Shown piece after piece: positions 1 through 32,000 of a DNA stretch of 32,000 nt. Each line of letters begins with the position of its first letter. Positions within the stretch are counted from its first letter, which is position 1. The stretch comes from Candidatus Saccharimonadota bacterium. GTDB taxonomy: Bacteria; Patescibacteriota; Saccharimonadia; Saccharimonadales; UBA4665. The notes below the pieces were generated by a model. The model made no database searches. It was given only the letters and a program-made list of their open reading frames with translations, and had not been told where the DNA came from. The position numbers and the translations under genes are program-made. The DNA lies in contig CP064993.1 of assembly GCA_016699955.1 (NCBI GenBank), positions 1,170,001 to 1,202,000 on the forward strand, read 5' to 3'.

Positions 1-690
1 GACTGTCGCTGCCTGCGATGGTTGCGCACCGAGGCCTTGTAGCATATCTGCTGCGCCGTCAAGCTTGATATACATGTCCGGATTATCTGAACCCTCGGCG
101 TCTATCATGCGAAAATCTGCCTTCAGCTTCTGACCAACGATATTTGCATCCATGGTTAGATCGGCTTCCTTATCGCTCATATTTCCCTTTGTTGTAATAT
201 CGAAGCTCACATCAGGCGACTTTACATTGATGGTGCCGTTTACTACAAAGCTCGGTGATGGCGATTTTGCTTCTTCTTGGACGTACTCTATGAGCTTATC
301 GAGTGCCTTCCCGCTTTGTGTTAAGCTCTTACTAAAGACTGCTTCTGGCTTATTTGGCAGATACAGACCAAAGACATACCCAGCTGCAAGCAACACCGTA
401 AGTGCGCCACCAGCCAAGGCAGGAATCAGCCACTTTTTCTTTCTTCCAGGGCCACCTGAACCACCGGGAGATGCCGTGAATACTGGGCTTTGTTGCACAC
501 CACCTCCAACAACAGGGCTACCTGAGACGACAGGCGTAGTAACCTGTGGCGTAGACATGACTTCAGGTGCAGATTGTGTTGGCGCCGAAGGCTGTTCTGG
601 AGCGAAATTATCCACTGTGGGCGGAACAGACCCCGTGGGGGCAGGGCCGTCCGTCGGATTGGTTGATTGAGAAGGGTTTGTTGGCTCCAT
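1..690 (-). CDS. membrane-anchored hypothetical protein (3' end runs off the window)
   Basis: Hand translation of the minus strand: ATG at 690 (GGAG about 13 nt upstream) opens an uninterrupted frame to position 1 (230 codons). Sequence starts MEPTNPSQSTNPTDGPAP, with a Pro/Thr/Ser-rich N-terminus, then GRKKKW followed by hydrophobic helix LIPALAGGALTVLLAAGYVFGLYL. Missing from the ORF track only because no stop lies in the window. Track ORF 152..670(+) is its antisense shadow. Confidence 0.6.
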   Translation of the reverse strand, partial: MEPTNPSQSTNPTDGPAPTGSVPPTVDNFAPEQPSAPTQSAPEVMSTPQVTTPVVSGSPVVGGGVQQSPVFTASPGGSGGPGRKKKWLIPALAGGALTVLLAAGYVFGLYLPNKPEAVFSKSLTQSGKALDKLIEYVQEEAKSPSPSFVVNGTINVKSPDVSFDITTKGNMSDKEADLTMDANIVGQKLKADFRMIDAEGSDNPDMYIKLDGAADMLQGLGAQPSQAATV

Positions 691-947
691 AGAAGTATAA
701 CTCCATAACGCTTACGTAATAATATTGGTAGTATAACCTCAGTTCGGCATAAGTACTACCGGTTTCCCATAATTATAACCCCAGCCCAGTGTAAGCACCA
801 CTGTTAGCGCCTTTGGGCGTTAAGCGAGCCAGTGCGAAACCTTCAGTGCTTCACGGTTCTGCCGGCCGAGCAGGCTGACCGGTGCGATATGCGTGACCAC
901 TAGAAATCGCCAGAACAATACGCTACACTATCTCTGTTCTAAAAAAT

Positions 948-1024
948 GGGGCTGTAGCTCAGTTGGCTAGAGCGCTTCCATGGCATGGAAGAGGTCCAGG
1001 GTTCGAGTCCCTGTAGCTCCACCA
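948..1024 (+). tRNA. tRNA-Ala (anticodon GGC), CCA encoded
   Basis: Cloverleaf read by eye: acceptor GGGGCTG/TAGCTCC with the Ala identity pair G3:U70, D arm GCTC-AGTTGGCTA-GAGC, anticodon arm CTTCC-ATGGCAT-GGAAG (GGC at 34-36), T arm CAGGG-TTCGAGT-CCCTG, then ACCA. Confidence 0.95.
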
Positions 1025-1034
1025 CGCTGTCCAA

Positions 1035-1068
1035 TAAAAAAATGCCCCGATACTTTTCGGGGCATTTT
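1035..1068. terminator. bidirectional rho-independent terminator
   Basis: AAAAAAA-ATGCCCCGA-tacttt-TCGGGGCAT-TTTT: 9-bp GC-rich stem with an A-run on one side and a T-run on the other. It sits between convergent tRNA-Ala(+) and CDS 1079..1270(-). Confidence 0.85.
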
Positions 1069-1078
1069 GTAAATCAGT

Positions 1079-1270
1079 CTATGCTGGTTTTGCCGCGGAC
1101 ATTTCCTGAGAATGCTTGCTTTTATGTTTTGTACTTTCAAACCCATGGTAACGCTCAAAGTGAACATGGTTTACAACCGATGCAAGTTTGTGCCCATCAT
1201 GTTTATGAAACAGGCTGCGGGCGCGACTGACACTTTTGCACTGATGTCGCAATTTTTCTCGTAATGACAT
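1079..1270 (-). CDS. small basic His/Lys-rich hypothetical protein (63 aa)
   Basis: Track ORF. Strong SD (AGGAGG 7 nt upstream of the ATG at 1270) and the shared terminator directly downstream. No family recognised. Confidence 0.55.
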   Translation of the reverse strand: MSLREKLRHQCKSVSRARSLFHKHDGHKLASVVNHVHFERYHGFESTKHKSKHSQEMSAAKPA

Positions 1271-1319
1271 AGTTACATCCTCCTAGCAGATTAGTAATAG
1301 ACATTTAAAATATGTAAAA

Positions 1320-1682
1320 CTACTCCAGAACCGCAACCATTCTCCTCGGCAGCTCGGCAGTAATATCTTCTACAGACTCTCTATCAAACAGCTCACTGAT
1401 GGCTTGCCAGGCCGCGCGAACATAATCTCGCGCACTGCGTTCATCGACATCATCTATATCCATAAACTGTTCAATAATATCGTCGTCGAGCGTACTCGCT
1501 GTGGGTACCATCATGGCTGCTGAGCGCAGTTCCTCGGGGAGTTTGGCCGCAAAACCACGACGCGTATAGTCAGTTAGGTGCATAGCCACGTTTTCCACCA
1601 CGAGTTCGAGTGCATCCTGCGACACCCCATCGCGTGAGTTTGCCAGTTTTTTTATTTTATTGATGAGAACATGATATTTCAT
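1320..1682 (-). CDS. DUF2267-like protein (120 aa)
   Basis: Track ORF. Two helical repeats with the pattern typical of DUF2267 (..AAKLPEELRS.. and ..ITAELPRRMVAVLE). Recognition by eye only. Confidence 0.55.
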   Translation of the reverse strand: MKYHVLINKIKKLANSRDGVSQDALELVVENVAMHLTDYTRRGFAAKLPEELRSAAMMVPTASTLDDDIIEQFMDIDDVDERSARDYVRAAWQAISELFDRESVEDITAELPRRMVAVLE

Positions 1683-1824
1683 TATGTTTTCCCCTTTCCA
1701 GCTACTACTATGCGCTATAGTGCTTACAAAAAACTATGAGCTATATTACATTTGGCGAGATTTATTTGGTAAAACGGAACTGTTTATGGTATGATGGTAG
1801 TCTTATCGTAAGATAAGTAGACAT

Positions 1825-2219
1825 GGGGCTGAATTTTAAGCTCGACGTTGGTACCTTTCGGTCATGAATGCAGGTCGCTTGTCAGCGTTATAGGCAAAAC
1901 TCAGTAATTGCAAAATTCACTGATAAGCTAGTTAGCCTCAAAGAGAGTGCGCAAGCATTTCTTTTTGGACGCCAGCTGGCATACAACGTAGCCTAAACAC
2001 TACGTAACGCCCTATACGATTCCAGATGGTGTAGGTAGCGTTTTATATTTCTGGACGCTCGCATGGAACTATTCAAACCATGCGCTAAGACTAGGATTGC
2101 TCACTCGATATGTTTGTCTGTTTCTAAACCTAAGCGCTAAGACATTAAGATAGACTAAACCTGTAGTATTCTGACTGACAGTCTGACGGACGTGGGGGCA
2201 GTACCCACCAGCTCCACCA
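1825..2219 (+). ncRNA. ssrA: tmRNA (ssrA), one-piece, 395 nt
   Basis: 5' GGGGCTG pairs with 3' CAGCTCC-ACCA (tRNA-Ala-like acceptor with G3:U). T-arm-like GTGGG-GGCAGTA-CCCAC lies just before the acceptor 3' strand. An internal open frame ends GCA TAC AAC GTA GCC TAA (stop 1994-1996), with the stop in the loop of hairpin ACGTAG-CCTAAACA-CTACGT, as in the helix 5 arrangement of known tmRNAs. Own terminator follows. Confidence 0.85.
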
Positions 2220-2227
2220 ATGAAAAT

Positions 2228-2253
2228 GCCTGAGCCATTCGCTCGGGCTTTTT
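2228..2253 (+). terminator. rho-independent terminator after ssrA
   Basis: GCCTGAGC-cattc-GCTCGGGC followed by TTTTT. The flanking AATGAAAA/TTTTCATT extends the stem. Confidence 0.8.
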
Positions 2254-2333
2254 CATTGGTCTTGAATTGGGGTGCTGCCCGGGAGGGTGAGGACTGCCGG
2301 TGGCAGTCTGAGTAGTCCTTGCTTGCCCCGCGA

Positions 2334-2399
2334 GCGTGGCGGCAGTGGCCGACACGTTGCCGAGCGGATAAAATGAGCCTGTACCCGCCAGCTCCACCA
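2334..2399 (+). repeat. second, divergent copy of the ssrA 3' end (T-arm/acceptor/CCA)
   Basis: CGTGGCGGCAGT (2334-2345) and GTACCCGCCAGCTCCACCAA (2381-2400) match CGTGGGGGCAGT and GTACCCACCAGCTCCACCAA at the real ssrA 3' end (2191-2220). In the second copy the two pieces are separated by about 35 extra nt. Confidence 0.75.
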
Positions 2400-2412
2400 A
2401 ACCATAAGCACT

Positions 2413-2441
2413 ATGACCTCAGTTATTTGAGGTCATTTTTG
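2413..2441 (+). terminator. rho-independent terminator after the duplicated ssrA end
   Basis: ATGACCTCA-gttatt-TGAGGTCAT followed by TTTTT. Confidence 0.85.
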
Positions 2442-2491
2442 TTGCTTTTTATATACGTTAAACATATTATTATCGTGAAGGTTGAACAGAT

Positions 2492-3634
2492 ATGCCAGAA
2501 GACAAAAAAATTGAAGACAGTAATGAAACCACCCAGCCCATCATAGTAGTTGGTTCCTCATCTAGTCCTCAAGTTCAACTTCAAGCACCAGCACCCTCTG
2601 TAACTACCGAACCAGTCCGACATAGATTTGCCGAAACATATGTTGTTATCTCCCTCGTCGCACTGTTGGTAATGGTGTCAGCATACTTTACTCCTCTGGT
2701 AATAGTTCTTGTTTACATAGGGGCCGTGCCGCTCGGAGTAATTGGTCTACCGAACCTGTTGGTCATACCACTCCTGTTAGCTAAGAAATTTCTATCTGGT
2801 AAATATAAAGTTATGGGTATAATGCTGCTTGTCCTGAGTATACTTGCAGTGGCTGCGGGCGTCTTTTTTATACACAACGTTAGGTCGATAGAGAGTAAAT
2901 GGAACAAAAAAATCGACCAGACGATAGAAAGCTATAAAGAGCAGGAGGCTACCGCTCGCTCTAATGCAACCGTAGAACAAGCAACACAGCTTCTAAATAG
3001 CTGTCAGGTGTTTGGTTTCTATTACACCAAACAAGATGGGACTAACGGTGCTGAAAATGCTGAGAAAACAAGCACAGGCATTCTTCTCTACAAAATGCTC
3101 AAGTCGTTTGATGATACGACTACTCCAAGTAGTGGCGATGCTGGCAAATACCGAATGCATATTGCGGACAGTATGGTGAATACCATGGTGCCAGTCGCTC
3201 GTAATGCACAGCACTCTTGTGGTATACAGTTCTGGCACGATGGTAACTATGAACAGTACAAAGACGGTAAGTGGTACTTCAATGGTCAGGTCGTGCAAAA
3301 TGTAGACCCAGGAAAGAGCAAGGAAGAAGCAATTAGCTTCATGCAAAACTGTAAAGCGGATTACTTTGTTGGCTACACAGACATAAACTTAGTAAAGGAT
3401 TCTAGCACTAGAGCATGGCTGGACAAGGCTGAGAAATCGACTACGGGTATTGAGATATCGGAAGGCTCACCGAAGTCTTATGTATTTGCGTCCAAGTCAA
3501 TGACTACTGCATTACAGGACACTGCAAGGCAGTTCCGACAATCTTGTTACAGCAAAAAGAAACTCTATATAACGATAGATAACTGGATTGAAACCGAATA
3601 CCCTCAGGGTAACTGGACAAAGGTGAATCGGTAG
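2492..3634 (+). CDS. multi-pass membrane protein with two tandem Cys-containing extracytoplasmic repeats (380 aa)
   Basis: Track ORF. There are hydrophobic helices around aa 50-130. Two similar segments follow (..LLNSCQVFGFYYT..TGILL.. and ..FMQNCKADYFVGYT..TGIEI..), each with a second Cys about 75-80 aa further on. No family recognised. Confidence 0.7.
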   Translation: MPEDKKIEDSNETTQPIIVVGSSSSPQVQLQAPAPSVTTEPVRHRFAETYVVISLVALLVMVSAYFTPLVIVLVYIGAVPLGVIGLPNLLVIPLLLAKKFLSGKYKVMGIMLLVLSILAVAAGVFFIHNVRSIESKWNKKIDQTIESYKEQEATARSNATVEQATQLLNSCQVFGFYYTKQDGTNGAENAEKTSTGILLYKMLKSFDDTTTPSSGDAGKYRMHIADSMVNTMVPVARNAQHSCGIQFWHDGNYEQYKDGKWYFNGQVVQNVDPGKSKEEAISFMQNCKADYFVGYTDINLVKDSSTRAWLDKAEKSTTGIEISEGSPKSYVFASKSMTTALQDTARQFRQSCYSKKKLYITIDNWIETEYPQGNWTKVNR

Positions 3635-3788
3635 ATGGTGCTAACCGCTAGGGGTCCTTACTTCCTTACGCCGTCTTTCATCTTGTTGATAATCCAACCA
3701 ATCCTCCCAGAGTAAATCACGCCAACGATGTATCTCATTAATAATGAGGGGTGAACTATTTTCGAGGTGCTCCACTATTGTTAAGATT

Positions 3789-3811
3789 GACCTCGTGTTG
3801 AGGTCTTTTTT
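3789..3811 (+). terminator. rho-independent terminator
   Basis: GACCTC-gtgtt-GAGGTC followed by TTTTTTATTT. It lies 155 nt downstream of the stop of CDS 2492..3634. Confidence 0.75.
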
Positions 3812-3833
3812 ATTTGGACGACGCAAAATAAGT

Positions 3834-4685
3834 CTAGAGCTGCTTGATATTTACAATATTATCGCAAGTTATCTTGCCATAATTGGCCTCTATTCCGCAT
3901 AAAGCTGTATCGCTTGTTTGAGCAATATAATTTGCGATACATTCATAGTCATATTTAGGCTGGGTGCCATTAAGTTCTTGCTGGTTGTATTTACAGGGTT
4001 CAACTGATTTTGTTTTTACAGCCTTAGCTGTTTGACAAGGTGTAGGTGTGCTAGTGGTACAGTTGTCGATATTGAATAAGTACTTGGCTTTTACGCTTGA
4101 TAGGACTTCTTTATATCCAATAAGTGAAGAGCCACTAACCTTACAAGAGCCACCCTGTCTGTCGGTAGAAGTGTTGTTGTAGTCTATTTTCCACCAGTAC
4201 TTGCCTCGTTCAAAAACAAGTTTTGGCTTCACTTCAATATCGTAAATTGACGACGAACTGACTTGTCCGCAGCCAAGTGTGTAGACGGCAGGGTCGTGGT
4301 TAGCAACATCAGGTGGTTCAGCGAAGTCAAATAGATTACCGTCGTCATCAAACCACCCAACATACGTTGCACAAGGATCCATAAAACCACACTCAAACTC
4401 CCATTGCCGTTCTACGGCACCCGCAACAACGTAAATTCTTGCTACAGATTTACTACCGTCAGCGACCTTATAGGTTTCCTGCTCGCACCGATAGAAGGGA
4501 TTAGTAGCCTTTTCTGCCTCTAGTAGTTTCATAGCAAAACCTTTGCACTGGCTTGATTGGACATTAGTAACAATTCCAGTAAGTGGAGTTTCTTTACCAA
4601 GTAGAGTGAGGGCCGTCGTACCGCCAATCAATAGTACGAGTAGAGCGGAAGCGGTAACTATAACTATTTTACGTTTTTTATTCAT
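3834..4685 (-). CDS. secreted/anchored Cys-rich hypothetical protein (283 aa)
   Basis: Track ORF. N-terminal MNKKRKIVIVTASALLVLLIGG signal/anchor and more than 12 Cys spread over the mature part. Confidence 0.7.
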   Translation of the reverse strand: MNKKRKIVIVTASALLVLLIGGTTALTLLGKETPLTGIVTNVQSSQCKGFAMKLLEAEKATNPFYRCEQETYKVADGSKSVARIYVVAGAVERQWEFECGFMDPCATYVGWFDDDGNLFDFAEPPDVANHDPAVYTLGCGQVSSSSIYDIEVKPKLVFERGKYWWKIDYNNTSTDRQGGSCKVSGSSLIGYKEVLSSVKAKYLFNIDNCTTSTPTPCQTAKAVKTKSVEPCKYNQQELNGTQPKYDYECIANYIAQTSDTALCGIEANYGKITCDNIVNIKQL

Positions 4686-4904
4686 TGAGTATGATTATGT
4701 AACTTCTGTATTGGAACTGCAAAGAGTAAAAATAAATCTTTTAGGGGGCTCGGTTGGTTTGTTGTTTTGATTGCTTGACTTGGCATGATCTATTCCCTGC
4801 AGGAATTGTAGCATAAGGATAGTTGAGATATTAAGCAACGTAATGTACGCCGGGAACTGGTGAAGCCGATTCTTGTATAATAACCCGAACTCGGCGACTC
4901 CTAC

Positions 4905-5759
4905 TTAAGCCGGCTCCTTAATGGATGCTGCTTGCTTTTTGTTATGTGTTTCATGAAGCGTGTAGAGTTTGTGCCACTGCTCGAGCGATAGGGCTTGCGC
5001 GCGAGATCTTTCTTCGATTCCCGCGCTAGCGAGTAGAGCACGCGCCTCTTCCTTGGGCATTGCTAAACCTGCGCTTAAAGCGTTGACAAGGGTTTTGCGT
5101 TTTTGGCTGAAACCCGCTTTAACCAGCCGGAAAAATACATTGGTTGCGACATCGTTAAACAACGGCGTTTGGCGAAAGTTCAGCTCCAGCACCTGACTGT
5201 CTACCTTAGGTGGCGGTGTAAAAAGCTTCTTTGGCACAAAAGCACCGAGCGAAACTTGGCAGTAGTACTGTACGCTTACGCTCAGTATGCTCATTTGCCC
5301 AGGCACGGCGACAACGCGTTCGGCTACTTCTTTCTGGACTAACAGAGCGGCCTCGCTAAACGGATTCTCACTCTCCGAAAGCACGCGGATAAGGTTGCTT
5401 GTCAAATAATACGGGATATTGGCGACCACTTTGTACTGCCGTGGGAGCTGACGCAGATTAAACCGTAAAATATCACCCTCCACAACCGTAATGTTTTCGA
5501 GCAAACGCCTATCTATAAATCCGTCCCGTAAGTTGCTCTCGAGGTTCAGGGCAAGTGTGTGGTCTAGCTCTACCGCCGTCACAACCGCACCGCGTTGCAG
5601 TAACTTACGCGTCAGCGAACCAAGCCCCGGTCCAACTTCGAGCACATGGTCACCTGCTTGAACGTGGGCACTATCACAGATACTATCAAGCGTGGCTTCG
5701 TCGTATAGCCAATGCTGCCCTAGAGATTTTTTTGGCGTTGTTTCTTTCATCTTAACCAT
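4905..5759 (-). CDS. rsmA: 16S rRNA (adenine1518/1519-N6)-dimethyltransferase
   Basis: KKSLGQHWL start, SAM motif VLEVGPGLGSLT, NIPYYLTS motif. Typical RsmA/KsgA length. Confidence 0.93.
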   Translation of the reverse strand: MVKMKETTPKKSLGQHWLYDEATLDSICDSAHVQAGDHVLEVGPGLGSLTRKLLQRGAVVTAVELDHTLALNLESNLRDGFIDRRLLENITVVEGDILRFNLRQLPRQYKVVANIPYYLTSNLIRVLSESENPFSEAALLVQKEVAERVVAVPGQMSILSVSVQYYCQVSLGAFVPKKLFTPPPKVDSQVLELNFRQTPLFNDVATNVFFRLVKAGFSQKRKTLVNALSAGLAMPKEEARALLASAGIEERSRAQALSLEQWHKLYTLHETHNKKQAASIKEPA

Positions 5760-5837
5760 TGTAACAGCTCATTAGTGTCTGACCTGACTCTTGATTCCAA
5801 TAAGTCACATACTTCTTAAGCCTGATACCCGACTAGA

Positions 5838-7118
5838 CTACCACCAGTGGTGACTGAGCCAGAAGTTATACGCCCGTTCCCAGCTGCCATAGCGTCCGAC
5901 CGCATACCCAGTAAAAAACTGGGTCTGACAGACTGCGTTTGTTTGCCAGTTCGCACAGGCATTGGTGACTTTACTCCCTGGACACGCCTGGCCTAACCCA
6001 GCACAACCACCCGCGTTGGTCGCTGCCGTATTCCAGCGCGACTCCCGCGAAAAAACGTAATCTACGTAGGCATAGTCATTCGGGCTAATACCCGCTGCAG
6101 CCATAACGGCCTGCTTGTCGGCGGGGATGTTGACAGTGTTGCCCTTGGCGACTATGCGCTCAACAGGTTGCACCGTCACCACGGACTGAAGCAATTTACG
6201 ACTTACTTCCTCGCCGTTTTGAACATTAATTTCGTAAGTTTGCACGCGCTTGCCTGCACTGCCCTCTTGTCTTACAGCCTGGCTGCCAAAAGAAAGCGAC
6301 ATATCTATTACCGTTCGTACCGGGGCCGGAATATCTTCGCTAAGCGTAATTACCTGTATGCCGTTTCTGACTACAGAAACTTGCATATTAGGCGAAACGG
6401 CTGTGCTAGCGGCTGGCTTGACGGTGTCGTCTTTGCCTAGCGTAATCTTTTTCTCCTGCAGCAGCTCGTCTACAGTTGATGCCTGAGACCGCACCGACAG
6501 CGGCTGCCCGTACAGCGTGATACCGACCGGAACTGCCCGGTCAATGACTACTCGGTGGCCTAGTGTTTTTTGGAGCAAGAAATTTTCTGCCGGCATCACA
6601 TTGACCAAGTCTTCACCGTACAGGGTAATGTTTGCCGTTTCAACCATGCTCCTAGGTGTTGCCGCGGCCGAACGAGTTATCGTCCGTACATCACTATCTT
6701 CTACGACTATTGGCGCCGATCGGTACACATTGACGAGAAAATTATCTTGGGTGATTTGTTCGCTAGCCGCCGGTTCGACGCGGTCACCAGCAGCCAAACG
6801 GATGTTCATTTTTTTCAGTAAATCGCCTACTTTTTCCGCATCGGTCGGAACAGTTGTTTTTTGTCCATCGTACGACACCATTGCAATAAAGGTATCGCGC
6901 GCGACAAAATCAGCCACGACTCCCTGTTTATTTGCATACCAATAGACCGCACCGCTCAGCGCCAGCAGAGTCGCAAATAGCAGCAGAGGCACATTCGCCG
7001 GATGCTTATGATACCAACGCGTGCGTTCATTTATGGGCTCGAGGACTGTTTTTACAACTTGTTTTATTGTTATCATACGTATCATGCAATCATGTGATGC
7101 ACTACTAAAGTATAGCAA
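5838..7118 (-). CDS. DUF348-repeat / G5-domain cell-wall protein with C-terminal lysozyme-like (transglycosylase-like) domain
   Basis: N-terminal TM anchor, then repeated DUF348-like units (..TVGDLLKKMNIRLAAGDRVEP.., ..TVDELLQEKKITLGKDDTVKP..). G5-like segment (EDIPAPVRTVIDMSLSFGSQAVRQEGSAGKRVQTYEI..). C-terminus SRESRWNTAATNAGGCAGLGQ..RYGSWERAYNFW. The start could be one of the downstream Met codons (MIRM). Confidence 0.8.
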   Translation of the reverse strand: MLYFSSASHDCMIRMITIKQVVKTVLEPINERTRWYHKHPANVPLLLFATLLALSGAVYWYANKQGVVADFVARDTFIAMVSYDGQKTTVPTDAEKVGDLLKKMNIRLAAGDRVEPAASEQITQDNFLVNVYRSAPIVVEDSDVRTITRSAAATPRSMVETANITLYGEDLVNVMPAENFLLQKTLGHRVVIDRAVPVGITLYGQPLSVRSQASTVDELLQEKKITLGKDDTVKPAASTAVSPNMQVSVVRNGIQVITLSEDIPAPVRTVIDMSLSFGSQAVRQEGSAGKRVQTYEINVQNGEEVSRKLLQSVVTVQPVERIVAKGNTVNIPADKQAVMAAAGISPNDYAYVDYVFSRESRWNTAATNAGGCAGLGQACPGSKVTNACANWQTNAVCQTQFFTGYAVGRYGSWERAYNFWLSHHWW

Positions 7119-7126
7119 AACAAATG

Positions 7127-9316
7127 CTATAGTTTTTGCAGTGGGGCAAAAGCGGTATTAAGTTTCTTAAGCCCCTTGCCTTTAAAGTATATGGCTGCGG
7201 TATCACCTTGTATTTCTACGACCGTTCCCGTCCCAAACAACTCATGCCGTACCGTGTCTCCCTCAAATAGCTCGGGTACGTAACGTGGCTCCTCGACACC
7301 GGCAAACGATGAGACATGCAATGAAGTAAAACCTTCCTCTGTAATATCTTCATCCCGGGTGAAGTCTGTACGGCCAAAGCTAGGCATAATCGTCGTTTCT
7401 TCTACATGATCACCTGCAATTTCGCTGAGGAATCGACTCGGTATGTTGTGCTGCAAGCCACCGTAGAGCGACCGCGATGTCGTGTACAGCATGTACAGCT
7501 CCTCGCGTGCCCGTGTCATACCAACGTAGCACAGCCGCCGCTCTTCTTCCATTTCACTTTGGTCGTACAGTGCGCGGGAGTGTGGCAAAATAGATTCTTC
7601 TAGCCCAAGCATAAAAACAACCGGAAATTCCAAACCTTTTGCGCTATGCAAAGTCATGAGCGTAACGGCGTTATCACCGAGATTTGCGGTGTCGAGGTCA
7701 GATATTAATGCCACTTCCTCCAAAAAACTACTCAGCCCTTCGTCGTGATAGCCCTGCGCCACCCCAATAAGTTCGCGGACATTTTCCTGCCGACTCTCAC
7801 CCTGGGTTGTTTTATCGTCAAGATACGCAAGATAATTCAGCCGCTTCACCAGACTCTCGACAAGAATGTCCGGCGGTAATTCCTCGAGCTGGGAGCGTAG
7901 ACTATGCAATATGTCAGCCAGCTCTATCAGCCCCTTTCGTGCCTTACCGGTCACAGTATCACATTCGCTCACGCGATCGAGCGCTTCGCTAAGTGGTAGT
8001 TTTTCGGCTGCAGCCCAACCGAGAAAGTTGCCTAAACTTACTGCCCCTACCGCTCTGCCTGGCACGTTGGCAATTCGCTCAAAGCTCGTACGATCTTCTG
8101 GCTGGTACAGCAGTCTCAGGTAGGCAATGAGGTCTTTGATTTCCTTGCGATCATAAAAGCGCACACCACCAACCACTCGGTACGGCACGCCGTATTGCAC
8201 AAAAACTTCTTCGACGCTGCGGCTCTGGGCATTGGTACGATACAGCACAGCACAATCTTTGTACTGCCTGAACCCAGTATCGACTGCTGTGCGGATGGTA
8301 CGGACAACCGTTTCTGCCTCACTGCGTTCGGTCATAACTTGTGTGAGCTGAACCTTTCGGCCGTCACCCTCGCTTGTCCATAGCTGTTTCTCGCTACGCT
8401 GAGTGTTTTTGGTTACAACACCATGCGCCGCGTTCAGAATATGTCCGGTACTGCGGTAGTTTTGCTCTAATTTAATGACGGCACAATCTTTATAATCTTT
8501 TTCGAAACGCAAAATATTGCGAAAATCTGCCCCGCGCCAACTATATATCGACTGCCAGTCGTCGCCCACCACGGCAAGATTGTGGGCGTCACTGACGAGC
8601 ATTTTAACGAGCTGATACTGGGCAGTGTTTGTGTCCTGGTACTCGTCAATCATAATGTGGCTAAAGTGTTTCTGCCATTTACTACGAACTTCTTTATGTG
8701 CCTCTAGTAGTTGCACTGTGCGCCAGATGAGGTCGTCGAAATCGAGCGCCATAGCGTCTTTCAAAGCCGCCTGATAGCGCGGATACACCTGTTTAACAAT
8801 GTGAGCGGTCGGACTTTTGGCAGTCTCTGCGTATTCGGCAGGGTCAATCATGTCATTCTTGGCGCTGCTGATATAGCTCGAAATTGTGCGAGGTGTAAAT
8901 GACTTTTCGTCAACGTGCAGCTCTTTACAAATGCGTTTTACCACACTCAACCGATCGCTTTCATCAAATATGACGTAAGAACGTGGTATGCCGATATGTT
9001 CACCGTCCATCCGAAGCAACCGGACACAAATACTGTGAAAGGTGCCCATCCACGGCATAAATCGCCTATCATCAGCCGACTGGCCAAGTAAATCCGCGAC
9101 TCGGGTACGCATTTCTTTTGCTGCTTTATTCGTAAAAGTGACGGCTAAAATGCTATACGGCGTGGCTTGACGGGTTGCAATAAGATAGGCGATCCGATGT
9201 GTAAGCGTTTTGGTCTTGCCGCTGCCTGCCCCAGCTTGAATCAGAAGCGGTCCATCCGTCGTCAAAACGGCGCGTCTCTGCTCGTCATTTAGCCCTCTGA
9301 GTAACTCTTCTTGCAC
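7127..9316 (-). CDS. pcrA: ATP-dependent DNA helicase, UvrD/PcrA family
   Basis: Walker A GAGSGKTKTLTHR, DEYQDTN box, QNYRST, VTLMTLHSAKGLEFPVVF, YVGMTRA. 729 aa. Confidence 0.95.
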   Translation of the reverse strand: MQEELLRGLNDEQRRAVLTTDGPLLIQAGAGSGKTKTLTHRIAYLIATRQATPYSILAVTFTNKAAKEMRTRVADLLGQSADDRRFMPWMGTFHSICVRLLRMDGEHIGIPRSYVIFDESDRLSVVKRICKELHVDEKSFTPRTISSYISSAKNDMIDPAEYAETAKSPTAHIVKQVYPRYQAALKDAMALDFDDLIWRTVQLLEAHKEVRSKWQKHFSHIMIDEYQDTNTAQYQLVKMLVSDAHNLAVVGDDWQSIYSWRGADFRNILRFEKDYKDCAVIKLEQNYRSTGHILNAAHGVVTKNTQRSEKQLWTSEGDGRKVQLTQVMTERSEAETVVRTIRTAVDTGFRQYKDCAVLYRTNAQSRSVEEVFVQYGVPYRVVGGVRFYDRKEIKDLIAYLRLLYQPEDRTSFERIANVPGRAVGAVSLGNFLGWAAAEKLPLSEALDRVSECDTVTGKARKGLIELADILHSLRSQLEELPPDILVESLVKRLNYLAYLDDKTTQGESRQENVRELIGVAQGYHDEGLSSFLEEVALISDLDTANLGDNAVTLMTLHSAKGLEFPVVFMLGLEESILPHSRALYDQSEMEEERRLCYVGMTRAREELYMLYTTSRSLYGGLQHNIPSRFLSEIAGDHVEETTIMPSFGRTDFTRDEDITEEGFTSLHVSSFAGVEEPRYVPELFEGDTVRHELFGTGTVVEIQGDTAAIYFKGKGLKKLNTAFAPLQKL

Positions 9317-9409
9317 CTATCTATTCTACCAGACGATGCCGTCCAATAATCTGTGAAATGTTCCCCTGTCAGAGGCTAGGCCCTGGAAAAAACTTCTAAA
9401 AAAGCCATG

Positions 9410-10336
9410 TTATTGAACCGTCGAAAATACATCATTGGCACCATAACATACATCGCCCTTAAAGGCGTTGCGTAAATCCGTAGTGTTATATTCAGAGCAC
9501 AAAATATCCTGCTGAGTGTTCCTGAAGTACACCCATGGATCATTATTCTTCTTGTAGAGTAGTGCAGTTGAGCCACCACCGCTATCAATACTACCTTGGC
9601 TGATCTGTGCTTTTTGGTAGCCACTTACTTTGCTGTCAGTAATTTTCAGATTCATAAGGACCGTCGATTGCTCTACATTGGGCATGGCACTAGCAATCGG
9701 TTGCGTTTTCGCGGCCGTTTCTTTGTATGCGTCAATACGCCCACAGCTAAGCCCAGTTGAGCTTGTTCGAGAGGCCGGTGCCTCAATGACACAAATCAAC
9801 CCCCTACCTCTATATACGTCTGTTGCGGTACCATCATCTGTTTTACCGTTGGTTCCTGTTTTTGTTAGTCCAAAGTCTTTTAATATATCTGCTACTTCTG
9901 TGCGGATTGTCGTATCTGCTTTACGTGGGAGAGTATCAGAATCCCAATTTACAGGACCAACCATTAAGAAAATACTTGAGCCACCATCATAATCCGTGTA
10001 AAAGTTGTAGCCCTCAGCTTTTTGGGGTGGCGCACTCTTCGAGAGCCTGATACTCATCTCCCCTTGTTTTGGCTGGTTGTTTTCATCAATGTCTAGAAGC
10101 TTATACTTTGATTCGTAGCTACTCTTTATTTTGGCAGTTACATCTTCTGGCTGAAGTGCTGCTGTGCTGTTGGTTCTTGTGGATTTATTTGCTTGCGAAG
10201 AATTGGTCTGGTCTGTTTGTTTAACATTACCCCCCAGTCTATTAAAGGCAATCCAGCCTATAGTACCTACGAGACTAAGCACGAGTATCACAATTAGTAT
10301 TTCTACTATGCTAAAACCATCTTCATTTTTCTTCAT
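9410..10336 (-). CDS. prepilin-type N-terminal cleavage/methylation domain protein (type IV pilin-like)
   Basis: MKKNEDG/FSIVEILIVILVLSLVGTIGWIAF: class III signal peptide with the G/F cleavage site and Glu at +5. The C-terminal domain is variable. Confidence 0.75.
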   Translation of the reverse strand: MKKNEDGFSIVEILIVILVLSLVGTIGWIAFNRLGGNVKQTDQTNSSQANKSTRTNSTAALQPEDVTAKIKSSYESKYKLLDIDENNQPKQGEMSIRLSKSAPPQKAEGYNFYTDYDGGSSIFLMVGPVNWDSDTLPRKADTTIRTEVADILKDFGLTKTGTNGKTDDGTATDVYRGRGLICVIEAPASRTSSTGLSCGRIDAYKETAAKTQPIASAMPNVEQSTVLMNLKITDSKVSGYQKAQISQGSIDSGGGSTALLYKKNNDPWVYFRNTQQDILCSEYNTTDLRNAFKGDVCYGANDVFSTVQ

Positions 10337-10510
10337 AGAGCAATCCTTTATACGATAACTTAATCATAGCCGACATAAGACAACATTGAAAGACCCTGGA
10401 TTTTTCTGCACCGTAGGAATTTTTCGGATTCTGCGAAAAAAACCTCTACGCCTCTAAGGCTTAGCCTTTTTTGGTGGAAGTTAAGAATAGTTGCGCGGTC
10501 TTAACCCCAG

Positions 10511-11209
10511 CTAACTTAAGAACGTTGTATGGGGGAGGTTAAAGTTAAGAAGCTCCATGTCTAGGAGGAGGTCGACAACTATAATAACTGTGAGAAGCGT
10601 GAGGATTATCAGGGTTGTGAGCATTCGACGACGGCGTTTTATTTGGCCTATGGGGACAAAGTAGGTGCCGGCGGTAATATGTCGTTCAATTTCCAGTTCT
10701 TGAGCGGATTTTGAGTCTTCTTGCTTTTCAGGCACTTCGGTCGAACCCGGGTAACTGGTTTCTTCGGAATCGTCTGATTTCACCTGGGATTCGTCCTCAT
10801 CAGATGTTGGTTTCATTTCGTGCAGCGGTGCAATGTGCAGTTTTTCTCGTTTTTGAGTCGGTTCTTCTTGAGGCACTTCTGGATCTTGCTCAGCTTCTAC
10901 GGACTGAGTCGGTTTTTCGGTTTCTTTTGATTCGGCGACTTCTGCGCCTTGCCCTTCCGACGGTTCAGCCGCCGCGGCTGTGACTTCGCTATTTGTGGTA
11001 TCAACTGGTATAAGGTTGCCTGCAGCCCGAGTTATTTTAGGCACACCACTTGGCGTGGCTGCCGCCTCACCAGACGGTTTTTCTACGCTTGCGCTTACCC
11101 CTTCTCCCGCGTTAAGCATGGGGTCGGTCGTGAGTACAGAACGATTTGTGACAATAACCGGACGACCGGAAGTTGTTGGCGGTGTGTCGCTAGGATGTAC
11201 ACCGTCCAT
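10511..11209 (-). CDS. acidic, low-complexity protein with C-terminal TM anchor
   Basis: Track ORF 10511..11272. I prefer the internal Met (MDGVHPSD, 11209) because the longer form overlaps the 3' end of tpiA. Long Glu/Pro/Ser/Thr-rich region, then KRRRRMLTTLIILTLLTVIIVVDLLL. Confidence 0.6.
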   Translation of the reverse strand: MDGVHPSDTPPTTSGRPVIVTNRSVLTTDPMLNAGEGVSASVEKPSGEAAATPSGVPKITRAAGNLIPVDTTNSEVTAAAAEPSEGQGAEVAESKETEKPTQSVEAEQDPEVPQEEPTQKREKLHIAPLHEMKPTSDEDESQVKSDDSEETSYPGSTEVPEKQEDSKSAQELEIERHITAGTYFVPIGQIKRRRRMLTTLIILTLLTVIIVVDLLLDMELLNFNLPHTTFLS

Positions 11210-11240
11210 GATTTTGGCTGTTTTTTTTGGGATTGCCACG

Positions 11241-12023
11241 TTACTTCCTCTCGGTTTGAACCTGGTACGCAATTTTTACAATCTCAGAAAATTGGTGGTA
11301 ATTGAGACTCGCTGCACCTACTAAAACGCCGTCAACTTCCGGCAGCTCAAGATAGCTACGGACATCATGCTCGTTGACACTACCGCCATAAAGGATGTGC
11401 ATATTGTTGGCCGCTCGTTCGCCGTATAGTTCGCTGACTTGTAGGCGCATGTAACGAATCATGTCTTGAGCGTCACGAGGCTTGGCAATAATACCTTCGC
11501 CCGTACTGATGGCCCAAACGGGTTCGTAGGTAAGTACAATGGACTCTACTTCTTTGCTCGTAATATTCATCAGCGCCGTTGTGAGTTGGTCATGAATGAC
11601 TCTTTTGGCTTCACCTGCATCACGATCTTGCTTAGTTTCTCCTATGCAAATAATGGGGGATATGTCGTTGCGCATGGCCGCTTGAACTTTGTCCCGTACA
11701 ACATCGAGCGTATCGCCAGCATTTAACCGCCGCCACGAGTGGCCGACAATGGCGTAATGCACGAGGTCTCCCAGCATGGCAAAACTGACTTCACCTGTAC
11801 ATGGCCCCTCGTCTTTATAAAACGCGTCTTGGGCAGCCAAACGAAAACGACGACGATCTATCTCGACGCTTAGCGGTTGGAGCGCGAGCATGCTCGGCGC
11901 TAACACGACCTCAACGTCACGGTGCGACGCAATTCGTTCACTCAGTCTATGTACAAGTAAGCTCGACTGATGCACGCTGAGGTGCATTTTCCAATTACCG
12001 ACAATGAGGAGTTTTTTATCCAT
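11241..12023 (-). CDS. tpiA: triosephosphate isomerase
   Basis: LIVGNWKMH, IVGHSWRR (cf. GHSERR), YEPVWAISTG, LYGGSV motifs. Confidence 0.95.
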   Translation of the reverse strand: MDKKLLIVGNWKMHLSVHQSSLLVHRLSERIASHRDVEVVLAPSMLALQPLSVEIDRRRFRLAAQDAFYKDEGPCTGEVSFAMLGDLVHYAIVGHSWRRLNAGDTLDVVRDKVQAAMRNDISPIICIGETKQDRDAGEAKRVIHDQLTTALMNITSKEVESIVLTYEPVWAISTGEGIIAKPRDAQDMIRYMRLQVSELYGERAANNMHILYGGSVNEHDVRSYLELPEVDGVLVGAASLNYHQFSEIVKIAYQVQTERK

Positions 12024-12144
12024 AATGCTTATGCCTTAGTATAGATTTTCATTTCACAATTTACAATTTTTATAAAAGTATCAATGGATTTCCACTGCAT
12101 GGAGCGTAGAACTTTATAATTGTCTGGGCAACGAGCCAGGCTTT

Positions 12145-13434
12145 TCATTTGTTCTCCAGTGCTTCGACACCTGGCAATTTACGACCGCTCATCAATTCTA
12201 GGCTGGCTCCGCCACCAGTGGAAACATGGTTAAAGCTTGCCGTTAGACCCCGGCTTTGCACAAAACCAACCGTATCCCCACCACCAACAATACTAAAAGG
12301 CTTGTTACCAAATTGCCCGAGCATCGCTTCTGTCAGAAGCTCGGTACCGTGCGCCGTTGGGCCAACTGGACCCTGCAACCCCTTTGTTTCTGTCACGCCC
12401 ATAGTGCCATTCCAAACCACGGTTTCGGCGAGCTGCAGCAGTCCGGCAATAAAAGCGCCGCTAAACGGGCCAATGTCCAGTAACATTTCATCCTCGGCTA
12501 TCTGGCTGGCTTCGTGAACGGGTCGTTTTGGATAGGCCTCTATGTCGGCAATGACGTGCGCACTCCAGTCGACAATACGCGTCGGAGCAGCAGAGTCAAG
12601 TTTTTTGGCGACCACACCGTCTTGAGGTAAGTAAAACACAAAATCACGCTGTTTTTTTACCTCGGTAACTGTGTGCATGATTTCTTTGGCGAGAGGGAGA
12701 TCATCTGGGTCGATTTTGCTTTTGCCAACCTTGAGGCCAGTGGCATGAAGAAACGTATTTGCCATAGCCCCACCAACAGCTACGGCGTCTGCAATACCAA
12801 GAAATCGCTGCAATATTTCAATTTTATCGGCAATCTTCGCCCCGCCTATCACTGCTACAAGCGGACGTTTCGGGTTCTCCATGGCTCCAGATATGGTATC
12901 GACTTCTCTTTCGAGTAGTAAACCGGCCGCGCTCGGTAAATAATGTGTTACACCTTCGGTACTAGCATGCGCCCGATGCACCACGCCAAAGCCGTCCTGT
13001 ACGAATATATCGGCCAGGCTAGCGAGCTGCTGGGCAAAGGTAGCATCGTTAGCTTCTTCTTCGGCATGAAAACGGAGATTTTCGAGCAGTAGCACTTGAC
13101 CTGGCTGAAGATTGTTCACCGCCTTTTCGGCTCGTTCGCCCGTGCAATCCGGAACAAACTCTACCCCTGTTTCTAGGAACTTCCCAAGTGATTTTGCCAC
13201 TGGAAAAAGGCTGTACTTTGGGTCTGGCTTACCGTCTGGTCGGCCGAGGTGAGAACAAAGTATGAGCGCGGCGCCATGCTCCAGAAGGTATTTGAGCGTT
13301 GGCACGCTTTGCTGGATACGATAGTCGTCCGTTATTTCACCCTTGTCGTTCAGCGGCACGTTGTAATCTGCCCGCACAAGGACTTTTTTGCCTGAAACAT
13401 CAATATCCCGAATTGTTTTTTTATTGAAGCTCAT
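12145..13434 (-). CDS. pgk: phosphoglycerate kinase
   Basis: VLVRADYNVPL, CSHLGRPDGK, GGAKIADKI, STGGGASLE motifs. 429 aa. Confidence 0.97.
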   Translation of the reverse strand: MSFNKKTIRDIDVSGKKVLVRADYNVPLNDKGEITDDYRIQQSVPTLKYLLEHGAALILCSHLGRPDGKPDPKYSLFPVAKSLGKFLETGVEFVPDCTGERAEKAVNNLQPGQVLLLENLRFHAEEEANDATFAQQLASLADIFVQDGFGVVHRAHASTEGVTHYLPSAAGLLLEREVDTISGAMENPKRPLVAVIGGAKIADKIEILQRFLGIADAVAVGGAMANTFLHATGLKVGKSKIDPDDLPLAKEIMHTVTEVKKQRDFVFYLPQDGVVAKKLDSAAPTRIVDWSAHVIADIEAYPKRPVHEASQIAEDEMLLDIGPFSGAFIAGLLQLAETVVWNGTMGVTETKGLQGPVGPTAHGTELLTEAMLGQFGNKPFSIVGGGDTVGFVQSRGLTASFNHVSTGGGASLELMSGRKLPGVEALENK

Positions 13435-13538
13435 CTGCCCACCGAAATTAGGTTAGAGGTTATAGGTGAAAGAACTACAAACCTTATGCTTATTACTATA
13501 GCGTATACCAACAGAATATTCTATCTTTACCTAACCTT

Positions 13539-14987
13539 TTAGTCGAGCTGGCGGATTTTGATAGTATCAGTTGTACCAACGACTCCAGGCTGCTTACCAC
13601 TCACCATGACAATGATATCGCCTTTGCTAAATACATGCTCGCGCTGCATGAAATCAGTGATTTTTTGGGCTGCACGAGCGCTGACTGGTCGCACGTAGCT
13701 TTTTACGTCGTAGACGATAGCAAGTTGTTGGGCGGTGCGATGGCTGTCTGTTACGGCAATTATCGGTACGTCTGGACGTTCAGAGGCAATGTTTAGCACA
13801 GTCGCACCGGTTTTGGTTTCGGCCACAATGGCGTTGGCGTGGATGCTTTCTGCCATTTTTATGACGCCACGGCTAATTGCCAGCTGGCGCGATGGATGTT
13901 TTTCTGCCTGACTCCGAAATGTTACTCTCACCACACCGTGTTGCTGGGAATAATTGATAATTCTCTTCATAATCTTTACAGCTTCGTGCGGATATTTGCC
14001 CATGGCTGTTTCATCACTGAGCATGACGCAGTCAGCACCGAGGTATACAGCCGTGGCAACATCAGAAACTTCAGCACGACTTGGTTCTGGGGACTCGGTC
14101 ATACTGCCGAGCATTTGTGTCGCGACAATGGTCGGTTTGCCGTACTGCAGCCCAAAACTGATAATTTGACGCTGTGCGACTGGTACAACTTCAGGATTTA
14201 CCTCAACTGCCATGTCACCACGAGCAACCATTGCCGCATCGGTCACCTGCATAATTTCTTCAATGTTGTCGATGGCAAGTTTGGTTTCAAGTTTAGCGAT
14301 AATTTTAACGTCATACCCAAGGTTTTTTAGTATGCCCCGCATTGACTCGATATCCGCAGCAGACTGGATAAAGCTCATTGCGACATAGTCAATATCCTGT
14401 GTGCTGCCGTAAGCGAGGTCTGCCCTATCTTTTTCGGTTATGACGTCACCGCCAAAATCTGTATCTGGAAGGTTGATACCTTTGCGCTTAATCAAAATGC
14501 CGTCGTTTTCTGCTTCACAATAAACTATTCCTTCGCGGACTGTCGTAATTTTGGTACGAATTTTGCCGTCAAAAATATACAACCTTTCCCCGCGTTTTAC
14601 CTTGGAGCTTAAGTCGTACTGCGTTGGGATTATGCCTGTTTCGAGCCAGTTAGCATCGTAGCCTAGTTTGAGTGTCTGACCTTTTTGTACTGTGATGATG
14701 TCGTCAAATTCACCGAGACGAATTTTGGGGCCCTGTAAATCTTGAATGATAGCAACAGGCTTTTTCAGCTCACGGCTGGCTTTGCGTATCCACGCTATGT
14801 GCTGTGTCTTTTGAGGGTGATCGCCGTGGCTAAAATTGAGGCGCAAACCGTTGGCACCGTCTTCTATGAGGCGCTTGATAGCGGCATAACTATCGGTGGC
14901 AGGGCCTACTGTGGCAATGATTTTGGTACGTTTATAACGTTTAAGGGGCACAAAATGCTCGTGAGTTTGCGGAATCATACTTCTCAT
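13539..14987 (-). CDS. pyk: pyruvate kinase
   Basis: TKIIATVGPA, LRLNFSHG, IIAKLET, MVARGDMAVE, ATQMLGSM motifs. 482 aa. Confidence 0.95.
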   Translation of the reverse strand: MRSMIPQTHEHFVPLKRYKRTKIIATVGPATDSYAAIKRLIEDGANGLRLNFSHGDHPQKTQHIAWIRKASRELKKPVAIIQDLQGPKIRLGEFDDIITVQKGQTLKLGYDANWLETGIIPTQYDLSSKVKRGERLYIFDGKIRTKITTVREGIVYCEAENDGILIKRKGINLPDTDFGGDVITEKDRADLAYGSTQDIDYVAMSFIQSAADIESMRGILKNLGYDVKIIAKLETKLAIDNIEEIMQVTDAAMVARGDMAVEVNPEVVPVAQRQIISFGLQYGKPTIVATQMLGSMTESPEPSRAEVSDVATAVYLGADCVMLSDETAMGKYPHEAVKIMKRIINYSQQHGVVRVTFRSQAEKHPSRQLAISRGVIKMAESIHANAIVAETKTGATVLNIASERPDVPIIAVTDSHRTAQQLAIVYDVKSYVRPVSARAAQKITDFMQREHVFSKGDIIVMVSGKQPGVVGTTDTIKIRQLD

Positions 14988-15152
14988 AGTTTACACCATT
15001 CGCTGTCTGTGACAAATGTCACTGGGAAGTGTTTAGTAATCAGACGACTGCGACACCTAGATTAACACGAACTTGGAGTAAGCGCCGTGCGGGCTCGCGC
15101 GCCTAAAGCCTGGAGACGCTAACAGTGGTACATACAGCGAGCTGGAGCTGCT

Positions 15153-17525
15153 CTAGCGGCCGAGGCTTTCTTCGGTTTTCTTAAGGTCTATAGTAGTTTT
15201 GACGATAGTATCGGGCGCAAGAGAGATGCTGTCTATACCAAGTTCGACGAGAAAACGGGCAAACTCTGGGTAGTCCGAGGGAGCCTGGCCACAAATGCCA
15301 ATTTTGACGCCTTTTGCTTTGGCAACACGTACTACTTCGCGGATCATGACTTTTACCGCTTCGTTGTTCTCGTCGTAGTCATGCGCCACGGTGTGGTTGT
15401 CGCGGTCAACACCGAGTGTGAGCTGCGTTAGGTCGTTGCTGCCTATTGAGAACCCATCGAATCGCTCTGCAAACTGCTCGGCCAGGATGACGTTACTTGG
15501 AATCTCACACATTACATACACCTGGAAGCCGTTTTCGCCGCGCCTTAGGCCGTTTTCTGCCATAATGGCGATTACTTTATCGGCTTCGTCGAGGTTACGG
15601 CAAAATGGAACCATTGCCTTAATGTTGGTAAGTCCGAACTCATCACGGACTTTTTTGAGTGCCTTACATTCTAGTACAAATGCTTCTTTATATTCTGGAC
15701 TGTAGTAACGACTAGCGCCCCGCCAGCCGATCATGGGGTTTTCTTCTTTCGGTTCAAATTGCACACCACCGATTAGACCAGCGTACTCGTTGGTTTTAAA
15801 GTCACTGAAACGAATAATGACATCATTTGGGTGAAACGCTGCGCCAATTATGGCAATACCCTCAGCCAACTTATCGACAAAGTATTGCGCTTTGTCGTCG
15901 TAGCCCTTGGTAAGCTCCTTGATTTGTGCTCGGACAGCCTTATCTTTCACTTCCGGAAAGCGTAGTAGCGCGAGTGGATGTATTTTTATATGGCTATCGA
16001 TAATGAACTCTTCACGTGCCAGCCCCACGCCGTCATTTGGAAGAAGCGAGTAGCTAAATGCGTGGTCCGGGGAGCCAATGTTCATCATAATTTTCGTTTT
16101 TGGCCGTTCAAGATTAGCAATGTCTGTTCTTTGAACCTCAAACTCAAGTATGCCGTCGTAAACCGTGCCTTCGTCACCACCGCTACCACAACTGACTGTC
16201 AAATCTTGATCGTCGTGAATTAATTGTGATGCATTGCCAGTACCCACAACACAGGGTATGCCCAGCTCGCGGGAAACAATCGCTGCATGACAGGTGCGTC
16301 CACCTTTGTCGGTTACAATTGCGCTCGCAATTTGCATAATAGGCACCCAGTCGGGGTCAGTCATTTCGGTCACAAGCACGTCACCTTCTTTGAAATCGTC
16401 GATGTCTTTGACGCTCATAATCTTGCTGGCCTTACCGCTACCAATTTTGCTACCGACGCTTGTGCCCTTAACGACCACGCGGCCTTCCTGCTTGAGCTTG
16501 TACTCTTCGACGACGTTGACATCGCGGCGCGACTGCACCGTTTCGGCACGGGCTTGGACAATGTACAGTTGCTTGTCGTCATCGTCTAGGGCCCACTCAA
16601 TATCCATCGGGTGACCGTAGTGTTGCTCGATAAGCATGCCCCAATGAGCCAGTGTTTTTACTTGTTCATCTGTAATACTAAAACGCTCTTGGTCATGTAC
16701 CGAAACATCGTTGTTTTTTGTACGGCTATTGCCAATAGGAATCATCTTCATTTTTTTGGTGCCAAGATGACGCTTCAAAATCGCCATAGTTGGCTTGAAG
16801 ACTATAAACTCATCTGGGCTGACATGGCCCTGAACAATGTTTTCGCCAAGACCGTAAATGCTACTCACCACGACAGCGTTTTTGAAGCCGCTTTCAGTAT
16901 CTATGGTAAACATGACACCGGCACATTCGCTGCGAACGGCAACCATTTGCTGTATGCCGACAGAGAGCGCCACTTTCATGTGGTCAAACCCGTTTGTCAC
17001 GCGGTAGACAATGGCTCGGTCGGTGAAAAGGCTGGCAATACACTCTTTGACCGAACGGAGCACGTCCTGCTCACCAGATATGTTCAAAAATGTGGCCTGC
17101 TGCCCGGCAAATGATGCGTTTGGTAAGTCCTCTGCTGTGGCAGATGAGCGGATGGCAACCACCAGATCACCTTTGGGACGGCCGCATTTTTCGCTCAGCT
17201 CTTTGTAGCCGAGCAGTATTTCGTCTTGGAAGTCTTGCGGCATTTCTGCGGCAACAATCATGTCACGGATGATTTGTCCACGCTTGGCAAGCTCAGGAAC
17301 ATTTGTGACATCCAGCCCCTCGAGCGTTTTGGTAATCCCCTCACTTAAGCCAGCATCTTTCAAAAAGTAGCGGTAGGCATCGGCCGTTGTAGCGACACCA
17401 TTTGGCAAATTAACCCCTTGCGGCCGTAGGTGATGGTACATTTCGCCTAAACTAGCGTTTTTGCCCCCCACCTGTGGAATATCGTTTATGCTCAGCTCTT
17501 CGAAGAACTTGAGGTATTTATACAT
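15153..17525 (-). CDS. ppsA: phosphoenolpyruvate synthase (pyruvate, water dikinase)
   Basis: N-terminal VGGKNASLGEM, phospho-His motif GGRTCHAAIVSRELGIPCVVG, C-terminal PEP-utilizer FSIGSNDLTQLTLG. 790 aa. Ends with TAG. Confidence 0.95.
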   Translation of the reverse strand: MYKYLKFFEELSINDIPQVGGKNASLGEMYHHLRPQGVNLPNGVATTADAYRYFLKDAGLSEGITKTLEGLDVTNVPELAKRGQIIRDMIVAAEMPQDFQDEILLGYKELSEKCGRPKGDLVVAIRSSATAEDLPNASFAGQQATFLNISGEQDVLRSVKECIASLFTDRAIVYRVTNGFDHMKVALSVGIQQMVAVRSECAGVMFTIDTESGFKNAVVVSSIYGLGENIVQGHVSPDEFIVFKPTMAILKRHLGTKKMKMIPIGNSRTKNNDVSVHDQERFSITDEQVKTLAHWGMLIEQHYGHPMDIEWALDDDDKQLYIVQARAETVQSRRDVNVVEEYKLKQEGRVVVKGTSVGSKIGSGKASKIMSVKDIDDFKEGDVLVTEMTDPDWVPIMQIASAIVTDKGGRTCHAAIVSRELGIPCVVGTGNASQLIHDDQDLTVSCGSGGDEGTVYDGILEFEVQRTDIANLERPKTKIMMNIGSPDHAFSYSLLPNDGVGLAREEFIIDSHIKIHPLALLRFPEVKDKAVRAQIKELTKGYDDKAQYFVDKLAEGIAIIGAAFHPNDVIIRFSDFKTNEYAGLIGGVQFEPKEENPMIGWRGASRYYSPEYKEAFVLECKALKKVRDEFGLTNIKAMVPFCRNLDEADKVIAIMAENGLRRGENGFQVYVMCEIPSNVILAEQFAERFDGFSIGSNDLTQLTLGVDRDNHTVAHDYDENNEAVKVMIREVVRVAKAKGVKIGICGQAPSDYPEFARFLVELGIDSISLAPDTIVKTTIDLKKTEESLGR

Positions 17526-17615
17526 ATTGCTCGCCCACCTTTCAGATAGTAAGATTTTTTACTTTTTTATTCTTATGCTTTTATCATACCTCCAGGCCGA
17601 GTTATTTCAAAATAT

Positions 17616-17644
17616 TTGACATATCTAACAATTGTTGTTATAGT
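17616..17644 (+). promoter_or_regulatory. sigma70-type promoter giving a leaderless mRNA
   Basis: TTGACA (17616-21), 17-nt spacer, TATAGT (17639-44). The ATG of CDS 17651 begins 7 nt after the -10 hexamer and no SD is present. Confidence 0.6.
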
Positions 17645-17650
17645 GTACGC

Positions 17651-18895
17651 ATGCTAGGAATTCACACACCCCCAGAGAAAAATGAGTTGTTCGATGCTGT
17701 AATGGCACTTGAAACAATTCGACAAGATATTCAAGACAATGCAGCAGCTGCGAATGCATTATGTCAAATACCCCGAGAAATTATTGCTAATGATTCTGCG
17801 ACTGACGAGGATCACAACCGTGCAAAATTTGACATTGCCACCGTAAGGCATGAGTTGCGCGAAACTCATAGGCTCATGCTTGCACCACGTTTTGCATATA
17901 TTATCAGGAGCTTATGGGGTAGGGGCAACATTGCAGGGACAGATGTGACTGATGAGCTGCGGGAAGCGATTACTAAAGCCTACCCAGAACACAGTAGCGG
18001 TGACCACGACGAGATCACCTCAAAGAGACGGGCATTTGCTGGTCTTGTCCTTGGCAGCGCGCTCAGTGGGGGTACGGCACGCGTTGATGGGACGTATGCC
18101 GATACGCGACCATACACCGGTTACAAATTCTTTGTGACCGGTGAGTTACCGTCTGCCATAAAACCAATAATCCCGGAAAAAGATCCCCCGCTCCAGGTCG
18201 TAAAGGGCGAGCGTGACAAAATAGATCCATCAAAAATATGGGTAAACATTACTGACCCAAGAGCAGCCCTAGTGGAGAACTCAGCTGAAAGAATTACGGG
18301 AAAGCGCAGCTTGCCTATAGCGGGTTGTGCATGGGATGATGCCGGAAAACTTGAGCATGTTATTTGGGCAGATGAATTGCAAACGACTGTATTAAGGGCT
18401 GACGATACTAAACAAAACCCTGTCGTAGAAGAAGTCTTTGAGTTAGACGGCGTAGAGTACACCGTTAAGCGGTTGTATCGATCAAACATTAATGGTGAAC
18501 TGGTGCCGAGAGAGCTTGTTGTAGCTCGCAGTACCATAACTGATGAAACTACTGGCCAAGCCGTCACATACCTCCAATTGGCTTCACCTACAAGTGTGCA
18601 CGGAATCTACGTCGGACCGAAAAGCGACACTTATAGAGTCAAGGACGATACTGTTGTAACATTCATACCCTCGGGTCGGCTTAGTATAGAAGAAGCATTG
18701 CCGCAACCCATTCGAACCGAAGCTGAACAACCTAATGAAAGTACCGTTATGACCGATGAGGAAAAAGATATTATTCTGATTGCTGAAATAGCAGCTGGGC
18801 CACAAGGCTCAATATTTGATACTTTCCGCCCTATCACTGATGAGAAGGGCCGTACAATCATTCGACCAGACTTGACCGTAGGCAAGACCAACTAG
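17651..18895 (+). CDS. hypothetical soluble protein (414 aa), no family recognised
   Basis: Track ORF with a long clean frame and no TM segment or signal peptide. A consensus promoter lies directly upstream. Confidence 0.7.
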   Translation: MLGIHTPPEKNELFDAVMALETIRQDIQDNAAAANALCQIPREIIANDSATDEDHNRAKFDIATVRHELRETHRLMLAPRFAYIIRSLWGRGNIAGTDVTDELREAITKAYPEHSSGDHDEITSKRRAFAGLVLGSALSGGTARVDGTYADTRPYTGYKFFVTGELPSAIKPIIPEKDPPLQVVKGERDKIDPSKIWVNITDPRAALVENSAERITGKRSLPIAGCAWDDAGKLEHVIWADELQTTVLRADDTKQNPVVEEVFELDGVEYTVKRLYRSNINGELVPRELVVARSTITDETTGQAVTYLQLASPTSVHGIYVGPKSDTYRVKDDTVVTFIPSGRLSIEEALPQPIRTEAEQPNESTVMTDEEKDIILIAEIAAGPQGSIFDTFRPITDEKGRTIIRPDLTVGKTN

Positions 18896-18922
18896 GACAA
18901 GCCGCCTGTGTCACAGGGGTAG

Positions 18923-20437
18923 TTACGCGTTGGGGGGTGGGGTATCGATGTGGGTTTCGTCGCGGGCAAGCATGTGACCTTCGGGGTCAACATCATAGGC
19001 AATAATGCCACCGAAGGGCATTTCTAGACTCTCAACAGCTTGGTCGGATATATTTTCAATGTATTTTATGAGGGCGCGAAGTGAATTGCCGTGCGCAACG
19101 AGCAGCACATTCTTACCAGCCATAAGTAGCGGGACAACTTCATTTTGGTAAAATGGCACCGCGCGCTCATAGACTACTTTGAGCGTTTCGCCATTTGGCA
19201 CCGAGTGATCCCAGCCGCGCCGAATACCGTTAAACTCTTCTTCGCCAACTAGCTCTTTCATGTCCCACTTGTTTTTTCCGGTGTAGTCGCCGTAATCACG
19301 CTCGTTTATTTCTCGGCGGCGTTCATACGGAACATTGAACTGCTGAGAGGCATTGAGCATGCCCTCAAGAGTCTCGAGCGTGCGCACTTGCTCTGAGCAA
19401 TAGGCTTTGTCGAGTTTCATGTCGAGCTCACGGAGCGCTATGCCAAGCAAACTTGCTTCGTGAAAACCCTTTTCGCTCAGGTGAACATCCGTTAGGCCTG
19501 TCCACTTACCACTTGCATTCCACTCGCTTTCGGCGTGACGCGTCAGCAAAAGCTTTCCAGCGGTAGGCTTGATAGGTTTTACCTGGTTTGGTATGTCGCC
19601 GTACCAAAAACGAATGATATTTTGGCAGGTTGTGCCGTTTATACGGCCAATCGCTTCCTCGGTGTTAAACGCGTTATGTGGGGTCAGTATCACGTTTGGC
19701 AACTTGTTGAGTGCCATCAGCGCCACGCTTTGGGCACCGGTTGATGGCGGCAACTTGTTACTGCGCAGCAGGCCAACTTCTTCCTCCATTTTGAAAAGCT
19801 GTTCGCCTTCCAACACGTCGAGCGCGGCACCGCCAAGACGGTCGTGCATGAGCGCATCTGCCAGAGCCGAGGCATCGACGAGCTCACCGCGGGCAGTATT
19901 GACTAAAAAGGCTGTTGGTTTCATGAGCGCTAGTCGTTCAGCGTTTATGAGATGCTTATTTTCAGGAGTAAACGGCGCATGAAGTGTCACTACGTCGCTA
20001 ATCTTTAAAAGCTCTTCCAGCTTTACATATTCAAAGCCAAGGTCACGCGCCAACTCTTCTTTGCCGTATGGGTCAAACCCAACGACACGCATTTCAAAAC
20101 CCTTGGCAATTTTTATAACATGCTGGCCAATATGCCCAGTTCCCACTACGCCAATGGTTTTTTCGTGCAAGTCACTGCCCATCAGTGTGCTGAACTCGAC
20201 TTCATGATTCAAAAAACCTAGACTGGGGGCAAGTTTGCGGGTAAGTGCCAGGAGCAATGTAAAAGTATATTCGGCTACTGTTGATTCGCCGTATGTCGGT
20301 ACATTTACTACCTTTACACCGCGGGCTTCAGCGGCCGTCAGGTCGACATTGTTGAAGCCGGTTGAGCGACAGGCGATAAGTTTTAGCCTGGGCAGTTTCT
20401 CTAACATCTCACTTGTCACACTACTGGTGACAAACAC
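18923..20437 (-). CDS. fusion protein: D-isomer-specific 2-hydroxyacid dehydrogenase (NAD-binding) + histidine-phosphatase phosphoglycerate mutase (GpmA-like)
   Basis: N-part: STGFNNVDL, GVVGTGHIGQHV (GxGxxG), NTARGELVD, LTPHNAF. C-part from about aa 295: LLLTRHAESEWN..KWTGLTDVHLSEKG and AHGNSLRAL. The track ORF starts at GTG 20437, immediately after an in-frame TAG (see the next feature). Confidence 0.85.
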   Translation of the reverse strand: MFVTSSVTSEMLEKLPRLKLIACRSTGFNNVDLTAAEARGVKVVNVPTYGESTVAEYTFTLLLALTRKLAPSLGFLNHEVEFSTLMGSDLHEKTIGVVGTGHIGQHVIKIAKGFEMRVVGFDPYGKEELARDLGFEYVKLEELLKISDVVTLHAPFTPENKHLINAERLALMKPTAFLVNTARGELVDASALADALMHDRLGGAALDVLEGEQLFKMEEEVGLLRSNKLPPSTGAQSVALMALNKLPNVILTPHNAFNTEEAIGRINGTTCQNIIRFWYGDIPNQVKPIKPTAGKLLLTRHAESEWNASGKWTGLTDVHLSEKGFHEASLLGIALRELDMKLDKAYCSEQVRTLETLEGMLNASQQFNVPYERRREINERDYGDYTGKNKWDMKELVGEEEFNGIRRGWDHSVPNGETLKVVYERAVPFYQNEVVPLLMAGKNVLLVAHGNSLRALIKYIENISDQAVESLEMPFGGIIAYDVDPEGHMLARDETHIDTPPPNA

Positions 20438-20581
20438 CTAAATAACCTCGGCTTCGGGATCAAGATTGTTTAAAGCTATACCCTCTTCCACAAAAGTCCA
20501 GCGGTGGTCAGTGCTTTTGAGACCATCTTCGAGTTGCCGCCTGTCTAGGCTCGAAGCGTCGTAAAAATAGATTAGTGCCAT
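20438..20581 (-). pseudogene. detached N-terminal 47 codons of the dehydrogenase, ending in in-frame TAG (20438-20440)
   Basis: Hand translation from ATG 20581 (GAAGG upstream): MALIYFYDASSLDRRQLEDGLKSTDHRWTFVEEGIALNNLDPEAEVI-TAG-VFVTSSVTSEMLEKLPRLKLIACRSTGFNNVDL. It is in the same frame as CDS 18923..20437 and reads like the normal N-terminus of this dehydrogenase family. Confidence 0.7.
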
Positions 20582-20741
20582 ATGCCTTCAGTATGCCATA
20601 AGCGGGATAAAACGCATAGGCTCTGTCACGCATTTTGCTTTCCTAGGGCAAACATAAGTGCATTTTTCCTCAAAGCCCGCAGGGAGGAGCGGCAAAGTAT
20701 AGCTAGTGGCATAAACGTAAGCAATATGCGATGATAAATAT

Positions 20742-22016
20742 ATGAAAATAACATCCATACACGCACGACAAATATTAGATTCACGAGGCAACCCGACTGT
20801 CGAAGCCGATGTTGTCTTGGGTAGTGGCGTTATGGGCCGCGCTGCGGTACCAAGCGGGGCGAGCACTGGCACCCACGAAGCCTGCGAACTGCGCGACGGT
20901 GATACGACAAAATACGGCGGGCAGTCCGTCGAAAAAGCTGTTGCCGCCGTAAACGGTGAACTTACTAAAGCCCTATGCGACAAACCGGCCGACGATCAGT
21001 TCGTTCTCGACCGTCTGATGATTGAGCTAGACGGCACCCCCAACAAATCTCGTCTGGGTGCCAATGCCATATTGTCAATATCCCTTGCCGCAGCTCGAGC
21101 CGCTGCACTAGAGCGCGGCGTGCCACTTTATCGCCACCTAAACGACATCGCCGGGAACCCAGCCATGAGCCTACCTATGCCCATGATGAATATCGTCAAC
21201 GGCGGCAAACACGCCCTCGGTGGAGCTGATTTTCAGGAAGGAATGGTCATTCCGGCTGGCGCAAACAGTTTTAGCGATATCGTCCGGATGGGCAGCGAAA
21301 TATTTCACGCGCTTCAGAAACACTTGGCAGATCAGGGGCTCTCAACCCAGGTTGGTGATGAGGGCGGCTTCGCGGTGGCCGTCAATCATAACGAAGAGGT
21401 ATTGCACCTGCTTGCGGTAGCCACTCAGAAGGCTGGTTACATTCCGGGGAAAGATGTATTTTTCGCCCTAGATGTTGCCGCGAGCGAACTCTACAAAGAC
21501 GGCAGCTACCATCTTGCCCGGGAAAATACGACACTCAGCTCGGCGGAACTAATTGAACGCTACGAGCAACTCACTCAGAAGTACCCGCTAGTTTCTGTTG
21601 AAGACGGACTTGCCGAAGACGACTGGGACAACTGGCAAAAATTGACTCAAAAGCTCGAGCAGACACAACTTGTCGGCGATGACCTACTGGTAACCAATCT
21701 TGAACGACTCAATAAAGCTATTGAGCTAAAAGCCGGAAATGCCATTTTAATAAAGGTAAACCAAATCGGCACACTCACCGAAACTATTCAGGCAATCAAC
21801 CGCGCGAAAGAAGCTGGCTGGGGCGTAATCATTTCGCACCGCAGCGGCGAGACAGAAGACGTCTTTATATCGCACCTAGCTGTCGGCACTGCTGCCGGGC
21901 AAATCAAAACCGGTAGCTTAAGCCGCAGCGACCGTGTCGCCAAATACAACGAGCTCCTACGCATAGCCGAATTCGACCCAACCCTCCCCCTTGCCCAACC
22001 ATTTGTTGGCGAATGA
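20742..22016 (+). CDS. eno: enolase
   Basis: [43 protein letters not shown] motifs. 424 aa. Ends with TGA. Confidence 0.97.
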
Positions 22017-22105
22017 AGTAAAACGCGTCTAGTGGACCTGTTGTCTTCTGATTTGAAGCTGCTTACGTGTAGTCTACTGGTGCTGTTTCTGAAGGGGTAT
22101 GATTC

Positions 22106-23524
22106 CTACGAAGAGAGAACGGTCGGAAGTACGTTGTTCGCCCATCCCCAACCATCGGCCTGATCGATAGGACCGTCGTAGAAGAACATACCGCGTAGAG
22201 TTGGCCATTGGCTGCGGGCAGAACTCCAGTATTGCAGCATCAGTGAATACGCCATACCACCGTTGCTGTAGTTGGGGCCAGTCACGCCCATTATTACCTT
22301 ATTTGCAGGTATACCATAGGTGCTGACGGCTTTGTTGATATAGGTTTGGATATACGACCAACCTTGGGAGTAATTGCTGTACTCGGGGCTGTCGTAGAAC
22401 TGAAGGCCAAACAGTGTGAGCATGCCAGCTTGCTGTAGTTGCTGGGCGGCTTGGAAAGGAGCGGTTTCCCATGGCCGCGGTACCATGGTAATCATGAAGC
22501 TAGAACCATAGTGGGCAACAAGCTGTTGCGACACACTGATAATATTTGCTACCGTGTACGAGGATGATTCGAGGTCCCAGTCGATGCCATCAAGTCCCAG
22601 CCGGTCAATGATTGACTTGACACTATTGACCATCTGGGTGACGTGCGTGCCAGTTTGTAGTGCAATGCCGCCATCATTGGCGCCACCAAGTGTCAAGATC
22701 ACCTTTTTACCAGCGGCTTGTTTAGCAGCAATAAATGCGGCATCACCCTCAAATGGCGAGTAGCTTAATGTACCAGTCCCCGAAGCGGCTGATTGGGCAA
22801 CAAATGCGTAGGCATGAGTGGCGCCATGCGAGAAACACTGTGACAGTGTCGGTGAATTCCATTTGTTGACGTAGTACCCAGCCAGAATGGCAGGAAGCGA
22901 GCTTGTCCCGCCCGTGGTACTTCCTGTGACCGTAGCGGTGTTTGTCGTCCCACCAGCCGAGAAGTTACCGACTATGCTGTAGGAATAGCTCGTACCAAGC
23001 GTGAGGCCAGTGTCGTTGTAGCTTCGAGCGGCAGCTGCGGGCGATGCAATGATGTTGCCGTTGCGTCTAAGCGTAAAGTCGTTGAGCGCGCTGCCAGAAT
23101 AGCTCCAAGCAAGGTTAAGGGTAGTGTTGGTCGGAGACGATATCAAAAAGTTGGTTATAGTGTTAGGGCTAGTGCTCGGCAGGCTGAATTGTACCTTTGG
23201 CCCGACAATCCAAGTCGCTTGGTTGTCGATACTGTATGATACATAGGCTACGAAGTTACCAGCGCTCAAGGTGAGCGATCCCGACAGGTTAAAAGTACCG
23301 TTAACTGTCTGGCCATTAGCAAAAGCGGTCGAAGCTACCCACGGGTAGCCACCGGTGTCTTGGGCGACGGAAATATTGAGGCCATCGAAGGTAACCGGTA
23401 AAGTGGTAGTAATGCTGCCGCTGAGGCTGACGGTTAAATTCGAAGGAATGGCGGTAACTGTACCATGTGTAATCATCTCTGGTTCGTTTGCCGCTCGTTG
23501 TAGTCTGCGCCTGGACATGCTCAT
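22106..23524 (-). CDS. FN3-domain + glycoside hydrolase family 18 (chitinase-like) protein
   Basis: GH18 catalytic signature LDGIDWDLE (DxxDxDxE), preceded by KVILTLGG. An FN3-like segment (..TLNLAWSYSG..NDFTLRRNG..YNDTGLTLGTSYSYSI..) lies upstream. Confidence 0.8.
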   Translation of the reverse strand: MSMSRRRLQRAANEPEMITHGTVTAIPSNLTVSLSGSITTTLPVTFDGLNISVAQDTGGYPWVASTAFANGQTVNGTFNLSGSLTLSAGNFVAYVSYSIDNQATWIVGPKVQFSLPSTSPNTITNFLISSPTNTTLNLAWSYSGSALNDFTLRRNGNIIASPAAAARSYNDTGLTLGTSYSYSIVGNFSAGGTTNTATVTGSTTGGTSSLPAILAGYYVNKWNSPTLSQCFSHGATHAYAFVAQSAASGTGTLSYSPFEGDAAFIAAKQAAGKKVILTLGGANDGGIALQTGTHVTQMVNSVKSIIDRLGLDGIDWDLESSSYTVANIISVSQQLVAHYGSSFMITMVPRPWETAPFQAAQQLQQAGMLTLFGLQFYDSPEYSNYSQGWSYIQTYINKAVSTYGIPANKVIMGVTGPNYSNGGMAYSLMLQYWSSARSQWPTLRGMFFYDGPIDQADGWGWANNVLPTVLSS

Positions 23525-23738
23525 GATTAATATAGTATCACGGAAGGATTGTTTGGGAGCACAGTTTTTCTTTGTTCTAGACAGCTACAATAAAAAAATG
23601 ACAGCAAATAGCTCCCGTATATTTCATTAGTTAGCACTTAAAGGACAGGTGCATCTATATGAGCCTTAAGTGGAGTTAAGAGTTCTTGAGAAAATCAAGT
23701 GAAGTAAAACTTGTATCTGTTATTACTCCGTCCCAGGT

Positions 23739-23759
23739 AAAAAATCGCTGAAGGCGACT
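23739..23759 (-). terminator. rho-independent terminator (weak)
   Basis: Minus strand reads GTCGC-cttca-GCGAT-TTTTTT, about 25 nt after the stop of CDS 23782..24033. Confidence 0.5.
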
Positions 23760-23781
23760 GTAATAATAACTACTCGATATG

Positions 23782-24033
23782 CTACATGCCGAGGTTTTTC
23801 ATGGCGTGGTAAACCAGAAAAGCCGGCCAAACAAGAGCTTTCAGCAGTCCAAAAGCGCCCATCCAGAACCCAGTTGCTGTCGATATATAGTAAATCGCCG
23901 CACCAATCATGCCTATAGAGTAAACCGAGTTACCGCCGCCCTGACGAATGACTGTCCGGTGTCTCCGTACACGCTTATTGGCTCCCCTGTCGCTCCTATC
24001 TATCACTTCTGCTTCAACAACGTGCTTTGCCAT
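23782..24033 (-). CDS. small two-helix membrane protein (83 aa)
   Basis: Track ORF. GGGNSVYSIGMIGAAIYYI..FWMGAFGLLKALVWPAFLVY resembles a conserved small membrane-protein family seen in Gram-positive genomes. No name assigned. Confidence 0.6.
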   Translation of the reverse strand: MAKHVVEAEVIDRSDRGANKRVRRHRTVIRQGGGNSVYSIGMIGAAIYYISTATGFWMGAFGLLKALVWPAFLVYHAMKNLGM

Positions 24034-24158
24034 ACATTTCTCCTTTATTCTTCCATTCTACCACTATTCCCTTTTCGCCCCTGTTATGCTACACTGTTTC
24101 AGCTAAACTCCATTTGAAAAATGAAGAATGTAAATTAAAATGGAGTGCTAGCGCTTTT

Positions 24159-24233
24159 GGCCTCATCTTCTAACGGTTAGGAAATCGGGTTTTCATCCCG
24201 GCAATCGGAGTTCGATTCTCCGTGAGGTCACCA
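24159..24233 (+). tRNA. tRNA-Glu (anticodon UUC), CCA encoded
   Basis: Acceptor GGCCTCA/TGAGGTC (one G:U), short D stem TTC/GAA as usual for tRNA-Glu, anticodon arm TCGGG-TTTTCAT-CCCGG (TTC at 34-36), T arm GGAGT-TCGATTC-TCCGT (first pair G:U), then ACCA. Confidence 0.9.
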
Positions 24234-25911
24234 TAAGAGATTTTTCAAGCGGCGCAAGCCGAAAGACCGAATTCACCCCCGTAAAAAGGGGTGTTTTTGG
24301 TGTTCCATAATCTAAATCATTGTAGGTAGGAAGTTCGTTGAACAATAAGCCAAATAACTTGGCCTTTTTGAGTGGATCCTGCTGCTTTAACAGTAGTGAA
24401 TCGAGGTGTTCCAGAAAATATCGCACTCTCGAGAGTATGCGGTCGATATCGATAGGTTTTTTGTTCTGCATGGCTTGTTTCTCCTTCTCTAACTTTGTTA
24501 TCTTGCTGTGGATGCTTTCGATTTCTTTTTCTATGTAGGCGATAGCGGTTGGATTCGACAGAAGCATGATTTTGCTGATTGCAGCCTCCGCCTCGCCCTG
24601 AAGTGCCGTAATATGGCTTTCTATAGTTGCCTTATCAGCACCAGACAGTGATTGTCTGCGCTCAAACTCGGCACGGACAGTATCGAGTAGCAAGTCTATC
24701 TGGTCTTGGTTAACCTTTATGCGAGCGATAAACTGCGTAATCTTATCGTCCATATCGTCTTTTGGTACTCGGAAATAGTGCCCTCTGTTGCTGCAGTGAT
24801 ACGCCGGGTAGTATTTGCCGGACTTGCCACGGCTAGCGCTGCCGAGGAGCGTATTTTTACATTCGGGGCACAATACCACTTTTTTGTAAGGGAAGTCAGG
24901 GTTATTCATAACTTTATTTACTAAATGTGGCTTCGGAGCTTGTCGGTGGATTTCATACTCACCATCCTTTTCGTTGTAGCCAATATACTTTTTGCTGCGA
25001 TTTGCTCTATTGAACAAGTCGATGGAGATTAAGCCTTCGAAGGCACATTTAACTGGCTGGTAATCAGTCCATTTCTCTACATTAATACCCGCATAAATTG
25101 TGCTTTGCAGCATTTTCTGCATGCTTTTGACGGTGAGTGGGCGACCGCCTTTTTTACAAATGACTTTACTTAAGTCGTCTTTGTTACGGATGTAACTCAC
25201 ACGAGTTTGGTAACCGAGATCGTTAAGCTTGTCGACGATTTCAGTGTCCGTCAGCAGCCCTTCAGCCCGTAATTCAAACATCATGCGTATAAACTGCGCC
25301 TCTTCTTCGCGCGGTCTTAGCACGGTACGCTTTCCTTGATTAGTGTCTACTTTTTCGCTGTAGTATCCAAAAGGCGGTTTGCGCATCCAATACCCGTTCC
25401 TCGTGTAGCGGATCTCTGCGCCAATCATGCGGCTCATAATGTCTCGCAGCTCGTCTCTTGAACGTTCGGCTTCAAGGATCTCCGACTTCTTGCTTGGGCT
25501 ATACACGCTCCATTTATATTCGAACCCAAGGTGGTCGAGCGTATTCACTTGCCGGGAGCTTATAACGCCGTATATATCGACGAGCTGAACTTTGCTCGCT
25601 TCGAGCTGGTTCTTAAGGATATCGTAGCTGAGAGAACCACCACGGGTAAAGCGGTCAATCGATTTGATGACAAATAGGTCTATGGCGTTCTTCGGATCTT
25701 TGCAGTAGTCAACGGCTTCTTGCATGGGCTGCTGTTCTTTACTGGCTGATTCCATGAACACAAAGTACTTTTTGATTGTTATGCCTTTAGTCTCGGCGAA
25801 CCGTTCGATTTGCTCTTTCTGCGCCTCGGGGGAATCGCCATCGGTGCCTTGCTTGGTCGTGGATACTCGTATAGCTGCTACGGCATTTTTGCCAGCTAAT
25901 TCAGAGTGCAT
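24193..25911 (-). CDS. large serine recombinase (integrase type)
   Basis: N-terminal resolvase catalytic domain (AAIRVSTTKQ..., IKSIDRFTRGG), recombinase domain, Zn-ribbon CPECKNTL...YHCSNRGH, long coiled-coil C-terminus. 572 aa. The last 13 codons (MVTSRRIELRLPG) and the TGA stop are encoded antisense to tRNA-Glu. Confidence 0.9.
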   Translation of the reverse strand: MHSELAGKNAVAAIRVSTTKQGTDGDSPEAQKEQIERFAETKGITIKKYFVFMESASKEQQPMQEAVDYCKDPKNAIDLFVIKSIDRFTRGGSLSYDILKNQLEASKVQLVDIYGVISSRQVNTLDHLGFEYKWSVYSPSKKSEILEAERSRDELRDIMSRMIGAEIRYTRNGYWMRKPPFGYYSEKVDTNQGKRTVLRPREEEAQFIRMMFELRAEGLLTDTEIVDKLNDLGYQTRVSYIRNKDDLSKVICKKGGRPLTVKSMQKMLQSTIYAGINVEKWTDYQPVKCAFEGLISIDLFNRANRSKKYIGYNEKDGEYEIHRQAPKPHLVNKVMNNPDFPYKKVVLCPECKNTLLGSASRGKSGKYYPAYHCSNRGHYFRVPKDDMDDKITQFIARIKVNQDQIDLLLDTVRAEFERRQSLSGADKATIESHITALQGEAEAAISKIMLLSNPTAIAYIEKEIESIHSKITKLEKEKQAMQNKKPIDIDRILSRVRYFLEHLDSLLLKQQDPLKKAKLFGLLFNELPTYNDLDYGTPKTPLFTGVNSVFRLAPLEKSLMVTSRRIELRLPG

Positions 25912-26051
25912 AGTGTAGCCTCGCTCTGTGTAAGTTCTTCTTCAGCTATCTCAAGTAGGAGAGTCGCTAAGTACGCAAGCCTATCCGCTTCGTCCGCTTG
26001 GACGATTTCTGGTGGCGTTTCTTTGTTCTTTGAACCTGTAGGCCTGCTCAT
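25896..26051 (-). CDS. small acidic ORF (51 aa) overlapping the recombinase start
   Basis: Hand-found; too short for the ORF track. GAGGG 6 nt upstream of ATG 26051. Sequence MSRPTGSKNKETPPEIVQADEADRLAYLATLLLEIAEEELTQSEATLCTLN. Its last codons overlap the recombinase ATG (25911), so coupled translation is plausible. Function unknown; a recombination directionality or accessory factor is only a guess. Confidence 0.45.
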   Translation of the reverse strand: MSRPTGSKNKETPPEIVQADEADRLAYLATLLLEIAEEELTQSEATLCTLN

Positions 26052-26075
26052 ATCTACCCTCGTTAAGCTTACCTT

Positions 26076-26130
26076 ATAGGGATAATTATACTACACCAAT
26101 AGGGATAACTACAAGCATTTTAGTTATAAT
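26076..26130. promoter_or_regulatory. divergent promoter region with two direct repeats ATAGGGATAA
   Basis: ATAGGGATAA at 26076-85 and 26099-108 (23-bp period), each followed by (ttat)ACTAC. TATAAT on the minus strand at 26085-90 with TTGTAG 18 nt upstream faces the small ORF and recombinase. TATAAT on the plus strand at 26125-30 faces CDS 26211. Confidence 0.5.
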
Positions 26131-26210
26131 TCCGAAATTAGAACTTGTTGCTATTCCGCCCCTGTAAAAGTGCACTTTTGCGTTTCTCTCTTTTATACTA
26201 TGTATACCTT

Positions 26211-26930
26211 ATGGACAGACAACTCAATAACAATCAAATCCAAAATCTCAAAACAGTCCTCAAATTCAGATACGTAACTACCGACAATCTCGCTCACTAT
26301 CAATCAATTACAACTAACTCAGCCTACAGTGCATTAGAAATCCTCAGCAAAGCTGGTTACTTAGAAAAGATATATGAAAAAAGTTACCGACTTTTAAATA
26401 AATCTGCACGGTACTTTTTGACCCAGCAAGCGTTAACGTTCCTGCATAGTCAAGCAGACGTCCAGCTTGATGATGCGATATGGAAAAGCCGTAAGACTGA
26501 TGGCAAGAAAACGCCAGACTTCATCGATCTGCAAGTTGCCCTCCACGCAGCGTACAACGACCTTATGGCCCGATTTGGTAACAAAATAGCCATTGATACG
26601 GCCTTGGAGCTACATGGCACGGAGGGCATTATTAAACCATTGCCGGGATTGCTCGTCAGGCCCCAAACGGGCAAAAACTTTTTCGTAGAAGTTGCCGATG
26701 GCCAGCACCTATTCTTTATTAGGAAGCGCATTAGGAAGTATATCGATAACTACGAATCAAACGAATGGGAGTGGGATACATACCCCGACATCTACTTCAT
26801 GCGCTCTTCGGCGTCGGATCGAACGCGCTTACGTAAGTTCATAAATCAATTGATGGAAGATAGCTACCTCGATGATAGCGACTTCGCGTTTCGTATAGTT
26901 TCTGGAGTGGATCAAATTAAGCTGCAATGA
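26211..26930 (+). CDS. replication-relaxation family-like wHTH protein
   Basis: Track ORF 26145..26930. I prefer Met at 26211 (MDRQLNNNQ). N-terminal winged-helix-like segment (LKFRYVTTDNLAHY...ALEILSKAGYLEK) and a C-terminal ..FFVEVADGQH...IRKRIRKYIDNY pattern recall the Replic_Relax (PF13814) layout. Recognised by eye only. Confidence 0.45.
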   Translation: MDRQLNNNQIQNLKTVLKFRYVTTDNLAHYQSITTNSAYSALEILSKAGYLEKIYEKSYRLLNKSARYFLTQQALTFLHSQADVQLDDAIWKSRKTDGKKTPDFIDLQVALHAAYNDLMARFGNKIAIDTALELHGTEGIIKPLPGLLVRPQTGKNFFVEVADGQHLFFIRKRIRKYIDNYESNEWEWDTYPDIYFMRSSASDRTRLRKFINQLMEDSYLDDSDFAFRIVSGVDQIKLQ

Positions 26931-27181
26931 GTACTGGATACGTTAATTCACGAGCTGGGTGACGATTGCCTGCAAGCATCGCGCGCAGGTAATGGTCGCC
27001 TTGTTTCGACTAAGGGTGCGTTTCATTTGTTAACTAGTGCAACAGACGTGTACATTTTCTGAAAGAATATGTACCGGCTGATGTGCTTGGTGGCAGATAT
27101 TCATTAATTGATTAACCTGTGTTGTTTCGTTAGAAACATCTGAGACATGATTCATTCTTGCACCTGAAGCTTTAGCTGAAG

Positions 27182-27463
27182 GTGGAAGTATGGAGCGTGT
27201 CATTGGTACAATGTAGGCATGAAGTCATTAATCACAAAAGATCAAGATCATGTCGTGAATGTGGATCTTCCAATCTGGTTGATTACAAAGTTTGGTATCA
27301 CCGAGGTGTAGAAAATATAGATGTATATATCACTGAGCCGATAGGAACTAACGATGCGTGTGAAATGGGAGCAGAAGAATCATACAAGTGCGACGATTGC
27401 GGCAGCATTTACCACAAAAAGTATACCAGCCCAGGCTGCATACGTGATTATACATTCGAGTAA
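27182..27463 (+). CDS. small Zn-ribbon-like protein (CxxC...CxxC)
   Basis: Track ORF with CRECGSS and CDDCGS pairs. The start codon is uncertain. Confidence 0.45.
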   Translation: MEVWSVSLVQCRHEVINHKRSRSCRECGSSNLVDYKVWYHRGVENIDVYITEPIGTNDACEMGAEESYKCDDCGSIYHKKYTSPGCIRDYTFE

Positions 27464-27525
27464 AATATACCTAGGTCGACACTATCATCATATAATTGCT
27501 TAGCGTTTCGTAGGAGGCAGTTTAA

Positions 27526-27541
27526 CGTCATGCCCAGGACG
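27526..27541. repeat. hairpin repeat H, copy 1 (CGTC-ATGCCCAG-GACG)
   Basis: Member of a 4-copy family (see findings). Lies 6 nt beyond the stop of CDS 27547..27852(-). Confidence 0.6.
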
Positions 27542-27546
27542 GGTTT

Positions 27547-27852
27547 CTAAAGCCCTGGATAACTCACCGGTCGCCCGATGGTCATCTCGTTATACTCATC
27601 GATATACTCGAGCTCACGCATTTTCTCCGCGTAGTACTCACTTAAGCTTTCGGCTAATCGCACGAGCCTCTCATCCATCTGCCAGTCCTCGACAGTGCAA
27701 CTGTTACCGATACCGCCTCGCATACCGCCACCTAAGTAATTCTGGTAGGCGCTCAGGAACTCATCTTCGTAACCGTAGGCAGATAAATCTAGCTCACAAC
27801 CGCCTCCACGATAGCTAAAGTCTTCTCGTGTGATGTTTTCTGCAATCTTCAT
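27547..27852 (-). CDS. hypothetical acidic protein (101 aa)
   Basis: Track ORF. AGGAG 7 nt upstream of ATG 27852. Confidence 0.65.
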   Translation of the reverse strand: MKIAENITREDFSYRGGGCELDLSAYGYEDEFLSAYQNYLGGGMRGGIGNSCTVEDWQMDERLVRLAESLSEYYAEKMRELEYIDEYNEMTIGRPVSYPGL

Positions 27853-27898
27853 ATCGAATCTCCTAAACTTACGTACTAATAAAAACTGAGCCTTTTTA

Positions 27899-27914
27899 CG
27901 TCATGCTCGGGACG
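27899..27914. repeat. hairpin repeat H, copy 2 (CGTC-ATGCTCGG-GACG), preceded by CCTTTTTA
   Basis: Same family. Lies between the DUF3768 terminator and the start of CDS 27547..27852. Confidence 0.6.
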
Positions 27915-27930
27915 TCATCAACCTATAACG

Positions 27931-27956
27931 AAAACCGAGGAGCTAATACTCCTCGG
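27931..27956 (-). terminator. rho-independent terminator of the DUF3768 gene
   Basis: Minus strand: CCGAGGAG-tattag-CTCCTCGG-TTTT. The hairpin includes the TAG stop (27943-45). Confidence 0.8.
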
Positions 27957-28272
27957 CTAACATGATAGTCAGTACCCGGTGGCAATCCGGACTGAGCGGA
28001 TCACACCAGTATCCGAGACTCTGGTCGTAGTAATCTATTTTCCAAAACAACTTTTACCGGGCTTCAAAACATCCGAAATCATGCTCGCCGTACGGATCGT
28101 TATCTTCAGAGAACTTATCGAAGTCCCTCACTTTCACGAATATCTCATTCATGAACGGTGCCAGTGCCGCTACGCCTCGCGTGACGGTACAACCACTCAT
28201 CCCACGACGGAAGTTGTCGTTTATTGCCGCAATCTTTGCAGACGTTTCATTTAACGCTGTTTCGGTGTCCAT
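27943..28272 (-). pseudogene. DUF3768-family gene interrupted by one in-frame TAA (28054-28056)
   Basis: ATG 28272 with AAGGAGG SD. Sequence MDTETALNETSAKIAAINDNFRRG...DNDPYGEHDFGCFEAR-TAA-KLFWKIDYYDQSLGYWCDPLSPDCHRVLTIMLAEEY-TAG. Both halves carry the family hallmarks (DP.GEHDFG and FWKIDYYD ... VLTIMLAEEY) in one frame of 110 codons. Confidence 0.7.
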
Positions 28273-28324
28273 ATAGACCCTCCTTGTTATTCTTGAGAGG
28301 GCTTTCTGCCTCTCTGTCTGGTGG

Positions 28325-28477
28325 GCACGGGCTGGCATCGGCCAGGGTCAATATGGAGCGCCCCCAGGCGCTTTAGCCCTAGGGACGAACGATGTTGACG
28401 CGGGACGTGCGCCCGTATACTGAGGAAGACAGAGGAAGGAAAAAACCTTTAATAGCTGATATAATTAATTTGAAATG
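28325..28477. promoter_or_regulatory. bidirectional control cassette, copy A (between DUF3768(-) and CDS 28489(+))
   Basis: Ordered conserved blocks shared with copy E: GCACGG, GTCAA(tat), GGAGCGCCCC, GGGACGAACGA, TTGACG (28395-400), 15 nt, TATACT (28416-21), GAGG, AGCTgaTATAATT (28455-67), ATGAA. Inverted repeat GTCAATAT (28347-54) / ATGTTGAC (28392-99). Confidence 0.6.
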
Positions 28478-28488
28478 AAGAAAAATAA

Positions 28489-29001
28489 ATGATTATAAGC
28501 TCATACAAAGTAGTAGAGGTTATAAAAATAAGTCCTAAAACGAGCGACTACTCAATCGACGGTTCGCCAGATATAGTCGTTTACAGCATTAGGTTAGCGT
28601 ACATAGGTGATGATTTATCAGAAACCCCAACTAACATTACGGAAAAATTAACGTGTTTTATAGATTCTAAGGCACCGAAAGTCGGTGACGTCATCTATGG
28701 CAGAAGTAGCTCAACGCTGGAACCGCCTACTGCCAACAAAAAACTTCCTACGGCTACCATAACAGGTGTCGAAATTGCAGCTGACGAAAAACACCCAAAT
28801 CGTATAGAAAAGCTATATTCCGTCAAGACTGATCTTTTAAAAAAATCATTTACTGTTTACGGTGATTCAGAAGGTGCTAATATTCCCTATATAGGCCAAA
28901 AGATAAACCTATGGTTATCTATTTGTGATGATGGTGATGTGGAGGTGTCAGCCGATGAGTTCCCAGAACCATTTGATGAATATACAGAGTTGATTAAATA
29001 A
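28489..29001 (+). CDS. hypothetical protein (170 aa)
   Basis: Track ORF, AT-rich, no SD. Preceded by a 5-codon mini-ORF (ATG 28475, MKKNK) whose TGA overlaps the ATG. Confidence 0.6.
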   Translation: MIISSYKVVEVIKISPKTSDYSIDGSPDIVVYSIRLAYIGDDLSETPTNITEKLTCFIDSKAPKVGDVIYGRSSSTLEPPTANKKLPTATITGVEIAADEKHPNRIEKLYSVKTDLLKKSFTVYGDSEGANIPYIGQKINLWLSICDDGDVEVSADEFPEPFDEYTELIK

Positions 29002-29081
29002 GTTCAGTGCGTACATTGAAAAAACATAGGAATAACCGCAGAATAGGTTAATTATTATTAGAGCTGAAAAATGTTGTTTGA

Positions 29082-29156
29082 ACCTTTTTGCGCCATACTC
29101 AGGGAGTTTGTGCTACTCGAGGTTACTCTCGATAAGCTCGGACCAGCTAATACGTC
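29082..29156. repeat. module X, orphan copy (70/75 identical to 31293..31367); contains hairpin H copy 3 at 29090..29105
   Basis: CCTTTTTGCGCCATACTCAGGGAGTTTGTGCTACTCGAGGTTACTCTCGATAAGCTCGGACCAGCTAATACGTCC. The minus strand encodes ..GRISWSELIESNLE-TAG, the same C-terminus as CDS 31323..31601, but no intact gene is attached. Confidence 0.8.
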
Positions 29157-29167
29157 CCAGTGCACTT

Positions 29168-29212
29168 GCCCTAGGGACGAACGACGTTGACGTGGGTAAT
29201 GAGCTTGTATAC
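29168..29212 (+). promoter_or_regulatory. partial copy of the control cassette (module Y plus -35/-10-like boxes), orphan
   Basis: CCCTAGGGACGAACGACGTTGACGTGGG is 26/28 identical to 28377-28404. TTGACG (29186-91), 15 nt, TATACC (29207-12). It points into the antisense of minus-strand CDSs 29241..29985. Confidence 0.5.
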
Positions 29213-29240
29213 CGACCAACAGGTACCTATCTGTTTCGGA

Positions 29241-29444
29241 TTATTGGTGACGAAGCAGGTAATAACTTGGCTCGGTGAATGGTTTACTGAATAATACTCG
29301 GCGAAGTTCGAGTAAATAGTATCCTATCTTCGGGATTCGTGGAGCTGTATTTTCTTCCGTAGCTAACATCCTCTCGGCTTCTTCGCCCTCGATAAGCTGG
29401 CTATATTGTTTACAATTTTTGACGTTCATCGGATTCTTCTCCAT
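29241..29444 (-). CDS. possible small ORF (67 aa), doubtful
   Basis: Track ORF. Overlaps the 3' end of the upstream CDS by 35 nt, has no SD and no recognisable family. Confidence 0.3.
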   Translation of the reverse strand: MEKNPMNVKNCKQYSQLIEGEEAERMLATEENTAPRIPKIGYYLLELRRVLFSKPFTEPSYYLLRHQ

Positions 29445-29985
29445 TAACCGTATCGAGATATTTTCTAATTATCAGCCCCTGCATCCAATATACATAATAC
29501 GCGAGACTGTTTGTTGAAAATGTATATCTATAATAAAAAAACGAAATATGCATTAATACAACCCCCAAGACATAATATGGAGCTGCTTGTACTGCGAGAA
29601 TCGACGGCACTAACAAAAGTACACTATAACTAATAATGATGAATCTAAGGATATCATGCATTGACTGTGCGAATATACGATTCACATCTACTGTTCCGCC
29701 ATGAATTATTTTATGGAATCGTTTGTAGCCCAGACCTGAAACTACGCCGTGATGGATACTAAAATCTTCCTCAGAATCAAGCATAGTAAATATGGAATCA
29801 AAATATGGATCTTTACCAGAATAACGACGTAAACGAGCATACATAAAAATATTGTCTATGTTTATATATGCCAACCAATAACCTATTGCACAACCAACTA
29901 GTAATGCTAACTGAGAGTCCATTACTAAAATTTTAACATTAACTTCAATAGCATGTATTCTAAGTATTAATAACGTCGAGTTCAC
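29410..29985 (-). CDS. multi-pass membrane protein (191 aa or shorter)
   Basis: Track ORF (GTG start at 29985; alternative Met at 29922, MDSQLALL). Several hydrophobic helices (LALLVGCAIGYWLAYI, FIIISYSVLLLVPSILAV, YYVLGVVLMHISFFYY). Confidence 0.6.
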   Translation of the reverse strand: MNSTLLILRIHAIEVNVKILVMDSQLALLVGCAIGYWLAYINIDNIFMYARLRRYSGKDPYFDSIFTMLDSEEDFSIHHGVVSGLGYKRFHKIIHGGTVDVNRIFAQSMHDILRFIIISYSVLLLVPSILAVQAAPYYVLGVVLMHISFFYYRYTFSTNSLAYYVYWMQGLIIRKYLDTVNGEESDERQKL

Positions 29986-29996
29986 GGTGAAACACT

Positions 29997-30064
29997 TCGA
30001 GTTTATTCTCGTTTAGCTCAAGCGAGCTAATGCGCCCGTATACTGAGGAGACAGAGGAAGGAAA
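29997..30064. repeat. divergent module X fused directly to module Z (-10 box plus leader)
   Basis: TCGAGTTTATTCTCGTTTAGCTCAAGCGAGCTAATGCG aligns with the X core TCGAGGTTACTCTCGATAAGCTCGGACCAGCTAATGCG. GCGCCCGTATACTGAGGAGACAGAGGAAGGAAA (30032-64) matches 28409-28442 with one 1-nt indel. Confidence 0.7.
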
Positions 30065-30193
30065 TACCTCACTAATAAGTGCAACAAATTTGACATAATG
30101 AACCAAAAGGTGCATTGTATACCTAATGATTCTACAAAAAGATTCAGAATCATTATTATAATTATCATCAAGAATCTTCAAGGAGGATAGTCT

Positions 30194-30394
30194 ATGGCTC
30201 AAAAGCCAGAAGATAAGCTATTAAATACAACACAAAATAACGATCTAACATTGACCGGTAAGCCTGTATTGGTTCAAAACCAATTAGGCATTTTCTACGG
30301 CACACTAGAAAAGGCCGACACAAGAACCGGAACTGCTCTTTTAACAAACGGCTTTATGCTATCGCCTGAACGGCACATCACATTTTTTTATTAG
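30194..30394 (+). CDS. hypothetical protein (66 aa)
   Basis: Track ORF. Strong SD AAGGAGGA 6 nt upstream of the ATG. Confidence 0.6.
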   Translation: MAQKPEDKLLNTTQNNDLTLTGKPVLVQNQLGIFYGTLEKADTRTGTALLTNGFMLSPERHITFFY

Positions 30395-30420
30395 CGACTT
30401 GTGCATGGAAGTAGCTACTA

Positions 30421-30927
30421 GTGATTACGGTGATGAAAGCGATGACGGCGCAATTGACCCCTGGGATAAAGCCGAAAAGTTATTTCCAAAATGAAATATC
30501 AATAACAAACGAGGAATACATAGAACACAAAAGAGCTATTTCGATTACAGACTATGCGGCCGAGGGGGTGGCATTAGTGCAATTCAGAACTAGCACCTAT
30601 TGGAATACTGAAGTTTCTCAAGCTACATCGCCATCGATATCTTTAACTGGAATAATGGCTATAGTTGCTATAGACCCAAATACAGAAGTAGTACATAAAG
30701 AATTGTCCATATTGGCTAGCGAGGATATATCTGGCCTTGGAGTTATTGAGTCTGTTCTTGGCTGGGATATTCCAAACTTTGAAGTGAGAAAAACATTCGA
30801 AATATTAACAAAAAGTGTCAGTAACATAGAAGATACCGACTTCCTCAATCTTCCTAAACTGGCTGTAAATACGAGTCAAAGGGTTAGTCTTATTGGACGA
30901 GTAGAATCTGATGACCAAGCTAACTAA
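30421..30927 (+). CDS. hypothetical protein (about 165 aa)
   Basis: Track ORF (GTG 30421; ATG 30433 is an alternative start). No family recognised. Confidence 0.55.
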   Translation: MITVMKAMTAQLTPGIKPKSYFQNEISITNEEYIEHKRAISITDYAAEGVALVQFRTSTYWNTEVSQATSPSISLTGIMAIVAIDPNTEVVHKELSILASEDISGLGVIESVLGWDIPNFEVRKTFEILTKSVSNIEDTDFLNLPKLAVNTSQRVSLIGRVESDDQAN

Positions 30928-31207
30928 ACGAGACTGGGAAAATCGCCAAAAAGTGCGAGAAAACATTAAAGAAAAAATATATAGATCATATAATAGCAGG
31001 AGTATGACTCATTGCTATACGATAAATAGGAATAAGCTTCTTTTTGAAAGTAAAATGAAAGCAGATCTTGCTGTAAAATATAGCAACGGCGAACTCAAGC
31101 GCTCATATGTATGTCGCACTTGTATGGGCTGGCATACAACCAGCAAAACAGAAGAAGAATATAACCAGAAGAGACTAGAATTTTCAAAGGCGCATCGTAA
31201 TATTTAA
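30911..31207 (+). CDS. small basic protein with CxxC..WH motif (98 aa)
   Basis: Track ORF overlapping the previous CDS by 17 nt. Lys/Arg-rich with a YVCRTCMGWHTTS segment. No family assigned. Confidence 0.55.
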   Translation: MTKLTKRDWENRQKVRENIKEKIYRSYNSRSMTHCYTINRNKLLFESKMKADLAVKYSNGELKRSYVCRTCMGWHTTSKTEEEYNQKRLEFSKAHRNI

Positions 31208-31292
31208 CGGAATAATTGAAAAACACGATTAATGCTATCATCTATGGATAAGTGTCTAGCTGATGGCTTCAGCTTATCTTGATTCGAAGTAG

Positions 31293-31367
31293 CCTTTTTG
31301 CGCCATGCTCAGGGCGTTTGAGCTATTCGAGGTTACTCTCGATAAGCTCGGACCAGCTAATGCGTCC
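31293..31367. repeat. module X, gene-attached copy; contains hairpin H copy 4 at 31301..31316 (CGCC-ATGCTCAG-GGCG)
   Basis: Covers the last 14 codons, the stop and 30 nt downstream of CDS 31323..31601. Confidence 0.8.
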
Positions 31368-31601
31368 GAAAGCAGTTTGTAGCAAGTCTTGCCACAGGCA
31401 CGGTACATCTATTTCATCGTCTAGCTGGTACCGTAGCATCATCTCCAGCCAGTCAGCTTGTTCATATGTTCGCCACGCATCTTTGCTCGTAGCTTCTAGC
31501 AGGAGCGCATAGCTTGACTCATCGTTTGTGAGCCAGAGATTTGCGAGCCACGTCTCGTAGTTACTCCACCCATTGTATGTCTGTACCTCTGCTACGTTCA
31601 T
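31323..31601 (-). CDS. small acidic Trp-rich protein (92 aa)
   Basis: Track ORF. AAAGGAG SD. The N-terminal NGWSNYETWLANLWLTNDES motif resembles a motif I associate with phage/plasmid orphan proteins. No name assigned. Confidence 0.7.
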   Translation of the reverse strand: MNVAEVQTYNGWSNYETWLANLWLTNDESSYALLLEATSKDAWRTYEQADWLEMMLRYQLDDEIDVPCLWQDLLQTAFGRISWSELIESNLE

Positions 31602-31637
31602 TGTTATTTCTCCTTTACTTTACGTAACGGAGTTAAA

Positions 31638-31793
31638 GCACGGTGCCGCATGGCAAATCTGTCAAGGTGGAGCGCCCCTTGACGTTTACCAACGGGACGA
31701 ACGACCTTGACGGGTTTGCTCGGTACGTATAATGAGGCAGTACGTGAAGTGACATGATATTAAATAATCATTATCAGCTATAATTTAGGTATG
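31638..31793. promoter_or_regulatory. bidirectional control cassette, copy E (between CDS 31601(-) and the FtsK-like gene(+))
   Basis: Same ordered blocks as copy A: GCACGG (31638-43), GTCAAGG (31661-67), GGAGCGCCCC (31669-78), GGGACGAACGA, TTGACG (31707-12), 15 nt, TATAAT (31728-33), GAGG, AGCTATAATT (31776-85), ATGAA (31791). GTCAAGG pairs with CCTTGAC at 31677-83 and 31705-11. Confidence 0.6.
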
Positions 31794-32000
31794 AACGATG
31801 GTACAACGCTCCAGTTTCTCGTAGGAACTACCGACGACGGCATGGCAGTCTATGGAGACTTCCAGAAAACAGGGCACTTTATATCCTCTGGACATGTTGG
31901 CTCGGGACACGCCAGCTACGACGAAGCAGTGTTTGTCACAAATCTTTTACAGAACTATTCACCTAAAGAATTACAGTTTGTCATGATTGATCCGAAACAA
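31791..32000 (+). CDS. FtsK/SpoIIIE-family DNA translocase-like protein (5' part only)
   Basis: Hand translation: MNDGTTLQFLVGTTDDGMAVYGDFQKTGHFISSGHVGSGHASYDEAVFVTNLLQNYSPKELQFVMIDPKQ. This aligns by eye with the FtsK pattern H(L/F)L(I/V)AGxTGSGKS...L...P.E(V/L)..(L/V)IDPK. The open frame runs to the window end. Confidence 0.6.
   Translation, partial: MNDGTTLQFLVGTTDDGMAVYGDFQKTGHFISSGHVGSGHASYDEAVFVTNLLQNYSPKELQFVMIDPKQ

Follow-up and report, generated by a model that had tools for sequence, protein, structure and literature searches.

Within the window (the whole stretch of 32,000 nucleotides of Candidatus Saccharimonadota DNA that we analyzed), we identify two copies of a cassette, A and E, each of which is probably a promoter that works on single-stranded DNA, in the manner of the plasmid promoter Frpo but without sequence homology to it. 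On one strand only, each cassette folds into a long hairpin whose arms covary among related loci, whose -35 and -10 boxes and their geometry are conserved, and which is linked to the gene downstream; RNA polymerase would use this hairpin as a ready-opened promoter whenever the folding strand is single-stranded.

Both cassettes lie inside an integrated element. Positions 1-24158 of the window have a GC content of ~49% and carry tRNA-Ala, tmRNA and housekeeping genes, and at 24159 the GC content falls to ~40-44%; since this fall coincides with a tRNA-Glu gene into which the 3′ end of a large serine recombinase gene extends (Table 1), we place the left end of the element at 24159, from where it runs off the window. 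The initial annotation had described a repeated cassette of ~150 bp between divergent genes, and our analysis confirms both the repeat and the genes around it, i.e., a DUF3768 gene (-) and a 170-aa ORF (+) at A (28325-28477), and a 92-aa DUF7249 gene (-) and an FtsK/SpoIIIE-like ORF (+) at E (31638-31793). Local alignment of A with E gives a score of 45, whereas 1000 dinucleotide shuffles give 15.8 +/- 2.3 (z 12.7) and random windows from the same sequence reach 24 at most. The similarity is concentrated in GTCAA..TGGAGCGCCCC..GGGACGAACGA..TTGACG, and the outer blocks GCACGG and GAGG, which had been listed as shared sequence, are structural counterparts that are not homologous.

Table 1. Positions of the hairpins, promoter boxes, genes and remnants discussed in the text (numbering of the window)
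Feature	Position	Strand	Basis or remark
Left end of the element	24159..25911	.	tRNA-Glu (24159-24233, +); a large serine recombinase gene (24193-25911, -) overlaps it with its 3′ end
Gene for Replic_Relax-like wHTH protein, candidate relaxase or Rep	26211..26930	+	phmmer
DUF3768 gene, predicted target of hairpin A	27943..28272	-	Pfam PF12599, E 1.2e-11
Hairpin A (DUF3768 flavour)	28302..28443	+	folds
Hairpin A, lower stem	28309-28319 with near 28428-28436		CCTCTCTGTCT pairs with AGACAGAGG
Hairpin A, upper stem	28347-28354 with 28392-28399		GTCAATAT pairs with ATGTTGAC
Hairpin A, apex			GC-rich, TGGAGCGCCCCC..GGGACGAACGA
-35 box of A, TTGACG	28395..28400	+	3′ arm of upper stem; read from sequence; TTGnnn conserved across copies
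-10 box of A, TATACT	28416..28421	+	15 nt past -35 box; unpaired, in internal loop
Separate TATAAT box, rightward 170-aa gene	28460..28465	+	sequence
DUF7249 remnant	29113..29160	-	last 14 codons, GRISWSELIESNLE, then stop; 89% identical to 31293-31377
Relic right half	29168..29215	+	3′ side of apex, TTGACG, 15 nt, TATACC; no matching left arm
Relic	30031..30064	+	end of spacer, -10 box TATACT, right arm of lower stem; identical to 28408-28442
Small 3′ hairpin	31300..31317	+	GCGCC-ATGCTCAG-GGCGT, directly after DUF7249 stop codon
DUF7249 gene (92 aa), predicted target of hairpin E	31323..31601	-	Pfam PF23907, E 8e-12
Hairpin E (DUF7249 flavour)	31618..31749	+	CM R1 89-94 bits (E 2e-18) on +, 14.9 bits on -
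Hairpin E, lower stem	31618-31626 with 31741-31749		CTTTACGTA pairs with TACGTGAAG
Hairpin E, upper stem	31661-31668 with 31704-31711		GTCAAGGT pairs with ACCTTGAC
-35 box of E, TTGACG	31707..31712	+	sequence
-10 box of E, TATAAT	31728..31733	+	15 nt past -35 box; in bubble
Separate TATAAT box, FtsK/SpoIIIE-like gene	31779..31784	+	6 nt before ATG (31791)

Folded as a single strand, either cassette forms one long imperfect hairpin, with TTGACG in the 3′ arm and the TATA box near the base. The inverted repeats that had been noted in A and E are real and correspond to the upper stems in Table 1, i.e., merely to the top of a ~130-nt hairpin. The RNA fold of hairpin E has an energy of -48 kcal/mol (z -4.5), and this hairpin is 97.5% identical over 123 nt to its counterparts in the related loci L009-L012, where the adjacent proteins are only 60% identical. 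For hairpin A, identity to the copies that precede DUF3768 in the same loci is 87% over 116 nt. Outside related elements, a megablast search with 26000-32000 found no match among 72,556 plasmids or in a phage collection, and Rfam 15 gave no match to this region at the gathering score and nothing relevant at E up to 5. Two viral-contig matches to the exact pattern GGGACGAACGANNTTGACG were rejected as chance matches inside coding sequence.

We collected 104 copies of the hairpin, of which 90 are unique, from ~70 integrative elements in Saccharibacteria MAGs, where each precedes a gene for DUF7249, DUF3768 or a small Cys-rich protein and where their orientation relative to the DUF gene is constant. 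The 56 DUF7249 homologues that we found likewise come almost all from Saccharibacteria MAGs. The copies are 130-185 nt long. Three kinds of apex occur, namely a short one, a GC-rich one (that of the window) and one extended by a long AT-rich insertion, and the flanks are of two flavours, which are set by the gene that follows. The apical loop (TGGAGAC..GTACTA) is strongly conserved, a feature for which the ssDNA-promoter model gives no account.

Analysis of these copies demonstrated strong covariation along the hairpin. In a plain MAFFT alignment of 23 copies, RNAalifold recovers lower, middle and upper stems and leaves the -10 box unpaired; 93.8% of the cells in these stems are paired, compared with 79.4% in shuffles and 35-44% with slid partners, 16 of the 33 pairs are compensatory, and 108 cells are changed on both sides. 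The covariation score of 0.423, against 0.152, is reached by none of 500 shuffles. The model built from this alignment (CM R1) finds 75 copies at E < 1e-6, all on the strand opposite to the DUF gene, and the 74 distinct copies aligned to it retain 93.9% paired cells, with 25 of 33 pairs compensatory and a covariation score of 0.447 against 0.168. Hairpin A also aligns to CM R1 over its full length, at only 14 bits, since the model was built from the other flank flavour. A test that needs no alignment agrees, in that left arms score 18.0 against their own spacers and 11.9 against the spacers of other copies. Because the copies share ancestry, there are fewer independent events than the cell counts suggest; the control with slid partners keeps this relatedness and still collapses. 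These findings bear out the proposal in the initial annotation that the covarying inverted repeat is a selected hairpin within a selected, repeated control element.

The promoter boxes have a fixed place in this structure. In 82 of the 90 unique copies, compared with ~12% expected by chance, TTGnnn is followed by TAnnnT, 15 nt away in 67 copies and 16 nt away in 15; the remaining 8 are artefacts of the search pattern. The 15-nt gap that had been noted in the window is thus the prevalent spacing in the family. The upper stem contains the -35 box, a covarying stem contains the spacer, and the bases are unpaired from A(-11) onwards. Across the 74 copies in the CM alignment, A(-11) is present in 73 and T(-7) in 72, and T(-12) is paired with A in 58 and with G in 8. 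From -11, the non-template side is unpaired for 12-13 nt in 66 of these copies and the template side for 13 nt in 53, with the lower stem beginning at about +2/+3; between the -35 box and -12, the template arm is 4 nt longer than the promoter arm in 50. The transcription bubble in the open complex of bacterial RNA polymerase spans -11 to +2, and the bubble of ~13 x 13 nt in the hairpin resembles this geometry. On duplex DNA, the optimal spacer is 17 +/- 1 bp, so that the cassettes do not have the spacing of a standard sigma-70 promoter, and a consensus promoter scan with 16-18-nt spacing reported neither of them. The suggestion of a non-standard promoter is upheld, and activator dependence, which had been put forward together with it, is not required to account for the short spacer.

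The hairpin is tied to the gene on one of its sides. On the side where the template strand continues, an SD and an ATG stand at a fixed distance from the hairpin in 77 of 82 copies and open an ORF of 55 aa or more, which belongs to DUF7249 (49 copies), DUF3768 (22 copies) or a Cys-rich family of 62-65 aa (5 copies). On the other side, a divergent gene is present in 51 of 82 copies and a co-directional gene in 25 of 82 (for example, L009 5850-5972 and L013 6863-6932). In the window, the scan found no sigma-70-like duplex promoter on the - strand before either the DUF3768 or the DUF7249 gene. The leader of the DUF7249 gene is ~26 nt long and contains the SD AAGGAG. The DUF3768 gene has an in-frame TAA at 28054-28056, and its tblastn alignment to homologues runs past this stop.

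The two DUF families themselves give few indications of what is expressed. DUF7249 matches only phrog_871, to which no function is assigned, and no sequence relative of either family was found in the PDB. DUF3768 occurs on 451 PLSDB plasmids, 314 of which are conjugative or mobilizable, and the two plasmid contexts that we inspected held no clue to its function. Neither family was mentioned in the literature that we searched, and both are absent from the leading-region family tables of Samuel et al.

Genes on the right of the hairpin usually have a -10 box of their own near the ATG. To the right of 36 copies, TAnnnT occurs 5-9 nt before the ATG of an ORF of at least 60 aa, compared with 18% of background ORF starts. 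In the window, such boxes precede both rightward genes (Table 1). At E, the distance from the box to the ATG is that of a leaderless mRNA; at A, the ATG at 28475 opens a mini-ORF of 5 codons that overlaps (ATGA) the ATG at 28489. The distal block AGCT..TATAAT..ATG, which the initial annotation had included in the cassette, is thus present, as a separate -10 box 6-9 nt before the rightward start codon and not as part of one cassette. Similarly, the term bidirectional holds in the sense of two different promoters placed side by side, and not in the sense of one operator shared by both genes. As to which strand uses which block, the evidence points to the hairpin -35 and -10 boxes serving the leftward (-) gene, only while the + strand is single-stranded, and to the distal TATAAT serving the rightward gene.

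Several lines of evidence show that selection to fold acts only on the strand that reads TTGACG..TATAAT. The helices contain 98 G.T/T.G cells (18 column pairs) compared with 10 A.C/C.A cells (5 column pairs). Under RNA parameters, the + strand (in window orientation) gives the more stable fold in 78 of 82 copies, and under DNA parameters it does so in 79 of 82. CM scores are 89-139 bits on the folding strand and 15-39 bits on the other. In the window, the + strand folds better than the - strand because several of the pairs are G.T wobbles. This excess of G.T over A.C makes sense only if one single strand folds, which argues against the dimeric-protein operator on duplex DNA that had been considered as an alternative to a hairpin; in addition, the arms covary nearly everywhere, hold no conserved binding sequence and contain bulges. 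The DUF gene next to the hairpin has the folding strand as its template, so the hairpin is not a 5′-UTR fold of the DUF mRNA; such a fold of the - strand mRNA was ruled out, with the wobble pairs being on the other strand.

Covariation and an excess of G.U pairs on the + strand would fit RNA as well as single-stranded DNA, and the hairpin could in principle be a structured + strand RNA, i.e., a cis-antisense RNA of the CopA/RNAI or type I antitoxin kind that covers the SD of the DUF mRNA and controls its translation. The conserved left flank does hold the complement of an SD (CTCCTTT), and a long bulged hairpin with a conserved apical loop is also what known antisense RNAs look like. We nevertheless regard this reading as unlikely. 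Alignments of the region left of the hairpin, where three unrelated coding sequences begin, revealed no promoter common to both flank flavours, with the proviso that weak or -10-only promoters may escape notice, and our scans found no T-run or terminator after the hairpin; on both strands, no intrinsic terminator-like site was found at 28302-28443 or 31618-31749. No Rfam family matches, and an antisense RNA leaves unexplained the conserved TTGnnn, 15-16 nt, TAnnnT with -12 paired and -11 unpaired.

Another reading keeps the folded + strand as DNA and assigns it a role other than making an mRNA, for example, as a single-strand origin that primes the complementary strand, or as a site of recombination or nicking. 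The structural evidence on the + strand is the same for this reading as for an ssDNA promoter, and the conserved apical loop could be a recognition site for a protein. The two readings overlap without excluding each other, and Frpo itself is said to do both, being described in the title of Masai and Arai 1997, as cited in PMC11541004, as serving transcription and primer synthesis. As the sole function of the hairpin, we consider such a signal improbable, since for priming alone there would be no need of the SD, ATG and gene that stand at a fixed distance in 77 of 82 copies, and since small elements carry two or three copies, each tied to a gene.

Finally, an ordinary duplex promoter (TTGACG, 15 nt, TATAAT) for the rightward gene, with the inverted repeat as an operator for a dimeric regulator or as a cruciform, is very unlikely: the boxes do read towards the 170-aa and FtsK-like genes, a divergent gene does lie on that side in 51 copies, and lone right halves do occur beside genes in L009 and L010, but the arms covary without a conserved binding sequence, one arm is longer by 4 nt, G.T outnumbers A.C by 98:10, 25 copies lack a divergent gene, the rightward genes usually have a -10 box of their own, and a spacer of 15-16 bp is below the duplex optimum.

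The window also contains incomplete copies. A third copy of TTGACG, at 29186-29212, had been counted with the cassettes, and it does show the 15-nt spacing; it is not an intact cassette, since it belongs to a right half that abuts the last 14 codons of a decayed DUF7249 gene. A second relic (30031-30064) is fused to a diverged C-terminal remnant of DUF7249, GRISSLELNENKLE. These right halves are decayed units and give no argument for a role independent of the genes. Similar right halves are present in L009 and L010, and the persistence of right halves without a left arm, there and in the window, could mean that the boxes also act as an ordinary duplex promoter.

At the other end of the DUF7249 gene, a small hairpin directly follows the stop codon (Table 1). 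Further copies of this small hairpin (family D4) are located at 27525-27542, 27898-27915 and 29090-29107, and in related loci 66 copies lie on the strand of the large hairpin and 1 on the other. A longer "X module" was discarded as a structured element, because it is mostly the coding 3′ end of DUF7249 and only its first 18-28 nt form a real, conserved hairpin.

We propose that the cassettes act as follows. When the + strand is single-stranded, ~130 nt would fold into the imperfect hairpin, with a sigma-70-type -35 box (TTGACG) in the conserved upper stem of the 3′ arm, a spacer stem whose sequence may vary as long as the opposite arm varies with it, and T(-12) as the last base pair. A-11 to T-7 of the -10 box, together with the next 7-8 nt, would lie in the ~13 x 13-nt bubble, and the lower stem, of 9-16 bp, would substitute for downstream duplex DNA. 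RNA polymerase holoenzyme would bind this ready-opened scaffold and start ~7 nt past the -10 box, which for hairpin E predicts a start at ~31740 on the promoter arm, facing the template base at ~31627. Since the non-template arm of the hairpin is its 3′ arm and polymerase would leave along the 5′ arm, with the + strand as template, transcription off the folded + strand would go leftwards, giving an mRNA with a leader of ~26-35 nt that contains the SD, followed by DUF3768 (hairpin A) or DUF7249 (hairpin E). Synthesis of the complementary strand would abolish the hairpin and leave a duplex promoter with a poor 15-16-bp spacer, pointing away from the DUF genes; because the hairpin would vanish in this way, expression is predicted to be transient.

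The single strand could come from conjugative transfer, from rolling-circle replication of the excised element, or from DNA uptake. With regard to transfer, the related loci share a set of genes comprising DUF3768, DUF7249, Replic_Relax (PF13814), a large serine recombinase and an FtsK/TraG-like ATPase. The protein encoded at 26211..26930 itself gave only a weak Pfam match to TrmB; phmmer searches with this protein and with the PF13814 proteins of L003 and L013 found homologues that adjoin DUF genes in ~58 loci. In these loci, the Replic_Relax gene has the DUF genes as neighbours, oriented towards it, and the integrase on its far side; the window is the mirror image of this arrangement, with both DUF genes pointing towards the gene at 26211..26930. 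If the nick lay beside the Replic_Relax gene and the hairpin strand were transferred or displaced, the DUF genes would be the first to become single-stranded and would be transcribed back towards the nick; this synteny suggests a leading-region position for them. FtsK-type (TraB-like) systems move double-stranded DNA, and the elements so far show only an FtsK/TraG-like ATPase, which would count against single-stranded transfer if that ATPase is TraB-like.

Taken together, the cassette may be part of a self-contained ssDNA expression unit, made up of a hairpin that mimics the open complex and needs no melting step, a small gene, and a small strand-specific hairpin with a ATGCTCAG loop; we suggest tentatively that such units are an independent invention outside the Proteobacteria. 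If true, a functional single-stranded stage must occur in these CPR elements, and its existence would be evidence that they move by conjugation or rolling-circle transfer with the help of an unrecognised relaxase (Replic_Relax). To our knowledge, ssDNA promoters have been demonstrated experimentally only on a few enterobacterial plasmids, and the searches elsewhere that we know of relied on similarity to Frpo or on candidates chosen by eye. A family without Frpo similarity but with unusually clear comparative support suggests that this strategy is older, or has been reinvented more often, than assumed; our literature search returned nothing that links Saccharibacteria with ssDNA promoters. Patescibacteria have type IV secretion systems and few recognisable relaxases, and a survey of these systems that found few relaxases left very different ones possible (bioRxiv 10.1101/2025.01.22.634366). 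A promoter that would work only on ssDNA, located beside a Replic_Relax gene in tRNA-integrated elements, makes this question directly testable. In addition, the bubble geometry permits a simple biochemical test with synthetic oligonucleotides, and the hairpin is a possible part for transient expression from incoming ssDNA in Saccharibacteria, which are naturally transformable (PMC10633639).

Three known systems are close to the cassettes. Bubble and fork-junction templates, used in vitro for open complexes of RNA polymerase, likewise combine a duplex -35 box and spacer, a -10 region whose non-template strand is single-stranded from -11, and a downstream duplex; these are laboratory constructs, whereas the cassette scaffold would be a natural intramolecular fold. 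The single-strand origins ssoA and ssoU are strand-specific imperfect ssDNA hairpins recognised by host RNA polymerase, and an excised element with a Rep/relaxase-like protein could pass through an intermediate of this kind. In contrast to the cassettes, which occur two or three to an element and each before a gene, an sso gives rise to a short primer and lacks the link to an SD and a gene. The conserved ssoA motif CS-6 (TAGCGT) was not seen on reading the two window hairpins.

The closest parallel is with the Frpo/ssi promoters of the F and ColIb-P9 leading regions, which are said to have been described by Masai and Arai in 1997 and by Nasim et al. in 2004. These promoters, also treated by Couturier et al. 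2023 (PMC9849209) and Samuel et al. 2024 (PMC11541004), are formed by the transferred strand as hairpins in which -35 and -10 boxes are reconstituted; they are present in two or three copies and drive an early, transient expression that is shut off by synthesis of the complementary strand (PMC9849209, PMC11541004, PMC6294495, PMC8708921); F carries two Frpo and ColIb-P9 three (PMC9849209, PMC6294495). As in Frpo/ssi, one strand of the cassette forms an imperfect hairpin with -35 and -10 boxes; this strand is also the template for the genes downstream, with an SD right after the hairpin, and there are several copies per element. In both, the genes are small, of unknown or establishment-type function, and point to the relaxase/oriT side, as the leading-region genes of F point towards oriT; published Frpo sequences also start at the complement of an SD and start codon.

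The differences lie in size, detail and host. The Saccharibacteria hairpin measures 130-185 nt and Frpo ~330 nt; the cassette has a spacer of 15-16 nt and its -10 box in a preformed bubble of ~13 nt, whereas published descriptions of Frpo have paired, reconstituted boxes; and the cassettes reside in a tRNA-integrated serine-recombinase element of a Saccharibacterium (CPR), whereas Frpo is found on proteobacterial plasmids. A search of the F leading region with CM R1 gave no hit at E < 1, in line with the empty plasmid search, and similarity to known Frpo/ssi is the criterion used by Samuel et al. 2024 (PMC11541004). The Frpo2 region of F upstream of ssb folds strongly (z -7.1), but its -35 and -10 boxes could not be placed by eye. 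In every feature that can be tested here, the cassette hairpin is Frpo-like, yet it is not homologous to Frpo.

We observe two features of the hairpin that the promoter model, in which the folded + strand would act as a single-stranded promoter for the leftward DUF gene, does not account for. From the -35 box to -12, the template arm is 4 nt longer than the promoter arm (24 vs 20 nt) in 50 of 74 copies, as judged by comparing columns 42-68 with columns 153-174 of the hairpin alignment A7; in addition, the apical loop, TGGAGAC..GTACTA, is almost invariant across copies.

Two decayed units are present in the window, carrying the DUF7249 remnants GRISWSELIESNLE* and GRISSLELNENKLE, and their arrangement (see table) suggests that recombination within or adjoining the hairpins led to the deletions that left them. 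At the related locus L091, a chimeric hairpin copy located upstream of DUF7249 (3769-3924, - strand) has a left arm and flank of the DUF3768 type, as in hairpin A, and a right arm of the type found in hairpin E, and the complementarity of the middle and lower stem is therefore broken. Natural recombination at the conserved apex appears to have produced this copy. GC-rich repeats located ~230 nt upstream of DUF7249 homologues in six loci from Gemmataceae/Fimbriiglobus MAGs (L081, L082, L086, L087, L089 and L090) share the hairpin core GGTCAAGGTGGAG..ACCTTGA, with TAnnnT absent from the promoter position in these repeats; the shared core may reflect distant relatedness to the hairpin apex or be a chance match.

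A second strand-specific motif occurs in four copies on the + strand of the window, and consists of GAGC(A/C)(G/T)TTTA followed by a 4-5-bp stem that covaries (CGTC/GACG, CGCC/GGCG, AGCC/GGCT or AGTC/GACT) and then a conserved 8-nt loop, ATGCTCAG. These four copies lie between a few nt and ~28 nt past the stop codon of a leftward gene, and in related loci 66 copies are on the hairpin strand vs 1 on the other. The motif does not have the form of a canonical terminator.

Positions of decayed units, small-motif copies and an example of the GC-rich repeats
Feature	Sequence	Position	Strand	Context
Decayed unit	Window	29083-29215		DUF7249 3'-end remnant fused to right part of hairpin
Decayed unit	Window	29996-30064		DUF7249 3'-end remnant fused to right part of hairpin
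Small motif	Window	27525-27542	+	Past stop of leftward 101-aa gene
Small motif	Window	27898-27915	+	Past stop of leftward DUF3768
Small motif	Window	29090-29107	+	Past stop of leftward DUF7249 remnant
Small motif	Window	31300-31317	+	Past stop of leftward DUF7249
GC-rich repeats	L082	3760-3805		Example

Behind hairpin A, the DUF3768 gene (- strand, 28272-27943) contains an in-frame TAA at 28054-28056, and the alignment with its homologues (69% and 60% identity) runs past this codon as far as the usual C-terminus; the gene is therefore recently pseudogenized, truncated or affected by a sequencing error. Ahead of the rightward 170-aa gene is a 5-codon mini-ORF (MKKNK, 28475-28492), with its ATG 9 nt past TATAAT and its stop overlapping the ATG of the 170-aa gene as ATGA, a layout that points to leaderless initiation and then termination-reinitiation.

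At the left end of the element, the serine recombinase ORF (24193-25911) terminates within the tRNA-Glu gene (24159-24233), and the attachment site is therefore probably inside this tRNA, with its 3' part probably restored by the element. The direct repeats ATAGGGATAATTAT and ATAGGGATAACTAC (26076-26112), in the intergenic stretch that separates the 51-aa ORF from the Replic_Relax-like gene, are candidate iterons or a candidate oriT/regulatory site.

Follow-up and report, generated by a model that had tools for sequence, protein, structure and literature searches.

A repeated hairpin unit in a probable Saccharibacteria integrative element, its probable deletion derivatives, and its possible role as a single-stranded DNA promoter

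The DNA analyzed in this study (the window, 32,000 nucleotides) is bacterial chromosome, probably of Saccharibacteria/TM7, into which a large serine recombinase has inserted an element at tRNA-Glu (Table 1). The tRNA gene overlaps the 3' end of the recombinase gene, whose product is 98% identical to the protein of one relative (L116) and 46-49% identical to those of L006, L087, L102, and L108. Among relatives, Replic_Relax proteins, TraG/TrwB/DUF87-like ATPases, and CHAP hydrolases adjoin the serine recombinase. The Replic_Relax homolog of the window, for which Pfam returned a weak wHTH match only, lies 1.4 kb to the left of the hairpins described below, and the window stops short of any transfer genes of the element. 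The DUF3768 gene is broken by an in-frame TAA at 28054-28056, its homologs being 110 aa in length, and is followed by a 101-aa gene without a match in Pfam and PHROG; this gene order was constant among the relatives searched by tblastn. The DUF7249 protein was predicted to form five helices (AlphaFold2 model, pLDDT of 86.9), and the model had no structural match in the PDB. Sequence searches of PHROG, Pfam, and the PDB returned no function for either DUF7249 or DUF3768, while literature searches found no papers on DUF3768 and nothing specific on integrative or conjugative elements of Saccharibacteria. At the right edge, the FtsK/SpoIIIE-family gene has its own TATAAT (31779-31784), 6 nt 5' of its ATG. 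Identity of the element with a known phage was rejected, as a megablast search of 27000-32000 against deposited phages returned nothing.

Table 1. Features of the integrated element and of its repeated units (coordinates refer to the window).
Feature	Position	Strand	Evidence or remark
tRNA-Glu(UUC), left attachment site of the element	24159..24233	+	ARAGORN; Rfam tRNA match
Large serine recombinase, 572 aa, element integrase	24193..25911	-	Pfam Resolvase and Recombinase; PHROG integrase
Replic_Relax-like protein, candidate relaxase/replication-relaxation protein	26145..26930	+	28% identity, E 9e-20, to PF13814 protein of L076
Conserved gene of 101 aa, in one leftward unit with DUF3768 and downstream of it	27547..27852	-	tblastn, 76-91% identity, >15 relatives
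W copy 1, small conserved hairpin	27891..27915	+	CGTC/GACG stem, loop ATGCTCGG; between DUF3768 and the 101-aa gene
DUF3768 gene	27943..28272	-	Pfam PF12599; homologs P0057, P0068, P0077
Hairpin A, type 1, intact	28312..28434	+	ssDNA fold; covariance model match 85.7 bits; covariation
Extended -10 promoter TGATATAAT of the rightward gene 28489-29001	28457..28465	+	Read from sequence
W copy 2	29083-29107	+	Left part of orphan X
Orphan X	29083..29167	+	W copy 2, then the stop and final 14 codons of a DUF7249 gene otherwise lost (minus strand)
Orphan Y	29168..29215	+	Loop and 3' arm of a type-1 hairpin, without 5' arm
X', diverged DUF7249 3'-end remnant (GRISSLELNENKLE), stop codon lost	29996..30038	+	79% identical to intact X
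Z', distal part of a hairpin 3' arm (GTATACTGAGGAGACAGAGGAAGGAAA)	30038..30064	+	Joined straight to X', between GCGCCC and G
W copy 3, 3' boundary of the intact DUF7249 unit	31293..31317	+	Left part of X
DUF7249 gene, intact, 92 aa, strongly acidic	31323..31601	-	Pfam PF23907; 56 homologs
Hairpin C, type 2, intact	31639..31746	+	ssDNA fold, z-score -3.1; covariance model match 101.9 bits
FtsK/SpoIIIE-family gene, cut at the window edge	31791..32000	+	Pfam PF01580; homolog in L068

The initial annotation had described three short modules, X, Y, and Z, that are reused within the right part of the window, and these repeats were found to be real and far above chance. Two copies of X (29083-29167 and 31293-31377) share 89% identity over 85 nt. 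Y is present at 28376-28423, 29168-29215, and 31688-31735, and its core GGGACGAACGAYNTTGACG had three exact matches against 0.02 expected. The motif GCTAATRCGYCC occurs three times (0.43 expected), once at the end of each X copy. The proposed orphan gene end was likewise recovered by translation: the minus strand of 29113-29160 reads ...ALGRISWSELIESNLE followed by a stop codon; this reading frame is preceded by an in-frame stop and lacks a start codon. The intact DUF7249 protein ends in ...FGRISWSELIESNLE, and X' translates as GRISSLELNENKLEV. Two further components were absent from that annotation. The first is the partner 5' arm of Y, located at 28347-28373 and 31661-31687. The second is the motif W, which makes up the left 25 nt of X and has a third copy outside it; a pattern search returned three matches against zero expected, and about 48 distinct instances were found in relatives, where W and the hairpins share one strand.

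X, Y, and Z all belong, in collinear order, to a single unit of about 460 bp. Read on the plus strand, the unit consists of W, a leftward gene, a 40-46-nt leader with the Shine-Dalgarno sequence (SD), and an imperfect hairpin of 105-125 nt, where the leftward gene is either DUF7249 or DUF3768 with its companion gene. X corresponds to W plus the last 14 codons of DUF7249, and Y plus Z form the 3' arm of the long hairpin. Two units are intact, one with hairpin A and DUF3768 and the other with hairpin C and DUF7249. In hairpin A, the 5' arm pairs with Y and Z, and at the base Z (AGACAGAG) pairs with the DUF3768 leader (CTCTGTCT); TTGACG (28395-28400) is paired and TATACT (28416-28421) lies in an internal loop. 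In hairpin C, TTGACG (31707-31712) is also paired, and TATAAT (31728-31733) lies mostly inside an 11-nt bulge.

The other copies are incomplete. The X+Y copy is the unit without the gene body and the 5' arm, and the X'+Z copy additionally lacks the loop and most of the 3' arm. Orphan Y retains TTGACG (29187-29192) and a degenerate -10, TATACC (29208-29213), and has lost the long hairpin fold, with a z-score of only -1.27 and a covariance model match of only 17.6 bits. Z' is 97% identical to the end of the 3' arm of a type-3 hairpin in L014. Judged from their sequences, the two copies fit internal deletions of about 310 and 360 bp. Each junction falls on a GCG(Y)CC/CCC microhomology common to X and the hairpin, and the junction sequences align with the hairpin on their right-hand side. 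GCGYCC occurs five times in 28250-31800, every time at a module border. The copies would have been wrecked by deletion between two occurrences of this motif, one terminating X and the other within the hairpin, a process that was probably mediated by the microhomology and possibly favored by the palindrome. The combinations X-gene-Y, X-Y, X-Z, and Y-Z are all collinear with the intact unit, as nested deletions would give. The anatomy of the unit together with the deletion model is considered highly probable.

Hence the modules do occur in different combinations, as had been noted, but a fixed or site-specific exchange point is not supported. Although all three X copies end at GCTAATRCGYCC, the half-hairpins of relatives have other junctions, and a fixed recombination site is therefore unsupported. 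Those in L116 and L089 break inside the core, between ...GTACG and CGAACGA, and the one in L109 breaks between ...TTATATT and GAGCGCCCC. Among 14 relatives, GCTAATRCGYCC had one exact occurrence, in an unrelated context, and the suggestion that it is a recurrent junction was not upheld. The suggested exchange by the recombinase is likewise unsupported, as nothing ties the serine recombinase to the junctions and its own attachment site is tRNA-Glu. It is highly improbable that site-specific exchange at GCTAATRCGYCC shuffles the cassettes, or that the hairpin units are themselves mobile in an IS110-linked, MITE-like manner. The shared end motif of the three X copies, the defined unit ends at W and the hairpin, the hairpin units without neighboring genes in L058 and L088, and the fixed arrangement of hairpin units beside IS110 transposases would all suit such exchange or mobility. 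Against it stand, besides the collinear combinations and the differing junctions, the lack of any noticed target-site duplications, the attachment of the recombinase at the tRNA, and the lack of an IS110 gene among the window ORFs submitted to Pfam and PHROG; tblastn with IS110 queries covered the fetched loci. A comparison of IS110 boundaries between L058 and L066 gave a weak 15-nt match alone on the far side. Identity of the window hairpins with an IS110 bridge or seek RNA was rejected, as no IS110 gene was present among the ORFs examined and the internal loops are tiny (2-4 nt) and invariant; such an RNA would adjoin a DEDD (IS110) transposase gene and carry two guide loops, complementing target and donor.

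Comparison of related elements supports the conserved units as the points at which homology starts or stops. For example, L116 matches the window at 92% identity over 24176-28449, and the match stops just past Z. In L036, L038, L082, L083, and L107, homology to the DUF7249 unit begins exactly at 31291, the left edge of W. Chimeras of hairpin subtypes were observed in L034 and L113, and type-1 arms were combined with a type-2 loop in L009, L036, and L056. The units are the only conserved sequence amid variable cargo and may therefore serve as anchors for homologous and illegitimate recombination, which would produce the mosaic seen among relatives. What had appeared as module shuffling would then represent decay and recombination at a fragile repeated palindrome rather than a new recombination system.

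About 45 copies of the hairpin were found in integrative elements of the Saccharibacteria type, and versions of it also occur in Actinomycetota and Chloroflexota. As single-stranded DNA, it forms an imperfect hairpin that is both long and stable (z-scores of -2.5 to -3.1), and the fold recurs in more than 20 copies. In the consensus fold, explicit pair counts gave 90.5% paired cells, compared to 24-40% when the partner columns were slid. Compensatory double changes were observed at nine of the 22 pairs, and the covariation score was 0.343 against 0.126 in shuffles, none of 500 shuffles reaching the observed value, while these covariation counts are inflated by the kinship of the sequences. The outer stems differ entirely in sequence between type 1, type 2, and the copies of Actinomycetota, yet all of them pair. 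The hairpins are also richer in GC (0.63 and 0.56) than the remaining element (0.41). Conservation of the apical motif TGGAGCGCCCC...GGGACGAACGA is 100% in copies from three phyla, and the motif includes a bulged A and mismatches of the G.G, A.A, and G.A types. Wobbles are asymmetric, with 29 G.T cells against three A.C cells, which indicates that the folding strand is the one carrying TTGACG and TATAAT in the sense orientation.

The covariation and the wobbles of G.U type would fit a transcribed RNA equally well, so a structured RNA, either a small RNA or a cis-regulatory leader, was also considered, and it appears very unlikely. A search of Rfam 15 at the gathering score identified only tmRNA and two tRNAs, and relaxing the threshold to E<=5 for 27800-32000 added nothing relevant. 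On the plus strand, the region preceding the 5' arm contains the start of the leftward gene and lacks a conserved promoter, and on the minus strand each wobble turns into an A.C mismatch. Moreover, conserved -35 and -10 hexamers at promoter spacing within an RNA helix would have to be a coincidence, and the right-hand context is variable.

In the consensus, TTGACG lies in the paired stem and is followed 15-16 nt downstream, on the 3' arm, by TAnAnT. The variants TATAAT, TATACT, TAGAAT, TACAAT, and TAAAAT were observed, with T1, A2, and T6 fixed, and the -10 hexamer falls in an internal loop in the TM7 and Actinomycetota folds alike. A plain sigma-70 scan missed this cassette because the spacer from TTGACG to TATAAT is 15 nt. 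The genes on the two sides of the hairpin differ in their constancy. The SD and ATG of DUF3768 or DUF7249 were found on the opposite strand, at 43-47 or 55-64 nt from the hairpin, in 39 of the 40 distinct left flanks, without a -10 between the hairpin and the SD. A leftward duplex -35 made of the left-arm TTGAC(C/A) was rejected, as a -10-like hexamer was missing 16-19 nt further on in every subtype. The genes on the right are variable (FtsK, HsdM, PadR-like, and others), and an own -10 of the TATAAT type just 5' of the ATG was present in 27 of the 41 distinct right flanks, compared to 18% in the background. In all 17 loci with multiple copies, the hairpins lie on one strand.

Y and Z were initially read mainly as a simple duplex promoter of the rightward genes. 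This was dropped because of the stem covariation, the invariant left neighbors, and the own -10 boxes of the right-hand genes. A duplex-promoter role of the 3' arm is nevertheless conceivable, as most right-hand genes are co-directional with the boxes and orphan 3' arms persist. In its fuller form, the region would be an ordinary double-stranded divergent control region, where TTGACG-N15-TATAAT drives the rightward cargo and the palindrome is the operator of a dimeric regulator, encoded by the element, under whose control the leftward genes would also stand. The good match of the boxes to sigma-70 and the persistence of intact boxes in the orphan 3' arms that precede rightward genes in L089, L109, and L116 agree with such a region, and repressor-controlled establishment promoters are known in Gram-positive plasmids (PMC6294495). 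Even so, it is judged unlikely. An operator would leave unexplained the compensatory changes along more than 16 bp of stem, the replacement of both arms by different yet complementary sequences in three lineages, and the excess of G.T over A.C. The 15-nt spacer is poor for a duplex promoter, and the right-hand genes usually have their own -10 whereas the left-hand genes would be left without any.

The reading favored here is that the hairpin acts as a promoter or initiation signal on single-stranded DNA, of the Frpo/ssi type; as deduced from sequence and fold, its probability is put at about even. Conjugative transfer of the element, or its rolling-circle replication, would make the plus strand single-stranded. 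Folding of the hairpin would then place the -35 TTGACG in a duplex stem and leave the -10 pre-melted in an internal loop, and the host RNA polymerase would start about 7 nt past the -10, reading first the 5' arm as template and, beyond it, the 5' flank of that strand. The product would be a leadered mRNA of the leftward DUF3768 or DUF7249 genes, with predicted 5' ends at the base of the hairpin (AGACAGAG... or GTGCTTTAAC...), and the hairpin transcript could also prime second-strand synthesis. Once the DNA is double-stranded, the promoter would be weak owing to its 15-nt spacer, and the leftward genes would be without a -10 of their own. An account that blends this function with the anatomy and deletion model is considered slightly more probable than improbable.

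Some observations do not sit easily with the single-strand promoter. A plain promoter does not need the conservation of the apical motif, which points to an additional ligand. A high-GC subtype (L081, L095, and L119) combines TTGACC with a perfect 23-bp stem and lacks an evident -10. The hairpins of Actinomycetota and Chloroflexota adjoin genes of IS110-family transposases rather than DUF3768 or DUF7249. FtsK/SpoIIIE-type translocases of actinomycete elements move double-stranded DNA, and with such a system alone a conjugative single-stranded stage would be lacking.

The same structural and polarity evidence would also suit a single-strand origin (sso/ssi) that merely recruits RNA polymerase or primase to prime the complementary strand, with the invariant apical motif as a possible recognition site of the primase or polymerase. 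In ssoA, a conserved CS-6 (TAGCGT) lies in the terminal loop and RS_B in the stem. No TAGCGT was seen in the apical loops of hairpins A and C (CAGGCGCTTTAGCCCTA and TTGACGTTTACCAAC), and motifs of the CS-6/RS_B type appear to be missing; the hairpin is present in two to four copies per element, an unusual number for an sso. As is proposed for the window hairpins, the sso of rolling-circle plasmids (ssoA and ssoU) and sso1 of ICEBs1 are orientation-specific single-stranded hairpins that recruit RNA polymerase in mobile elements of the Gram-positive type, including ICEs (PMC4595007), and Frpo also primes DNA synthesis (PMC9849209; 10.64898/2026.01.09.698686). However, an sso yields short primers and has no fixed distance to an SD or ORF. 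In 39 of 40 flanks, the SD and start codon lie at a fixed distance of 43-64 nt, which argues for transcripts that enter the genes, and the leftward genes have no other promoter. A priming function by itself is considered quite unlikely.

Known single-stranded DNA promoters occur as several similar GC-rich copies per leading region, upstream of early genes (PMC9849209, 10.1101/2025.04.03.647016, PMC12672017). The set compared here included Frpo1-3 of F (= ssp), ssi1-3 of ColIb-P9, and classes 1-3 of pESBL, from IncF and IncI leading regions. The window hairpins resemble them as long, imperfect, relatively GC-rich hairpins of one strand with -35 and -10 boxes, present in several copies per element and potential substrates of recombination. 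In both, the boxes are oriented such that the folding strand itself templates the adjacent genes in its 5' flank, which are small and acidic or of unknown function. Frpo2 of the F plasmid folds on the template strand of ssb with the genes in its 5' flank, the same topology as in the window; its -35 and -10 boxes were not located by a scan at the thresholds used, so the comparison with F rests on topology. Several differences were also observed. The hairpins described here are 105-125 nt in length, compared to about 300 nt in Frpo; their -10 lies in a bulge, whereas that of Frpo is reconstituted in a stem; their apical motif is invariant across Saccharibacteria, Actinomycetota, and Chloroflexota; and they are hosted by an integrative element with a serine recombinase rather than a proteobacterial plasmid.

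If the single-strand promoter reading is true, these would be the first such promoters beyond enterobacterial plasmids in the literature surveyed, and also the first in the ultra-small, host-dependent Saccharibacteria. The natural covariation would reveal which parts matter, namely pairing of the -35 and of the start region, with the -10 left unpaired. The covariance model would provide a sequence handle for identifying, in integrative elements that are still unstudied, which strand is transferred and where the leading region lies, and DUF3768 and DUF7249 would be nominated as candidates for early establishment or anti-defense functions.

IS110-family elements use hairpins such as REP sequences and attC sites as targets. 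Transposase genes lie beside the hairpin at a fixed distance and orientation in one contig of the TM7 type and in many contigs of soil Actinomycetota and Chloroflexota; in contrast, the window ORFs examined included no IS110 gene. A broader reading, which taken jointly is regarded as unlikely, would be that the hairpin is a new pan-phylum single-strand initiation signal, with the apical TGGAG.../...ACGAACGA bound by a conserved factor beyond sigma; that elements of Saccharibacteria, actinobacterial hosts, and Chloroflexota use it to switch on early genes once single-stranded; and that a clade of the IS110 family either prefers it for docking or has borrowed it as a module. Should the hairpin be such a promoter, its covariance model would allow one to ask whether Saccharibacteria and Actinomycetota hosts have one signal in common.

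Integron attC sites are likewise imperfect palindromes that fold as single strands, show structure-dependent conservation with unpaired bases, and border small gene units. They are, however, poorly conserved outside their RYYYAAC/GTTRRRY cores and belong to promoterless cassette arrays served by a tyrosine integrase, whereas sequence conservation is high here, the recombinase is of the serine type, and the genes have their own expression signals. The earlier exclusion of attC was confirmed: no IntI was present among the ORFs examined, where a serine recombinase was the only recombinase, the hairpin ends carry no GTTRRRY, and the genes have either an SD leader or their own -10.

For the reuse of the modules, the best analogue may be the PeSL cassettes of T4-type phages, which are short, sigma-70-like promoters with stem-loops among variable small genes, and whose recombination leads to insertions, deletions, and replacements (PMC2839356, PMC4122927). 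PeSLs are duplex promoters beside terminator stem-loops in lytic phage genomes, whereas here the hairpin itself contains the boxes, its associated gene is encoded by the other strand, and the host is an integrative element. As a functional analogy, the likeness appears in the breakpoints at Z (28449) and W (31291) and in the chimeric hairpins.

Modules X, Y and Z, which the initial annotation had described as reused in different combinations, were recovered by a repeat finder together with the diverged copy X', and the translations agreed, so that this observation was confirmed. The intact unit, in + strand order, consisted of the small conserved hairpin motif W, the DUF7249 gene, its leader, the 5' arm, the loop, Y, and Z, where X corresponds to W plus the last 14 codons, and every module combination in the window was collinear with this order. 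The locus is very probably built from a repeated W-gene-leader-hairpin unit, in which Y+Z is the 3' arm, X is the gene end, and the orphans are remnants of deletions at microhomologies.

Features of the window (window numbering; - marks genes and leaders on the minus strand)
Feature	Position	Strand	Remarks
Chromosome	1 to ~24000		PGK, pyruvate kinase, PEP-utilising enzyme, enolase, UvrD, tmRNA, tRNA-Ala
Fusion ORF	18923-20437	-	D-2-hydroxyacid dehydrogenase fused to histidine-phosphatase (His_Phos_1) domain
tRNA-Glu	24159-24233
Large serine recombinase gene	24193-25911		minus strand; 572 aa; last codons (3' end) overlap tRNA-Glu
Replic_Relax-like gene	26145-26930		28% identity, E 9e-20, to PF13814 protein of related locus L076
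W copies	27891-27915; 29083-29107; 31293-31317
DUF3768 gene	27943-28272	-	in-frame TAA at 28054-28056
Type 1 leader	28273-28318	-
Hairpin A (type 1)	28312-28434		beside DUF3768
Y copies	28376-28423; 29168-29215; 31688-31735
Own -10, rightward gene	28457-28465		TGATATAAT
X copies	29083-29167; 31293-31377		85 nt, 89%
Orphan (X+Y)	29083-29215		gene end 29113-29160: only ALGRISWSELIESNLE and stop, in-frame stop before it
X'; Z' (diverged copies)	29996-30038; 30038-30064		X' translates as GRISSLELNENKLEV
DUF7249 gene	31323-31601	-	92 aa, ends FGRISWSELIESNLE and stop
Type 2 leader	31602-31640	-
Hairpin C (type 2)	31639-31746		beside DUF7249
Own -10, rightward gene	31779-31784		TATAAT
FtsK/SpoIIIE-family gene	window edge

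Judged from the sequences, X+Y and X'+Z would be explained most simply by two internal deletions, of ~310 and ~360 bp, with short direct repeats at their ends; each would have taken out the gene body together with the 5' arm, and the second the loop and the greater part of the 3' arm as well. The orphan junction read AATACGTCC joined to CAGTGCACTTGCCCTAGGG, and its hairpin counterpart GGAGCGCCCC joined to CAGGCGCTT(T)AGCCCTAGGG. The motif GCGYCC occurred only five times on the + strand in 28250-31800, each time at a module border. Z' was 97% identical to the type-3 arm of L014, and if the lost ancestor had such an arm, the microhomology at X'+Z would be only CCC. The orphan has decayed: its -10 reads TATACC beside a diverged spacer, the neighboring genes on its right lie on the opposite strand, and the long hairpin is no longer formed (z-score -1.27; 17.6 bits).

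W is a 25-28-nt motif (CCTTTTTRCGYCATRCTCRGGRCGT / GAGCCTTTTTACGTCATGCTCAGGACGG) with three copies in the window versus zero expected, and ~48 distinct instances were found in relatives (loci L002-L116 from public genomes and metagenomes), immediately behind the stop codons of leftward genes and, without exception, on the hairpin strand. It forms a small hairpin with a fixed 8-nt loop and a 4-bp stem that covaries between CGTC/GACG and CGCC/GGCG. A classical terminator was ruled out, as the mRNA strand carries an A-run rather than a U-run after W.

Exchange at a fixed boundary, as proposed in the initial annotation, was not supported, and the mechanism as a whole was supported only in part: the reuse of modules held, as did the units as borders of homology, whereas breakpoints differed among relatives. 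Half-hairpins in relatives had other partners and other breakpoints, inside the core in L116 and L089 and before GAGCGCCCC in L109, and the exact motif at the end of X was not found as a recurrent junction in relatives. Further truncated copies occurred in L034 and L087, and chimeras between hairpin subtypes, in which folding was lost, in L034 and L113. The window was 92% identical to L116 over 24176-28449, the match stopping right after Z, and five relatives began to match at 31291, the left edge of W; the units are where homology between relatives begins and ends. The promoter/stem-loop (PeSL) cassettes of T4-type phages behave in the same way (PMC2839356), and the behavior also matches the recombination concern raised for the two copies of Frpo, the single-stranded DNA (ssDNA) promoter, in the F plasmid (PMC9849209). 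Conserved cassettes repeated among variable cargo serve as recombination anchors, and the long palindrome as a fragile spot.

A scan of public genomes for the Y core yielded 70 loci, of which ~20 shared far more than the core, with GTCAAnnTGGAGCGCCCC upstream of it and flanks forming an inverted repeat that changed in a compensatory way. In a 21-sequence alignment with an explicit structure, 90.5% of cells were paired, compared with 24-40% for slid partners, double-sided changes occurred in 9 of 22 pairs, and the covariation score was 0.343 versus 0.126 in shuffles (0 of 500 as high), figures that are inflated by the kinship of the sequences. The outer stems of type 1, type 2, and high-GC copies were unrelated in sequence while pairing was retained. 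G.T wobbles exceeded A.C (29 vs 3), and therefore the folding strand is the one carrying TTGACG and TATAAT in sense. No Rfam family matched the hairpin.

When hairpins A and C were folded as ssDNA, TTGACG was paired, the -10-like hexamer, which lies 15 nt downstream, fell within an internal loop or bulge, and pairing resumed around the expected start site; in type 1 this renewed pairing joins Z (AGACAGAG) to CTCTGTCT, with which the DUF3768 leader begins. Actinomycetota copies had the same layout, with exactly CATCGT (L058) or CATGGT (L030) as the six unpaired bases. Across TATAAT, TATACT, TAGAAT, TACAAT, and TAAAAT, T1, A2, and T6 were fixed, a variation resembling that of a real -10. The apical part, TGGAGCGCCCC, a variable loop, and GGGACGAACGA, was 100% conserved across Saccharibacteria, Actinomycetota, and Chloroflexota, mismatches and A bulge included; since this exceeds what a promoter needs, an additional ligand is likely. 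A third subtype was found upstream of DUF3768 (L014 3151-3269, L107 2289-2408, L113 5410-5530, and L038 5660-5729), where the inner stem and loop were swapped for an AT-rich hairpin, nearly deleted in L038. It retains the outer stem, TTGAyA, the 15-nt spacer, TATACT, and the GACAGAGG base, and of the apical part only TGGAG...ACGA around the replaced inner stem. One high-GC subtype has a perfect 23-bp stem and TTGACC, with no obvious -10.

A covariance model of the long hairpin identified ~45 intact copies in TM7-type loci. Of 40 distinct 5'-arm flanks, 39 contained the Shine-Dalgarno sequence and ATG of a DUF3768 or DUF7249 gene on the opposite strand, at a fixed offset from the hairpin of 43-47 nt (type 2) or 55-64 nt (type 1), and no -10 was found between hairpin and Shine-Dalgarno in these flanks. 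The genes to the right differed in nearly every locus (FtsK, HsdM, PadR-like, AIR-synthase-like, and others), and 27 of 41 distinct right flanks had, a few bases ahead of the start codon, a TATAAT-type -10 of their own (background, 18%). Because the left genes are constant and the right genes variable with their own -10, the hairpin is to be assigned to the leftward genes, although its promoter boxes point in the other direction. Most right-hand genes are co-directional with the sense boxes, so some duplex promoter activity is possible. In many loci (e.g., window 31779-31793), TATAAT typically lies 6-12 nt before the ATG with no Shine-Dalgarno, which suggests leaderless cargo mRNAs, in contrast to the leadered hairpin-linked genes.

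The DUF7249 protein is strongly acidic (17 D/E versus 4 K/R by direct count) and predicted to have five helices; its model had no match in the PDB. The DUF3768 frame is interrupted between FEAR and KLFWKIDYYD, where 110-aa homologs read through (the first part shares 99% identity with homolog P0057); a nonsense mutation has probably made it a pseudogene recently, in which case hairpin A would now drive a broken gene. Both leaders are conserved and structured, with a CTCC...GGAG pairing in type 2 that is predicted to sequester the Shine-Dalgarno and a GAGAGG/CCTCTC hairpin at the predicted 5' end in type 1. Additionally, a 25-nt AT-rich inverted repeat (28452-28476 and 31757-31781; 72% complementary) overlaps the own-promoter regions of both rightward genes and may be due to chance.

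The hairpins lie in an integrated element of lower GC that runs rightwards from tRNA-Glu. The overlap with the recombinase gene marks its left attachment site, and the right end is beyond the window. Relatives were overwhelmingly Candidatus Saccharibacteria MAGs, which encode a TraG/TrwB/DUF87-like ATPase and a CHAP hydrolase beside the same genes, and together these genes make up the equipment of an integrative conjugative or mobilisable element of the Gram-positive type. None of the deposited phages was similar to it. In the close relative L068 (1147-2925), the FtsK-like gene is followed by two genes that may be defence-type cargo, one with a T5orf172 domain and one for a reverse transcriptase (RVT_1). 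On the chromosomal side, the fusion ORF sits in the glycolytic gene cluster (PGK, pyruvate kinase, enolase, PEP-utilising enzyme).

The best available reading of these sequences, to which we give about even odds, would make the hairpin a promoter or initiation signal that acts in ssDNA and belongs to an integrative, probably conjugative element of Saccharibacteria. In ssDNA with the sense boxes on the 3' arm, the template for RNA polymerase would be the 5' arm, followed by the 5' flank of that strand, and the products would be exactly the leadered mRNAs of the leftward genes; if so, the paradox of boxes pointing away from the genes served is resolved. All copies were on one strand in 17 of 17 multi-copy loci, which agrees with this reading, as a strand-specific signal requires it. 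Translocases of the FtsK/SpoIIIE type are able to move dsDNA, so we infer the single-stranded stage from the relaxase-like and coupling-protein genes of relatives. The topology is shared with F, where ssb and psiB point toward oriT and Frpo2 folds on their template strand with the genes in its 5' flank. As in described ssDNA promoters, there are several similar copies per element, GC is above the surroundings (0.63 and 0.56 versus 0.41), and small genes without annotated function lie downstream. The criteria applied here, namely a hairpin that carries the boxes in its stem and precedes an operon, are those by which ssDNA promoters have been identified in the literature (PMC9849209; PMC12672017; 10.1101/2025.04.03.647016).

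Insertion sequences were also found at the hairpin. IS110-family transposase genes lay beside it in a fixed arrangement in L027, L030, L066, L086, L091, L096, L097, L099-L101, L105, and L114, as well as in L001, with the sense boxes pointing at the transposase 3' end ~150-320 nt away. The sources of these copies were MAGs of Actinomycetota and Chloroflexota, metagenomes from soil, and a single TM7-type contig. In L058 and L088 the same hairpin unit (~279 nt) occurred without a transposase, and the hairpin may be an insertion target or part of the IS end. In L038 (3541-3984), a type-2 hairpin is separated from its DUF7249 gene by the insertion of an IS200-like (Y1) TnpA gene, which adds another kind of ssDNA-dependent IS to those at the hairpins.
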